A stretch of 64,000 bases of DNA, taken from assembly GCA_963790475.1 (NCBI GenBank), contig CAWBOS010000010.1, positions 640,001-704,000 of the forward strand. Reading direction: 5' to 3'. The translations under genes and the position numbers were made by a program. Source of the DNA: an uncultured delta proteobacterium. GTDB lineage: Bacteria; Desulfobacterota; RBG-13-43-22. Below are positions 1-64,000 of this stretch, piece by piece. The notes beneath the pieces were generated by a model. That model searched no databases. It was not told where the DNA came from and saw only the letters and a list, made by a program, of their open reading frames with translations. How positions within the stretch are numbered: position 1 is the first letter of the stretch; each line of letters begins with the position of its first letter.

Positions 1-111
1 AATGGCACCCGGTCCCTTTTCCATCGTTTTTCGATAAAGCCAAGACTTCTTAACCTTCAGGCCGGCGGCCATTTCCTCCACTGTTAAAAGATTCTTTGAA
101 TTGCTCTCCAT
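1..111 (-). CDS. Excisionase-like (HTH_17/AlpA-type) DNA-binding protein, N-terminal part, cut by the window edge
   Basis: Manual translation MESNSKNLLTVEEMAAGLKVKKSWLYRKTMEKGPGAI with GGAGG RBS; LLTxEExAxxLxVxxSWLY is a typical Xis-like HTH. Not in the supplied ORF track. Confidence 0.75.
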   Translation of the reverse strand, partial: MESNSKNLLTVEEMAAGLKVKKSWLYRKTMEKGPGAI

Positions 112-180
112 GAATTTGACCTCCTAAAAGAATGTTAACCAACAAATAAAGCCAGGATCTTCCGTAAGAAACTGGCTCTC

Positions 181-208
181 ATTTTAGACTAATAAATACC
201 TATGTCAA
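181..208 (-). promoter_or_regulatory. Sigma70-type promoter for the Xis-like gene
   Basis: Minus strand reads TTGACA-16 nt-TAAAAT. Confidence 0.55.
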
Positions 209-337
209 CATATAAGTAACTGATTTAACAGTATAATGTGTCAATATGTAACGTTTTGATGAACTTTTTTTTTGATTCTTGTCCACGAATAACAAGGACT
301 TGACTATTTTTTTTATGTGGGGGGAATTTATTTGAAT

Positions 338-1243
338 TTAAGAAGTGATTTTTTGATGGGACTTAACTCTTTTTTTCCATGGTGGGGGTTCTTTTGACAT
401 TAAGAAGTATTCTTCCAGTGCGGCTTTAATTGTATTTATAGATGCTTGGTCCTTTTTTTTATGTGAAGATTTCTTTAAGTTTTTTTGTATCCATGTGGCG
501 ATTCCGTTCCTCGTCATTTGACTTATTGCGGCAGGGCCTTTTTTCTCTTGAAGTTTGTTCCAAGAAGCCATTATCTTATTTTTCTTCGGCTGTTCGTAGG
601 TATCCTTCTTTTTTTTATTGCCGTTAGTGGTTCTGTCGAAATCTCTCCCTTTTTTATCCATACTTGTAGTTTCAAACATTGCTTCCCAAATTAAATGCAT
701 GGAAGCAATGTCCATCTGATAGACAAGCGAAGGGGGGAGGCGTTCTTCGATATGCTCGTAATAAAAAAACAAGAGTTCAAAAAGAATTGGAATGTCTCTT
801 GGGTCTCTTATCGGGTCCCACTTTGAAGAGAGGAAAAAAGAAAAAACGGAATTCAAAAGGTCATCGGGGAAGTCGAGAAATAGTTTTGTGAATAATTTTT
901 TATGGTCTTGAATGTTATTCCAGGTAGGTAAATATTTCCTAATATTATTTTTGAGTAAATCTTTAAATTTTCCCTTATATTCCTGGGTGCCTTGGGTAAG
1001 ACGAAAAGCATCATGGGTTTCATTAAACTCGAAATAGATGTTATTTAGGAGGATCAGTTTTTTTAATCTCTGCTCGGGGTTTACATAAGTGTCGATTGGA
1101 TCTGAAATTCTTTTCCAAAGAGATTGAACCAGCCGGTTTATCTTCTCTTGAAATTCGGTCTTTTCAGATTCGACTTTCGCCTTTTGCTTTGTTTCCTTTA
1201 AGGCTATTTTTTGCTTTTTGGGTTCATTTTTTTTTCGTCCCAT
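338..1243 (-). CDS. Hypothetical basic protein with possible C-terminal HTH (element regulator)
   Basis: 301-aa ORF upstream of the xis-like gene; C-terminal RNGIATWI...SINTIKAAL resembles an HTH. Confidence 0.6.
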
Positions 1244-1449
1244 TTGCGCACTCTCGTAAGCTTCTCGATTATTTTTTCAAGGAAAGACCGGCAGGAGATC
1301 GGCCCTTTTCGGGAGACACCCGACAGAAGCGTCCTGTTTCCATTTACAACCAGCGTGGCGGCCAGGTTGACGGCTGACGTGGTCTTCCCGACCCCGCCCT
1401 TGTTATTGACCAGGGCGACTATCCTTCCACAATTCCGTCCTTCCGTCAT
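1204..1449 (-). pseudogene. Truncated ParA/Soj ATPase
   Basis: [22 protein letters not shown] deviant Walker A; similarity is lost after about 41 aa (RTLL). Confidence 0.75.
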
Positions 1450-1483
1450 GATGTCGTTCCTTCCCTTGTCATCTTCGCTTCCA

Positions 1484-2746
1484 TCAGTGCGGCACGATCA
1501 GGTTGAAAAGTTTGTCCGCCTTTTCCGGATCGAGGCACCGCAGTTCTCGGACGACATCCAGGGCGGCTGACCGGTTTCCGGAATCGAAGTAAGTAATCCC
1601 GAGGGCATACCAGGTATAGTCAAATCCCGGCTCGATACGCAGGGCCTGGCGGTAAGCATCAATGGCATCATCATAACGATTGAGGGTGTTGTAAGTGTTC
1701 CCCAAGTTATACCAATAAATGAAGGCCATTTTCGAATCGTTTCGGGTGGCCTGGCGATAAGCCTTGATAGCATCATCGTAACGCTTAAGTGTGTCGTAAG
1801 CACACCCAAGGCTGTTCCAGGTATCGGCATCGTCCGGATCAATCCTGACAGCCTGGCGATAGGCTTCGATGGCATCAACGTAGCGCTTGAGACCCTCATA
1901 AGCGTTCCCGAGGCCAAACCAGGCGTTGGCATTTTCCGGATCACTTTTTGTCCACTTCCGGCACCAATCAAGCAACCCCTGCCAGTTCTTCGACTGCAGC
2001 AAGGCGGTAGCTCGTTTGAACCATTCGGTTTGGCTGCGACCCTCGGCGACCTGCTTCCGGCCCGGCTTGACCTCTCCTATCCATTCCGCGGGCATGGCGA
2101 AGTTCAGATTCTGCCCGCCTTCGATGTATAGGGTGATCAGGCCGACCAGCCGTCCTTTCCCATCGAACAGGCCCCCGCCGCTCGACCCGGTGGAGATGGC
2201 AGCGGTGGTCTGAATCAAGGGTGGTGGTCCTCCCCGGAGTTGCGCAACAATGCCGTCTGAAAGGGAAAGTTCCAGACCTTTCGGCGCTCCCACAGCATAA
2301 ACAGGGACCCCTACCTTGAGGCCCGCCGCCTTGCCAAGCTGTGCTGGTTTTCCTGTAATACCCTTGGCATCAAGGAGGCAGATATCCTTGTCGTCGTCTT
2401 CTGCATACAGGGTGGCCGGAAAAAGCTGTTTACCTCGGCCTACCTGGTAAGATGTACCCCCTTCGACGACGTGGCAGTTGGTAGCGACCCTTCCGGAGGA
2501 AATCAACACCCCGCTCCCCTGGGCTTTCAGCTTGCCCTGGGCGTCCAGGGTCTTCACCACAACAACGGCATCCTTGACCTTGTCGAAGACCTGGGCGGGC
2601 GTAAGGGCGTGGACCTGTTTTAATGGCGTAAAGGACTCCACAACCCAATCAAAGGCATCCTTCTTTTTAATGGATTCTCCAATGCAGGACGAAGAGACCA
2701 AGAAATAAGAAAAGGAAAGAACAAGAGAAAAAACCAATCTTTTCAT
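1484..2746 (-). CDS. Exported trypsin-like serine protease with C-terminal TPR repeats
   Basis: Hydrophobic N-terminus; catalytic triad motifs TNCHV, DICLL, GSSGG; several 34-aa TPR units (AWFGLGNAY...A...YRQA). Confidence 0.9.
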
Positions 2747-2803
2747 TGGCCGCGATCCCTTCTAAAATTTTTACCTGCAAGCATTTCCTTAGATTTTGAT
2801 TTC

Positions 2804-2841
2804 AAAAACAAAAACCCCACCTCTCTGTTGAGAAATGGGGT
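2804..2841 (-). terminator. Intrinsic terminator after the nuclease gene
   Basis: ACCCCA..TCTC / GAGA..TGGGGT stem followed on the minus strand by a T-rich tract. Confidence 0.6.
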
Positions 2842-2898
2842 CCTTGGTTCACTCATAGCGATATCCTTTGAAAAGGGTAACTCCAGATAACTCCCCGC

Positions 2899-4029
2899 CT
2901 ACTCAAGAGCCTTCTTAAGATCTAACTTGATTTGTTCATATTTCAATCGAAGAAGGGCAATGAAGTTGACGCCATTGGCAATTCGCTTAAGGTCTTTTTC
3001 TGAAATTACTATAACTATGATATCTTTACTTTGGAAAAATTTGAGTAATTCACGCTCAGCATTTGTGGTTTTCCCTTTCCCGCTGATATCATTACGGGAG
3101 AAAATAATTCCGAATTTACACTTTGCCGAATCTATAACGTGGCAGAATTTGCTTATAGCAGTGACATTTGCTGGTATTGACCAATCCTTGCACTCACACA
3201 AAAAATACCGTCCTATCTCCCCCCTAAAATCTAAGGAGAGTCCTTCCAGGATGCCTACTATATCATAATCCGTCGAGCTACTTCTCAAACGCATCAGTGC
3301 TCTGCACCCAGGCATTGAGGAAATGAGATAGTGTGATAGACGTTCGAGACATTTGCCATCGCCAGATCCTAATCTTTTTATTAGCCAACGAATGTACCTC
3401 AGATTTGGAACAAATGACATGGCTTCTCGGGGAGAGGGATAGTCCGTCATCCAATCCTGATCAATTTCTTGCAGGATCCATTCGGGAAACAATGCCTCTT
3501 TAGTACATTTTTGATAGAGAATCCATATTTCCTTTGCATAGCGTGTTACCTCTTGATGTGAGAATCCATATTTCCAGACCATTCGGGGGTAAACGCCAGT
3601 AGTGGGAGCAATATGCCCCTTCCCCATAATGGCATCCTCGCAAGCGGTCAACATTAAATAGCGCTTTGCCAGAACAGGGTGATCGAGCCTTGCATGGCAG
3701 TCACTGATATAAACCAAGGGCATTCCCTTGTGAACATACGAATCCTTTGTCTTTTGGTATGCTAACATCTGATCATATAGGCCGCTAAAAATTGGAAGAG
3801 CCTCGTGAAATCGAGACTGGTTCAAAAAATAAAGACCGCAAAGCTCCCATGCTCTTTGCATCTTTGTTGGGGATGACACATCTTCAGGTTTGATAGCTTT
3901 TGGCAATTGGTTCGCAATGAGGGACGCTCCATCTTGTCTATCAAACAAAGGAAGCAATTTCGGAGGAACCACTTCTTTAACTTCTTCAAAAAAATCATAT
4001 TTCGTTATAAGGCCATTCTCTTTTGTCAT
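2899..4029 (-). CDS. Helical/TPR-like N-terminus fused to an Mrr-like PD-(D/E)xK restriction-endonuclease domain
   Basis: C-terminal LERLSHYL...DYDIVG...FLCECKDW...FGIIFS pattern; start set at ATG 4029 (MTKENG) after AAGGA. Confidence 0.7.
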   Translation of the reverse strand: MTKENGLITKYDFFEEVKEVVPPKLLPLFDRQDGASLIANQLPKAIKPEDVSSPTKMQRAWELCGLYFLNQSRFHEALPIFSGLYDQMLAYQKTKDSYVHKGMPLVYISDCHARLDHPVLAKRYLMLTACEDAIMGKGHIAPTTGVYPRMVWKYGFSHQEVTRYAKEIWILYQKCTKEALFPEWILQEIDQDWMTDYPSPREAMSFVPNLRYIRWLIKRLGSGDGKCLERLSHYLISSMPGCRALMRLRSSSTDYDIVGILEGLSLDFRGEIGRYFLCECKDWSIPANVTAISKFCHVIDSAKCKFGIIFSRNDISGKGKTTNAERELLKFFQSKDIIVIVISEKDLKRIANGVNFIALLRLKYEQIKLDLKKALE

Positions 4030-4248
4030 TCCTATTCCTTTATTAAAATGTCCAAAAAGGCGGTCCTCTCCTCTTAATCCCAATTATCTGCAACCAATTT
4101 GCTACTATTTTATCACAAAACACCGTAAAAAAACAAAAGAGAAGAAAAAAGATTTCTCCCTTTTCTCCCCCTTTTTCGTTTGTTGTTTCTTTACCTTGTT
4201 ATGCATTGCTACTATAATATTATCTAATAGTTTTAGCAACTTAATCCA

Positions 4249-4293
4249 CTGACACGGTAGAAGTCAAGGGTTCAAATCCCTTCGTGCCTACCA
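4249..4293 (+). tRNA. 3' half of tRNA-Val(GAC), an att-site duplication rather than an intact tRNA
   Basis: CTGACAC anticodon loop, GGTAG, variable loop AAGTC, T-arm AAGGG-TTCAAAT-CCCTT, CGTGCCT-A-CCA. The 5' acceptor strand, D-arm and 5' anticodon strand are absent. Confidence 0.88.
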
Positions 4294-4301
4294 TGGATTT
4301 C

Positions 4302-4335
4302 AAGGGGCCCGCTTTTTTAGCGGGCTCCTTTTTTT
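4302..4335 (+). terminator. Intrinsic terminator of the original tRNA gene
   Basis: AAGGGGCCCGCT / AGCGGGCTCCTT hairpin plus T run. Confidence 0.8.
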
Positions 4336-4549
4336 GTCCTTTTTCCGTGCTGTTCGGTGCCGTTAGGTAACCATTCAGTCCCGCCATATTTTTTCCTTTC
4401 TAAAAATCGCAGCTATCTTAGGGACGAGTTCTTTTTTGGCCCTTGAAAAATATCGGGCGATCTTAGAAGAACCTAAGCAGAATATCAATGCCCATCTTTA
4501 TTAAAAAAGGCTCCCCTTACAGGCCGATCAAAAGATATCCCGGTTTCCT

Positions 4550-6334
4550 TTAGCGGTTCTTGGTTTTCCTCAGGCGGATGGACAGGGGGGTTACTTCCAC
4601 CTGTTCGTCGTCATTGATATATTCCATGGCTTGTTCGAGGGTGAATCGGCGAGGAGGAACCAGGCGCAAGGCCTCATCGGCATTGGCGGCCCGGATATTG
4701 GTCAGTTTTTTTTCTTTGGTGATATTCACCCATAGGTCCTCGGGGCGGGAATTTTCACCAACGACCAATCCGGCATAGACCGGATCTCCGGGATTGACAA
4801 AAATGACGCCCCGGGGTTGAAGGTGAAAGATGGCATAAGAAACGGCTTTGCCGGGCCGGTCGGAAACCAGGACCCCGTTCGGCCGGGAGGGAATGGCCCC
4901 GGCATAAGCGGTGTGGCCGATGACCAGGGTGTTGAAAAGTCCGGTGCCCCGGGTATCGGTCAAGAATTGACTTCGAAAACCGATCAATCCCCGGGAAGGG
5001 ATTTCAAATTCAAGGCGCACCCGGCCGGAGCCATGGTTGATCATCTTGGTCATTCTACCACGACGGGCACTCAGCTTCTCGTTGACCACCCCCACGTGGA
5101 TCTCCGGAATGTCGACAACGGCCAGTTCCAGCGGTTCCATCAGCTTTCCATCGATCTGACGGGTGATGATTTTCGGTTTGGAAAGAGAAAGTTCAAAACC
5201 TTCCCGACGCATCATTTCCACAAGTACGGCCAATTGCAATTCGCCCCGGGCGCTGACCTTAAAAGAATCCCGATGTTCCGCCTCCTCTACGCTGATACTC
5301 ACGTTGTAAAGCAGTTCTTTATCCAACCGTTCTTTGATGTGACGGGAGGTTAAGAGCCGCCCTTCCTTGCCGGCCAAAGGAGAGGTATTGACCGAAAAGA
5401 CCATGGAGAGGGTTGGTTCTTCTACCGTGATGATCGGCAAGGGCCGGGGATCATCGGGATCGCCCAGGGTATCGCCGATAAAAACATCATCCACCCCGGC
5501 CACAGCGGCAATATCTCCGGCTTCGATGAGATCCCGCTCCACCCGGTTGAGGCCTTCATAGGAGTAAACCTGGCTGAGTGTGGCCTTGCCGGTCATCACG
5601 CCACTCTTGAGGAGGGCTATCTCTTGTCTTACCTTTAAATGACCGCCGACTATCTTGCCCACCGCGATTCGACCTACGTAGTCGCTATAATCCAGATTGG
5701 TTACCAGGAACTGCAAAGGGGCCTGGGGGTCACAGACCGGTGCGGGGATGGATTTTATAATGGCTTCAAAAAGAGGGGTCAGGTTTTCCCCTTGGCCGTC
5801 GGGATCGGTCAAGGCGATGCCGGCCCGGGCATTGGTATATAGGACTGGAAAATCGAGCTGGTCTTCTGTGGCCTCCAGATCGATAAAGAGATCGTAAATT
5901 TCATCCAGGACCTCCTTGATCCGGCGGTCCGGGCGATCGATCTTATTAATTACCACGATGGGGGGGAGCCTTCGTTCCAGGGCCTTGCCCAAGACAAAAC
6001 GGGTCTGGGGCAGAGGACCTTCGGTGGCATCCACCAGAAGCATGACCCCATCCACCATATTCAAAGTCCGTTCTACTTCTCCGCCGAAATCGGCGTGACC
6101 GGGGGTATCGACAATATTGATCTTGACCCCTTCATAGACAATGGCCGTATTCTTGGCCATAATGGTGATGCCTTTTTCCCGCTCCAGGTCCATACTGTCC
6201 ATGACCCGTTCGACCACCTGCTGGTTTTCCCGGAAGACACCGCTTTGCCAGAGCATGGCATCCACCAGAGTGGTCTTGCCGTGATCGACGTGGGCAATAA
6301 TGGCTAAGTTTCTCAAATCCTTACGAGTGGGCAT
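4550..6334 (-). CDS. typA: Translational GTPase TypA/BipA
   Basis: [29 protein letters not shown] and the BipA C-terminal domain. Confidence 0.97.
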
Positions 6335-6340
6335 AGCAGT

Positions 6341-6823
6341 CTACTCAACGGTCACTTTTCCCATGGTGACCTGGGAAAGGGGCCGGTCATTGGGGTCCGT
6401 TGGCCCGCAGGCGATGGCATTAACCACCTTCTGGCCTTCGGTGACCTGTCCAAAGATGGTATAGTTGGGGGGGAGGGGATAAGTTACGTGCATAATAAAG
6501 AACTGGGATCCATTAGTGTTTGGCCCGGCATTGGCCATGGCCACGGTCCCGGCCTGGTAGCCCTTTTGGTAAAGGGTTGAGACCGGATTGATCTCATCGT
6601 TAAAGCGGCCGCCCCAAGCCGATTGGCCCCCCCGTCCAGTACCGGTGGGATCTCCTCCCTGAATCATAAATCCTTTGATGGTTCGGTGGAATATGACTCC
6701 GTCGAAGTAACCTTTTTCAGCCAGGGTGATGAAATTTTCAGTGGTTTTAGGGGCCTCCGTTTCCAAAAGTTCAAAGCGGATAGTCCCTTGATTGGTTTTA
6801 ATGACGGCTTGGCGATTGGCCAT
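6341..6823 (-). CDS. Cyclophilin-type peptidyl-prolyl cis-trans isomerase
   Basis: FHRTIKGFMIQGGDP and MANAGPNTNGSQFFI motifs. Confidence 0.95.
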   Translation of the reverse strand: MANRQAVIKTNQGTIRFELLETEAPKTTENFITLAEKGYFDGVIFHRTIKGFMIQGGDPTGTGRGGQSAWGGRFNDEINPVSTLYQKGYQAGTVAMANAGPNTNGSQFFIMHVTYPLPPNYTIFGQVTEGQKVVNAIACGPTDPNDRPLSQVTMGKVTVE

Positions 6824-6850
6824 GCTTTCTCCTCCTCAATAAAATAAAAA

Positions 6851-6960
6851 TGGTGGGCAAAGTTATAATTGAGACGGCGCTCCCGATAGACAGGATTTTC
6901 CGGACGCCCCGGGACTAAGTCTCTAACCCGGTACTTGGAGCGATAATCATTTGCCCACCG
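6851..6960 (-). ncRNA. Putative structured RNA (sRNA or 5' leader) of unknown family
   Basis: Perfect 10-bp closing stem, 6-bp inner stem, inner hairpin, 5-bp loop-to-bulge pairing; begins at the predicted TSS and is followed by a U-rich tract. Confidence 0.55.
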
Positions 6961-6966
6961 TCGAAA

Positions 6967-6994
6967 ATGATAACAGTTTGAGCCAGAAAGGCAA
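6967..6994 (-). promoter_or_regulatory. Sigma70-type promoter with extended -10
   Basis: Minus strand: TTGCCT-16 nt-TATCAT with TG at the extended -10 position. Confidence 0.55.
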
Positions 6995-7180
6995 GCAAAA
7001 ATTTTATCGGAGCCTGTGCACTCGAATCAATCGATCTGTGCCCATATTTATCTTTAACGATTTTAACTTGCCTAATTAACTTGATTTAACAATATTTTCG
7101 TAATTGATTCCTGAATTCTGGCAGGAATAACTCCTATGAATCTAGGAGGATAGGCCTTGGTCAGGGAGTTATAATCCATT

Positions 7181-7207
7181 TCAGTTTTATGACTTGCGTA
7201 CCGATAA
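7181..7207 (+). promoter_or_regulatory. Sigma28 (FliA)-like promoter
   Basis: TCAG-15 nt-ACCGATAA. Confidence 0.4.
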
Positions 7208-7418
7208 AAAAGTGTTCCAGATTAACAAGATAGGATCATATTCTTTTCATTTTGACCTTAGGGCGTTTGTTAAGCTCAGGGGGATTTTACATTAATACAA
7301 TAACTCGATAAGGAACCAACAGTGGAATCGTTATCATGATGCTAATTCAAGAATCCCCTCTATCCGGGCAAATAATTACCCTGTTAAAACCGGTGGGGAA
7401 AGAAATTCCTTTTCGTAT

Positions 7419-8825
7419 GAGCCTCTTGCAAAAGTCTATTTTTAGGGAATAGACAAGCATAAAGAGTGAGCCTCAGCGGTGGTTCTGTGTTAAGATGATG
7501 TTTAGAAAGAACACAAAAAAACACAGGAGACACCGATGAAGCTCTGGAAAAAAGTATCATGGTTAAGGGGTAGATTGCAACAAGGTTTATTTTCCGATTT
7601 AGAAGAATGTTGGGAACAGCCTTTGACTGAAAAAGAGGAACGGCTGGTGACGATATTGGAACTGGTTGAGGTTGAAAGATATGTTCCCCGGAGTTCTTTA
7701 AATCAGTGGATGGGGAGGAAGATCCTTGAGCGCCAAGCGATAGCGCGGGCTTTTGTGGCCAAGACGGTCTATAACCATTCCTTCACCAGATCAACCATTG
7801 AACATTTGAAAACGACGTCTAATGTAAGACGCATCTGCGGGTTCGAAAAGGTATCCGACATTCCCTCTGAGGCCACTTTTTCCAGGGCCTTTGCGGAGTT
7901 TGCCGAAGGGGGGCTTGGCGAAAAAGTTCACGAAGCCCTGGTGGAACGTTGTTTAAAGCCGGAACTGGTTGGTCATATATCCCGAGACGCAACGGCCATA
8001 GAAGGTCGGGAAAAGCCGACTAAGAAGCCTGTAAAAGAAAAGCCTGCGCCGAAGAAGAGAGGACGTCCAGTCAAGGGAGAACTCCGTGATTCCAAGGAAG
8101 ACAAACGCTTGACCAGGCAACGAGAGCAATCAGTTGAAGAGGCCTTAAAAGAATTGCCGGTTTACTGCGACGTAGGGACCAAGAAGAACTCCAAAGGGTA
8201 CAAAGAGACCTGGGTCGGGTATAAACTCCATGCCGATGTTAATGATTGCGGATTGCCGGTGAGTGTCGTCTTGACCGCAGCATCGCTTCATGACAGCCAG
8301 GTCGCTATACCGTTAATGAAGATGACTAGTTCCAAGGTGGATTATCTTTATGATTTGATGGATGCCGCTTATGACGCTGGATCTATCTATGCAATCAGCA
8401 GAGCTCTGGGACATGTGCCCATTATCGACAAGAACTTCCGCGGTAAGGATGTGATCCCTATGGCTCCCCACGAGGCCAGAAGATTTAATGGAAGGACAGC
8501 ATCAGAACGGTTCAATAGCCGGTTAAAAGAAGAGTTCGGTGCCAAGAATGTCATGGTCCGAGGAGCCTTGAAAGTCAATCTCCATCTCATGTTTGGCGTC
8601 CTGGCGCTCTTTGCGGATCAGTTGATAAAGTTGGCTTCCTGAGTAAATTTTCAAAGAACGGGGTGAAAAGTTCAGGTCAGGAGGAGAACTATGCCTGAAA
8701 ATTGTTACCAAAGTCTCAAATCTGACTATCGTCGTTAAGAAAGACCCAAAATTTCTAAATCGACTGGGATAACCGCCTGCTGATATATTTCATCATGCAG
8801 TTTTTATAAGTTTTGCAAAAGGTTC
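7419..8825 (+). mobile_element. Insertion sequence (DDE, IS5/IS1182-like), 1407 bp
   Basis: Terminal IRs GAGCCTCTTGCAAAAGT and GAACCTTTTGCAAAACT (14/17 identical); 4-bp target duplication GTAT at 7415-7418 and 8826-8829. Confidence 0.9.
7536..8642 (+). CDS. DDE transposase
   Basis: PSEATFSR, RDATAI, GYKLH, LHDSQ, MDAAYD and ERFNSRLK motifs. Confidence 0.92.
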   Translation: MKLWKKVSWLRGRLQQGLFSDLEECWEQPLTEKEERLVTILELVEVERYVPRSSLNQWMGRKILERQAIARAFVAKTVYNHSFTRSTIEHLKTTSNVRRICGFEKVSDIPSEATFSRAFAEFAEGGLGEKVHEALVERCLKPELVGHISRDATAIEGREKPTKKPVKEKPAPKKRGRPVKGELRDSKEDKRLTRQREQSVEEALKELPVYCDVGTKKNSKGYKETWVGYKLHADVNDCGLPVSVVLTAASLHDSQVAIPLMKMTSSKVDYLYDLMDAAYDAGSIYAISRALGHVPIIDKNFRGKDVIPMAPHEARRFNGRTASERFNSRLKEEFGAKNVMVRGALKVNLHLMFGVLALFADQLIKLAS

Positions 8826-9126
8826 GTATGGGTGAAATTATCGAGGGTCAGGTGGCCGAGCTGGATTCATCTGCCGGATTTCTTCAGGATTTATACCAGG
8901 CCGTGGCCGAAATTTTAATCTTCATCTATAAAATGAATAATAAGGTTTTACCGGAATCATAAAAGAAGTCATCCCATAAAAATTTTCCGGCCGGGAATTT
9001 TTTTCCCACTTTTATTAAGATTAAATCTTATCCAAAAGCCCCAGCAGACTCCGCCAGAAAAGGAACTCTTGAATAATCGACCTGATTAAAGGGAGTTTGA
9101 AAAGCCTGGTGTCAATTTTATCCTCT

Positions 9127-9142
9127 TGGCATGAGGATTGCT
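9127..9142 (+). promoter_or_regulatory. Sigma54 promoter of motA1-motB1
   Basis: TGGCATGAGGATTGCT (GG-N10-GC). Confidence 0.8.
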
Positions 9143-9200
9143 TTCCCAAAACATAAAATCTGTTTTTGTTCATCAACCCACCCTATTGAGGAGGAATAGA

Positions 9201-10001
9201 ATGAATCTGCTGGTCACCATCATCTTATCATTAGGAATATTTTTCTTTATACTACCCATTATTCGAAATACAGGAGCGGAGATGTTTCTTAATCTTGATG
9301 CCCTGTTAATTATAGGCAGCGGGACTCTGGTCGGGTTGTTTGTTGGGTTTCCATTTCCAAGAATCAAGGCCGCTTTCTTTCATGTTAAAGACTCTTTTGG
9401 GGACCGAGAGAACAGGACCACTCTGCTGAAAGAAATCCTTTTCATGGCCGGATTGTACCGGCGGGGTAATATTCGGGAATTGGAACGGCGGGAGGCAGAA
9501 ATTAAGGATGATTTTTTTAGACTTGGGATGCATCTGTTAATCAACCAACATCCCCAGGAAGAAATAAAAAATGTCTTAGAACGAGAAATGGCCCTCAGGA
9601 TTATCAATCATAATTTGAGTCAAAATATCCTTAAGACCCTGGCCAGGCTCACCCCGGCCCTGGGTCTGGCCGGGACAATAGTCAGCCTGATTAAGATGTT
9701 TGATCATTTCCAGTCGATTGAAACCATGACCCCGATGATGGCCGTAGCCCTCATGTCCACTTTTTATGGCGTAATTATTGCCAACCTGATTATGCTGCCT
9801 CTGTCTTCGAAACTGAAGGAAAAGACCATTCTCAGTGAATCCTTGATGGCCATGACTATTGAAGGCCTGGTGGCTATCAGCGAAAGGGAACATCCGCTCA
9901 AGATTGAAGAAAAGTTGGCCGGCACTAGCGGGCTGAGAGAAACTCCTGCCGTTTCGCCAGGTAGGCATATGGCTTGGGGTGAATTAAAGGTCGGGCTATA
10001 A
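9201..10001 (+). CDS. motA: Stator A subunit, PomA/MotP-like (copy 1)
   Basis: TPALGLAGTIVSLIKM and VALMSTFYG..ANL..LP; ATG 9201 follows GAGGAGG. Confidence 0.88.
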   Translation: MNLLVTIILSLGIFFFILPIIRNTGAEMFLNLDALLIIGSGTLVGLFVGFPFPRIKAAFFHVKDSFGDRENRTTLLKEILFMAGLYRRGNIRELERREAEIKDDFFRLGMHLLINQHPQEEIKNVLEREMALRIINHNLSQNILKTLARLTPALGLAGTIVSLIKMFDHFQSIETMTPMMAVALMSTFYGVIIANLIMLPLSSKLKEKTILSESLMAMTIEGLVAISEREHPLKIEEKLAGTSGLRETPAVSPGRHMAWGELKVGL

Positions 10002-10040
10002 CTTTTAAGATTTGTTTCCTTTAGGTAGGAGAAACGAACC

Positions 10041-10757
10041 ATGAACGGGATCACTGGAAAACATTCGACTTACAAGGAAGGCCGGTATCAAAAAATGATT
10101 GCCTCTTCTATCGACTCGGTGGATGAGGACCAGAACTGGTTGATCACCTTGAGTGATCTTTTGTCTTTGCTACTGGTTTTTTTCATTATTTTCTTTGCTT
10201 TGTCCAAGGTGCCGGGAAAGAAAAAAGAAGCTCCAATGCATCAACAAACGAGCGCAGGAATCTCAGAGACAATCTCAAATTCCAAACAGAATAACCCCAT
10301 GGAATCGATCCAGAAGGATATGCAAACCGCAGTGACAGGGCTGGGCATGGACGATCAGGTGATAATCCAAGCCGGGGAACGAGAGATTCTTATTACCATG
10401 AAGGAAAACGTGACCTTTCGTACCGGAGAGGCGGAAATATTGAAAGGTTCGGAGCCGATTCTGGGTACCATTGCTGAAATCGTGAAGAGATATCCTTCTT
10501 TTCAAGTGGAAATCGACGGCCATACCGATGATGTACCGATCAATACCAGACGATTTCCTTCCAATTGGGAGCTTTCGGTAGCCAGGGCCACCAGTGTCTT
10601 AAAGTACTTGATTATAAGCCAGGGATTGGATCCGGCTCGTTTCACCATTAAAGGGAATGCCGAACAACGCCCCTTGTCCCCAAACAGCACTCCCGAACTG
10701 CGAGCTCAAAACCGGCGAGTGGAGATAAGGTTAAGAGATCATCTGGCCGCTGGATAA
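10041..10757 (+). CDS. motB: Stator B subunit, PomB/MotS-like (copy 1)
   Basis: WLITLSDLLSLLL TM helix; OmpA domain GHTD..NWELS..RA..NRRVEI. Confidence 0.9.
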   Translation: MNGITGKHSTYKEGRYQKMIASSIDSVDEDQNWLITLSDLLSLLLVFFIIFFALSKVPGKKKEAPMHQQTSAGISETISNSKQNNPMESIQKDMQTAVTGLGMDDQVIIQAGEREILITMKENVTFRTGEAEILKGSEPILGTIAEIVKRYPSFQVEIDGHTDDVPINTRRFPSNWELSVARATSVLKYLIISQGLDPARFTIKGNAEQRPLSPNSTPELRAQNRRVEIRLRDHLAAG

Positions 10758-10854
10758 TAAGATTAATAGGGTTCGAATTTACGGAGTTAGAAAGATACCA
10801 AACGACCCAAGAAACCCAGTAGCCCGAGAAACAGGAGGTTCTCTCTGGTTCGGG

Positions 10855-11229
10855 TCAGGCATCCAATATCTCTCTCATCTTTTGGGTCAGTACTCTGGGA
10901 TGGAAGGGCTTTTGGAGCAAAGGTAGCTCGGAACTCATTTCCCTTTCCTTGATGAGGGTGTCCATGGGATAGCCGGACATATTTAAAACTTTCAGGGGCT
11001 TCTACTGCTGAGGATGCAGAAAGGACACGGTATCCAAATCGTGAGCCACTCCGCCTGCCAGAAGTCCGATGGCCTCCAGTTTTTGAAATTGCCTCAATTC
11101 TTCCTCCAATCGTTCTTTTTCTTTTCCAAAAGATCTCTGCTCGGTGATATCTCTGGCGATTCCCTGAAACCTGAACACAAGGTGTGTTAGATCGGACCTT
11201 TCGTTGAATGATTTAAGAGATATGAGCAT
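10855..11229 (-). pseudogene. Internally deleted PAS-HisKA-REC hybrid kinase remnant
   Basis: GIARDITEQR..QKLEAIGLLAGGVAHD, then in frame past a TAG: LKVLNMSGY..LQKPF..KMREILDA. Confidence 0.8.
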
Positions 11230-11377
11230 TAACCCGATAACAGGATAAGATTTTTCGCCGTTTCTACAATCTCTTTTCCTGAGGGTTAAGAAGAAAACTT
11301 TCTCGGTTTCTGAAAAGAGATGGAAAAGGTGAGGAGAAAAGTTTTATGCGAGAGATTAATAATGAAGTAATCCTCGA

Positions 11378-11391
11378 GTCAATAAATTGAC
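11378..11391. promoter_or_regulatory. FleQ/FlrA-type activator box upstream of cheA
   Basis: Inverted-repeat site GTCAATAAATTGAC about 80 bp upstream of a sigma54 promoter. Confidence 0.65.
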
Positions 11392-11466
11392 TTTTTTGGA
11401 AGGTCAAAAATTAAATAAAAATTTTCGATATGATAACTTATTATTATAGTTTATCAAAATAGTCTT

Positions 11467-11482
11467 AGGTATAATTATTGCA
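11467..11482 (+). promoter_or_regulatory. Sigma54 promoter of cheA-cheB
   Basis: AGGTATAATTATTGCA (GG-N10-GC). Confidence 0.65.
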
Positions 11483-11531
11483 TAAAATTTAAGAAGAATT
11501 TTAAGGACCTTATCATATGAGCTGGTTTTTG

Positions 11532-11656
11532 AAAAGTCCCTGAAAACGTATTTTCGTCACTCCAGTGAAAACAGATTAGTGGATGGAACTGGTTCCCGGC
11601 TTTCGCCGGGACAACTCCGAGTTTCCGCTTTGATAGTGATGACTCTTCCGACTTTT
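11532..11656. repeat. Degenerate REP/MITE-like palindromic element
   Basis: AAAAGTC...GACTTTT ends; internal GTCACTCC and hairpin TCCCGGC-TTTC-GCCGGGA (11594-11611). Confidence 0.5.
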
Positions 11657-11758
11657 TTGGTGTTGGTAAATATTGCTCAACCCTGTTTGTCGGAGAAAAA
11701 TTTGGGAAAGGCTGTGAATCTTAACGGCAACAGGGGTCAATAAAAAAAGGAAAAAATT

Positions 11759-15035
<3,277 letters not shown>

Positions 15036-15325
15036 GTTTTTTTCAAAAATTCGGTTAGCCCTTTTTATTTTCAAGATCCAGAACCTATAGGGTTTTTTTG
15101 AGGAAAGGTAGACCCAAAAAATTAATAATCCTCTCGTCTTGTCAGTAACAGGTTTTTTCTGAATCCTTTCCATGGATTTATTTATAGATTCATCAATACC
15201 AACTAAAACAATTATTATTTTTTCGGACAGAACCGCAAATACCCTCTGACTGAAGAAGAGGTATCCCACCGGTGTTTTTCCCTTTCACCAATTTCTTTTT
15301 ATGGCGCTCAGGCCTATATCCCCAT

Positions 15326-15353
15326 TAAAGTTTTTTTACCAGGAGACCGATAA
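15326..15353 (+). promoter_or_regulatory. Sigma28 promoter of cheW
   Basis: TAAAGTTT...ACCGATAA (TAAA-16 nt-ACCGATAA). Confidence 0.7.
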
Positions 15354-15416
15354 TTAGAAAAAATACCTGGTTCCCATAACCAAAGGAAAAGTTTATTGAG
15401 AAGGAGGTTTTTACAA

Positions 15417-15929
15417 ATGGAAGAGATATTTGAACCGCTGGATCTGACTGGAAAAAATTCCACAGAACGGGAAGGGAAATATCTGACTTTTTCCTTAGCC
15501 GGAGAGGAATATGGAATCGTAATCCTGAAAGTCAAGGAGATCATCGGAATGATGCCCGTTACGCCGGTCCCCAAGACCCCATCTTATGTCAAAGGCGTCA
15601 TTAATCTTCGGGGAAAAGTAATCCCCGTGGCTGACCTGAGACTGAAATTCGATATGGATGAGGCTGCCTATACGGAGAGGACCTGCATTATTGTGGTTGA
15701 GATCAAGGATGGTCTTGGACATGTCCTAATGGGTATTGTGGTCGATTCCGTTTCCGAAGTCCTAAACATCAAAGGCCCAGAAATCGAAGATACTCCGGCC
15801 TTTGGGACCCAAATGGATACGGATTATATCCTAGGGATGGCCAAGACCGGCGGCGGAGTCAAGATCCTTCTGGACATCGACAAGGTCTTCGGCGGCGAAG
15901 AAATGCTCGAACTGGACCAAGCTGCTTAA
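15417..15929 (+). CDS. cheW: Chemotaxis adaptor CheW
   Basis: KYLTF, GVINLRGKVIPV, GIVVDSVSEV; AGGAGG RBS. Confidence 0.95.
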   Translation: MEEIFEPLDLTGKNSTEREGKYLTFSLAGEEYGIVILKVKEIIGMMPVTPVPKTPSYVKGVINLRGKVIPVADLRLKFDMDEAAYTERTCIIVVEIKDGLGHVLMGIVVDSVSEVLNIKGPEIEDTPAFGTQMDTDYILGMAKTGGGVKILLDIDKVFGGEEMLELDQAA

Positions 15930-16066
15930 TAATCACCGTCAGATGCCGGCAAAAACCGGTTTGATGAGTCTGATAAGAAAAAAATCCACAAATTAATCAT
16001 CTTGGGCCCCGGGAAGCAAGTTCCCTTGAAAGAAGGGCAATAGGCGAATTTTGGTGAGGAAAAACA

Positions 16067-16252
16067 ATGAGTAATATTGTAACTGCTAAAGAGGTAGGGG
16101 ATTATTTGAAATTGACGGGGTCAACCATTTATAAACTTGCTATAACTGGACAGATTCCCGGGGTTAAAATTGGAAAATCCTGGAGGTTTGATATGGATGA
16201 AATCATCAGGATCATTCAAATGAGGGAAAAGCCCCAAAAGGCATTGTGCTAA
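16067..16252 (+). CDS. Small Xis/BldC-like (HTH_17) DNA-binding protein
   Basis: TAKEVGDYLKL..TIYKLA..GQIPGVKIGKSWRF; GAGGA RBS. Confidence 0.85.
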   Translation: MSNIVTAKEVGDYLKLTGSTIYKLAITGQIPGVKIGKSWRFDMDEIIRIIQMREKPQKALC

Positions 16253-16393
16253 CAAGTTTTTTATTATCCAAAAAGCAGATCGAAAAAGAAACGGTGAGGT
16301 CAAGGGAGCTGTATTTGTCCAAATCGTTTAGCCTTCGCCTCCATGTGAAGCAGGGTTGATCGAGAAGGGTAACGAAGGAAATCGAGGCGGCCC

Positions 16394-17242
16394 ATGTTCC
16401 CGAATCAGTCAAATCATCAATCACCGGAATTTACCGAGGCGGATTTTATCAAATTCAGCCGCTTGGTTTATGACCAGTCCGGTATCAGTCTTTCCGAAAG
16501 CAAAAGAGAATTGGTCAAGGCCCGGCTGGGGAAAAGGATTCGAAAAGGAAAATTTCAATCCTTTGGAGCCTATTATAACCATGTCATAAACGATCAGTCG
16601 GGGGAGGAAATGATCCTCTTATTGGATTCTATTTCCACCAATTTCACCCATTTTTTTCGTGAAAATCACCATTTTGAATACCTAAAAAATCAACTTGTGC
16701 CCCAAATAAAGGACCGAGCGCGCAGGGCCCAAAAAAAAATCCGAATCTGGAGCGCGGGCTGCTCTTCAGGGGAAGAACCCTATTCCATCGCCATTACCTT
16801 GTTGGAGTCGCTGGGTCCTGGCCATGATTGGGATTTAAAGATCCTGGCCACCGATATTTCCAGCAAGGTTTTGAGCAGCGCCTTGTCAGGAATTTATCTC
16901 AAAGAAAAAATTCAGGCGTTACCCCCGGGCTTGGCAAAAAAATATTTCCTCCGGGGAGAGAACCAATGGCAGAATTATGTAAAAGCAAAATCCTCGCTAA
17001 ATTCAGTTATTCAGTTCCAAAGGCTTAACTTAATGGATCCTTTTTCATTTAATGAATCTTTTGACTGCATTTTTTGCCGAAACGTTATGATTTATTTTGA
17101 TAAAAAAACCCGAGAGAATTTGGTAAATCGATTTTATGACCACCTGGAAAAAGAAGGAGTCTTCTTTATCGGTCACTCTGAAAGTCTGGCCGGAATCGAA
17201 CACCCGTTCATATATGTGAAGCCAGCTATTTATAAAAAATAA
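16394..17242 (+). CDS. cheR: Chemotaxis methyltransferase CheR
   Basis: TNFTHFFRE, WSAGCSSGEEPYS, CRNVMIYFD. Confidence 0.96.
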   Translation: MFPNQSNHQSPEFTEADFIKFSRLVYDQSGISLSESKRELVKARLGKRIRKGKFQSFGAYYNHVINDQSGEEMILLLDSISTNFTHFFRENHHFEYLKNQLVPQIKDRARRAQKKIRIWSAGCSSGEEPYSIAITLLESLGPGHDWDLKILATDISSKVLSSALSGIYLKEKIQALPPGLAKKYFLRGENQWQNYVKAKSSLNSVIQFQRLNLMDPFSFNESFDCIFCRNVMIYFDKKTRENLVNRFYDHLEKEGVFFIGHSESLAGIEHPFIYVKPAIYKK

Positions 17243-17334
17243 CCAATACTGGCTAATGGCCTCTATTATTACTCAGGGTTCCCGCCGAGGAGTAGTAAGA
17301 GACCTGTGGCCCCGATGGACAAAAAAAATAATCG

Positions 17335-17814
17335 ATGAAAAGAATTGTTGGTATCGCTGCAATGGAGGTTTGCCAGGACTTGCAAACCGGTTTGATTACT
17401 TATTCATTGGGGTCCTGTATCGGGGTCACTATATACGATCCGGTGGCTAAGGTAGGGGGGCTTCTTCATTATATGCTGCCAGAATCCCAGATTGATCCTC
17501 AAAAAGCACAAAAAAATCCCTTTATGTTTGCGGATACCGGGATCCCCTTGCTATTTAAAGAGGCCTACCGTTATGGAGCGGCAAAAAGCCGGATAGTCGT
17601 TAAAGTAGCCGGGGGTTCTCAAATCCTGGACGATACCGGCTTTTTTAATATCGGTAAAAGAAATTACATGGCTTTACGAAAAATTCTGTGGAAAAATAAT
17701 ATCCTGATAAAGGCCGAGGATATAGGAGGACAGGTATCCCGTACCGTCCGATTGGACGTAGCTACCGGGAAGGTTTGGCTTAAATATTCAGGAGAGGTGG
17801 AAAGAGAATTATGA
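17335..17814 (+). CDS. cheD: Chemoreceptor deamidase CheD
   Basis: TYSLGSCIGV, HYMLP, FADTG, IGKRN, EDIGG. Confidence 0.93.
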   Translation: MKRIVGIAAMEVCQDLQTGLITYSLGSCIGVTIYDPVAKVGGLLHYMLPESQIDPQKAQKNPFMFADTGIPLLFKEAYRYGAAKSRIVVKVAGGSQILDDTGFFNIGKRNYMALRKILWKNNILIKAEDIGGQVSRTVRLDVATGKVWLKYSGEVEREL

Positions 17815-18659
17815 AAATCGTGGAAACCATTATTGAGTCGTGCAGTCAGCTCCCTCCCTTTCCCGCGGTTCTCAATCGGGCGTTGAATTTGATGAATAAT
17901 CCTAACATTTCCCTGCAGGAAATTGTCGAAACCATTCAATTTGATCAGTCCATTACGGCTAATGTACTAAAAATTTGCAATTCAGCTTACTTCGGTTTGC
18001 GACAGCCCGTAGGTTCCCTGCAAGAGGCGGTCCTGTTATTAGGGTTTAGCAAGCTCTTAGAAATTCTTCTGAGCGGGGTAGCTGGTTCGATGATGGGAAA
18101 AGCGGTTTCCGGATATGACCTGGAAGCCGGTGAACTTTGGAAACATTCGGTCAGTTCGGCCCTTTTATCGCAAATTATCGCCAAGCGGATAAAAAGAGAA
18201 CCGAGCCCTTTATTGTTCACCGCTGCTCTGATCCATGATATCGGGAAAGTGATGTTAAATTCTTATGTTGCTGAGCAATCTCAATTTATCAAAGAACTTG
18301 TTCAGGCCAAAGGGATTTCCTTTTTGGAAGCGGAAAAAGAAGTCCTGGGAATCGACCATGCCGAACTCAGTGCTCTGATTATTGAACAGTGGAACTTCCC
18401 CAGAGAAATTTTCCAGGCTATTCGATTTCATCATACCCCACTTTTGGCCACCTCCGATCAGGAATACGTTTATCAGATTTATCTTTGCGACTTGGTAACC
18501 ATATTGACCGGTATCGGCGGAGGAGTTGATGGATTGTCTTACTCGGGTTTCAAACAGATCATGGTCCATTATGGTTTAAATGAAAAGGACATCGAACGCT
18601 TTATGGCCCAACTGGGGGATCAGATTGACAAAGTGGAGGTAATGATCCAGGTGCAGTAA
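17811..18659 (+). CDS. HDOD domain protein
   Basis: LPPFP, LKICNSAYFG, LWKHS, IHDIGK, IDHAE. Confidence 0.9.
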   Translation: MKIVETIIESCSQLPPFPAVLNRALNLMNNPNISLQEIVETIQFDQSITANVLKICNSAYFGLRQPVGSLQEAVLLLGFSKLLEILLSGVAGSMMGKAVSGYDLEAGELWKHSVSSALLSQIIAKRIKREPSPLLFTAALIHDIGKVMLNSYVAEQSQFIKELVQAKGISFLEAEKEVLGIDHAELSALIIEQWNFPREIFQAIRFHHTPLLATSDQEYVYQIYLCDLVTILTGIGGGVDGLSYSGFKQIMVHYGLNEKDIERFMAQLGDQIDKVEVMIQVQ

Positions 18660-18718
18660 CCCTTTTTGAAACATCGAGGCAACTTTGAGGTTAACCGGAT
18701 AATTTTAAGGAACAAACT

Positions 18719-19105
18719 ATGGCCTATAACATTTTAATTGTAGACGATTCCAACACCATGAGAAAGGTTATTCTAAAGGCCTTGACGCTTTCCGGCTTTG
18801 AATTGGGGGATTGTCTAGAGGCTGGAAACGGGCAAGAAGCCTTGATTGTCCTGGACTCCCACTGGATCGATTTGATTTTGACGGATCTGAATATGCCGGT
18901 CATGAACGGTTGGGAATTGGTCCATTACTTAAAAGATCACCCAACCTATGCCGAGATTCCAGTAGTGCTGATTACCACCGAAGGCAGTGAAACGCGGCTC
19001 CGGGAATTATTTGAATTGGGGATCAAGGACTATATTCAAAAACCCTTTCACCCCGAAACGCTACGGGACATATTAACTCGTATCCTGGAGAAACCCCATG
19101 TATGA
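18719..19105 (+). CDS. cheY: CheY-like single-domain response regulator
   Basis: VDDS, TDLNMP, TTE and KPF motifs; within the che cluster. Confidence 0.8.
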   Translation: MAYNILIVDDSNTMRKVILKALTLSGFELGDCLEAGNGQEALIVLDSHWIDLILTDLNMPVMNGWELVHYLKDHPTYAEIPVVLITTEGSETRLRELFELGIKDYIQKPFHPETLRDILTRILEKPHV

Positions 19106-19613
19106 AAAAATTCGAAAGGCGGCTATTTTTGCTACCCTCAATATTTTTGAAACAATGTTTTTTACCTTTTTAGAACCGCTGGAAGGCAATGGGTCTCTCG
19201 CGGAAACGGTAACGGAAGAGGAGAAGGAATTCGACTTGCCACCCGAGTCTCAAAGCCCCGGGTTCCTGAAAAGTGAAATTCATTTTACAGGTCTTTATTC
19301 AGGGTTTTTGCGGCTGTTCATTCCCTATGGCCTCAGCAAGGTGTTGACTATGAATTTTATGGGGTTTGAAGAAGAGGTAACCGACCCCCAACTCGCGGAT
19401 ATGGCAGCTGAATTGACCAACATGGTTTGCGGCAATTTGTTTTCCTCTCTCGATAAAACATCGGTTTATACCCTGAGTTCGCCGTCAACCCAAAGGATTT
19501 CCCTTGAGGACAAATTGAAACCGGCGGACTCCGAGGATATTAGCTTGGATTTTTCAACCGAGGGACAACAAATTTCCATTACGATCCAACTTGAAAAATC
19601 AAAAGAAGATTAA
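19098..19613 (+). CDS. cheX: CheX-like phosphatase-family protein
   Basis: DMAAELTNMVCGN (ExxN) motif. Confidence 0.7.
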   Translation: MYEKIRKAAIFATLNIFETMFFTFLEPLEGNGSLAETVTEEEKEFDLPPESQSPGFLKSEIHFTGLYSGFLRLFIPYGLSKVLTMNFMGFEEEVTDPQLADMAAELTNMVCGNLFSSLDKTSVYTLSSPSTQRISLEDKLKPADSEDISLDFSTEGQQISITIQLEKSKED

Positions 19614-19719
19614 CGAAATTAATTATATTTTTTCTACCATTAACGACTTCAGGTGCTGCTTTCGACCGGGAGCCAGTCCTTAGAGTAAGGCAACCTGCTT
19701 AACTGGAGGGTTGGCGTCG

Positions 19720-19935
19720 ATGCCTTTGGACGATCAAGACCTTCATGAAAACGAGCGTTTTCAATATCTTCTGAAACCCGGTTACGTCTTTCTGAGTCAG
19801 GAACCCACGCTGATCTATACCGTCCTCGGTTCGGCAGTCACCGTCTGTCTTTGGGACCGGAAAAACCGATACGGGAGGTGGCCCACTTTCTCTATCCTAT
19901 AATTAACACATTGAATCAAACTACAACCCAATATG
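19720..19935 (+). pseudogene. Second cheD copy, frameshifted and 3'-truncated
   Basis: YLLKPGY..TVLGSAVTVCLWD; continues in another frame as VAHFLYP..TTQY, then similarity ends. Confidence 0.75.
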
Positions 19936-20060
19936 TTTTTCTTGACAGAATAAATGGTTGTGCGAAAATGGAACATCGTTTTGTCCGGTAACGATGTTAA
20001 TCTTCCTGGCAGGGGAAGACCTTTTAATTATTAGCGATTGGAAATGGATAATTAGATACA

Positions 20061-21485
20061 ATGCCTCATATTTTAGTTATTGACGATGATCCGTCGGTCC
20101 GAAATATCCTGGAAGATTTTTTACAGTTAAAAGGTTTTGAAGTATCGGTGACCGGGGACGGCGAGAGTGGCGCCTCTCTGATCCAGGAGCGACGTTTTGA
20201 TCTTTTTCTGGTGGATCTGGTCTTACCGGGTATGGGTGGGATGGAGGTTTTGAAGAAGGTCTACTCCCACAATATCAATATCCCGGCCATTGTCATAACC
20301 GGTTTTGGGGCCATTGAAACGGCAGTAGAAGCCATAAAATTAGGTGCCTTTGACTACATAACCAAACCTTTTATCCTGGAAGAACTTTTATTGGTAGTAC
20401 AAAGGGCCCTTGATTTCTCCAGACTCAAACAGGAAAATCTCTCTCTTAAAAGACAGTTAAAACAAAGGTATGATTTTCAGGGCCTGATCGGAAGTTCCCC
20501 TCAAATGCAGAAGGTCTACAGGTTGATCAAAAAGATTTCCGATACCGATGCCACTATTCTGATCGAAGGTGAGAGCGGAACCGGGAAGGAGCTGATTGCC
20601 AAGACGATTCACTTTAACAGTTCCAGGGCCCAAAATCCCTTTCTTCCTTTTAATTGTGCGGCCATCCCCAGGGACCTCTTGGAATCGGAACTCTTTGGCC
20701 ATGAGAGAGGGGCCTTTACCGGGGCCATTAATACCCGGATTGGCCGGTTTGAACGGGCCAACGGGGGTACGATTTTACTTGATGAGATCGGTGAATTGCA
20801 TCCATCCTTCCAGGTCAAACTACTTCGGGTGCTGCAGGAAAGGGAATTCGAGAGAGTCGGCGGTTCGAAAACTATTAAAGTGGACGTAAGAATCCTGGCG
20901 GCCACTAACAAAAATCTGGAAAAGGAAACCAGGGCGGGAAATTTTCGTGAAGATCTCTTTTATCGTTTGAATGTAATCCCTCTTCACATTCCTTCGCTGA
21001 GGGAAAGACGTGAAGATGTTTCTTTGCTGACGGATTATTTCCTTAACTATTTTTCGAAAAAAAGGAAAAGGGAAAACGTCCGGATAGATCCGGAGGTCGT
21101 CCATCTATTTATGCAATATCCTTGGCCGGGGAATGTCAGAGAACTTGAGAATTTAATAGAAAGGGTTATCATCTTAAGTGAGGACGGTCTGATCCTCCCC
21201 AAAGACTTACCTCAAAGATTTCAAGATTTCCAGGGACTGCCACTATCTCCCCAAGAACAATCGGAGGTCCCAATCATACCTGCTGAACCGGTTCGGGAGA
21301 TTTTGCTTCCGGAGCAGGGCGTTAATATGAATAGCCTGGTCGAAGAAATGGAAAAGAGCCTGATTCAACAGGCCATCCGAAAATCAAAAGGGGTCAAAAG
21401 TAAGGCCGCGGAGCTGCTTGGTTTGAAGAGGACCACTTTGTTGGAGAAGATGAAAAAATTTGAGATCGACCTCAATTACTCCTGA
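20061..21485 (+). CDS. Sigma54-dependent activator (REC-AAA-Fis HTH), probable FlrA/FleQ-like master regulator
   Basis: GESGTGKE, GAFTGA, WPGNVRELEN, HTH KRTTLLEKMKK; at the head of the flagellar cluster. Confidence 0.88.
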   Translation: MPHILVIDDDPSVRNILEDFLQLKGFEVSVTGDGESGASLIQERRFDLFLVDLVLPGMGGMEVLKKVYSHNINIPAIVITGFGAIETAVEAIKLGAFDYITKPFILEELLLVVQRALDFSRLKQENLSLKRQLKQRYDFQGLIGSSPQMQKVYRLIKKISDTDATILIEGESGTGKELIAKTIHFNSSRAQNPFLPFNCAAIPRDLLESELFGHERGAFTGAINTRIGRFERANGGTILLDEIGELHPSFQVKLLRVLQEREFERVGGSKTIKVDVRILAATNKNLEKETRAGNFREDLFYRLNVIPLHIPSLRERREDVSLLTDYFLNYFSKKRKRENVRIDPEVVHLFMQYPWPGNVRELENLIERVIILSEDGLILPKDLPQRFQDFQGLPLSPQEQSEVPIIPAEPVREILLPEQGVNMNSLVEEMEKSLIQQAIRKSKGVKSKAAELLGLKRTTLLEKMKKFEIDLNYS

Positions 21486-21517
21486 ACATGCGAAAAAAAG
21501 GCCCTTTACTTAACACG

Positions 21518-21567
21518 TAAAAACCCCCTCTGGCCTCTTTGCCCAAGAGGATCAGAGGGGGTTTTTA
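21518..21567 (+). terminator. Long hairpin, likely intrinsic terminator
   Basis: TAAAAACCCCCTCTG / CAGAGGGGGTTTTTA perfect 15-bp inverted repeat. Confidence 0.7.
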
Positions 21568-21673
21568 GCGATCTGAAGATTTGACCTTTAATAAAATTCT
21601 CTGATAAGGACAAAACCCCTTAACCTGAAAGTGTTTTCCCCTTCGTTGTTTTTTTGCCGAATTCTTTTCCTTA

Positions 21674-21687
21674 GTCATTTTTTTGAC
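21674..21687. promoter_or_regulatory. FleQ/FlrA-type box
   Basis: GTCATTTTTTTGAC (GTCA-N6-TGAC) upstream of a sigma54 promoter. Confidence 0.55.
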
Positions 21688-21869
21688 AAACATCTCCCCA
21701 TAATTCCTTAAAAGTTACAACAATTCTTTCTTCTCATACCCTTGGATCTTTCGGGGAATGATCTTGTCAAATGGTAACAAAAAAAAAATATTAAAAATTC
21801 TGATAGTTGAAGAACTATTGTCCAACTGAGACCCCTTGATAGAACTTTGAGTGAAATGAATGGAGCCTG

Positions 21870-21885
21870 TGGCATATTTGTTGCT
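21870..21885 (+). promoter_or_regulatory. Sigma54 promoter of the TPR-kinase-regulator operon
   Basis: TGGCATATTTGTTGCT. Confidence 0.8.
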
Positions 21886-21898
21886 TTGTTGTTAAAGC

Positions 21899-23707
21899 AT
21901 GAAGTTGAACCCGGCAATTTTGTTAATAACGATCGGCTGTTTTATCCCTGGATTTCTCCCAGCCATGACTATTGAGGAGGGGATTGTCGCTCCCGAGCTA
22001 AAAAAAGCCTGGGAATTGACAAAGACGGATCGTCCGGCCGATGCCCTTCGATTTCTTTTAGAAAAGAAACCTGGCTCATCAACCGGCATTTATTACCATT
22101 TTATTTATGGCCGAGCCTTGGAGGCCATGAAAAAACCGGGGGAGGCTCTGGAGCATTATCGGTCGGCTTATTTCGAGGCCCCTTCGGAGGAACTTAAAGA
22201 ATTGACCTTCCTGGAAAGGGCCGAGGCTTATCTTCGAATCCATAATTATTATGAGGCCAAAACGGTCTTCAGTCTCTTTCTAAAAAACTTCAGTAAATCA
22301 AATCAGGTGACCAGGGCCAATTTAGGGTTGGCCCAAAGTTTAACAGGAATGGATTGCTTGACGGAAGCCCTGCAATATTATGAAAAGGCCGGGGAAGGAT
22401 CGGCGGTTATCTTCGCCAAGGCCAATATCCTTCATCGTCTGGGGCGTTTGGAAGAAGCCCATCAATTATATTTGAAAGGGATTGCTGCCGACAAGACTTA
22501 TTTTTTGAGTTTACCGGAGCATATTTTCTATTATGGAGAAAACCTCCAACAAATGGGAAAAGATCAGGAAGCTGTACAGTACCTAACCTCGAAGATGGGA
22601 GACCCCATTTTTGAAAGGAAGGCAGATCTTGTTTTGGGTCGAATGGCCTGTAAGACAAGAAAATTTGATGAAGCCCAAAGGTTATTTTCTTCGGCTCTTT
22701 ACTCCCCGGATCATACAACCAGGCAAGAAGCCCTTTTCTATTTAGCCGAGACCCATTTAGGGGTCGGCAAGAAAACCCAAGCCAGACAGGAATTTCAGGA
22801 GTATTGGTCCAAATATCCGGCTGGAAAGGCCTATGAAGAGGTCTTGCTAAAATTAGGCAAGCTGGATCTGGAAGAGGGGAGGTATGAACAAGCAAACCGT
22901 TGGATCAAGGAATTAAGCTTTCGTTTTCCGGTAAAGGAAAAGACCTTAACGGATCTGGAATGGTTTTTTTTGCAACTAAAGGAAAAGGACCCTATCCGAA
23001 TGGTCTATTTATGGAATTTCATCGGTTATAAGCTCTTAAATATATCCCGGGAGCCTTTTCTTTTGATTATGGCCACTGCCTTGAAAGGAAAAGGAAAGCC
23101 TTATATTGAACTCCAGCAATGGCTGGCCAAAAACGGTTCTGAAAGGGTTAGAAGTCAAAGCGTAATGGCCCTGGTCCAGGTCCAGGTGGACACTGGAAAC
23201 CTGGGGGCGGCTATGGAAGGAATCCGGCTGCTGAAGACCTTAAAAGCCGGCGGGGATGAAATCCTTCGTCTTGAAGCCAGGATCTGCCATGCTAAAATGG
23301 ATTATGGCACGGCTTCGGAACGGCTTCTCTCCTTAAAAAAGATGGAAGCTGGGGATATGGCCCTCTTGCAGGACTCCCTCCTTTCGGCCAGAGATGTCGA
23401 TAAGGCCTTGGCCGTCTTTCAAAAAAACCTCCTTAAGCTGGGGGGAAATTCCCTCGCTTATATAAAACTTGCCGACGTTTTTTATGAAAAAGGGAAAAAG
23501 AAAGAGGCCCTTCAATGGTACCGAAAGGTCCTGGAAAATGATCCCATGAATGAGTGGGCTCTCTATAGGGCAGGCAGCCTGATGGCCGGGGAAGAAGGTC
23601 AGAAACTTTTGGGGAGGATTAAAAGTGAAACTTCCCTCTTGGGAAAATTCGCCCGGGCAGGTTTAAGAGAAATAGAAATCCAAAAAAAGTTAGGAGATTC
23701 TTTGTAA
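21899..23707 (+). CDS. Exported TPR-repeat protein
   Basis: Signal-peptide-like N-terminus and multiple TPR helices. Confidence 0.8.
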   Translation: MKLNPAILLITIGCFIPGFLPAMTIEEGIVAPELKKAWELTKTDRPADALRFLLEKKPGSSTGIYYHFIYGRALEAMKKPGEALEHYRSAYFEAPSEELKELTFLERAEAYLRIHNYYEAKTVFSLFLKNFSKSNQVTRANLGLAQSLTGMDCLTEALQYYEKAGEGSAVIFAKANILHRLGRLEEAHQLYLKGIAADKTYFLSLPEHIFYYGENLQQMGKDQEAVQYLTSKMGDPIFERKADLVLGRMACKTRKFDEAQRLFSSALYSPDHTTRQEALFYLAETHLGVGKKTQARQEFQEYWSKYPAGKAYEEVLLKLGKLDLEEGRYEQANRWIKELSFRFPVKEKTLTDLEWFFLQLKEKDPIRMVYLWNFIGYKLLNISREPFLLIMATALKGKGKPYIELQQWLAKNGSERVRSQSVMALVQVQVDTGNLGAAMEGIRLLKTLKAGGDEILRLEARICHAKMDYGTASERLLSLKKMEAGDMALLQDSLLSARDVDKALAVFQKNLLKLGGNSLAYIKLADVFYEKGKKKEALQWYRKVLENDPMNEWALYRAGSLMAGEEGQKLLGRIKSETSLLGKFARAGLREIEIQKKLGDSL

Positions 23708-24954
23708 TGCTCGAAGCCGGTCATCTCCAACAAGCCTTTTCAAATTTTACGGCGGCTTCCAAGAGTCTGGAAGCTTACTATCAAAAACTTCAGGAGGAGG
23801 TCCATTATTTAACCGGCATCCTGGAGGAGACCAACCAGCAACTTTCCGAGGCCTTAAGTCAGGCCGAAGAGTCCAAGGATTTTTTAAATGGGATCCTGCA
23901 AGGTCTCGAAGAAGCCATTATTGTTTTAGACCCTAAGGAACGGGTGACTATGTTGAACCGGGCCGCGGAAGACCTCCTGGAACACCGGGCCATTGAAATG
24001 ATCGGACGGTCTTTCCACCAGTTGGATATCACCATCCTGGAAGAAGGAACTGATACCCGGTTAGTCACCCAGAACCAAAAAATTCAGATTATTATTTCCC
24101 GTTCTCTCATTCAGGACTCGGAAGGATTGCTGAGAGGATATGTGGTGCTGATTAAAGATATTTCCCTGATCAAGGAATTGGAGATTCAGCGGGAGAGAAA
24201 TAAGCGGCTGATTGCCATGGGAGAAATGGCGGCCAAATTGGTCCATGAGATAAGAAATCCCCTGTGCAGTATCGAACTCTATGCCAGCATGTTGGCTGGA
24301 GACCTGGAGCAGACGGTCCATGCCGAACTGGCCAAAGGGATTTCTCTGGGTATTAAAAGCCTGAATCATGTTTTAACCAATATGCATTATTTTGCCATCC
24401 CTCAAAAGCCATTATTTGCCTGGGTCGATTTTAGGAAAACATTGGAGGAGCTGTTTTTTATGCTCAGACCCTTGACCGAAGCCAAAAGGATTCATTTATG
24501 TAAAAAATTGAACGGGCAGACTAAGCTCTGGGGGGACGGGGAGCTCATCAAACAGGTCCTGTTGAATATCCTGTTGAACGCCACCGAGGCTACCCCGGAA
24601 GAAGGAGCGGTGGAACTTTCTCTCCGCAAAGTGGATAAGGATGAAATGGTCGTTGAGATAAAGGATCGCGGCCCCGGCATCCCTCCTGAATTCATGGAAA
24701 GGATCTTCGATCCATTTTTCAGTCTAAAGGAGAAAGGGTCCGGGTTGGGACTGTCCATCGCCGCCAATATTATGCAGGCCCACAGCGGGACCATCAAAGT
24801 GCATAACGATGGGGAAGGGGGGGCCTGTTTCCAGCTTATATTCCCTTCAGCAGAATCAAAGGAATCAGGACTTAGAAAAAAGAAAATCGAAAAAAATTCT
24901 TATTTAATGACACAGAAAAGGGAGTCGGCCAATGAAGCCTATCCTTGTGGTTGA
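23707..24954 (+). CDS. PAS sensor histidine kinase (FlrB/FlgS-like)
   Basis: HEIRNPL, NILLNA, DRGPG, GSGLGL. Confidence 0.9.
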   Translation: MLEAGHLQQAFSNFTAASKSLEAYYQKLQEEVHYLTGILEETNQQLSEALSQAEESKDFLNGILQGLEEAIIVLDPKERVTMLNRAAEDLLEHRAIEMIGRSFHQLDITILEEGTDTRLVTQNQKIQIIISRSLIQDSEGLLRGYVVLIKDISLIKELEIQRERNKRLIAMGEMAAKLVHEIRNPLCSIELYASMLAGDLEQTVHAELAKGISLGIKSLNHVLTNMHYFAIPQKPLFAWVDFRKTLEELFFMLRPLTEAKRIHLCKKLNGQTKLWGDGELIKQVLLNILLNATEATPEEGAVELSLRKVDKDEMVVEIKDRGPGIPPEFMERIFDPFFSLKEKGSGLGLSIAANIMQAHSGTIKVHNDGEGGACFQLIFPSAESKESGLRKKKIEKNSYLMTQKRESANEAYPCG

Positions 24955-26269
24955 TGATGACCTCCAGATGAGAACGGCTCTGAAAGAAGCCATCTCCAGG
25001 ATCGGTTTTGAAGCGGTCCTGGCCGGGGATGGGCAGGATGCCCTGCAAAAAATGAATCATTCCTCATTTTCCATGATTGTCACCGATATGAAAATGCCCA
25101 AGCTGGATGGCCTGTCTCTGTTAAAGGAAATTCGGCGAAAGATGGGCCATATCCCGATCCTGGTTATAACCGGCTTCGGAACCATTCAAGATGCCGTGGA
25201 GGTGATGAAGGAAGGGGCTTCGGATTATCTCCTAAAGCCCTTCTCTTTTGAAGCCCTGATGACCAAGATACGGATTCTAATGGAGCGGATTCATCAGGAG
25301 AGGGGACTGATTACTGAAAATCAAAAAATGTTGCAACTCTTGAAAATAGCCGAAGAAGTCGCCCCCAGCGACACCTCCGTTCTGATTTATGGGGAAAGCG
25401 GAACCGGAAAGGAGCTTCTGGCCGGGATCATCCATAAAAAAAGTCGTCGAAACAGAAAGCCTTTGGTGGCCATCAATTGTGCGGCCATCCCTGACAGCCT
25501 GATGGAATCCGAATTGTTCGGTCATGAAAAGGGGGCCTTCACCGGGGCAACCGAGAAAAAGATAGGGAAATTCGAGTTCGCCAACCAGGGTACCATCCTC
25601 CTGGACGAGATCGGGGAAATGTCCCTTAATCTTCAGGCCAAGCTGTTACGGGTTTTGCAAGAAAGGGAAATAAATCGAGTGGGAGGAAATCAGGCCATTC
25701 CTATTGATATCCGGGTCATCGCCACCACCAACCGGGATTTATATAAAGAATCCCTGGAAGGTAAATTTAGAGAAGACCTTTTTTACCGGCTCAATGTCTT
25801 TCCTCTCCATATTCCTCCGTTACGCGAAAGACCCGAAGATATCTCTTCGTTGTCGCATCATTTTCTAAAAGAATTTTCCGGGTTGCTCGGCAAAAATATC
25901 CAGGGATTCACTCCGGCAGCCATGGATTTTCTGATGGACAGGTCATGGAGAGGGAATATCAGGGAACTTCAAAATACCATCCTCCGGTCGGTTCACCTCA
26001 GCCGGGGAGATCTGATCGATAGTAAGGATTTTATGATCGAAGAAAAGTCTTCTCCCGCTTTATCTTCTCCTGGAAAGATCAGGGAGTTGGAAAAAGATAT
26101 GATCTTAAAGACACTGAAAGAGGTCAATGGGAACAAGACCCAAGCGGCCAGGATTCTGGGGGTCAGTGTCCGGACCATCAGGAATAAACTCCATGAGTAC
26201 GGAAATTTTTTTCCCATCCCTCAATTGGAAAAACCCCAAGGGGCTCCGGGAGATCATCAAAGTCAGTAA
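24932..26269 (+). CDS. Sigma54-dependent response regulator (FlrC/FlgR-like)
   Basis: REC domain, GESGTGKE, GAFTGA, HTH SVRTIRNKL. Confidence 0.9.
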   Translation: MKPILVVDDDLQMRTALKEAISRIGFEAVLAGDGQDALQKMNHSSFSMIVTDMKMPKLDGLSLLKEIRRKMGHIPILVITGFGTIQDAVEVMKEGASDYLLKPFSFEALMTKIRILMERIHQERGLITENQKMLQLLKIAEEVAPSDTSVLIYGESGTGKELLAGIIHKKSRRNRKPLVAINCAAIPDSLMESELFGHEKGAFTGATEKKIGKFEFANQGTILLDEIGEMSLNLQAKLLRVLQEREINRVGGNQAIPIDIRVIATTNRDLYKESLEGKFREDLFYRLNVFPLHIPPLRERPEDISSLSHHFLKEFSGLLGKNIQGFTPAAMDFLMDRSWRGNIRELQNTILRSVHLSRGDLIDSKDFMIEEKSSPALSSPGKIRELEKDMILKTLKEVNGNKTQAARILGVSVRTIRNKLHEYGNFFPIPQLEKPQGAPGDHQSQ

Positions 26270-26277
26270 TTCTTGAT

Positions 26278-26293
26278 TGGCATGATATTTGTA
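26278..26293 (+). promoter_or_regulatory. Sigma54-like promoter of flgB (non-canonical -12)
   Basis: TGGCATGATATTTGTA (GG-N10-GT). Confidence 0.6.
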
Positions 26294-26319
26294 AATAAAT
26301 TTATCTTTGAGGAAGCAAA

Positions 26320-26691
26320 ATGGATAAAGGGATTCAGCTTTTAGAGGAAATAATAAAGACCAGCGCCTTCCGTCATAAAGTGTTGGCCTCCAATATTGCC
26401 AATGTCGATACCCCGGGCTACAAGGCCAAAGATGTTCCTTTTAAAGAGGAAATGAACAATCAAGTCATCGGTATGATCAAGACCAGTCCCGATCATATCC
26501 AAGGAACGAAAATCCCGCAAGAAACGAGGGGGATGATTCCTGTAGAACGAACTTCCTGGGAGGATGGAAACAATGTGGCCTTGGATATGGAATTGGCCAA
26601 AATGACTGAAAATGCACTTTTGTATGAGGCCGGGGTCAGACTCTTGTCCAAGAAATTGATGATCTATAAAAATGCCATTAAAGGGAGATAA
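26320..26691 (+). CDS. flgB: Basal-body rod protein FlgB
   Basis: ASNIANVDTPGYKAKD, DGNNV. Confidence 0.95.
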   Translation: MDKGIQLLEEIIKTSAFRHKVLASNIANVDTPGYKAKDVPFKEEMNNQVIGMIKTSPDHIQGTKIPQETRGMIPVERTSWEDGNNVALDMELAKMTENALLYEAGVRLLSKKLMIYKNAIKGR

Positions 26692-26693
26692 TT

Positions 26694-27107
26694 ATGGATT
26701 CTTTCGCCATTTTTAAGGTCAGTGCCTCGGCCCTGGATGCCCAAAGGGGCCGAATGAACACCATTGCTTCCAATATGGCTAATATTCATTCCACCCAGAC
26801 CGAGTCCGGAGGACCCTATAAAAAGAAAGAGGTGGTTTTTTCGACTCTTCCGATGGATTCGGACCAGTCTTCCGCCCTGGAAGGCGTGAAACTCGTACAA
26901 GTAGTCGACAGTCAGGAGCCTTTTAAAAAAATATTCGATCCAGGCCATCCTGATGCGGATAAAGACGGTTTTGTCAGTTTACCGAACATCAATATCATGG
27001 AAGAGATGGTCAACATGATGATGGCGGTCAAGGCCTATGAAGCTAATGTGACCACTTTCAATATGTCCAAGACTATGTTTCTTAAGGCCTTAGAAATAGG
27101 GAGGTAG
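26694..27107 (+). CDS. flgC: Basal-body rod protein FlgC
   Basis: NMAN, DPGHPDAD, YEAN. Confidence 0.96.
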   Translation: MDSFAIFKVSASALDAQRGRMNTIASNMANIHSTQTESGGPYKKKEVVFSTLPMDSDQSSALEGVKLVQVVDSQEPFKKIFDPGHPDADKDGFVSLPNINIMEEMVNMMMAVKAYEANVTTFNMSKTMFLKALEIGR

Positions 27108-27109
27108 AT

Positions 27110-27400
27110 ATGACTGAAATTAAGGGTATCGAATCGGTTACCTCTGCCAAGTCCATACAGGGAAAAGCCGCTCCGAAAGACTCGGGGGAAAATTTTGAAA
27201 TCCTCTTGAAAGAAGCGGTGAGCAAAGTGAATACCGTACAAAATGAAGCGGAAAAAGCGATCCAGGAATTGGCTGGGGGAGGGGACATCTCCACTGCCGT
27301 TATTGCCATGGAAAAGGCCGATCTTTCTTTCCAGGTCATGATTGAAGTCCGGAATAAGCTGATCAGTGCTTATGAAGAGATCATGCGGTTACAGGTTTAA
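27110..27400 (+). CDS. fliE: Hook-basal body protein FliE
   Basis: EVRNKLISAYEEIMRLQV. Confidence 0.95.
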   Translation: MTEIKGIESVTSAKSIQGKAAPKDSGENFEILLKEAVSKVNTVQNEAEKAIQELAGGGDISTAVIAMEKADLSFQVMIEVRNKLISAYEEIMRLQV

Positions 27401-27564
27401 GAAAGAGGATCGAGGATGACATCACCAGTTTTGAGTTGGGAGTTCAAATTAAAACCAATTACTCCTAACTAAGGACTCCAGATTAAAAATCCGGCCCAAC
27501 CAAGGAATGCCCATCAAGGGGAACGTGAACGTTAAAAAAGAAAGTTGAAAAAAAAGGAAACACT

Positions 27565-29103
27565 GTGGCAGATTTAATCGAAATAATAAAAAATTGGCCG
27601 ATTAAAAAGAAAGTATCCCTTCTGGTCCTGACCGGGGTCTCTCTGGCCAGCTTGATTTTCCTCTTCTCCTGGTCGCAAAAAACTAATTACCAGATCTTAT
27701 ACACTAACATCAGCGAAGGGGATTCCGGGTTGATTATGCAAAAACTCAAGGAGTTAAAAGTCCCCTACAAAGTGGAAGGGGGGGGGATCCTTGTCCCCTC
27801 CGAAAAGGTGTACGAACTGAGACTTCAATTGGCCGCTCAGGGTTTACCGCAAGGTGGGGGGATTGGCTTTGAAATTTTTGATAAAACCAATTTTGGGGCT
27901 TCAGATTTTGTTCAAAAGTTAAATTATCGCCGGGCCTTACAAGGGGAACTTTCCCGGACCATTCAATCCCTTTCGGAGATCGAAAACTGCAGAGTCCATC
28001 TGGCTGTCCCTGAAAAAAACATATTTATGGAGAAGGAATCCAAGCCCAGCGCCTCGGTGATGATAAAATTGAAACCCGGAAGAAACCTGTCGCAGAACCA
28101 GGTTCAGGGGGTTGTCCATCTCATATCGAGCAGTGTTGAAGGGTTAAGCCCTCAGGATGTAACCGTTATTGATCACCGGGGAGAGATGTTGACCCGTTCG
28201 GCCCAGGAAGGGGCTGGTCAATTGAATAATGACCAGCTGGAACTGCAGCGCAGTTATGAAAAGGAGATCGAGAACCGAGTGGTCAATATCCTGGAACCGA
28301 TTGCCGGCAAGGAGAAGGTCAGGGCCAAGGCTTCAGCCACACTCGATTTTACCCGGACGGAGAAAACCGAAGAGAAATTTGACCCCAATGGGCAGGTGGT
28401 TCGAAGTGAACAAAAGAATCAGGAGAAATCCGTATCCGGATTGACCGGGGGGGTTCCGGGAACCACATCCAATCTTCCCAACAAAAAGCCCCCCTTGATG
28501 ACATCATCATCGGGGAACACCCAAAAACTCAGCGAAGTGACTAATTATGAGGTCAGTAAAGTCGTCAGTAGGGTCACAGGCCCATCCCAGGAACTGAAGA
28601 GAATTTCCGTAGCCGTCGTGGTGGATGGGACTTACTCGGCTGCCCAGGGAGGAAAAGCTAAAAAATATACCGCGCGAACCGAAGAAGAGATGAAATACTA
28701 TGAAGATCTGGTTAAAAAGGCGGTGGGATTTTCTTTAGACCGGGGGGATGAGGTCCGGGTAGTCAATATGCCTTTTGATACCGGCCCCCAGGAAGAGTTC
28801 CCTGAAACCAAAAGGGATTATTGGCCTCTTCTTCTTTCCACAGCCCGATATGTCGGGCCTTTATTGGCCTTCCTATTGATATTCCTGTTTATTTTGAAAC
28901 CTCTGACCCGGGAGCTGCTTTCTTCGCCTATGGGTTCTTCCAAGATTCCCGGTTTGGCCCTTCCTCAAACCGTGGCCAATATTGAGAAGAGGATCGACTC
29001 CCCTCAACGCAAAGCCATAACCATGGAAGAAGATGTCCGGGTGTGGGCCAAGAAAAACCCCGATCAAGCCGCCCATCTCATCAAAGGTTGGGCCGAGGAG
29101 TAA
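27565..29103 (+). CDS. fliF: MS-ring protein FliF
   Basis: GFEIFD, RALQGELSRTI, RGD; two TM helices; GTG start. Confidence 0.95.
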   Translation: MADLIEIIKNWPIKKKVSLLVLTGVSLASLIFLFSWSQKTNYQILYTNISEGDSGLIMQKLKELKVPYKVEGGGILVPSEKVYELRLQLAAQGLPQGGGIGFEIFDKTNFGASDFVQKLNYRRALQGELSRTIQSLSEIENCRVHLAVPEKNIFMEKESKPSASVMIKLKPGRNLSQNQVQGVVHLISSSVEGLSPQDVTVIDHRGEMLTRSAQEGAGQLNNDQLELQRSYEKEIENRVVNILEPIAGKEKVRAKASATLDFTRTEKTEEKFDPNGQVVRSEQKNQEKSVSGLTGGVPGTTSNLPNKKPPLMTSSSGNTQKLSEVTNYEVSKVVSRVTGPSQELKRISVAVVVDGTYSAAQGGKAKKYTARTEEEMKYYEDLVKKAVGFSLDRGDEVRVVNMPFDTGPQEEFPETKRDYWPLLLSTARYVGPLLAFLLIFLFILKPLTRELLSSPMGSSKIPGLALPQTVANIEKRIDSPQRKAITMEEDVRVWAKKNPDQAAHLIKGWAEE

Positions 29104-29106
29104 TCC

Positions 29107-30090
29107 ATGCCTTATCGCGGGATAGAAAAAGCGGCCATTTTTTTGATTTCGGTTGGCGAAGAAGCCGCTTCCGAAATCATGAAAAATCTGGATATGCATC
29201 AGGTGGGGATGATCACCTCCTACATGAACCGGTTAAAGTCGGTGAAAAAAAAGGACCTGGATGAAATAATCAGTGAAGTAAACGGAAGAATACACAGCGG
29301 GGATGTTCATGTCACCGGCGAGGATTATGTTAAAAAAATTCTAAAGAAAGGGTTGGGTGATGAGAATGCCGGCAAGATATTGGAAACGGCTGCCCAAGAG
29401 AATTCCTTGGAGAGCCTGAAATGGGTGGACCCTAAAACACTTTCTAATTTTTTGACCAGCGAACACCCCCAGACAGTGGCTTTGATCCTTTCTTTGTTGG
29501 AGGCCTCTCAGGCCGCAGAAGTCCTGGGCCTCCTCCCGGAAAAAATAAAAGACGATGTGGCTAAAAGAATCGCCGTTACCGAACAAATTCCCGAGAGTAT
29601 CTTAATTGAGCTGGAGGAGGTATTAAGAGGTCAACTGGATGTGAATAAGGGCAAAGGTCGGAAGGTAGGGGGCGTCAAAGCGGTCGCTGAAATTTTAAAC
29701 CACAGTGACCGATCGACCGAACAGGCCATTTTGGAAAAAATTGAGAAGGAAAATCCCAACCTCGCGGACTCCATCAGGAAGTTCATGTTTGTTTTTGACG
29801 ATCTGATTCAGGTTGACGATAAAGGAATTCAAGCGATCCTCAAAGAGATTCGGACCGAGGATCTCTCCCTGGCCTTAAAAACAGCTTCCAACACCCTCAA
29901 AGAAAAGATATTCAAAAACATGTCTCAGCGGGCTGCCCAGATCCTCAAGGAAGAGATGGAATTGAAGGGGCCGGTCAAAGTATCCGAAGTGGAGAAGGCC
30001 CAACAGAACATAGTCAAGATTTCCCGAAAGCTGGAAATGGAAGGAAGGATCGTCATCGCCGGACGGGGGGGGGATGAACTGATTGTTTAG
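29107..30090 (+). CDS. fliG: Motor switch protein FliG
   Basis: EHPQ, MFVFDD, NMSQRAA. Confidence 0.96.
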   Translation: MPYRGIEKAAIFLISVGEEAASEIMKNLDMHQVGMITSYMNRLKSVKKKDLDEIISEVNGRIHSGDVHVTGEDYVKKILKKGLGDENAGKILETAAQENSLESLKWVDPKTLSNFLTSEHPQTVALILSLLEASQAAEVLGLLPEKIKDDVAKRIAVTEQIPESILIELEEVLRGQLDVNKGKGRKVGGVKAVAEILNHSDRSTEQAILEKIEKENPNLADSIRKFMFVFDDLIQVDDKGIQAILKEIRTEDLSLALKTASNTLKEKIFKNMSQRAAQILKEEMELKGPVKVSEVEKAQQNIVKISRKLEMEGRIVIAGRGGDELIV

Positions 30091-30697
30091 GAATAAATTA
30101 ATTAAAAATTACCCAGTTGTTTCCTATTCCATGCCGACTTTGGAGGGTTTTCCCTTGTTAGGCGAGGCAGAGACATTAGCGGATAAGGTCGATCCAGAAG
30201 CCGTAGAGCGGGAGGCCTTTGCGAAGGGATTCGCCTCCGGAGAAAAAGCCGGGTACGAAATGGGAGAACAAAAGGCAGCGGTTTTTTTAGATCAACTGGA
30301 AAAATTATTTAAAGAGATTTATGCGTTAAAAGAAAGAAGGTTGTTGGAACTCGAGCCCCAAATGGTCTTACTTTCCATTGCCATGGCCCGGAGAATCCTA
30401 AAAAAAGAATTACAGACTACCCCTGAGATCGTTGAGCTAATGGTCAAAGAGGCTGTAAAACAAATTAGGCCAATCGGTCCCATAACAATTAAATTGAATC
30501 CTTCTCTCTATGACCGATTGGAAAAGAAAAAAATGGAATTTCAGGAAATCTTTCCGGATCTCATTTTTGAACTGGATAATGAAGCACCCCAAGGCGGGGC
30601 TGTGGTCCGCAGCCTTTCCCTGGAAATACAAACCGATCTTGATTTTCAACTTTCCAATATTGTTGAAGATCTTCGTGCGCACCTGGAAGATGTCTGA
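30083..30697 (+). CDS. fliH: Export apparatus protein FliH
   Basis: AxxxGxxxG repeats; lies between fliG and fliI. Confidence 0.85.
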   Translation: MFRNKLIKNYPVVSYSMPTLEGFPLLGEAETLADKVDPEAVEREAFAKGFASGEKAGYEMGEQKAAVFLDQLEKLFKEIYALKERRLLELEPQMVLLSIAMARRILKKELQTTPEIVELMVKEAVKQIRPIGPITIKLNPSLYDRLEKKKMEFQEIFPDLIFELDNEAPQGGAVVRSLSLEIQTDLDFQLSNIVEDLRAHLEDV

Positions 30698-32018
30698 TCT
30701 AACCCCTTATCTTCAAACGGTCCAGAAAATCGAACCATTTCGGGTCTTTGGTTTGTTGAAAGAAATAACCGGGATCCTAATCAAGGCTCAGGGTTTAAAG
30801 GTCAGTGTCGGCGAGGCCTGCAAAATTTATGGTGATCATGCGACACCGATGGAAGCGGAAGTCGTCGGTTTTCAAGATGGGAAGACCTTGCTGATGGCTT
30901 CCAGTGAACTCACCGGGCTAAGACCAGGGACACGAATTTTCCCTGCTGGAAAAAAGACCTCGATCCGGGTTGGGAACGACCTGATTGGCAGAATCGTTAA
31001 TAACCATGGAGAACCGATAGATGGTAAGGGACCGATCAGGGGTAGGCGGTTTCCTTTGTTTTCTTCGGCACCTCCTCCCTTGCAAAGACAAAGGATCAGC
31101 GAACCCATGGACCTGGGTATTCGGGCTATCAATGGCTTGCTGACCTGTGGCAAAGGTCAACGGATGGGGATTATGGCCGGAAGTGGTGTGGGTAAAAGCG
31201 TTTTAATGGGTATGATTGCCAAGTACACCGAAGCCGATCTCAATGTCATTGCCTTGATAGGAGAAAGAGGAAGAGAGGTTCGGGAATTCATTGAAAAAGA
31301 TCTTGGGGAAAAAGGGCTGGAGCGGTCGATTGTCGTTATTTCCACCTCCGAACAGTCGCCTCTGGCCAAAGTGCGGGCCGCCTTTACTGCTACGGCGATT
31401 GCCGAATATTTCAGAGAACAAGGGAAAAATGTCCTGTTGCTCATGGATTCCTTGACCCGGATCGCCATGGCCCAGCGGGAGATCGGTCTGGCTATTGGTG
31501 AACCCCCAACGGCTAAAGGATATACCCCCTCTGTTTTTGCCCTTCTGCCAAAACTTCTGGAAAGGGTCGGTAATGACGGCGGCAAAGGAAGTATTACCGG
31601 TTTATATACCGTCCTCGTGGAGGGGGATGATCTCACCGAACCGGTTACGGATGCAGCCCGGGCCATATTGGATGGTCACATTGTCCTATCCAGAGAGCTG
31701 GCTATGGAGAACCACTATCCAGCCATTGATATCCTTAATTCCATCAGCCGACTTATGCCCGATATCGTGGATACCCGGCAAAAAGAGTATGCCGGAAAAT
31801 TTGTGGAAACCCTGGCCCGTTATAAAAAACTGGAAGATATGATTAATCTGGGAATGTACAAGGAAGGATCGAACCCTCAGGTCGATTATTCAATACAGAT
31901 GATTGAAAAACTTAAGTCCTATCTGCGTCAAGGGATGGATGAAAAAAGGGATTTTTCCGACGGCCTTCAAGGGCTCTATTGCTTATTCGACAAATCTGAG
32001 TCCAACCAGACGGTTTGA
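30690..32018 (+). CDS. fliI: Flagellar export ATPase FliI
   Basis: GSGVGKS, IGERGREV, DSLTR; start reassigned to ATG 30690. Confidence 0.95.
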   Translation: MSDLTPYLQTVQKIEPFRVFGLLKEITGILIKAQGLKVSVGEACKIYGDHATPMEAEVVGFQDGKTLLMASSELTGLRPGTRIFPAGKKTSIRVGNDLIGRIVNNHGEPIDGKGPIRGRRFPLFSSAPPPLQRQRISEPMDLGIRAINGLLTCGKGQRMGIMAGSGVGKSVLMGMIAKYTEADLNVIALIGERGREVREFIEKDLGEKGLERSIVVISTSEQSPLAKVRAAFTATAIAEYFREQGKNVLLLMDSLTRIAMAQREIGLAIGEPPTAKGYTPSVFALLPKLLERVGNDGGKGSITGLYTVLVEGDDLTEPVTDAARAILDGHIVLSRELAMENHYPAIDILNSISRLMPDIVDTRQKEYAGKFVETLARYKKLEDMINLGMYKEGSNPQVDYSIQMIEKLKSYLRQGMDEKRDFSDGLQGLYCLFDKSESNQTV

Positions 32019-32020
32019 AG

Positions 32021-32467
32021 ATGACCCCGCGGATAAAAACGGTTTCCAAAATTGCCCGGATATTCGATCATCAAAAGGAAATCATTGAACTGCAGGTCAG
32101 TGAAATTATGCACCGCCAAACCCTGGAGAAGGAAAGACTGGCCGTTCTTGAGATGGAGCTTCACGATAACGTTGATCGCTTTGATGAAAGCCTTAACGAT
32201 CGAATTATCATGAACAGCGAAAAGGTGGCTTTTCTGTTCGGGATGGCTTCGACTATTTCAAATAAGATAGACCAGAAGAAAAAAGAAATAGACCAGATTG
32301 AAAAAGAGCTAACGGCCCTGCGAGCGATATTTTGGGAGGCTTATAAAAAAAAGAAAGCCATCGAAATCTTTGAAAACAAAATCCTGGCTCAGGAAAGAAA
32401 AACGGAATCGGTTTTGGAACAAAAAAATATGGACTATTTGAATCTTTCGAGCAGGTCAAGACAATGA
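32021..32467 (+). CDS. fliJ: Export chaperone FliJ
   Basis: Coiled coil after fliI with an EQKNMD C-terminal motif. Confidence 0.75.
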   Translation: MTPRIKTVSKIARIFDHQKEIIELQVSEIMHRQTLEKERLAVLEMELHDNVDRFDESLNDRIIMNSEKVAFLFGMASTISNKIDQKKKEIDQIEKELTALRAIFWEAYKKKKAIEIFENKILAQERKTESVLEQKNMDYLNLSSRSRQ

Positions 32468-32940
32468 AAAAAATTATCATCGGGCTCATATTCGTTTTTT
32501 CAGGGGTTTCAATCTCCAATTTTCTCCCGGCCTATGGTCAGGAGGACCCGGGCAAAATTATCGACCAAAAACGCCAAGAACTAACTGAGAAAGAGAGGCG
32601 GCTTAAAAGCGAGGAAGAGCGAATAAAGAATATCGAAAAAGAAGTGGAAGCCAAGATTCAAAAGCTGAACCAACTGCTGAGCCAGATCGAAAACAATCTA
32701 AGAAGACTGGCCGAGGTCCGATCGGAACGTATAGGACATCTTGTAAAAACCTTTGAAGCCATGCCTCCGGAAGAAGCAGCCGTCAGGCTGTCGAGCCTGG
32801 ACAAGGCTCTCACCCTTCAAATTCTTTTTAAAATGAACAGCAAGAAGGCCGGACCTGTTATGGCTTTGATGGAACCCAAAAAAGTAGCCGAAATTGCCGA
32901 GGCGATTTCCAAGACCGAGAAAAAAATTCCCACCCGATGA
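32464..32940 (+). CDS. MotE/YlxF (MgtE_N-like) flagellar protein
   Basis: Signal peptide, coiled coil, LVKTFEAMPPEEAA..MNSKKAG..MEPKK. Confidence 0.8.
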   Translation: MKKIIIGLIFVFSGVSISNFLPAYGQEDPGKIIDQKRQELTEKERRLKSEEERIKNIEKEVEAKIQKLNQLLSQIENNLRRLAEVRSERIGHLVKTFEAMPPEEAAVRLSSLDKALTLQILFKMNSKKAGPVMALMEPKKVAEIAEAISKTEKKIPTR

Positions 32941-33141
32941 AAACTTTTCCCAGGAAATAATCCCTCTCCTGAAAAGCTCTTCTATTTTTTCTTTGACGCT
33001 CTTAAAGTTATTCAACTCCCCAGGTTAATCAAGTCATCAATGTAATAAAATAATCAGTAATATCATATTGTTAATTTAGCATCGTTTCAACCCCCTCAAA
33101 TAAGAATACAATCTTTCTAATCTAAGGGAGTCAAAAAAGGC

Positions 33142-33157
33142 TGGCATGGTTATTGAT
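33142..33157 (+). promoter_or_regulatory. Sigma54-like promoter of fliK-flgD-flgE (non-canonical -12)
   Basis: TGGCATGGTTATTGAT (GG-N10-GA). Confidence 0.55.
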
Positions 33158-33230
33158 AATTGCTGGGATAGTAGCGATTAATGGACTCAGGTAAAACTCA
33201 ACCCACAAAGAAACCTCAGAGCATGAATCC

Positions 33231-35051
33231 ATGGTTAACGGCTTGATGACGGGATTCTATTCGATGCGGAATGTTGAAAATATGGAAGCTGGAAGTCAAT
33301 TAATAGCAACAAGGAATAACGTTCTTGGAAAGTCTAGTCAAAAAAGTCAATCCGAAGACCGGGCCCCTGATTTTTTAATGGATGTTTTATCCAAACTCCT
33401 TGGATTCGTTAAACAAGATTCAGTGGAAAGCCTGGGAAATTCCAGGGAATTAAATGGACTCAGGAAAGAATCGCCAAACCTTTCCCCGGTCGAATCGGCA
33501 TTCCCCAAAGAGCAACCTGAAAATAAAACCAGTGTGGATCACGCATTAAGCTTCCCAATGGAGACCCCCGATATTAAAGATCAAATTAAGGGAAAGGGGG
33601 ATGGGGATCAAGAAAATAAAACCAACCAGTTTGACACCTTTCCTTCTTTAGAATCTTTTTTTACTGGGAAAGGGAATATTCTGAAAGATTTTCTCAATAA
33701 GACCGAAGAGGCTAATTCCAGTTTAAACAAGATCCTTCTCTTAGGCAAGGGGGAGGGGCCCCTTACTAAGTCCGATCAGTCTCCTGTTGATGGAACCCAG
33801 ACCCAACGGAAAGACTCCAAACAAGGGGGTCCCGGTTTAGTGAATCCTAAGGAGGAAATGTCGATTGGAGGACAAGGCGATAAGGAAATCTCTTCTAAGG
33901 AAACTGGCAATAATTCCAGTTTAAGCGGTGTCTTTCCCTTAAATATCGGGGAGGGACCTGTCACTCAATCCAATTCCTCTGTTGTCGATGAACCCCAACC
34001 CGGCGAGAAAGGTTCCGGAAAAGGAAGTCCCAGTTCAGTGAACTTGAATGATGAGAGTCTGGTCGAAGGACGTAGACTGAAAGGATCCCTCGATCGGAAA
34101 ACTGGATTAAATCCCAGTTTGGATGATAACCTTCTCATAAATAAATGGAAAACGTTTGTCGAAAAAATTTCCGAACCTCTGGCTGTCGGACCTGACCGGA
34201 ATATCGCCGACCCCGAGGAGGAGAAGTTGGGGTTTAAAAAATCTATTGAGCACACGCCGGGGAAGGATAACCTTAAAAGAGAGGAATTTTATGTCGAAAC
34301 AACAAAGGTCCAGCCCACTCAGGATAAGCAATCTTTCAATTCTATTAGAATTCAAAAGGTGGAAGGGGAGCCCTCAGAAAATGGGAAGGAAAAGCAACCA
34401 GGGGTACCCTTATTTATAAAAGAAGGTTTTTGGAGAGATCCAGGGGGTCCTTTGGCGGTTGAAGACCAAGAAGTTCCGGAAATGAACTTTGACTTTGAAA
34501 GGTTCAATAATAAGTCATTGTCCCAAGGCGGAGATATACTGTCGGTTAAAGGGTCTGGTCCAGTTCAAATTTCCCCTATGGATCTGAAGGACCAGTCCCT
34601 TCGGGATTCGACCGGGACGGGAAAAATTATTATAGATAAACATGAGCCGCTCAATCATTTTCCAAAAACTCTTGAATTAGATTCTCTCAAAGATCACTAT
34701 TTCTCTGTGAAAAAACAGACCTCATCTTCCATGGAAATTTCTCTTGAACCGGCTGGATTGGGAAAGTTAGATATCGAATTGAAATTAACCCAGGACCGGC
34801 TCCAGGGCCAGATTATGGTCAACGATACCGCAGGGAAGGAGTTGATTGAAAAGAATCTTCCCCAACTCCTTTCAGATTTAACCCGTGAGGGCCTTCAGAT
34901 AGGGGGATTTACCGTTTCCCTAAAGAACCAGGGAAGAGGTCAAACTCCGGTCCCGATCCGGACTGAATTTAAAGAACCATCCTTGGTGACGGTGGGTCCT
35001 GAAAGGATTGTTCCCATCCAGGGAGATCATCTCGTCCACATTATTATTTAA
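33231..35051 (+). CDS. fliK: Hook-length control protein FliK
   Basis: Long low-complexity N-terminus; C-terminal LEPAGLGKLDI..L..NLPQL domain; precedes flgD. Confidence 0.88.
   Translation: MVNGLMTGFYSMRNVENMEAGSQLIATRNNVLGKSSQKSQSEDRAPDFLMDVLSKLLGFVKQDSVESLGNSRELNGLRKESPNLSPVESAFPKEQPENKTSVDHALSFPMETPDIKDQIKGKGDGDQENKTNQFDTFPSLESFFTGKGNILKDFLNKTEEANSSLNKILLLGKGEGPLTKSDQSPVDGTQTQRKDSKQGGPGLVNPKEEMSIGGQGDKEISSKETGNNSSLSGVFPLNIGEGPVTQSNSSVVDEPQPGEKGSGKGSPSSVNLNDESLVEGRRLKGSLDRKTGLNPSLDDNLLINKWKTFVEKISEPLAVGPDRNIADPEEEKLGFKKSIEHTPGKDNLKREEFYVETTKVQPTQDKQSFNSIRIQKVEGEPSENGKEKQPGVPLFIKEGFWRDPGGPLAVEDQEVPEMNFDFERFNNKSLSQGGDILSVKGSGPVQISPMDLKDQSLRDSTGTGKIIIDKHEPLNHFPKTLELDSLKDHYFSVKKQTSSSMEISLEPAGLGKLDIELKLTQDRLQGQIMVNDTAGKELIEKNLPQLLSDLTREGLQIGGFTVSLKNQGRGQTPVPIRTEFKEPSLVTVGPERIVPIQGDHLVHIII
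33714..34140 (+). repeat. 198-bp (66-aa) degenerate tandem repeat inside fliK
   Basis: Units start at 33714, 33912 and 34110 (NSSL/NSSL/NPSL), exactly 198 bp apart. Confidence 0.75.
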
Positions 35052-35062
35052 AGGAGGCGCAT

Positions 35063-35482
35063 ATGGCAATTTTACCGATAACCAGCAGTACTGCCGACAT
35101 AAATACCACAAACACCGGCACCACAGCTAAAAGCGGTACCAATACCTTGGATAAGGATGCCTTTTTAAAACTATTTACCACCCAGTTAAGATACCAAGAC
35201 CCTTTAAATCCCATGGACAGTACTGCCTTCCTCACCCAAATGGCCCAATTCACTTCCCTGGAGCAACTTTATAACGTCAATACCAATTTAACCAACATGG
35301 TTTCCTCACAAAATACCCTTCTCCAGGGCATGTCCGTAAACCTGATTGGTAAGACGGTTACCTTACAGGATGGATCTTCCGGTCAAGTCACCGGGATCAG
35401 TTTTGAAGGCGCAAATACCAGTGTGGTGCTCAATAACCAAAAAACGGTTTTATTAACCGAAATTAAAAAAGTATCAAGCTAA
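35063..35482 (+). CDS. flgD: Hook cap FlgD
   Basis: FLKLFTTQLRYQDPLNPMD. Confidence 0.95.
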   Translation: MAILPITSSTADINTTNTGTTAKSGTNTLDKDAFLKLFTTQLRYQDPLNPMDSTAFLTQMAQFTSLEQLYNVNTNLTNMVSSQNTLLQGMSVNLIGKTVTLQDGSSGQVTGISFEGANTSVVLNNQKTVLLTEIKKVSS

Positions 35483-35497
35483 AGGAGGTAACAAATT

Positions 35498-36802
35498 ATG
35501 ATGACATCTCTTTATACCGGGATCAGCGGGATGAATGCCAATGGTACGGCCTTGGCGGTTATTGGGGACAATATCGCCAACCTGAATACCGATGGGTTTA
35601 AGAGTAGCCGGATTACCTTTGGAGACGTATTGAGTCAAACCGTTTCCGGAGGGGCCGGTTCTTCTCAAGTCGGCCGGGGGGTGATGATCAAGGAGGTTGC
35701 GACCCAGTTCACCCAGGGGGCCTTTGAGAGCACCGGTAATGCCCTCGACCTGGCTATTGACGGCGATGGATTTTTCCAGGTCAGGAATGGAAACGCCAAA
35801 TTATACACCCGTGCCGGACAGTTCTCCTTAGATAAGGATGGGAAGGTGGTCAATCCGGACGGCTACGTCCTACAGGCCTTCCTGGCCGATGCCTCCGGAA
35901 AAATCAGCGGGACCATTGGGGATCTGGTTTTTTCCAATGCACCGAGTCAGGCCGAACCGACGACCTCCTCCGAAGTTGCCGTCAATTTGAACGCCAGTGA
36001 AACTGCGCAAACAACTGCCTTTACCCTGGACGGGAATGGAGATGGCGTTAATGATGATCCAGCTAATTATAACAGTTCTACGACCGTCAGCGTCTATGAT
36101 TCTTTGGGAGGAGACCACAAGGTAACTCTGTATTTTTCCAAAACGGCGGCCAATACCTGGGAGGTCAATTATGTTTACGACAATCCGGATACGGCAGATC
36201 CCAACAAACTGGTTCTGGCTGGAACGCAAGCCCTCAGTTTTGATACCGACGGCGCCTTAATCGATGATAACAGCGGGACACCCATTACTTTTGATTTCGG
36301 AACGAGTGTTGTATCCCCCCAGTCCATTTCCTTCAATTTCGGCACCGGCACCGGGGAAACTCCGGCTGGAACCGGTTTTGACGGCACCACCCAGTATGAA
36401 TCCACTTTCAGTGTATCTAATGCCACCCAAAACGGTTACGGGGCTGGAACATTTAAAAACATCACCTTTAATGAAAACGGTACTGTTTCCGCTGTCTTTA
36501 CCAACGGCCAGTCGAGAGTTATCGGGCAGATGGCCTTGGGTCGGTTTCTGGACCCTGGCAGCTTGAGCAAATTAGGGCGAAACATGTTTGCCGAAACCTA
36601 TGATTCCGGTCCGGCGGTTATCGGCGCCCCCGAAGAGTCAGGGATCGGACGGCTGTTATCCAATACCCTGGAATTAAGTAACGTGGATCTGGCCCAGGAA
36701 TTTGTTAAAATGATTGCCGCCCAAAGGGCCTTTCAAGCCAACTCCAAGATCATTACCACAACGGACGAGATGATGCAGGAATTGGTCAATCTTAAAAGGT
36801 AA
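35498..36802 (+). CDS. flgE: Hook protein FlgE
   Basis: NIANLNT, YTRAGQF, YDSLG, LELSNVDL..QRAFQAN. Confidence 0.96.
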   Translation: MMTSLYTGISGMNANGTALAVIGDNIANLNTDGFKSSRITFGDVLSQTVSGGAGSSQVGRGVMIKEVATQFTQGAFESTGNALDLAIDGDGFFQVRNGNAKLYTRAGQFSLDKDGKVVNPDGYVLQAFLADASGKISGTIGDLVFSNAPSQAEPTTSSEVAVNLNASETAQTTAFTLDGNGDGVNDDPANYNSSTTVSVYDSLGGDHKVTLYFSKTAANTWEVNYVYDNPDTADPNKLVLAGTQALSFDTDGALIDDNSGTPITFDFGTSVVSPQSISFNFGTGTGETPAGTGFDGTTQYESTFSVSNATQNGYGAGTFKNITFNENGTVSAVFTNGQSRVIGQMALGRFLDPGSLSKLGRNMFAETYDSGPAVIGAPEESGIGRLLSNTLELSNVDLAQEFVKMIAAQRAFQANSKIITTTDEMMQELVNLKR

Positions 36803-36827
36803 GAATTTCCTTTTGGTCAACCTTTAA

Positions 36828-36865
36828 GAAGAGGGGAAAAGAGCTTCGGTGCCTTTCCCCTTTTT
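36828..36865 (+). terminator. Intrinsic terminator after flgE
   Basis: AGGGGAAA / TTTCCCCT stem plus T run. Confidence 0.65.
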
Positions 36866-37084
36866 GGCTTCTTGCTAAAGCTTAGGTGGATATTTTTGAA
36901 TCTTTCCCTCTTCAGTTGTTAAACTCCGGTCGGTAATTCAATCCAGCCATCGGCAGTAATAACCTCCCAACTGCCGAAGTCCCTATTCAGTCTTTGATGT
37001 ACCGGCAGCTGCTTGAAAATTTTTTGCATTACCATTCCATTGACCTAACTTTATTCCCATCTCCCATATCAACAAGAATACCAA

Positions 37085-37098
37085 GTCATTTCTTTGAC
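37085..37098. promoter_or_regulatory. FleQ/FlrA-type box upstream of fliL
   Basis: GTCATTTCTTTGAC (GTCA-N6-TGAC). Confidence 0.55.
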
Positions 37099-37160
37099 GT
37101 TCAAGTTCCTTCTGGAATGGGTAATTATAAGAAATTGAATATTTTAAATAGGTTAAAATT

Positions 37161-37176
37161 AGGCATGATTTTTGAA
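37161..37176 (+). promoter_or_regulatory. Sigma54-like promoter of the fliL operon (non-canonical -12)
   Basis: AGGCATGATTTTTGAA (GG-N10-GA). Confidence 0.5.
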
Positions 37177-37254
37177 ATACTAAAAGAAAACGAAATCAAT
37201 TACGCAGTTTATTCCAACCAACACCTTGATTGTTTCCTGTAGAAGGATTGACCA

Positions 37255-37764
37255 ATGAACGAGGAAAAAGAAGATATCATGATTGACGACCTGGAAGAAG
37301 GTTCTTCTGAAACTGAAAAAGCCTCCCCCAAGGGCCTGGGGATGAAGACCATGATCATTCTGGGGGGCTTGATCCTGATTTTATGCGCCGGTGGGTATTT
37401 GGGTTATACCTTGCTTTTTGTGGAGAAAAGCAAGGCGGAAAAGATCGAGGAGAAAAAGGCCAAGGAGAAAATGGTTCTTTTTTCAATGGATCCTTTCGTG
37501 CTGAATCTTTCAGACCCCGGAAGACATTTGAAAGTGGCCGTCCAATTTGAATTAATTCGTGAAGAAGATGAACTAAAAGTCAAAGAGAGGGGGCCAAAAT
37601 TGCGGGATACCATCATTATGTTGTTCAGCAGTAAAACGACGGATTCTGTATCTTCGCCTGAAGGAAAATTCCAATTGAAAGACGAGATCCTGCTCCGGGC
37701 CAACCAGGCCATGGAAAAGGAAGTTTTCAGAAATGTCTACTTTACGGATTTTGTGATGCAATGA
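37255..37764 (+). CDS. fliL: FliL
   Basis: Single TM, FVLNL, LRD, VYFTDFVMQ. Confidence 0.93.
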   Translation: MNEEKEDIMIDDLEEGSSETEKASPKGLGMKTMIILGGLILILCAGGYLGYTLLFVEKSKAEKIEEKKAKEKMVLFSMDPFVLNLSDPGRHLKVAVQFELIREEDELKVKERGPKLRDTIIMLFSSKTTDSVSSPEGKFQLKDEILLRANQAMEKEVFRNVYFTDFVMQ

Positions 37765-38735
37765 ACAATCTACTTTCGCAAGATGAAGTGGATGCCCTGT
37801 TGAAGGGCATGGATTCGGGGGAGATCGAAACTGAGTCCAAGAAAGAGGCCTCCTACGAAGTACGGACCTTTGACTTCACCAGTCATGAGCGGGTTATTCG
37901 GGGTCGGATGCCCGGGCTGGAAATGGCCAACGAACGTTTTGGGCGTTTTTTCCGAAATTCCATTTCCGGCATACTTATGAAGTTTGTTGACGTTACCATT
38001 CAGGGTCACGATTTAATAAAATTCGGGGAATTTATGAGGACCCTGCCCCTTCCATCGAGTATCAATATCTTCAAGATGGAACCCTTAAAAGGATTTGCCC
38101 TGGTGGTGATTGAAGCCCCGATGGTTTTTGCCTTTATCGATCAATTTTTTGGCGGTGGAAGTAAGCCCTGGGTGAAAAGTGAAGGGCGGTATTTTACTCC
38201 TATTGAACAAAAAATTATCAAAAAAATTGTGGACACCGCATTAAAAGATTTGGCCGAGGCCTGGCAGGGGATCTTTCCTATGGTACCGGAACACATCAGT
38301 TCCGAAATGAACCCGCAGTTTGTGACTATTGTCACCCCCTCTGAAGCGGTCATCAGGATTGAGATTCATATTGAGATAGAAAATTTTGTCGGTAAGCTCT
38401 TTTTCTGTATTCCTTACTCAATCGTAGAACCGGTTAAGGATAAGTTGTTCTCGGGCATCCGAAACGATGTACTGGCCAGTGATGAACGATGGATCGCCAG
38501 ATTAAGGGAAATTTTGAAGGAATCATTTGTCAATCTTCAAGTAGACATGGGAAGCGCGGAATTGTCCCTGCGGGACCTGGTCAATATGGAAAAGGGCAAT
38601 GTGATCACGCTACAGACCTCGGTATCCGATGAATTGATCATTCGGGTGGAAGGGATCCCCAAAATGAAAGGGACCGCCGGTTCCTACCGAGGGAATCAAG
38701 GGATTAAAGTTACAAAAATTATTGAAAATAATTGA
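37761..38735 (+). CDS. fliM: Motor switch protein FliM
   Basis: LSQDEVDALL, FFGG, FTPIE. Confidence 0.96.
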   Translation: MNNLLSQDEVDALLKGMDSGEIETESKKEASYEVRTFDFTSHERVIRGRMPGLEMANERFGRFFRNSISGILMKFVDVTIQGHDLIKFGEFMRTLPLPSSINIFKMEPLKGFALVVIEAPMVFAFIDQFFGGGSKPWVKSEGRYFTPIEQKIIKKIVDTALKDLAEAWQGIFPMVPEHISSEMNPQFVTIVTPSEAVIRIEIHIEIENFVGKLFFCIPYSIVEPVKDKLFSGIRNDVLASDERWIARLREILKESFVNLQVDMGSAELSLRDLVNMEKGNVITLQTSVSDELIIRVEGIPKMKGTAGSYRGNQGIKVTKIIENN

Positions 38736-38744
38736 GGAGCGGGC

Positions 38745-39080
38745 ATGGAACAAAAAGCGGAATCCAAGGAACAGGAAATAAGTTTTGAAGAGCTTAACGA
38801 GAATAAGTCCTCCGGTCCTGCGCGTGACTTAGAGTTTCTCCTGGACATCCCCTTATTGGTTTCCGTAGAGCTGGGGAGGACCAAAATGCTGATCAACGAT
38901 CTTTTGCAATTAGGGCAGGGTTCGGTAGTCGAATTGGAAAAGCTAGCCGGCGAACCGATGGAGATTTATGTGAACAGCCGGTTGATTGCCCGGGGGGAAG
39001 TCGTCGTGGTCAATGAAAAATTCGGTGTCCGACTTACTGATATCGTCAGTCCTTCTGAAAGGGTCAGGCAGCTGAGATGA
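38745..39080 (+). CDS. fliN: Motor switch protein FliN
   Basis: LLDIPL..ELGRT..ARGEVVVVNEKFGVR. Confidence 0.96.
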   Translation: MEQKAESKEQEISFEELNENKSSGPARDLEFLLDIPLLVSVELGRTKMLINDLLQLGQGSVVELEKLAGEPMEIYVNSRLIARGEVVVVNEKFGVRLTDIVSPSERVRQLR

Positions 39081-39391
39081 TTGAAAACTCCCTCACCTTT
39101 ATTACAGCCTTGGTAGGGTTGATCCTATCGATGGTGGTTCTCGGGGTTTTATATAAGAGGAAACAAAAGCAATCTCATATCTTCCATATGGTGGCTTACC
39201 AATCGCTCGGTTCTAAAAAAGGAGTCGCTGCCCTTCAGGTGGGCAATGAGATTCTACTGCTCGGCATCATGCCTAACGGCTTAAGGGTTTTAAAGACGAT
39301 GGAAGCCAAGGAAGTGATCGAGGACCGGGAAGCCTCTTATTCCGACCGGATGGAAAAGCTGAGAAAGCTTAAAGAGGAAATCGATGAATAA
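39077..39391 (+). CDS. fliO: FliO
   Basis: TM plus SLGSKK..QVG..LLLG; between fliN and fliP. Confidence 0.8.
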
Positions 39392-40043
39392 CATTCCGGA
39401 TATCGGTAAAGGTCTTGATCTGAATAATCCTGTCTTGTCGATTTTTTTTATCATCAGCCTCTTGTCCCTCCTGCCGGCTATCCTGGTCATGCTCACCTCT
39501 TTTACCCGGATCGTGGTGGTTCTGACCTTGTTACGACAAGGATTGGGAAGCCCGCAAATCCCTCCCAATCCGGTCATCATCGGCCTCTCTTTATTTCTGA
39601 CTTTATTCATTATGTCTCCGACCATCAGCGCGATCAATACCGACGCCATTCAGCCCTTTTCCGAAAAAAAAATCACCATGACCGAGGCCTTTAACCGGGC
39701 CGAACCCTCCATTAAAAAATTCATGCTCAAGCAGACTCGGCAAAAGGATATCGCCCTTTTTGTCAAGCTGGCCAAGGAAAAGGTGCCCACGCAACCAGGT
39801 GATGTACCCCTGAAGATATTGATTCCAGCTTTTGCCATCAGTGAGCTGAAGACGTCTTTTGAAATCGGCTTTTTGATTTTTCTGCCTTTTCTGGTCATTG
39901 ATATGGTGGTGGCCAGCATTTTATTGTCCATGGGGATGATGATGCTTCCCCCGGTAATGATATCGTTACCTTTCAAATTATTGTTGTTCGTCTTGGTGGA
40001 TGGTTGGAATTTATTAATCGGTTCCATTGTGAGGACTTTCTAA
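39384..40043 (+). CDS. fliP: Export gate FliP
   Basis: [21 protein letters not shown]. Confidence 0.96.
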
Positions 40044-40312
40044 TGAGTGTAGAGACCTTAAAAGAAATATTTTTGAATTTATTTATGACGATTCTCATCA
40101 CCGCCGGCCCAGTCCTGATGGTCAGTTTATTGGTAGGCCTGGTTATCAGCTTTCTACAGGCCGTGACCCAGATCCAGGAATTCACTTTGACCTTTGTCCC
40201 TAAAATCATTGCCGTCTTTGTTTGTTTTTATTTGATGCTGCCCTGGATGGCCAGAATTGTCACCCAATATACCGCGAACATCATTGAAAATATTCCCCTG
40301 TACATTAAATGA
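40043..40312 (+). CDS. fliQ: Export gate FliQ
   Basis: QAVTQIQEFTLTFVPK; start ATG 40043 overlaps the fliP stop. Confidence 0.95.
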   Translation: MSVETLKEIFLNLFMTILITAGPVLMVSLLVGLVISFLQAVTQIQEFTLTFVPKIIAVFVCFYLMLPWMARIVTQYTANIIENIPLYIK

Positions 40313-40369
40313 AGACCACCGAAAAACGGATCCCCCCCTTTGGGGACTTCATCGTCAAGGATTAATAAC

Positions 40370-41131
40370 TTGGAAAACCCTTTTGTGTTAGCTAAATATT
40401 TTTCGAATTTTCTCATTCTCCTGATCCGTCTCGGGGTCATCTTGTTTCTTCTGCCCTTCTGGAGCGGAAAACAATTTCCCCGACTGTTTAAAATCGGATT
40501 TATCCTGGCCCTGGCTTATGTGCTCGCCCCGGTGATTCCCATGGAGATCAGGAACCAAGAGATTCCGATGATCGTCATCCAAGAACTCCTCTTAGGGGCA
40601 ACCCTGGGTTTTGGCGTAAAATTTATTTTCATGGCCGTGGAATTTGCCGGCACCATGATAAGTGATGCCATGGGCATTTCCATTGCCTCGGTATTCAATC
40701 CGGAAATGGGGCGGTCTACTGAAGTATCGACTATATTGGGGCTGATGGCCATGCTGCTTTTTTTGGCCCTGGATCTTCATCATGATTTGATAGCCATGAT
40801 TGTTAAAAGCTACGAGGTTTTGCCGGTAGGACACCTGCGGACTGACAATTTGTTGCTCAAAGGAATTTCGATCGGCGGGCAGGTTTTTGTTCTGGCCATT
40901 AAGATAGCCTCACCGATTCTGGTAGGCATGATCATTGTCAATGTCCTCATGGGGTTTATTTACAAGGCGGCCCCTCAGGTTAACATTTTTTTTGTCAGCA
41001 TACCGGTTTATGTGGTCATCGGGCTTTTGATATTATTCTTATCCACCCCCTTGTTGTTCAATTACCTCGGAGCTCAATTTTCGGGTCTAAAAGGAGAGAT
41101 CAACCGTATCCTAATCCTGGGAAAAGGATGA
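40370..41131 (+). CDS. fliR: Export gate FliR (start uncertain; TTG 40370 after AAGGA chosen)
   Basis: AG..I...MG, FNP, HH, KAAPQVNIF. Confidence 0.88.
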   Translation: MENPFVLAKYFSNFLILLIRLGVILFLLPFWSGKQFPRLFKIGFILALAYVLAPVIPMEIRNQEIPMIVIQELLLGATLGFGVKFIFMAVEFAGTMISDAMGISIASVFNPEMGRSTEVSTILGLMAMLLFLALDLHHDLIAMIVKSYEVLPVGHLRTDNLLLKGISIGGQVFVLAIKIASPILVGMIIVNVLMGFIYKAAPQVNIFFVSIPVYVVIGLLILFLSTPLLFNYLGAQFSGLKGEINRILILGKG

Positions 41132-41141
41132 TCCAATAGAA

Positions 41142-42182
41142 ATGGCTGAGAACCAGGACAAAACCGAAAAAGCAACCCCGCGAAGACGACAAAAGGCTCG
41201 GGAGAAAGGTCAGGTGCCCAGGAGCCGTGACCTGGTCTCCATCGCCAATATCGGAGGGATTCTCCTGGTGTTCTATTTCGGAATAAAACCTTTTTGGGAA
41301 AGAATGAGTAGAACCACGACCTCCTTATTGAGCTTACACTATGGACAGGACCCCTTTGTGGTTTTTCGAATGGTCACGGTGGAAACGATCCTAGTACTCC
41401 TTCCTTTTTTCCTGGTCATCCTGGCCGCCTCGATAGGGTTCAATCTCATTCAGGGAGGATTGGTCTTCAAACCTGTCCAGTTCGAAATGAAGAAAATAAA
41501 TCCCTTGGCCGGGTTTAAAAACATCTATTCGGTCAATGGGATGACGGAAGCCTTTAAGAGCCTGATCAAGTTTTCTGTAGGGGTCTTTCTTATTTATCAT
41601 TTTATAAAAAAAAGTCTGGAGATCTTCCCCTATTTAATGACCCTGGAATTGTTGGAATTGGCCCAAGTCGCTGGCGGGTTGATTTTAAGAGCTTTTGTTT
41701 ATGGGTTCTTCTTTTATCTGTCTCTGGCTATTCTCGATTTTTTTATGCAAAAAAAGAAATTCGAACGGTCTTTGAGGATGAGTAAGCAGGAAATCAAGGA
41801 GGAATCCAAAGAAATAGAAGGGAACCCACTGATTAAATCCCGGGTTCGAAGTTTGCAGAGGGAAATGGCCAGAAGACGTATGATGGCCGAAGTTCCCAAG
41901 GCCACCGTGATCATTACCAATCCGCAACATCTCGCCGTCGCCCTTTGCTATCAGGAAAAGAAACTGGCGGCTCCCAGAGTAGTAGCCAAGGGGGCGGGTT
42001 TGGTGGCCCAAAAAATAAAGGAAGTGGCCCGTCGGCACGGGATTCCCATCGTGGAGGATAAACCTCTGGCGCGCTTATTGTTTCCCTTGGATTTGAATGC
42101 CTTTATTCCCCCAGACCTTTATAAGGCAGTGGCCAAGATCATCGCCCACCTTTATAAGATGAAGAATAGAAGGGCCGTATGA
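41142..42182 (+). CDS. flhB: Export switch FlhB
   Basis: KTEKATPRR, EGNP, ITNPQH, VAKG, PLAR. Confidence 0.96.
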   Translation: MAENQDKTEKATPRRRQKAREKGQVPRSRDLVSIANIGGILLVFYFGIKPFWERMSRTTTSLLSLHYGQDPFVVFRMVTVETILVLLPFFLVILAASIGFNLIQGGLVFKPVQFEMKKINPLAGFKNIYSVNGMTEAFKSLIKFSVGVFLIYHFIKKSLEIFPYLMTLELLELAQVAGGLILRAFVYGFFFYLSLAILDFFMQKKKFERSLRMSKQEIKEESKEIEGNPLIKSRVRSLQREMARRRMMAEVPKATVIITNPQHLAVALCYQEKKLAAPRVVAKGAGLVAQKIKEVARRHGIPIVEDKPLARLLFPLDLNAFIPPDLYKAVAKIIAHLYKMKNRRAV

Positions 42183-44209
42183 GTGTTTTTTCCCAAATGA
42201 AGAATAAGGAAGGGGTGCTGGTGGCCCTGGGCATGGTAGGCATCTTGGGGCTGATGATCCTCCCGCTCCCCCCAATCTTGCTGGATCTGTTACTTTCACT
42301 GTCCATCGCCCTGTCGGTGGTTATTGTCATTACCTCGGTTTTTGTTAATAAACCCCTTGATTTTTCGATATTTCCCTCTCTTTTATTGATGACTACCTTA
42401 TATCGGCTGGCCTTAAATATCGCCTCCACTAAACTCATCTTATTGCGTGGGAGTGAAGGGACTGATGCCGCCGGTCATGTCATCAAATCATTCGGTGACT
42501 TTATTGTCAGTGGTAATTATCTGGTTGGGTTGATCCTTTTCATCATTATAGTCGTTGTTAACTTTGTGGTCATTACTAAAGGGGCCGGAAGAATCGCTGA
42601 AGTGGCCGCCCGCTTTACTCTGGATGCCATGCCCGGCAAGCAAATGGCTATCGATGCCGATTTGAACTCCGGTCTCCTGGATGAGGCTGAAGCGCGAAGG
42701 AGAAGATCCATCATTGCCCAGGAAGCCGATTTTTACGGGGCCATGGATGGGGCCAGTAAATTTGTCCGTGGGGATGCCATAGCCGGTTTGGTTATCACGG
42801 GTATTAATATTTTGGGCGGTTTTATTATCGGGGTCTTACAGCAAGGGCTCCCAATAGTCGAGGCGGCCAAGACCTACACCCTCCTCACCGTGGGAGACGG
42901 CCTGGTTTCTCAAATACCCGCACTTCTTATCTCTTTTGCTGCCGGTATCGTCGTCAGCCGTGCCGGGACTGAAACTGATTTGGGAAAAGACCTGACTCAA
43001 CAATTATTGATCAATCCTAAGGCCTTGGCTACCACTTCGGGCATATTGTTCATCTTCGGTTTGATTCCTGGACTCCCGCATCTCCCCTTCTTGATCATTT
43101 CAGCTCTGAGCGGCGGCATGGCTTATCTCTTAACAAAACGGGATCAGCAGGGGACCTTGCAGGAAAAGGGGGAAGCTTCCAAAGAAGAACCCCAACTGGA
43201 ATCATTTTTGGAGATGGATCCTTTAACTCTCGAAATAGGGTACGGATTGATTCCCCTGGTGGAAGATCAAGGCGAACTCCTGAATAAAATAAAAGGCATG
43301 AGAAGGCAATTGGCCATCGACCAAGGCTTTGTGGTTCCCCCTATCCACATTAAAGACAACCTTCAACTCCGTCCCCATGAATACTTTTTGCTTATTAAAG
43401 GAATAGAACTGGCCCGAGGAGAGATCATGAGTGATCATTGGCTGGCCGTAGGCACTGGAGATGCCGAAAAGATAAACGGGGTGCCGACCAAGGAGCCGGC
43501 CTTTGGGTTGCCGGCTTTATGGATAGAAGCCAAAGAAACTGAAAGGGCTCAAATGGCCGGCTACATGGTGGTTGATTTGGCGACTGTCATTGCCACCCAT
43601 ATCACCGAACTATTGAAAAAACATAGCTGGGAACTGCTGACCAGGACGGAAGTTCAAAATATTTTGGATCGAATAGCCAAAAGCTTTCCTAAGATCGTTG
43701 ACGAATTGATACCGACCCACATGACCCTTGGCGGTGTGCAAAGAGTATTGCAAAACTTACTCAAGGAGCAGGTTTCCATTAGGGACACGGTTTGTATTCT
43801 GGAAACCTTGCTCGATTATTCCCCTTCTATAAAAGATTTGGATCTGCTGACCGAACATGTCCGTCAAGGGCTCTCGAGATATCTGACCAAACAGTATGAG
43901 GGCCAGGATGGCAGTATTCCCATTTTAGTTTTGGATCCCAGGTTTGAAAAACCTATCTATGATAGCATCGAGAGCGGGGGGAGTATCAGTCCCGACCTGA
44001 TCAGTAAACTGCTACGGGCCGTGGAGAAAATTTTGGGAAAAGAGGCCAAATCCGACACCCAGCCGGTTTTGGTGTGTTCGGCTAACCTGCGCCGGTTTTT
44101 ACGAAGGTTTGCCGATAAGTTTTTACCTTCAATCGCCGTTTTATCCAATGCCGAGATTGCTTCGACCGCCAAATTATATACCATAGGGATGGTCCGATAT
44201 GAAGATTAA
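42179..44209 (+). CDS. flhA: Export component FlhA
   Basis: RFTLDAMPGKQMAIDADL, FYGAMDGASKFVRGDA. Confidence 0.97.
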   Translation: MSVFSQMKNKEGVLVALGMVGILGLMILPLPPILLDLLLSLSIALSVVIVITSVFVNKPLDFSIFPSLLLMTTLYRLALNIASTKLILLRGSEGTDAAGHVIKSFGDFIVSGNYLVGLILFIIIVVVNFVVITKGAGRIAEVAARFTLDAMPGKQMAIDADLNSGLLDEAEARRRRSIIAQEADFYGAMDGASKFVRGDAIAGLVITGINILGGFIIGVLQQGLPIVEAAKTYTLLTVGDGLVSQIPALLISFAAGIVVSRAGTETDLGKDLTQQLLINPKALATTSGILFIFGLIPGLPHLPFLIISALSGGMAYLLTKRDQQGTLQEKGEASKEEPQLESFLEMDPLTLEIGYGLIPLVEDQGELLNKIKGMRRQLAIDQGFVVPPIHIKDNLQLRPHEYFLLIKGIELARGEIMSDHWLAVGTGDAEKINGVPTKEPAFGLPALWIEAKETERAQMAGYMVVDLATVIATHITELLKKHSWELLTRTEVQNILDRIAKSFPKIVDELIPTHMTLGGVQRVLQNLLKEQVSIRDTVCILETLLDYSPSIKDLDLLTEHVRQGLSRYLTKQYEGQDGSIPILVLDPRFEKPIYDSIESGGSISPDLISKLLRAVEKILGKEAKSDTQPVLVCSANLRRFLRRFADKFLPSIAVLSNAEIASTAKLYTIGMVRYED

Positions 44210-45329
44210 AAGATTTGAGGCCAGGAGTTTCAGGGAAGCTTTGACAAGGGTAAAAAAAGAATTAGGCCATGATGCCGTGATATTATCCTCGGAAGAAATC
44301 GGGGGACTGAAGCCCATGGTGGAAGTGGTGGCAGCCATTGATCATGATAGGGATCTGGATGAAACCCTTAACGCCTACTCCCTGAAGACAGAAACGGAGC
44401 CGGGAAAGTCCGCCCGCCCCGACAAAGTATCTTTATCTGCCTATTCTCCTGTTCCCAGTGCCAAGGCCCTCCCGAACTACAACGAACAGGTTTTACAGGA
44501 ACTTCAAAAATTAAGAAAAAATCTGGAGGAATTAAGAAACAAGGGCTATGAGGTTTCTTTACCGGAAGGTAAGAAAAGAATGTACCAATATCTCAGAAAC
44601 CGGTTTATCCGGGAAGACCTGGCCCTGCAATTGGCTGAAAAAGCCTCCTGTCTGAATGACCTTTCCGGATTAATCCAGAACGATCTTCAAACCGGATGGG
44701 ATTGGTCGGAGAAAAAGGTGATTATTTTAATCGGATCGACCGGTGTGGGCAAAACGACCACCGCTGCCAAGTTGTGCGGGCAGGCGATCAAGCAGAACAA
44801 AAAGGTTGGGCTGATCAGCCTGGATACCTTCAGGATCGGGGCTATTGAACAGATCCGGATCTATTCCAGAATCCTGGGAGTTCCCCTGATCATTGCCTCT
44901 TCTCCGGAAGAGGTTCAAAAGGGTATCAATAAATTAAAGGATCGGGATTGCATAATAATCGATACCACCGGAAGGAACCCCAAAGATCAATCCTATAAAA
45001 ATGAGTTGGAAGCAGTCTATGCCTTAGGGATCCCCCTGGAAACCCACCTCCTGATCAGCGGAAGCAGCAGTGAAAATTTTATGACCGAATCCCTGTCCCA
45101 TTACCAAAATCTACCCGTCAACCGTATCGCTTTTACCAAGATGGATGAGGCCGGCGGGTTTGGGCCGATTTACAATTTTTCAATGCAGGCTCAAAAACCC
45201 ATTGCTTATCTGACTACCGGTCAAAAGGTGCCCAATGATATCGAATTTTATTCTGACGTCCAATTAGTGGATTTAATATTAAACCGAGAACAAGTTGACC
45301 GACTCAAGGAAATCAATCCAATCCAATAA
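44199..45329 (+). CDS. flhF: SRP-like GTPase FlhF
   Basis: GSTGVGKTTT, DTFRIGA, DTTG, TKMDE, GQKVP. Confidence 0.93.
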   Translation: MKIKRFEARSFREALTRVKKELGHDAVILSSEEIGGLKPMVEVVAAIDHDRDLDETLNAYSLKTETEPGKSARPDKVSLSAYSPVPSAKALPNYNEQVLQELQKLRKNLEELRNKGYEVSLPEGKKRMYQYLRNRFIREDLALQLAEKASCLNDLSGLIQNDLQTGWDWSEKKVIILIGSTGVGKTTTAAKLCGQAIKQNKKVGLISLDTFRIGAIEQIRIYSRILGVPLIIASSPEEVQKGINKLKDRDCIIIDTTGRNPKDQSYKNELEAVYALGIPLETHLLISGSSSENFMTESLSHYQNLPVNRIAFTKMDEAGGFGPIYNFSMQAQKPIAYLTTGQKVPNDIEFYSDVQLVDLILNREQVDRLKEINPIQ

Positions 45330-45346
45330 AAAAACAAGGAAAATAT

Positions 45347-46165
45347 ATGAAACCCATTCGCACCATTGCCATAACCAGCGGAAAAGGGGGTGTAGGAAAA
45401 ACCAATGTGGCCGCCAACCTGGCCGTTGCCCTAAAACAATTAGGGGAAAAGGTATTGATTCTTGATGCCGACCTGGGATTGAGCAATGTGGATGTTCTGC
45501 TGGGCCTGGTGACCTCCTATAATATTCAACATGTTCTTGATGGTAAAAAACAACTTCAAGATGTAATTGTTGAAGGACCTCAGGGGATCAAGATTTTGCC
45601 GGCCAGTTCCGGGGTCCAGGAAATCACTCAACTGGATGAATTTCAGCGTCTTAAATTATTGGAAGAATTCGAGGCCTTTCAGGGGGAGATCGATACCCTA
45701 ATCATCGATACCGGGGCCGGTATTTCATCCAATGTCGCTTTCTTTTGCATTTCAGCTCAAACCATTATCGTGGTTATTTCACCTGAACCGACTGCTTTGA
45801 CCGATGGTTATGCCTTGATCAAGGTCCTGTTTACCAAATACCAGGAGAAGGATTTCAAAATTCTGGTCAATTCAGTTCAAGACGACTCTGAAGGCTTGAT
45901 GGTTTTTAAGAGACTGGCGGTGGCCGCAGAAAGATATTTACAGGTTTCTCTGGATTATCTCGGATGCATTTTCAAGGATGATTCCATTCCAAAGGCGGTC
46001 AGGGCACAAAAGTCGTTTCTGGATATCTATCCGGAATCCCAGGCCTCAAAAAACATCTTATCCATTGCCGGCAAATTGAAGGAAGATTCGACGAGTTCCA
46101 TTAAAGGGAGTTTGCAGTTGTTTTTAGGCAACCTGATCGGGGAAGCGAGAGATGTACGGCTATAA
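45347..46165 (+). CDS. flhG: MinD-like ATPase FlhG/FleN
   Basis: SGKGGVGKT, DADLGLSN, DTGAG, PEPTA. Confidence 0.92.
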   Translation: MKPIRTIAITSGKGGVGKTNVAANLAVALKQLGEKVLILDADLGLSNVDVLLGLVTSYNIQHVLDGKKQLQDVIVEGPQGIKILPASSGVQEITQLDEFQRLKLLEEFEAFQGEIDTLIIDTGAGISSNVAFFCISAQTIIVVISPEPTALTDGYALIKVLFTKYQEKDFKILVNSVQDDSEGLMVFKRLAVAAERYLQVSLDYLGCIFKDDSIPKAVRAQKSFLDIYPESQASKNILSIAGKLKEDSTSSIKGSLQLFLGNLIGEARDVRL

Positions 46166-46880
46166 TATCAAAATGTCTTCTCAGGAAAAAGAAAATATCC
46201 TCAAAGAATTCTTGCCGGTAGTTCGTTATACCGCTTATCGGTTGTCTTGGAAATTACCCCCTCAAATCTCGGTGGACGATCTTATCAGTGTCGGATTGAA
46301 TGGGCTGTATGATGCCATGGAAAGATTCGAACAAGGCAAAGTTAAATTGAAAACCTATGCCCAGTATCGGATCAAGGGGGCCATGCTGGATGAATTGCGG
46401 TCAGTGGAATGGATCCCCCGTTCCAGGAAGAAAAAGATCAATACCTTGAAAGAAGCCCACGTCAAGCTGGAGAAAGAACTGAAAAGGAACCCTGAGGACG
46501 AGGAGGTGGCCGATGCCCTGCAAATCACCTTGGACGAATATTATCACCTCCTCGACGAGTCCAAAGGCGGCGTCACCTTGAAATTTGAGGATTATGATAC
46601 CTTTTCTGAAGGGCATCCGGTCAATTTAATGGATAATATTGAGGATCCTAATGAAAAAAATCCACTAAATATTCTGGTGGAAATGGACCAAAAAAAAGTA
46701 ATCGCCCGGTTGATTGACGAATTGCCGGAAAAAGAAAAAATGGTCCTGTCTTTATATTATTGGGAAGAATTGACCATGAAAGAAGTCGGGGCGGTATTGA
46801 ATTTAACCGAATCACGGGTTTGTCAGTTGCACAATCAGGCCTTGCTGCGACTAAAAGCTAAAATGAGTAAGGAATCGTGA
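46152..46880 (+). CDS. fliA: Flagellar sigma factor sigma28
   Basis: RIKGAMLDELR..WIPRS; ESRVCQLH. Confidence 0.95.
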   Translation: MYGYNIKMSSQEKENILKEFLPVVRYTAYRLSWKLPPQISVDDLISVGLNGLYDAMERFEQGKVKLKTYAQYRIKGAMLDELRSVEWIPRSRKKKINTLKEAHVKLEKELKRNPEDEEVADALQITLDEYYHLLDESKGGVTLKFEDYDTFSEGHPVNLMDNIEDPNEKNPLNILVEMDQKKVIARLIDELPEKEKMVLSLYYWEELTMKEVGAVLNLTESRVCQLHNQALLRLKAKMSKES

Positions 46881-46946
46881 TAAAAAAAGACCCCAGGTCA
46901 GATCTTTGAATTTGGGAAAATGTCTAAAAGGAGGCGAATTTAATCG

Positions 46947-47339
46947 ATGGATCAAAAAATGAAAATATTGGTCGTGGATGATTTTACAACCATGAGGAGA
47001 ATCGTCAGGAATTTGTTGAAGCAACTTGGATTTGAAAATATTGAAGAGGCGGAAGACGGGAAGCAGGCTTTTTCAAAACTTAAGGAAGCAAAATATCATT
47101 TTATAATTTCGGATTGGAATATGCCGAATATGACCGGTATCGAGTTGCTGCAGAATGTACGCAGTGATCTTGAATTGAAAAGTCTCCCTTTCTTAATGGT
47201 CACAGCCGAATCGGAAAAGCAGAAGGTCATTGAAGCTATCAAATCCGGCGTAAACAATTATATCATCAAACCCTTTACTGCCGAAATTCTTAAGGAAAAA
47301 ATGGAAAAGATATTCGACAAAATGACCGGGAAATCCTGA
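46947..47339 (+). CDS. cheY: Chemotaxis response regulator CheY
   Basis: VVDDFTTMRRI, SDWNMP, MVTAE, KPF. Confidence 0.94.
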   Translation: MDQKMKILVVDDFTTMRRIVRNLLKQLGFENIEEAEDGKQAFSKLKEAKYHFIISDWNMPNMTGIELLQNVRSDLELKSLPFLMVTAESEKQKVIEAIKSGVNNYIIKPFTAEILKEKMEKIFDKMTGKS

Positions 47340-47382
47340 GGGCGAGATGTTGGGGGGAGATCACTAAGGGAAAGGAAAAATC

Positions 47383-48192
47383 ATGACGATTCGATCCAAA
47401 AATAAACTTGAAACGGAAGAACTTGAATATAAGAAGGATAAAAATCTATTGGAAATGGAAAAGGCCATTGCCTTGATATTTAATAAGGCTTTGGAAGAAG
47501 GGAACAAGATCAAAGGAGTTTTGGGGATCATCGATGATGTGCAGGCTTTATTAGAGGCGATTATTCAGGGAGATATCCAGACGGCAGAAAAATACGTTAT
47601 TAAGTTTACCGGCTTGGGGGGAAAAGACCTTTTTGTGGAAGTGGGTAAAATAACACGGAAGTTACATGATTCCATTCGGGATTTTCAGGAGAATATCAGC
47701 CCTCGTCTTAAAAATCTACCGGTCAATGAACTCCCGGAAGCGACAGATAAACTTGAATGGGTGATTGGAAAAACAGAAGAAGCGGCTAGTCGAACAATCA
47801 ATCTGGTGGAAAAACATCTGGGTTACCAGGAAAAAACATCTAAAATCATCAACCAAATTGAGACCATTTTTAAGGAAAACACCATCCCCGCCGACCTCGA
47901 TCAAAATGGTCTAAGTTATCTCAAAAGCATGAACCGGGACTTACCTAAAGATTTGACGGAGATAATGATCGCCCAGGATTTCCAGGACCTCACGGGTCAG
48001 ATTATCAAAAAAGTGATTCAATTAATTGCCGAGATCGAAAACCAGTTGGTCATGATCTTAAAAATATTTGGTGTTAAATTAGAATCCAGCCCCCAAGCCG
48101 TTGTCTTACCCGGACCTCAAATTAGGAAGAAGGAAACCGTGGTTTCCGGACAATCGGAGGTTGATGATATATTAAATCAGTTTGGATTTTAA
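47383..48192 (+). CDS. cheZ: CheY-P phosphatase CheZ
   Basis: QDFQDLTGQ (DxxxQ) and C-terminal QSEVDDILNQFGF. Confidence 0.88.
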   Translation: MTIRSKNKLETEELEYKKDKNLLEMEKAIALIFNKALEEGNKIKGVLGIIDDVQALLEAIIQGDIQTAEKYVIKFTGLGGKDLFVEVGKITRKLHDSIRDFQENISPRLKNLPVNELPEATDKLEWVIGKTEEAASRTINLVEKHLGYQEKTSKIINQIETIFKENTIPADLDQNGLSYLKSMNRDLPKDLTEIMIAQDFQDLTGQIIKKVIQLIAEIENQLVMILKIFGVKLESSPQAVVLPGPQIRKKETVVSGQSEVDDILNQFGF

Positions 48193-48253
48193 AGGAGATG
48201 AGGGATCAACTGTTTTGCCGACTTCTGGATCCTTGATAGATGAGGTTCAGCAC

Positions 48254-48401
48254 ATGGACATCAATTCTCTAAACAAAATCGATTTTACCCTGAGGGTTAA
48301 AAGAATAAAATCCGGACCAATTTTTTTCCGATAAAAAAAAGAAATCAAAAACCCGGGAAAAGGAAGAAAAAAAGAAAAACCAAATCGATGTGAGGGCATG
48401 A
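48254..48401 (+). pseudogene. Frameshifted small Lys-rich gene
   Basis: Deleting one A from the run at 48307-48310 joins MDINSLNKIDFTLRVKRI to NPDQFF...QIDVRA; its TGA overlaps the next ATG. Confidence 0.5.
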
Positions 48402-48772
48402 ATATGAATTCTTTAAAAGGCATTCTGGAAAAATGTATGGAAAATCCTTGGAAAATCCAAAAAACTTTTAACTTGGAAGTGATGGAAATAAACGATATCG
48501 CCGAAAAACTCTTTATCCGTATAGAGCAAAAATTCAAAGCACTTAAGGCGGTTGAAGCCCGGGCCGATGAAAAAATCGCCATTCTGGACGGTTTGATTAC
48601 CAAATTCAAAAAAATGAATCTTCCTACCGAATCGTTGGGCGTGGTCGGGGAAGGACGTCAGAAGGAAGTTCTGGCCCTGTCCGGAAAAGGTTTTAACTCC
48701 GAGCAGATCGCCCGAATTCTAGATCTTCCTTCCGGCGAAGTCGAACTGATTTTAAACCTGGTTCATCAATAG
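48398..48772 (+). CDS. DUF2802-like flagellar-cluster protein
   Basis: Coiled coil plus C-terminal G...EQIARILDLPSGEVELILNL. Confidence 0.65.
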   Translation: MNMNSLKGILEKCMENPWKIQKTFNLEVMEINDIAEKLFIRIEQKFKALKAVEARADEKIAILDGLITKFKKMNLPTESLGVVGEGRQKEVLALSGKGFNSEQIARILDLPSGEVELILNLVHQ

Positions 48773-48945
48773 GAAGATAAATGTTTTCCGGGTCAGGAAA
48801 ATTTTTCCGCCTCAAGGGGATTCTTTTTAACCGTGAAACAATCGGGAATAAAAAAAGGGAGTATATGCACCTCTTTTTGCGGGCGGAGAAGTGCCAAATC
48901 CTTCCTGGGGCGGGATTCAACTCCTTATTCCTTGAGTTTACTACC

Positions 48946-48961
48946 TGGTATTAAAGTTGCA
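48946..48961 (+). promoter_or_regulatory. Sigma54 promoter of the flgF operon
   Basis: TGGTATTAAAGTTGCA. Confidence 0.75.
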
Positions 48962-48973
48962 TAAAGGATAGAT

Positions 48974-49672
48974 ATGAGTAAAGCCATTTTCATAGCCCTT
49001 TCTGGTGCGATCTTAAAAGAAAAACAGATGGAACTCATTTCTCAAAATCTGGCCAACAGCAATTCCTCGGCCTATAAGAAGATGCGAGTCGCTTTTAAAG
49101 ATTATTTGACCAGCCCTGAAAGCGAACAAGAAGGGAAAATCATGAGCGATTTGGCCTCCATCAAGACCGATTTTTCCGCTGGTGGCATCCATCAGACGGG
49201 AAATGCATTGGATATCGCCTTGGACGGTAATGGCTTTTTTGCTTTGGAAAATAACCGTTTTACTCGAAGAGGGGATTTTAAAATAAATTCCGAAGGCTAT
49301 TTGACCACTCAGACAGGTATCCCGGTCCTTGGTCTAAAAGGGGTCCCTATTAATATTCCCCAAGGAAAGCTGGAAATTGGACCTGGAGGTGAAGTGACCG
49401 TCAATCAGACCCATCTCGATACCCTTAAGGTGGTGGATTTTGCGAATAAGGATTCATTGATCCGCTTAGGGGAAGACCTTTTCCAAACCGAGGTCCCCGG
49501 ATCTCCTGCCAACATTTTGGTCAAACAAGGGCAGTTGGAAGGTTCCAATGTTGAGGTCGTCAGAGAAATGACTCAGATCATTACGACCTTGAGGGAATTT
49601 CAGGCCTTCCAAAAAGTTATTCAGGGGTTTGATGAAGCCGATTCTAAAATGAATGAAGTTGCAAGAATTTAA
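48974..49672 (+). CDS. flgF: Rod protein FlgF
   Basis: NLAN, TGNALD, TRRGDF, LEGSNV; precedes flgG. Confidence 0.9.
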   Translation: MSKAIFIALSGAILKEKQMELISQNLANSNSSAYKKMRVAFKDYLTSPESEQEGKIMSDLASIKTDFSAGGIHQTGNALDIALDGNGFFALENNRFTRRGDFKINSEGYLTTQTGIPVLGLKGVPINIPQGKLEIGPGGEVTVNQTHLDTLKVVDFANKDSLIRLGEDLFQTEVPGSPANILVKQGQLEGSNVEVVREMTQIITTLREFQAFQKVIQGFDEADSKMNEVARI

Positions 49673-49693
49673 TCAGAGAAAGGGAAGATAACC

Positions 49694-50482
49694 ATGATTC
49701 GATCCTTATTTATTGCGGCCACGGGTATGGAAGCTCAGAAGATGAATATTGATGTGATCTCCAACAACCTGGCTAATGTAAATACCGCCGGATATAAAAG
49801 AAGCCGGGCCGATTTTCAGGAATTGATTTATCAGGATATTAAAACCCCGGGGACCTTATCGGCCGAAGGGACTGTGATTCCATCAGGGATCCAGTTGGGT
49901 TTGGGGGTCAAGCCGGTTGCAGTACAAAAGATTTTTTTACAAGGGGATTTTGTTCAGACCGGCAACAATCTCGACTTGGTGATTGAAGGGGATGGGTTTT
50001 TCCAAATCACCAAACCGGATGGTGAGCTGGCCTACACCCGATCCGGAGCCTTTAAGATGGACAATGAAGGACGAATTGTTACCTCCGACGGTTATCCGTT
50101 AGAGCCCTCCCTGACCATTCCGACCAACACCCAAAGCATCACCGTAGGTTCCGATGGAAAGGTCACGGTCATACAGTCCGGCAGCAAGACCCCGGTGGAG
50201 ATCGGTCAGATTGAGTTGGCCCGATTCATCAATCCGGGAGGATTGAAAGCCATCGGGAAAAGCCTTTTTGAGCCTACAGCTTCCTCTGGAGATCCGACCA
50301 CTGCTAACCCGGGGGCCGAGGGACTGGGAACAATTAACCAAGGGTATATCGAGATGAGCAATGTCAATATTGTTGAAGAAATGGTCAATATGATCGTCAG
50401 CCAAAGGGCTTACGAGATCAATTCCAAGGCTGTACAAGCCTCGGATGAGATGCTTCAGATTGCCAACAATTTAAAGAGGTAA
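49694..50482 (+). CDS. flgG: Distal rod protein FlgG
   Basis: [24 protein letters not shown]. Confidence 0.96.
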
Positions 50483-50489
50483 GGAGAGC

Positions 50490-51182
50490 ATGATGCATAG
50501 AAATCACAAACAAGGCCCTTCCCGGGCCTGTTTATTGATTCTGCTGATCTGCCTCCTGGTCTTTGGTTTAGTCCCTTGGGCCTGGCCCTCCCCCTGGGAA
50601 CCTCGAACGGTGATCAAAAAATACTTAAAGGATCGTTACCCGTGGGCGGAAATAGAAGTCTTGGATGTTTCTGGAGAGGTGTCCTCCATGGTCCCTCCTG
50701 AAAAGATCTATTTGATCAATGGTCCTTTGGGAAGGTCTATTTTTTCCCTGGTCTTCAAATCCGGAGAAAAGGCTATTTTTCAGGCCAATATCCGGGCCCT
50801 GGATTGGGTGGTTACCTCCCGAAGGCCTTTGAAAAAATCGCAAATAATTCGAAAAGAGGATGTTTATCTGGCTTTGATGGATGTCCGGAGGATGCCTAAG
50901 GACGCCCTGACCCGATTGGAGTCGGCATGGGGTAAATGCATGAACCAATCCATGGGAGCCAATATGCCGATCAATGAAAGCGCTATGGGCGACATCCCTT
51001 TGATTAAAAAAGGACAGAGGATTACTTTGGTAGCCTCAGCCCCCGGTCTTAAAATAACTACCCCCGGGGAAGCCAGACAGGATGGCTTTCATGGGCAATC
51101 TCTCAAAGTCGTCAATTTGTCCTCCAAACGGGATGTCCGGGGAATACCGTTGGATGAAAACCATGTGAGCGTCGAATTTTAA
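50490..51182 (+). CDS. flgA: P-ring chaperone FlgA
   Basis: SAF-like domain, GEARQDG..VVNLSSKR. Confidence 0.88.
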   Translation: MMHRNHKQGPSRACLLILLICLLVFGLVPWAWPSPWEPRTVIKKYLKDRYPWAEIEVLDVSGEVSSMVPPEKIYLINGPLGRSIFSLVFKSGEKAIFQANIRALDWVVTSRRPLKKSQIIRKEDVYLALMDVRRMPKDALTRLESAWGKCMNQSMGANMPINESAMGDIPLIKKGQRITLVASAPGLKITTPGEARQDGFHGQSLKVVNLSSKRDVRGIPLDENHVSVEF

Positions 51183-51215
51183 CGTCAATTTTTTCATTAA
51201 GGAAAAGAGTTCGAT

Positions 51216-51929
51216 ATGTCGGAAAGAAGTACTCTTCAATTTATTCTGGGCTGTATGGGAATTGTACTGATGGCCGTATCTTGTGCCGCTCCTGCTCAAT
51301 TTTCCAAGGAAATGCCTCCCAATTATGTAAGAGATAGAGAAATAAAAATGGAAACCCAGACCAGGGGTTCCTTATGGCGGGATTCAGCCGGACTATATGA
51401 AGACAGAAAGGCCAGGGGACTGAATGACCTGGTAACGATAAAGATCATCGAAACATCCGCAGCATCCAAAAAGGCCGATACTGCCACCAGCCGAGCATCC
51501 AGTGTCGATCTAGGTATTGACAGTTTGTTTGGTAGTAATCTGAATTATAATCTGTCCAATATCTTCGGCTCAGGTAGTTCAGGTATTCTAACCCCCCAGG
51601 TTAAGGCCGCGGCCAAAAATGATTTCACCGGATCGGGCAACACCACGCGGGAGGGCAGCCTGGTGGCCACCATCACCGCCAGGGTGGTGGATGTCCTTCC
51701 CAATGGGAACTTTATTATTGAATCGAGGAAGGATATTACCGTCAACCGGGAGAAGCAGCTCCTATTATTAAGAGGGGTCATCCGGCCTGATGATATTGCT
51801 GGCGATAATACAATTTTAAGTAGTTATGTGGCCAATGCTGAAATGATCTATACCGGTGATGGAGTGGTTAACGATAAACAGGGCCAGGGGTGGCTGGTCC
51901 AGTTGTTGGATTGGGTATGGCCTTTTTAA
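51216..51929 (+). CDS. flgH: L-ring lipoprotein FlgH
   Basis: Lipobox-like AVSC, GSLW, VLPNGN, IRPDDI, terminal WPF. Confidence 0.95.
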   Translation: MSERSTLQFILGCMGIVLMAVSCAAPAQFSKEMPPNYVRDREIKMETQTRGSLWRDSAGLYEDRKARGLNDLVTIKIIETSAASKKADTATSRASSVDLGIDSLFGSNLNYNLSNIFGSGSSGILTPQVKAAAKNDFTGSGNTTREGSLVATITARVVDVLPNGNFIIESRKDITVNREKQLLLLRGVIRPDDIAGDNTILSSYVANAEMIYTGDGVVNDKQGQGWLVQLLDWVWPF

Positions 51930-51954
51930 AGAATGACCGAAGAGCATCAATTTC

Positions 51955-53067
51955 ATGAAGACTGAACAGCGTTTCTTATTATTGATATTGGGATTGTTGA
52001 TTTTTGCGGGGATCCTGGTTCCTTCCGGGATCCGGGCTGAACGCATTAAAGATATTGCCAGTCTGGAAGGGGCCCGGGAGAATCAGTTGCTGGGCTACGG
52101 TTTGGTGGTCGGGTTAAACGGTACCGGAGATAAAGGGCTGGCCACCATGCAAAGTATCACCAACATGCTGGCCAGGATGGGGATGACCGTCAATGCCAAA
52201 GATATTCAAGCCAAAAATGCGGCGGCGGTGATCGTAACGGCCACTCTGCCGGCCTTTCCCAAACCCGGAATCAGGATTGATGCCATCGTTTCGGCTATGG
52301 GAGATGCTAAAAATCTGCAAGGGGGGACCCTTCTACTGACCCCGCTTAAAGGACCTGATCAGAAAGTTTACGGGTTGGCCCAGGGACCGATTTCCTTAGG
52401 GGGATTCGGTGCTGCTTCCGGAGGGTCAACGGTACAAAAAAATCATCCCACGGCTGGAAGAATACCCAGTGGAGCCATTATTGAACGGGGACTGGAAGTC
52501 CCTTTAAAAATAGGGAACGAAATCCATATCGTGCTCCATCGGCCTGATTTTACCACCGCTTTTCAAGTTTCCCAAACCATCAACCGGAAAATGGGGGGAG
52601 AATATGCCGAGGCGATGGATCCCTCCATGATTAAAGTACGGACGCCGGATGACTTTTTGGGTGGTTTGATGGGTTTTATTACCCAGGTTGAATCCCTGGA
52701 TGTTTCTATTGATACCCTGGCCAAGGTCATCATCAACGAAAGGACGGGCACGGTGGTCATGGGGGAGAGGATCCGAATATCCCCGGTGGCCATATCTCAT
52801 GGCAATCTGACCATTGAGGTGTCCACGGATTATAAAGTCTCTCAACCTCCGCCTTTTGCTCCCTCTAATGCCCAGACGGTAGTGGTCCCGCAGACCAAAA
52901 TGGAGGTGAAAGAACAAAAATCCTCTTTGATCGAAGTGTCCGGAGTGACCCTGGGTGAGGTGGTCCGGGCCCTTAATTCCCTGGGGGTGACCCCGAGAGA
53001 TCTTATTGCCATCGTTCAGGCCCTAAGAAGCGCCGGGGCACTTAAGGTTGAATTGGAGATCATATGA
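51955..53067 (+). CDS. flgI: P-ring protein FlgI
   Basis: RIKDI, GYGLVVGLNGTGD, NERTGTVV. Confidence 0.96.
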   Translation: MKTEQRFLLLILGLLIFAGILVPSGIRAERIKDIASLEGARENQLLGYGLVVGLNGTGDKGLATMQSITNMLARMGMTVNAKDIQAKNAAAVIVTATLPAFPKPGIRIDAIVSAMGDAKNLQGGTLLLTPLKGPDQKVYGLAQGPISLGGFGAASGGSTVQKNHPTAGRIPSGAIIERGLEVPLKIGNEIHIVLHRPDFTTAFQVSQTINRKMGGEYAEAMDPSMIKVRTPDDFLGGLMGFITQVESLDVSIDTLAKVIINERTGTVVMGERIRISPVAISHGNLTIEVSTDYKVSQPPPFAPSNAQTVVVPQTKMEVKEQKSSLIEVSGVTLGEVVRALNSLGVTPRDLIAIVQALRSAGALKVELEII

Positions 53068-53921
53068 CCTTAGAAGCCCTTACCTCACCACTAAGCACAA
53101 CTTATTGGAAAAAGCCGCTGAACGAATTCTTAGGTAATCAACCGGACTCGGGAACTAAAGAGTTGTCCAAAACTCGCCTTAAAGGGGCGGTTAAGGATTT
53201 GGAATCATTATTTATTTATGAAATGTTGAAAGAGATGAGGCAGACGACTCAAGAAGGTTTCTTAGGCAAGGGAATGGGGAATGACATTTATGGCAGTCTT
53301 TTTGATATGGAAATAGCCAAGGTGTTTGCCGAAAGAGGATTCGGCCTCGGAGAAATGATCCTGAAGCAAATGAACGGCCGGGAGGAAAATAAGTCGGGAA
53401 GCCCCATTTCACCTCCGAAAGATCTCAAATTATCATCCTTGACCAAAGAATCAGTTCCGGTTTCTTCAACCGCCCAGCGGACAGAGGAATCGGCTTCCAA
53501 GGCCAATGATCAGGAGACTTCTTTAAGAACCCCGGTCGATGGTCGAATAAGCTCCAATTTTGGCTTGAGATCTGATCCATTTTCCGGGGAAGAAAAATTT
53601 CATTCCGGGATTGATATTGCCGCCCCTTCGGGACAGGCAATATATCCAATCAGAAAGGGCCGGGTGATTTTCAGTGGACTGACCCAAGGATACGGCAACA
53701 CCGTGTTGATCGACCATGAAGACGGATATATTGCTAAATATGGCCATAATCTGACCAACCTTGTTGCCGTTGGGGATAACGTGGAACCCGACCAGGTTAT
53801 TGCCTTGGTGGGCAGTACCGGGAAGTCCACAGGGCCTCACCTCCATTTTGAAATTCAACATCGGGGGGAGAAGGTAAATCCTCAAGAATTAGTTAAATTT
53901 CAACAAGGTGTCCTGAGTTGA
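53064..53921 (+). CDS. flgJ: FlgJ rod-binding domain fused to an M23 peptidase
   Basis: ESLFIYEMLKEMR..GFGLGEMI followed by HSGID, GYGN, STGPHLHFE. Confidence 0.85.
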   Translation: MTLEALTSPLSTTYWKKPLNEFLGNQPDSGTKELSKTRLKGAVKDLESLFIYEMLKEMRQTTQEGFLGKGMGNDIYGSLFDMEIAKVFAERGFGLGEMILKQMNGREENKSGSPISPPKDLKLSSLTKESVPVSSTAQRTEESASKANDQETSLRTPVDGRISSNFGLRSDPFSGEEKFHSGIDIAAPSGQAIYPIRKGRVIFSGLTQGYGNTVLIDHEDGYIAKYGHNLTNLVAVGDNVEPDQVIALVGSTGKSTGPHLHFEIQHRGEKVNPQELVKFQQGVLS

Positions 53922-53993
53922 GGCCTTGGTTGTTTTATTAAACTTTTTACCTTCAATTTATGTTAGAATCATGACCGCAATGGCAGTTTTCAT

Positions 53994-54021
53994 TAAAGAA
54001 TTTTTTCAAATGTGCCGATAC
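53994..54021 (+). promoter_or_regulatory. Sigma28 promoter of flgM-flgN-flgK-flgL
   Basis: TAAA-16 nt-GCCGATAC. Confidence 0.75.
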
Positions 54022-54058
54022 AGAAACAAGAATAAACATTTCATTATGGAGGACGGTC

Positions 54059-54352
54059 ATGAAAGTTGAAGGGAATAGACCCCCCGAGAACCAGGAGGTA
54101 CACCTGCGGACCCCGAAATCCGGCAAGCAGGAAACGGCACCGGGTATCAGTGAAAAACCCCAAAGGATCAGCCAATCCGATCAAGTTCATCTCTCTGGAA
54201 AAGCCAAAGAGTTGGATGAGTTAAAACAGATTATCCAACAAATGCCCGAGATACGGACGGATAAGGTTGAGGCCTTGAAAAAGGCCATCCAGGAGGGCAG
54301 TTATCAAGTGGATTCCTTAAAGGTCGCCGGGAAGATGTTGGAAGAAAATTAA
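54059..54352 (+). CDS. flgM: Anti-sigma28 factor FlgM
   Basis: DQVHLS, RTDKVEALKKAIQEGSY. Confidence 0.93.
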   Translation: MKVEGNRPPENQEVHLRTPKSGKQETAPGISEKPQRISQSDQVHLSGKAKELDELKQIIQQMPEIRTDKVEALKKAIQEGSYQVDSLKVAGKMLEEN

Positions 54353-54835
54353 ATGTCATTGCTTGAGATTATAAAAAAAGTCCTTTTGGAGCAGGTTCAG
54401 GGATGCCGCCTGCTTTTGGAGCTTTTACAAAGGGAAAAGATCTGTCTGGTAAACCTCCAGATGGAAGGGATCGAAGCCCTGACGAAAGAAAAAGACCTCT
54501 TGGTTCTCAAGCTAAGGCTTCTTGAAGAAGAAAGGGTGCGTCTCGTAGACCGATTTGTCTTTGAAAATTTTCCGGACCTTCCTGATGAAGGACCTGCTTT
54601 TAAGAATATCAGCCTTCTGAAACTGGCCGAGCTTAGCGGGGAAAAAATTTTTCAAGAAATTCGATCCAAGCTGATTTCCTTATCTCAAGGTATTAAGGAG
54701 TTGAATGACTTAAATAAGACCATGATAGACCGAACCTTGGGCTTTCTGAAACAGAACAATAATTTTTTAGGGATGTATTTCCCGGGGGCTGCCCCTATGG
54801 GAGAAAAAGGGAGACTCCTTTACAGGGAAATTTAA
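54353..54835 (+). CDS. flgN: Chaperone FlgN
   Basis: Helical protein between flgM and flgK; ELNDLN motif. Confidence 0.8.
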   Translation: MSLLEIIKKVLLEQVQGCRLLLELLQREKICLVNLQMEGIEALTKEKDLLVLKLRLLEEERVRLVDRFVFENFPDLPDEGPAFKNISLLKLAELSGEKIFQEIRSKLISLSQGIKELNDLNKTMIDRTLGFLKQNNNFLGMYFPGAAPMGEKGRLLYREI

Positions 54836-56455
54836 ATGTCGATATCGTCCATACTTAATATTGGAATATCAGCCTTAAACGCCAGCCAGACCCAGCTCAG
54901 TGTCACCAGCAGCAACATTGCCAATGAAACCACCTCAGGCTATAGCAGGCAGGAAGTCATTCTGGAAGTTTCCTCTCCGATAGCCCAGTCGGGGGGGTCG
55001 GTGGGTTCAGGGGTAAATGTTGCCCAAATCAAAAGGGATTACTATCCCTTTATTCAAAACCAGATTTGTGGAGCACAACAGGATTACGGCAAGGCGTCTA
55101 CCCAAAGCCAAACCTTAAGTGAGCTTGAGCAAATCTTTAATGAAAATAGAAATCTGGGGTTAGCCACGCCCTTGGCCGATTTTTTTAATGCTTGGCAGGA
55201 AGTGGCTAATAACCCTGAAAACCAGACGGCGAGAAATATGCTTCTCCAGAAAAGTGATTCCTTGGTCAATTCCGCCCAAACAATGGAAAATAGTATTCAG
55301 GGCGTCCTGAAATCCGACGACCAAGGTATCACTGCTTCAGTTGAAAGTGTAAACTCACTGGCGTCCAAAATCGCTAAATTAAACGACCAAATAAGCCAGC
55401 TAGAGGCCAGATCGACCACTGTTTCGGCTAATGAACTAAGAGATCAACGAGATACGGCTGTGAAAGAATTAAGCAATCTTATCGGGATATCCACCTGGGA
55501 AGATAAAACAAACGGCTCTGTGACAGTGACTATTGGAATGAAAAACCTGGTCAGCGGCAATACGGTAAATACTCTTTCTGCGGCCTATAATGGTGAAGGG
55601 GAGTATAGTCTTCAATTGGACGGCCAGGACATAACTTCGAGGATAACCAAGGGAGAGATAGGCGGGCGATTGACTGCTCGACAGGAGATTGAAGGGGACT
55701 TGCATGACCTTCGGAAATTAGTGGCCTCCATAACCAATGCCGTTAATCTCCAACATAGACAAGGCTTCGGTCTGGATGGCTCAACAGGCATTAATTTTTT
55801 CAATCCTGCTGAGCTTTCGGTCAAAAATAACTCTACCGGAGCAAACCTGGCAGCCACCATTACCGACTTTTCCCAGTTGACCATGACCGAATATTCTATA
55901 AAGTTTAACGGGGACAGCTATGAGGTCTATAATAAAGAGACCGGAACCATATTAACCTCGGGGGCCTACAATGCCGGAGGGACGACGATAAACTTAGAAG
56001 GGGTCCAGTTTGATATGAGCGGTTCGGTTACCGATCAAGATAGTTTTACCGTGAGTCCTTTAACCGCAGCCATTCAAAATTTTAAAACGACCATTACCTC
56101 AAACCAACAAATCGCGGCCTCGGGGACCGCGGATGGCCTCCCAGGGGATAATATCAACGCCTTAGCCTTGGCCAATCTTGTAAATGGCAATATTACGGCC
56201 CTCAATTCGGATACTTTAGTCAATTATTATAAAAACTTGGTAGCTAAGGTTGGAAACCAGAGTCAGACGGCCGCAGATGAATTGACGTTTTCGAATAATT
56301 TTTTATCCCAGCTCAAAACTCAACGTGATTCGGTTTCCGGTGTCAATCTGGACGAAGAAGCGTCCAATTTGGTCATCTTCCAGCGCGCCTATCAGGCTGC
56401 CGCCAGGGTGGTCACGACGGCCGACGCATTATACCAGACTTTACTAAATATGTAG
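54836..56455 (+). CDS. flgK: Hook-filament junction FlgK
   Basis: NIANETTSGYSRQ, LRDQRD, SGVNLDEE. Confidence 0.95.
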   Translation: MSISSILNIGISALNASQTQLSVTSSNIANETTSGYSRQEVILEVSSPIAQSGGSVGSGVNVAQIKRDYYPFIQNQICGAQQDYGKASTQSQTLSELEQIFNENRNLGLATPLADFFNAWQEVANNPENQTARNMLLQKSDSLVNSAQTMENSIQGVLKSDDQGITASVESVNSLASKIAKLNDQISQLEARSTTVSANELRDQRDTAVKELSNLIGISTWEDKTNGSVTVTIGMKNLVSGNTVNTLSAAYNGEGEYSLQLDGQDITSRITKGEIGGRLTARQEIEGDLHDLRKLVASITNAVNLQHRQGFGLDGSTGINFFNPAELSVKNNSTGANLAATITDFSQLTMTEYSIKFNGDSYEVYNKETGTILTSGAYNAGGTTINLEGVQFDMSGSVTDQDSFTVSPLTAAIQNFKTTITSNQQIAASGTADGLPGDNINALALANLVNGNITALNSDTLVNYYKNLVAKVGNQSQTAADELTFSNNFLSQLKTQRDSVSGVNLDEEASNLVIFQRAYQAAARVVTTADALYQTLLNM

Positions 56456-56472
56456 GATAAGGATCGGTTTAA

Positions 56473-57576
56473 ATGAGGATTTCATCCAGCCTGCTCTATA
56501 ATCAATTGCTCCAGGGGTTGAACGACAATTCTTCCAAGTTGACTGATATAAGTAATCAGTTGGCAACAGGCAAAAAGATAAACAAGCCTTCTGATGATGT
56601 CTTGGGGACCAGCAAGGTTTTGGGTTATAAGCTCTCCATCAGCCAAAATGACCAATATGAAGGCAACATAACCGAAGCCAATAATTATTTGGTTTTTTCA
56701 GATACGGTGTTAAGCCAAGTGTCGAATACATTGGGTAGTTTGCAGAAATTGATCTCCCATGGGGGTGACACCTCTGGGTCAGCAGATGACCGGGCTTCTT
56801 ATTCCAGGCAGGCCGCTGACCTGAGGGATTCTCTCTTGGACCTTTCGAACAGCACCTACCTGAACAGGTATGTCTTTTCGGGTTTCCGATCCGACCAGCA
56901 GGCCTATGTCTATGATTCGACTAATAACCAGTACGTCTATCAGGGAGATAGCGGCCAACTCAAACTGTTTATTGATCAGAAAATGACCCAGACGATCAAT
57001 TTCGTCGGGAGCAGTGCCGATTCGACTATTTCCACAGCCCTCAGTTATACCTTACAAACCCAGGAGACGACCACTTTGTCCGATGGAAGCGTGGTTACCT
57101 ATAGCGCTGTTCCAAATTCAAGTGGGGGAAACACAAACATCCAGGTTAACATTACTAATCCCGATCATCCAGGGGACCCCAATTATGAAGACAGCTTCAG
57201 TTTCTCGAATTTTATGGAGATGGCTAATTTACTGAGCCATGCCTGGCAATATCAAGATGTGAGTGGGTCTGCCTTGAGTGAGTCCCAATCCATGAACCGC
57301 ATCGCCGCCTTGGCCATTCCACTGGAAAAGGCCCAGAAACAGGTGCTAACGGTTCAGACCGAAGCGGGGATCAGGCAAACCAGTTTGAACGACCAAAAAA
57401 CCAGACTGGATGCCAACACCGTGAATCTTCAAAATGCCCAGTCAAATACTGAGGATGCGAATATGGACGAGACCATAATAGACCTACAGAAAATCTCGAC
57501 TGCCTTGGACGCCTTACGAATATCCTCGTCTAAAGTTCTTTCAAAATCGCTTTTTGATTTTTTAGCCTCAGCCTAA
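56473..57576 (+). CDS. flgL: Hook-filament junction FlgL
   Basis: MRIS, TGKKINKPSDD, YVFSG, SLFDFL. Confidence 0.93.
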   Translation: MRISSSLLYNQLLQGLNDNSSKLTDISNQLATGKKINKPSDDVLGTSKVLGYKLSISQNDQYEGNITEANNYLVFSDTVLSQVSNTLGSLQKLISHGGDTSGSADDRASYSRQAADLRDSLLDLSNSTYLNRYVFSGFRSDQQAYVYDSTNNQYVYQGDSGQLKLFIDQKMTQTINFVGSSADSTISTALSYTLQTQETTTLSDGSVVTYSAVPNSSGGNTNIQVNITNPDHPGDPNYEDSFSFSNFMEMANLLSHAWQYQDVSGSALSESQSMNRIAALAIPLEKAQKQVLTVQTEAGIRQTSLNDQKTRLDANTVNLQNAQSNTEDANMDETIIDLQKISTALDALRISSSKVLSKSLFDFLASA

Positions 57577-57586
57577 AGGATCTGCC

Positions 57587-57994
57587 GTGCCGTTAAAAAT
57601 ATCTTTGAAACCCGGGGAACGCGTGATTATCGGGGGTGCGGTTATCACCAACGGCAAACTTAAAAGTGAATTATGTGTAGAAAATAAAGTTCCTATATTG
57701 CGACAGAAAAATATTCTGAGTATTAAACAGGTCGACACCCCTTGCAAGCAGCTTTTTTTTGTCATTCAGTTGATGTATATAGACGAAGGTCAATTGGCAG
57801 AACACCACCGGACATACTGGGAGTTGGTCAAAGAACTTTTAACGGCTAACCCGAGCATGTTGGGATTAATTGATCAAGTCAGTGAACACATTTTATGCAA
57901 TCGTTATTACCAGGCCCTAAAACTGGTTAAAAAATTAATCGACTATGAACAGGAGGTACTGGAAAATGTATCAAAACCAATACAAAGCCTATGA
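57587..57994 (+). CDS. flbT: Flagellin post-transcriptional regulator FlbT
   Basis: LKISLKPGERVIIGGAVITNG..ILR..TP..QLMY..YYQALK..YE. Confidence 0.9.
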   Translation: MPLKISLKPGERVIIGGAVITNGKLKSELCVENKVPILRQKNILSIKQVDTPCKQLFFVIQLMYIDEGQLAEHHRTYWELVKELLTANPSMLGLIDQVSEHILCNRYYQALKLVKKLIDYEQEVLENVSKPIQSL

Positions 57995-58349
57995 CGCTAT
58001 TCGCCAGGAAACGAGTTCCGGAAGAACCCTTGAGGCCTCGGTCTTGATGCGAGCAGCACAAAAGCTGAAAGATTGTCAAAACCATTGGGATTCAGGAGAT
58101 CGAGAAACCCAATTCAAAGAGGCCATTCGGATGAATCAAATGATCTGGAGCATCTTCCAGGGAGAACTGTCCCAGGATGAGAATCCTCTGCCCCTTAAGC
58201 TCAGGCAACAGCTTCTTACCCTAAGCGCATATGTTGACAAAACCATTTTTGAGGCCATGGCCAATCCGACCCTGGAAAAACTAACAACACTAATCAATAT
58301 CAATCAAAATATCGCCGCTGGGTTAATGTCTTCCCCCGGCAGTCAATAA
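57966..58349 (+). CDS. flaF: Flagellar regulator FlaF
   Basis: RTLEA, N..IW, NPLP..LR, ININQNIAAGL. Confidence 0.9.
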   Translation: MYQNQYKAYDAIRQETSSGRTLEASVLMRAAQKLKDCQNHWDSGDRETQFKEAIRMNQMIWSIFQGELSQDENPLPLKLRQQLLTLSAYVDKTIFEAMANPTLEKLTTLININQNIAAGLMSSPGSQ

Positions 58350-58448
58350 AGATTGGCATCCGATCCGCAAGCCCCGTTATCCTCTCTTTGGGTTGTTAAG
58401 AAAATCTCTTCCCTCGATCCTTATATTCATCTGTTTCTGAAAAACTCT

Positions 58449-58475
58449 TAAAGTTTTGTAGTTTTTGACCGATAG
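58449..58475 (+). promoter_or_regulatory. Sigma28 promoter of the terminal signalling/stator operon
   Basis: TAAAGTTT-11 nt-ACCGATAG. Confidence 0.75.
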
Positions 58476-58517
58476 GAAGTATAAGGTGAAAAGGATCCAA
58501 ACCAGGGAGGAAACCAG

Positions 58518-58709
58518 ATGTCAACCTCACCAGTGAACTATCCAGAAGTCATTCGCTTTTATGAGAGGGTTACCCGTCTTAAGCCTGCTTCCTTGGCTGA
58601 TCGGGGCCAGAATACTAGCGGTGATCTGTTGAATATTTCGGCAGAGGCCAAGAAGGAGTTTGTTCTTAAACAGGCTTTTAGAGAAGTTTTGGAGAGGATA
58701 AAGAAATAA
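58518..58709 (+). CDS. Small FlgM-associated (DVU0524-like) protein
   Basis: GGAGG RBS; D.LNISAEAKK motif; sigma28 promoter upstream. Confidence 0.55.
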   Translation: MSTSPVNYPEVIRFYERVTRLKPASLADRGQNTSGDLLNISAEAKKEFVLKQAFREVLERIKK

Positions 58710-58745
58710 CCGGGTTTAAAGAATAACTTATTAGTGGAATTTGAG

Positions 58746-59318
58746 ATGAATAAAAATGGGATCAAGATTTTGGTGGTCGATGATGATGAGATTGTCCGAG
58801 AAGTCATTATCTCCCTTTTGAGCAGCGAAGGGTATGTTGTCAGGTCGGCCAAAGATGGATTGGATGCCATTAAAATCCTTAAAATGGAAAACATCAATCT
58901 GGTTATCACCGATCTGAGAATGCCCGGTGCCGATGGGATCGAGGTCCTCAAAGAAGCTTTAAAAATGGACCCTGACCGGGCGGTGATAATCCTGACCGCC
59001 TATGGGACCTTGGATACGGCCCTGAAGGCCATCCGGGAAGGGGCCTATGATTACATGACAAAACCTTTCAAAATGGAGGAAATGATTATCCGGGTCAATA
59101 ATGCCTATGAACGGACTCTGCTGGTTATCAAAATGAGGGCCTTGGTCAAGTCCTTGCGTGGAATCCTGGCTAATATGATGCTCTATAAGGATGGTGAAAA
59201 CAATCATAACCGGGTAACGATGGACTGGGTGGACCACATAGAGCAACTTAAAAGAATGGAAATCCTTGATAAAGACGAAGCCTTATTGATTAAAGAAAGA
59301 CTAATCGGTGAATGGTAA
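58746..59318 (+). CDS. Response regulator: REC plus short helical (SHOCT-like) tail
   Basis: VVDDD, TDLRMP, TAYG, KPF; tail HIEQLKRMEILDKDEALLIKERL. Confidence 0.8.
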   Translation: MNKNGIKILVVDDDEIVREVIISLLSSEGYVVRSAKDGLDAIKILKMENINLVITDLRMPGADGIEVLKEALKMDPDRAVIILTAYGTLDTALKAIREGAYDYMTKPFKMEEMIIRVNNAYERTLLVIKMRALVKSLRGILANMMLYKDGENNHNRVTMDWVDHIEQLKRMEILDKDEALLIKERLIGEW

Positions 59319-60834
59319 AAAGTTCTTAGTGATTGACGATGATCCGGTAACCAGGCAATTGCTGTCTGATATTCTATGCAGTATTGACGGTTATAGGACT
59401 GATGAGGCCCCTAACGGAATGGTCGGGATCCGGGAAGTAAAAAACAACGATTATGAAATTGTTTTTACCGACCTGACTATGCCCGAATTGAACGGACTGG
59501 GGGTATTAAAAGAGATCCAGAAGATCAATCGCCATCTTCCGGTGGTTGTGGTCACCGGGATGTCGACAATTGATGTGGCCATCAATGTCATGAAGGAAGG
59601 GGCTAATGACTTCATCACCAAGCCTTTTAAAATAAAAACCATCACTTCAACAGTGGAAAGGATTTTAGGCGAAAAGCGGCTTCTAGACCGGATCGGTTTA
59701 AAAGGGAATTATCGGGAATCCATAGAAAGACTCAATGCTGAATTGTTTAAAAAATTGCAAAAAATCAATCTCCTTCAAGCCATCCATGCCGAACTGGACT
59801 CCATATATGACAATAATAAAATCTATTCCATCATTGTGGCCATGGCTTCCAAACTCTTGATGGTGCAGGAGGCCTCTTTCGGAATTATTGAGGATGGATT
59901 CTTGAAGGTCAAGAAGGCGATTGGGGTCAAAGAACGGGATATCGCTATCACGGCAACCTTTTTTGAGTCGATTTTGAAAACCAGATGCCACTATGTGGCC
60001 GACTTGGGCGAAATAAATCCGCATACTGGCCAGCCCTTGCCTTATCTTTTCATATCCATTCCTTTTGTGATAAAAGAGGTGGTATTCGGTTTGTTGAACC
60101 TGGCCAACAAGGTAGACGGCTCGTCTTTTACCGATGATGATATTTCCTTGGCCTTGACCCTGGTCAACAAAACGGCCCTCCGAATCGAAAACAATGTGCT
60201 GTATGAGATTGTGTATAACAATTTAGTGAATAGCCTGAAAGCCCTGGTTATCAGTATTGAAGCCAGGGATCCCTATACCCGTTTTCATTCGGAACGGGTG
60301 ACCGCCTATGCCCTGCAAATCGCCGATGTATTAAACCTTCCCGATGAAGAGAAGGATGCCATCAAATTCGGCGGCTATCTGCATGATATCGGTAAAATCG
60401 GGGTTAGAGACGGAATTTTGTTAAAACCCGGCCCCTTAAATGAAGCGGAAAAAGCCGATGTCCGCCTGCATCCGGTTATCGGGGATAATATTTTGAAGCC
60501 CTTAAAGTTTTTCCCCAAAGAACGGGAAATCATTCGCTATCATCATGAATGGTATAATGGAAAGGGTTATCCGGAAGGTTTGGCAGGAGAACAAATTCCC
60601 ATTTTAGCCCGTGTTCTGGCCCTGGCCGATTCTTATGATGCCATGACTTCCTCCCGCCCCTATCGGAAAGCCATGACCCATGAACAGTCGGTGGCAGAAA
60701 TAAAACGCTGTGCCCATTTGCAGTTTGACGAAAAAATCGTTGAGGCCTTTTTACAAACTTCCGTGGGAAGGGAAGAAGATTTGAAGGAAACCATTCCGGG
60801 TGCCCTGGAATATCAAGATGAATATGCCGAATAA
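59308..60834 (+). CDS. REC-GAF-HD-GYP phosphodiesterase
   Basis: TDLTMP; HSERV, HDIGK, HHEWYNGKGYP, DSYDAMTSSRPYRK. Confidence 0.92.
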   Translation: MNGKKFLVIDDDPVTRQLLSDILCSIDGYRTDEAPNGMVGIREVKNNDYEIVFTDLTMPELNGLGVLKEIQKINRHLPVVVVTGMSTIDVAINVMKEGANDFITKPFKIKTITSTVERILGEKRLLDRIGLKGNYRESIERLNAELFKKLQKINLLQAIHAELDSIYDNNKIYSIIVAMASKLLMVQEASFGIIEDGFLKVKKAIGVKERDIAITATFFESILKTRCHYVADLGEINPHTGQPLPYLFISIPFVIKEVVFGLLNLANKVDGSSFTDDDISLALTLVNKTALRIENNVLYEIVYNNLVNSLKALVISIEARDPYTRFHSERVTAYALQIADVLNLPDEEKDAIKFGGYLHDIGKIGVRDGILLKPGPLNEAEKADVRLHPVIGDNILKPLKFFPKEREIIRYHHEWYNGKGYPEGLAGEQIPILARVLALADSYDAMTSSRPYRKAMTHEQSVAEIKRCAHLQFDEKIVEAFLQTSVGREEDLKETIPGALEYQDEYAE

Positions 60835-61408
60835 AACCGATCCAGTGAAACCAGCCCAGGGAGAAAAAAGAGAATCATTTCGAATTAACGATACTTTACC
60901 GGTCGTTATCCATAAAATAGAAGCCGATGAAAACTTTTCCACCCCGGAAACGCTTAAGGATGATCCGGGGGGAATCAATCCTTTAGCGTTGGAAAAGGAA
61001 AATATTCCTCCCAGGCTATGGAAGATGCTGGTCAATATCAACAAGAAACTTGACCAGCTTTTGGAAAGGGTTCCGGTTGATTTATTGAAAACCAAGTCCC
61101 AGCCGGTCAATCTCAGCTCAACCGGAATGAAGGTTAAACTTAAGAAGAATTTCAACCTCGACGAACCAGTGAGGATCAAAATGCTTTTACCTACCCTGCC
61201 GGTCAAAGAACTGGTCATCGCCGGCAAAGTCGTTCGGGTTAAAGCCTTAGCCGATGGGGAATATGAAGTGGCGTTGCATTTCCATGAGTTGGATGATAGG
61301 GTTAGAGACGAAATTATCCACTACACCTTGAACCAGCAAAGAAAAACCATTGCGGCGCAAAGAAAAAAAAGGGGTTATGATGAATCCAGTAAAGAAAAAG
61401 GCCTTTGA
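60818..61408 (+). CDS. PilZ-domain c-di-GMP receptor
   Basis: RESFR (RxxxR) and NLSSTG (N/DxSxxG). Confidence 0.88.
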   Translation: MNMPNKTDPVKPAQGEKRESFRINDTLPVVIHKIEADENFSTPETLKDDPGGINPLALEKENIPPRLWKMLVNINKKLDQLLERVPVDLLKTKSQPVNLSSTGMKVKLKKNFNLDEPVRIKMLLPTLPVKELVIAGKVVRVKALADGEYEVALHFHELDDRVRDEIIHYTLNQQRKTIAAQRKKRGYDESSKEKGL

Positions 61409-62177
61409 TCACGGAAAGACCGGAATCCTGGGGGACCTCGATCCCCTCTGTTCGGATCCCTCCCAATTTCAAAAATCTTTTGACCGATTAAGTGCCCTGG
61501 CGATGATTGGAAGGATCACGCCGGAGGTCATCCATGATATCAACAACCATTTAACGGGCATACTGGGATACGCCGAACTGCTCTCGATGAAGAAGATCGA
61601 AGACGAGAGTATCAAAAACGGATTGAAAAATATTACTTTTTCAGCCGAAAAATGTAAGGTTTTGCTGGCCAATCTATTGTCCCTGTCGCGTCAGGAATCC
61701 GCCTCTGTTCGTTTTGGGGATGTTAACGATATTATTGAAAAAACCATAGAACTGCGAAGATGTGCTTTACGCCACCAACAAATTGAAATGGTCAGGGATT
61801 TGAGGAACGAAATTCCTACGATCACGGTAGATGTGGTTAAATTGCAAAAAATCTTTTTAAATCTGATGTTCAAGGCCGAAGAGGCCCTTGAACAGCGAGT
61901 CGAAGGAAAAAAAATTGTATTTAAAGCCAACTTTGACTCCCTGAACCATACCGTAGTGATAACGATTTCTGCCAATGGTTGTGGGATGTCCCCCGATCAC
62001 CTGGCACGCATTTTTGAGTTATTCCCGGCTGATCAATCTTTGGATTCGGAAAACGGGATTATGCTTAAAGAAGCGATATGCTGGATTAGCGAAATGGGGG
62101 GCACTTTAAAAATTGAACCGGGAAAAGGAGACGGACCGATCTTCGTGGTCCTTCTGCCGGTCAAAGGTAGGGATTAG
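61377..62177 (+). CDS. Sensorless histidine-kinase-like protein with a degenerate ATPase domain
   Basis: H-box HDINNHL intact; N-box NLMFKA, G1 ANGCG and G2 ENGIML altered. Confidence 0.75.
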   Translation: MMNPVKKKAFDHGKTGILGDLDPLCSDPSQFQKSFDRLSALAMIGRITPEVIHDINNHLTGILGYAELLSMKKIEDESIKNGLKNITFSAEKCKVLLANLLSLSRQESASVRFGDVNDIIEKTIELRRCALRHQQIEMVRDLRNEIPTITVDVVKLQKIFLNLMFKAEEALEQRVEGKKIVFKANFDSLNHTVVITISANGCGMSPDHLARIFELFPADQSLDSENGIMLKEAICWISEMGGTLKIEPGKGDGPIFVVLLPVKGRD

Positions 62178-62180
62178 AGC

Positions 62181-63029
62181 ATGTTTGCAATTGTCGGCAT
62201 CGTCGTTGTTTTAGGAGCCGTGATAGGCGGTTATCTAATGGAACACGGCAATCTGGCGGTCATTTTTCAGCCGGCTGAACTGATAATCATCTTCGGGGCT
62301 GCTATCGGATCATTTTTAGTAGCTTCTCCTGCCAAAGTGGTGGGGCTGGTGGTAAAACATATTTCCGCCATCTTCGGGGGTAAAGGACGAAGCAAAGAAA
62401 ATTATCTGGATTTGTTGTCATTAATGAATACCCTGTTCATGAAAATCAGGAAGGATGGCCTGATATCCATTGAATCCGACATCGAAACTCCTGAAGAAAG
62501 TCCTCTATTTAGAAAATTTACGGAAGTCCTTGCCAATCCTAAAGCCGTAGATTTTATCTGCGATAATCTCAAAGTGATCATCTCCACCAATTTACCGGCC
62601 CATGAAATGGAAAATTTAATGGATGTCGATATTGACGCCCACCAACATGAATCCTTGATCCCAGCCTTTAGCGTAGCCAAGGTGGCCGATTCTCTTCCCG
62701 GGTTCGGTATCGTGGCCGCTGTTTTGGGGGTGGTTTTAACCATGGGAAAGATTGACCAACCCCCGGAGGTGTTGGGCCACAGCATCGGGGCTGCCCTGGT
62801 AGGGACTTTTTTAGGGGTATTGATGTGCTATGGTTTTGTCGGGCCCATGGGTTCCAACCTGGAGCATCAGGCTAAGGAGGATGAGGCTTTTTATTCAGTG
62901 ATTAAGGTGTCCATGGTCGCCTTTGTAGGGGGGGCGGCACCACAATTGTCCGTGGAATTCGGAAGGAGAGCCATTCCCGGCAAAGAAAGGCCCACCTTCA
63001 ATGAGCTGGAAGAATATATTCGAAAATGA
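62181..63029 (+). CDS. motA: Stator A subunit, E. coli-type MotA (copy 2)
   Basis: QPAELIII, RKDGLISIE, LPGFGIVAAVLG, ALVGTFLG, EFGRR. Confidence 0.95.
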   Translation: MFAIVGIVVVLGAVIGGYLMEHGNLAVIFQPAELIIIFGAAIGSFLVASPAKVVGLVVKHISAIFGGKGRSKENYLDLLSLMNTLFMKIRKDGLISIESDIETPEESPLFRKFTEVLANPKAVDFICDNLKVIISTNLPAHEMENLMDVDIDAHQHESLIPAFSVAKVADSLPGFGIVAAVLGVVLTMGKIDQPPEVLGHSIGAALVGTFLGVLMCYGFVGPMGSNLEHQAKEDEAFYSVIKVSMVAFVGGAAPQLSVEFGRRAIPGKERPTFNELEEYIRK

Positions 63030-63883
63030 AAGAACCAAAAATAATCATAAAGAAAGTTAAAGGCAAAGGCCATGGGGGCGGTCGCCACGGTGGTGAATGG
63101 AAAGTGGCCTATGCCGATTTTATAACGGCGATGATGGCTTTTTTCCTGCTGATGTGGTTAATCGCCATCCTGGCGCCGGAAAAGAAAAAAACCATGGCCC
63201 AGTATTTTAAGGATGTCAGCATTTTTGAAAATACCGGGGCCGGATTCTTTGAAAAGAAAATCGGGATTATGGGAGAGGCCGGGACCCTTAAAACAAAGGG
63301 GAGACAAGGTGATTTTATTCAACCCGGCCGGGAGGAATTCCTGGACAAATTAAAAAAAGATATTGAAACCAAACTGGCCGAAGTCAAAGATCAGGTTTTG
63401 CTCGAGGTCTTTGAGGGTGGGGTTCGGATTCAGATGGTTGATAAAGAGGGCAACCCCATGTTTGCCCTCGGAAGTCCTACGCTTACGGATTCCGCTAAAA
63501 AGATTATTAAGGTCATCGGCTCCAATATAAAAGAATTGGGCAACGATGTGGCCATTGAAGGCCATACGGATGCCCTGAGTTACTCTTCAAATCGATATAC
63601 CAACTGGGAGCTATCAACCGAGCGGGCCTCAGCGGCCAGGAAAGAACTGGAGTCCGAAGGGCTAAATCCTAACCGGCTGACCCGAGTTGCTGGGTATGCC
63701 GCCAAAATACCGCTGATTATCGGTAATCCCAATGACTCGAGGAATCGAAGGATCTCCATTGTTTTGCTGTTTAATTCCAACTGCAAGGCCCAAATTGTCT
63801 CTCCTGCGAGCAGTATCCCTTCCCAACTGACCGGTGACCATCAAAAAAATAAGCCTATCGATCCCTCGGTGCCCTCCTCCTGA
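63026..63883 (+). CDS. motB: Stator B subunit, E. coli-type MotB (copy 2)
   Basis: HGGEWKVAYADFITAMMAFFL; GHTD, NWELS, NRRISI. Confidence 0.95.
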   Translation: MKEPKIIIKKVKGKGHGGGRHGGEWKVAYADFITAMMAFFLLMWLIAILAPEKKKTMAQYFKDVSIFENTGAGFFEKKIGIMGEAGTLKTKGRQGDFIQPGREEFLDKLKKDIETKLAEVKDQVLLEVFEGGVRIQMVDKEGNPMFALGSPTLTDSAKKIIKVIGSNIKELGNDVAIEGHTDALSYSSNRYTNWELSTERASAARKELESEGLNPNRLTRVAGYAAKIPLIIGNPNDSRNRRISIVLLFNSNCKAQIVSPASSIPSQLTGDHQKNKPIDPSVPSS

Positions 63884-64000
63884 AACGATATCCGGGATTT
63901 CCATTTTATATTAGATAGTTTTAAAAAATTCCCAGGCTTATTCTCTTATCACTACTCGGTTTATCGCTGATCAATCTTCGATTATATAATAGCGGGTATT

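Follow-up and report, generated by a model that had tools for sequence, protein, structure and literature searches.

Complex, highly conserved RNA classes have in the past often been recognised, on closer study, as riboswitches, as ribozymes or as components of ribonucleoproteins. The raiA motif, an orphan among structured RNAs and known from Bacillota and Actinomycetota, is transcribed by itself and often lies just upstream of raiA, a ribosome-associated gene. Bacterial Y RNAs (~100-130 nt, with a tRNA-like module) adjoin the rsr (Ro) gene, and the bridge or seek RNAs of IS110 elements are structured non-coding RNAs, equipped with guide loops, located beside and in sense orientation to an IS110-family recombinase. 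The HMP-PP (thiS) riboswitch (eLife 2019, PMC6478431) is a terminator-embedded aptamer that is always found upstream of thiamin genes.

The stretch analysed here, 64,000 nt of contig CAWBOS010000010.1 from an uncultured delta proteobacterium (hereafter the window), carries on its minus strand a structured RNA directly ahead of two genes, ppi and typA. It shares with the raiA motif a complex, highly conserved make-up and proximity to a ribosome-associated gene (typA here, raiA there), but has no sequence or model similarity to it, is about half as long, occurs in other phyla and is linked to typA in one family only. It is comparable in length to bacterial Y RNAs, and as in these its two ends pair to form a long stem that carries a conserved bulge, and its distribution is patchy over many phyla; the tRNA-like module is absent. 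Like the HMP-PP riboswitch it has a conserved fold that resembles a ligand-binding domain, and the helix closing this fold, together with the U residues that follow, would be a terminator stem; unlike it, the RNA has no conserved downstream gene, and the ~90 nt enclosed by the helix are pseudoknotted. We consider it rather probable that the RNA represents an uncatalogued class of compact RNAs (~110-145 nt) that are free-standing, the window copy acting as a read-through leader of ppi-typA.

The initial annotation of this region had proposed a promoter, a perfect closing stem extended by UUAU/AUAA, a G+C-rich hairpin whose loop pairs with a downstream segment, and a U-rich tract before the ribosome binding site (RBS). 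All of these are present in the sequence (Table 1), and a promoter scan returned the same promoter, with a predicted transcription start a few nucleotides 5' of the closing stem P1. Both promoter boxes are kept in the alignment of the window's family, and the interval from P1 to the RBS is too short for an additional promoter.

Table 1. Features of the RNA locus and the adjoining operon (window coordinates; RNA elements are predicted).
Feature	Position	Strand	Description
Promoter, sigma-70-like	6967..6994	-	-35 TTGCCT 6994-6989, 16-nt spacer, -10 TATCAT 6972-6967; promoter scan, 9/12 matches, TG present
Extended -10	6975-6967	-	TG-n-TATCAT
RNA body	6852..6959	-	108 nt, first to last base of P1
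P1 5' strand	6943..6959	-	GGUGGGCAAA (6959-6950), G, UUAU; conserved bulged A
P1 3' strand	6852..6868	-	AUAA, C, UUUGCCCACC (6861-6852)
Pa 5' strand	6937..6940	-	CUCC; UCC pairs with GGA 6901-6899
Pa 3' strand	6898..6901	-	GGAA
P2 hairpin	6909..6931	-	CCGGG 6931-6927, 13-nt loop, CCCGG 6913-6909
PK1 5' half	6919..6923	-	GAGAC, within P2 loop; pairs with 6875-6871
PK1 3' half	6871..6875	-	GUCUC, immediately 3' of GGAGCGCC
P3' 5' half	6904..6908	-	GGCGU; proposed second pseudoknot with GCGCC
P3' 3' half	6876..6880	-	GCGCC
P4 hairpin	6881..6895	-	UCCUG 6895-6891, loop UCUAU, CGGGA 6885-6881
U-rich tract	6838..6851	-	AUUUUUAUUUUAUU, directly 3' of P1; terminator-like together with P1
RBS and start codon	6821..6837	-	GAGGAGG 6837-6831; ATG of ppi 6823-6821
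ppi	6341..6823	-	Cyclophilin-type peptidyl-prolyl isomerase, 160 aa; PF00160, E 2.7e-43
typA/bipA	4550..6334	-	Translational GTPase, 594 aa; PF00009, PF21018 (BipA_C), PF00679

Searches of catalogued families left the RNA unassigned, as in the initial annotation. At gathering level, Rfam 15 gave no match in the whole window. With E values up to 10, positions 6700-7200 gave two chance matches, whose scores of 14.7 and 17.7 bits compare with cut-offs of 45 and 100 and which do not cover the RNA on its strand, and one homologue searched at the same level gave nothing at the RNA position. Sixteen homologous loci likewise returned nothing at the RNA and just one tRNA elsewhere. ARAGORN found no tRNA or tmRNA gene in 6000-8000, and the SRP RNA of this organism was located elsewhere on the contig, in line with the initial exclusion of these classes. 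6S RNA was rejected too: the fold is not rod-like, and the 6S model RF00013 found nothing in the genome, although it is insensitive, matching just 5 of 14 controls. A Y RNA was also rejected, since neither the genome nor 91 neighbour ORFs contained a TROVE/Ro gene (PF05731), a domain that the same search matched in 2 of 14 control genomes. A GUCAGGAC-like segment resembles one in the ykkC-III (guanidine-III) aptamer (RF01763), and pairing of a hairpin loop with downstream sequence, together with G+C-rich invariant segments, is a trait of H-type pseudoknot riboswitch aptamers generally; however, RF01763 was unmatched at the thresholds used, and the present RNA is three times larger, has the additional helices P1, Pa and P4, and is not cis-regulatory as a class.

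The RNA could still belong, as a divergent member, to a described family that these searches missed, given that Rfam is incomplete: Table 1 of Weinberg 2010 includes motifs that have no Rfam number and come from Proteobacteria, Planctomycetes, soil and Solibacter. The undeposited candidates named there are Desulfotalea-1, Rhodopirellula-1, Soil-1 and Solibacter-1, and the RNA may already carry a name outside Rfam. Literature searches found no description of it. The main text of Weinberg 2017 mentions neither the names of the carrier phyla nor typA or IS110, and in that of Weinberg 2010 these terms led only to the motif table. With no Rfam match for two members even at E 10, and with the Ro, SRP and tRNA/tmRNA connections all negative, we regard a missed described family as improbable. 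By a new class we mean one absent from Rfam.

Evidence for the fold came from comparison of 77 homologous sequences. In the resulting structure the long P1 carries a conserved bulged A, the short helix Pa (NUCC:GGAN) surrounds the hairpin P2, and there is a hairpin P4 as well as an optional variable hairpin that the window copy lacks. Two knots tie these parts together: in PK1 the P2 loop pairs with the 5-6 nt that follow GGAGCGCC, while a probable second knot, P3', joins GGCGU to GCGCC. Across the homologues, 94.1% of cells were paired and 20 of 31 pairs showed double-sided changes, values matched by none of 500 shuffles; pair counts were not taken from the alignment made with covariance model R1, which placed the variable hairpin poorly. 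All 13 pairs of P1 had changes on both sides, and all five pairs of P2, as initially proposed, covaried, with 98.7% of cells paired. The window RNA alone has a minimum free energy of -39.5 kcal/mol (z -2.05), and 6 of 200 shuffles folded equally well; folding energy by itself is weak support, and the comparative support is strong.

The loop-tail pseudoknot PK1, suspected from GAGAC/GUCUC complementarity in the window copy, was confirmed by covariation. At least four contiguous pairs could be formed in 76 of the 77 sequences, through duplexes that include GAGAUC/GAUCUC, GAGGU/ACCUC, GAUGUC/GACAUC, CAGGUC/GACCUG, GGGGU/ACCCC and CAAGAU/AUCUUG, and in 2000 of 2000 trials the sequences' own tails beat tails exchanged among them. 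The second knot, P3', is a probable one. Its bases are invariant in the pattern-selected set, the search pattern itself having demanded them, and a single compensatory change, A-U for G-C, occurs in a divergent member, L161.

One element of the initial model, the inner stem CGCUCC/GGAGCG, found no support. Its 5' strand also occurs as CGUUCC, CGGUCC, UGAUCC, CGAACC and GAGUCC with no matching change opposite, GGAGCG being constant. The GGAGCG segment was assigned instead to P4 (UCCUG/CGGGA) and to GGCGU:GCGCC, and of CGCUCC only UCC pairs, with GGA in Pa. RNAalifold selected Pa on a wide alignment; its outer C-A is a mismatch in the window copy, and homologues show GUCC:GGAC, UUCC:GGAA and AUCC:GGAU. 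Compensatory changes in Pa, in P4 and once in P3' were found in divergent members, with Pa reading GAUC:GAUC, GCCC:GGGC or ACC:GGU. The fourth pair of P4 is U-A in 43, C-G in 24, G-C in four, A-U in three and U-G in three of the 77 sequences, and L161 alters additional P4 pairs. Pairing of UCCUG with an upstream CAGGA was ruled out, the covariation of P4 being with the downstream strand only. Mimicry of the sarcin-ricin loop, suggested by AGUAC in the window copy, was dropped because the junction is variable (AAGUA, AAAUA, AAAAA, AAGUU).

Among the columns of the 77-sequence alignment, 19 are invariant and a further 17 nearly so, about 21 of these bases being fixed by the search pattern. Such a core of ~35 near-invariant nucleotides, together with its knotted architecture, suggests recognition of a single dedicated partner, be it small molecule or protein, or catalysis rather than base-pairing with mRNA.

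To what extent the RNA occurs elsewhere was assessed with BLASTN, with a sequence pattern and with two covariance models. At the window copy, R1 scored 134.7 bits (E 4e-32) and R2 95.2 bits (E 1.4e-22), the match spanning 6840-6963. R2 found no other match in this genome, and BLASTN detected no second full copy in its 6.3 Mb; five other carriers have 1, 1, 1, 2 and 3 copies. A dispersed REP or MITE element, raised at the outset as a possible confounder, is refuted by the one full copy in the 6.3-Mb genome, and GGTGGGCAAA with at most one mismatch occurs nine times in the window against 6.7 expected. BLASTN found homologues in 13 of 40 relatives. Within the window's phylum, R1 was positive in 10 of 151 genomes, its own included. 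Samples from three more phyla each had the RNA in 2 of 100 other genomes. Occurrence per phylum ranges from 2/100 to 9/150 sampled genomes (2-6%). The sequence pattern, run over 185,579 species genomes, found at least 120 loci; among the matches listed (120 loci), 67 had a model match (42 of 80 plus 25 of 40). By record label, model matches come from Acidobacteriota, Planctomycetota, Verrucomicrobiota, Chloroflexota, Thermodesulfobacteriota, Gemmatimonadota, Cloacimonadota and others. Conservation was observed well beyond close relatives, with covariation in the collected homologues.

Features of a dedicated transcription unit recur among these homologues. Promoter-like boxes stand at a fixed distance from P1: of 64 homologous loci, 28 have a TTGnnn-16..18-TAnnnT sequence that ends 0-7 nt ahead of the model match. 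At least five T in eight positions directly follow P1 in 52 of 77 homologues, a density reached by 4 of 74 control windows placed 150 nt beyond; a clear U tract is missing in the remaining 25. The terminator scan of the window lists none at P1, whose ~90-nt folded 'loop' exceeds the scanner's definition. Across the class, the RNA would form a self-contained transcription unit, with a sigma-70-type promoter ending a few nucleotides before P1 and with P1 and the U tract as a candidate terminator of its own, as read from sequence. From this arrangement we infer a stable, free-standing RNA with predicted transcript ends, predicted termination at P1 and a putative function in trans. No sequencing run recorded as RNA contained the flagged stretch. 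Two contigs of ~95% identity cover 6724-6949 and 6757-6929; they derive from two runs of one study that are labelled transcriptomic and rated 'probably DNA', too weak as expression support.

The position of the RNA in the window raises a different explanation, namely that it serves ppi-typA alone and acts in cis as a riboswitch or attenuator: a ligand or protein would stabilise the fold, P1 and the U tract would terminate transcription, and the operon would be switched. In the window's family the RNA is the entire 5' leader, the sole sequence from the conserved promoter to the RBS that lies a few nucleotides past the U tract. Three genera share the order RNA-(ppi)-typA, and the near-invariant, covarying core is aptamer-like. 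Against this, none of the 64 matches from other taxa is linked to typA or cyclophilin; their next downstream gene is on the same strand in 33 cases, on the opposite strand in 27 (nine of these Pfam-confirmed) and absent in four. Distant copies have their own promoters in unrelated contexts, and placement in a 5' UTR before functionally related genes holds inside the window's family alone and not across taxa. Furthermore, in a genome of the same genus (G001) ppi directly follows the same promoter and the RNA is lacking, and no anti-terminator pairing that would compete with the 13-17 bp of P1 was noticed on inspection. A switch dedicated to this operon is unlikely as an account of the class. 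Given the missing typA link elsewhere, the mixed strands and G001, the RNA is also unlikely to have evolved as a typA-dedicated riboswitch or attenuator. Part of the initial proposal of an sRNA or cis-regulatory attenuator nonetheless stands: the RNA is structured, pseudoknotted, conserved and locally a leader, but in other taxa it is not tied to typA or ppi.

These observations are better accommodated by a free-standing RNA that adjoins ppi-typA in the window's family. There, the two genes have no promoter of their own, so they would be transcribed by read-through of P1 and the U tract. Such read-through would make the RNA both the 5' leader and a leaky terminator of ppi-typA; termination and read-through at this site are both deduced from the sequence.

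Neighbouring genes show no conservation across the class. The 91 neighbour ORFs are heterogeneous across loci, and clustering of 2023 flanking ORFs returned only IS110 (in Chloroflexia) and typA as recurrent. The typA cluster consists of antisense artefacts of the window's family. Known small ribozymes occur in mobile or defence contexts without a conserved neighbour. The RNA resembles them in having no conserved neighbour gene and in some of its surroundings (IS110, DDE, IS66, integrase, HipA, HEPN, Cas1-Cas4, restriction-modification). A self-cleaving or otherwise catalytic RNA, with the ~35 invariant nucleotides as candidate active site, would also agree with the double-pseudoknot architecture and its strong conservation across phyla. 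However, no Rfam ribozyme family matched the RNA in the window or at homologous loci, and a dedicated promoter before P1 and a terminator-like end are typical rather of a stable RNA gene; catalysis as such has, in our judgement, a low probability. A broader proposal, which we put forward tentatively, is that of a new double-pseudoknot class, sparsely distributed among phyla that are mostly uncultured, which would work as a free-standing small-molecule sensor or ribozyme and would in one lineage have been co-opted to gate transcription of typA, the gene of a ribosome-associated GTPase.

The recurrence of IS110 raised the question of a mobile-element-associated RNA, an accessory or target of an insertion sequence or an integration hot spot, that has spread horizontally. 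In four Chloroflexia-labelled species the RNA lies tail-to-tail with an IS110-family transposase, and homology of 72-80% is continuous from the RNA through the transposase. One genome has its three copies in a ~1.8 kb repeat of 98.7% identity, prevalence is patchy (2-6%), and a DDE transposase lies 540 nt upstream of the RNA in the window. As a structured RNA within an IS110-family element, in Chloroflexia only, it recalls bridge and seek RNAs, but it is convergent (antisense) to the transposase, and no variable segment resembles a guide, because each of them is paired internally. IS110 is missing from the genomes and loci of most copies, among them the single copies in other phyla, and it does not adjoin the window copy. 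Plasmid and phage collections gave no BLASTN match, and none of nine pattern matches in viral contigs was confirmed by R2. The RNA sequences cluster by taxon label, as illustrated by a P4 and an upstream box specific to Verrucomicrobia, suggesting mostly vertical descent. A primarily mobile RNA appears very unlikely on these grounds, and the low prevalence fits a dispensable or mobile element and a cellular regulator equally.

Classes that combine such conservation with covariation-backed tertiary pairing are rare. This one is almost confined to little-studied phyla, which may explain its absence from catalogues. The alignment, the covariance models R1 and R2 and a structural model that can be tested by probing provide resources for its study. 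As a free-standing RNA adjoining ppi-typA, it would exemplify how the gene of a stable RNA can become the leader of an operon for a translation factor. A natural experiment is offered by congeners that share the ppi-typA promoter and differ in whether the RNA follows it.

Minus-strand sequence at the locus matches the promoter boxes of the initial annotation in letters and position, and the same site was returned by a promoter scan. The 10-bp closing stem (P1), the CCGGG/CCCGG hairpin (P2), the GAGAC/GUCUC complementarity (PK1) and the U-rich tract were all found where that annotation had placed them. Folding energy alone was mildly unusual (MFE −39.5 kcal/mol, z −2.05), 6 of 200 shuffles being equally stable. 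Flanking the locus, a DDE transposase gene (PF01609, PF05598) occupies window 7536-8642 (+), separated from the RNA promoter by ∼540 nt of upstream sequence with no notable ORF. Downstream of typA, at 2899-4083 (−), lies a 394-aa ORF without a Pfam family at E ≤0.001.

Features of the RNA locus, in window coordinates
Feature	Sequence	Position	Strand	Basis
Promoter	−35 TTGCCT, 16 nt, −10 TATCAT, TG before −10	6994-6989 (−35); 6972-6967 (−10)	−	sequence and promoter scan
P1	GGUGGGCAAA / UUUGCCCACC	6959-6950 / 6861-6852	−	perfect pairing
P2	CCGGG / CCCGG	6931-6927 / 6913-6909	−	complementarity
PK1	GAGAC (loop) / GUCUC	6923-6919 / 6875-6871	−	complementarity
U tract and start	AUUUUUAUUUUAUU, then GAGGAGG, ATG	6851-6838; ATG at 6823	−	sequence
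ppi, cyclophilin-type isomerase gene		6341-6823	−	
typA/bipA		4550-6334	−	

Covariation among homologues, a check proposed in the initial annotation, supported P1, P2 and PK1 (n=77). In an alignment of relatives P1 covaried, with both-side changes in 7/29 predicted pairs. RNAalifold on A2, an alignment of 77 sequences, gave four helices: P1 (13 pairs, conserved bulged A), Pa (4-bp NUCC:GGAN, enclosing P2) and the P2 and P4 hairpins. Here 94.1% of cells were paired and 20/31 pairs showed both-side changes; shifting partners by 1-3 columns reduced pairing to 37-46%. Doubly changed cells numbered 285 versus 78 in shuffles, and 0/500 shuffles attained any observed measure, a test inflated by kinship among the sequences, 63 of whose 77 rows were chosen by a pattern fixing ∼21 bases.

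For P2, P4, Pa and PK1, counts were taken from sequences parsed by anchors. At each P2 position, 69-77 of the 77 sequences had a canonical pair, and several pair types occurred. The fourth P4 pair was U-A in 43, C-G in 24, G-C in 4, A-U in 3 and U-G in 3, and the outer Pa pair was G-C in 56, U-A in 6, A-U in 4 and non-canonical in 9 (n=77 for both). The proposed inner stem CGCUCC/GGAGCG did not hold: GGAGCG is invariant while its supposed partner reads CGCUCC, CGUUCC, CGGUCC, UGAUCC, CGAACC or GAGUCC. The pseudoknot, on the other hand, was confirmed: in 76/77 sequences an unbroken run of ≥4 pairs links the P2 loop to the 10 nt following GGAGCGCC, through ∼50 different duplex sequences. Loops paired better with their own tails than with swapped ones (mean 5.49 versus 4.73; 0/2000 swaps as good). 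PK1 is the best-supported tertiary pairing of the RNA. P3' (GGCGU:GCGCC), invariant in A2 partly because the search pattern forced it, would form a second pseudoknot. Three divergent loci found by model alone are informative here: in L161, P3' G-C is replaced by A-U, Pa reads GAUC:GAUC and P4 is rewritten, and in L172 and L173 Pa reads GCCC:GGGC and ACC:GGU.

The initial annotation had also raised a dispersed REP- or MITE-like repeat, a reading contradicted by copy number. Besides the element, BLASTN against the 6.3-Mb source genome returned nine fragments no longer than 28 nt (E ≥0.04), and R2, the wider of two covariance models, found this copy alone (95.2 bits). GGTGGGCAAA with ≤1 mismatch was not enriched (9 in the window versus 6.7 in shuffles). 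Five carriers hold 1, 2, 1, 3 and 1 copies. On one Planctomycetales-labelled contig (L076), two near-identical copies, 1673-1809 (−) and 7385-7521 (+), lie inverted 5.7 kb apart.

Comparison with Rfam 15, likewise suggested at the outset, assigned the element to no known family. The window gave no gathering-level match; around the element, E ≤10 yielded two chance matches, neither over the RNA on its strand. Sixteen homologous loci gave no gathering-level match at the RNA, and one homologue gave nothing there at E ≤10. ARAGORN found no gene at the element. The 6S model RF00013 detected no 6S RNA in the whole source genome, a model perhaps insensitive, matching just 5/14 control genomes. An SRP RNA identity was rejected, the SRP RNA of this genome sitting elsewhere. 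Y RNAs are alike in outline, but the element is not a member, and the genome has no TROVE/Ro gene.

BLASTN detected the element in 13/40 related genomes: 9/13 of the same genus and, elsewhere in the family, 2/2, 1/1 and 0/4 in three more genera, with one further positive relative from another family. R1, a covariance model built from 14 sequences, found single copies in 10/151 genomes sampled across the phylum (source genome counted), from 8 genera. Distant copies in this phylum have an extra variable hairpin, unrelated sequence downstream and promoter-like boxes upstream of each. A pattern of four invariant blocks, run on one genome per species over 185,579 species, matched at least 120 loci; among those listed, R1 confirmed 42/80 (43 matches) and 25/40, the other 53 having the pattern without the RNA. 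Titles of confirmed records include Blastocatellia, Thermoanaerobaculia, Pyrinomonadaceae, Planctomycetota, Pirellulales, Verrucomicrobiota, Opitutaceae, Chloroflexia, Desulfobacterales, Syntrophaceae, Syntrophorhabdaceae, Gemmatimonadaceae, Cloacimonadota, Calditrichia, Neomarinimicrobiota, Binatia, Glassbacteria, Spirochaetales and others. Three phylum samples, one around an acidobacterial, one around a verrucomicrobial and one around a chloroflexal carrier, each had at least 2/100 other genomes with the RNA by R2, counts that are lower bounds owing to strict speed filters. BLASTN did not find it in plasmid and phage collections, and 0/9 pattern matches in viral contigs were confirmed. Carriers are few and scattered, and congeners have lost the RNA, which suggests that it is dispensable. 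The element represents a well-supported and apparently uncatalogued class of RNA that has a probable double-pseudoknot fold and occurs sparsely in many phyla.

Signals for independent transcription recur at both ends. Of 64 wide matches, 28 have TTGnnn-16..18-TAnnnT ending 0-7 nt ahead of the stretch that the model aligns; by eye, further loci have a TTGAC box equally far from it. At least 5 T in the 8 bases after P1 occurred in 52/77 sequences versus 4/74 windows 150 nt further on. The nearest downstream ORF was on the same strand in 33 of the 64, opposite in 27 and missing in 4; ORFs of ≥90 aa within 400 nt downstream were 24 same-strand versus 17 opposite. Nine opposite-strand downstream genes encode Pfam domains, so this is not ORF-calling noise. 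A Pfam scan of 91 flanking proteins revealed no common family, and on clustering 2023 flanking ORFs only IS110 (Chloroflexia) and the typA region of the window's family recurred. Mixed strands and the lack of a common neighbour imply that, as a class, the RNA is leader of nothing. Rather, it resembles a gene for a stable RNA, with predicted transcript ends and a closing stem that would double as terminator. A GTGAAYAACT box, perhaps an UP element or the site of a regulator, is shared by six Verrucomicrobia-labelled loci (L095, L049, L078, L097, L063, L146), where it precedes the −35 box by ∼10-25 nt.

Within the window's family the situation is particular. Promoter boxes, core and U tract are all conserved in the relatives' alignment, and the ppi RBS directly follows the U tract, leaving no space for a promoter between. 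In G001, a 97% complete genome of the same genus, the −35 and extended −10 boxes are unchanged and lead, after a short U-rich spacer, to the RBS and ppi; R1 detected no RNA genome-wide, nor did unfiltered R1 at the locus. This arrangement is a natural deletion or a pre-insertion state, and indicates that the operon can do without the RNA. The missing promoter space and the same promoter before ppi in G001 argue that the RNA promoter drives ppi-typA; transcription would then have to pass through P1 and the U tract, making the RNA a 5' leader. Judged from sequence, the RNA is probably, in this family, a leader of ppi-typA and a leaky terminator as well. Of the proposal of an sRNA or typA-operon attenuator, the typA-leader part holds in this family, a local special case, and fails for the class, which elsewhere has no tie to typA. 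A different genus includes two genomes with the RNA immediately before typA and no cyclophilin gene between. Two contigs span the RNA-ppi junction (6724-6949 and 6757-6929; ∼95% identical), from runs labelled transcriptomic and rated probably DNA, and so are not taken as evidence. In G001 (L154) only a short remnant resembling P1 ends, then a U tract, is present, ∼90 nt before ppi begins, and in another congener ∼370 bp are inserted between U tract and ppi (L011 1655-2024).

Some 35 near-invariant nt are shared across phyla, and nearly every segment lies in helices or knots. Such a core has no long unpaired stretch for antisense pairing, and favours a class that is catalytic or recognises a single specific partner, be it a metabolite or a protein. 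Two features speak against a classical switch: the excessive length of P1 and the lack of any obvious alternative fold. The raiA motif RNA is an orphan, intricately folded and independently transcribed RNA often beside a ribosome-associated gene. It is probably the nearest analogue in behaviour, but the element is not a member. Closest in design is the HMP-PP riboswitch with its terminator-embedded aptamer, to which the element does not belong either. Table 1 of Weinberg 2010 includes motifs absent from Rfam (Desulfotalea-1, Rhodopirellula-1, Soil-1, Solibacter-1), and the RNA may have been described under such a name. The main text of a 2017 motif survey mentions neither typA, IS110 nor four phylum names.

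Finally, four Chloroflexia-labelled species (L055 at 4776-6589, L120, L132, L082) have the RNA and an IS110-family transposase gene arranged tail-to-tail, with 72-80% homology from the RNA through the transposase. The RNA may be cargo or target of this IS110 element. Three contigs of one such genome, G170 (C2, C7 and C12; L055, L157, L158), carry copies inside a ∼1.8 kb repeat of 98.7% identity.
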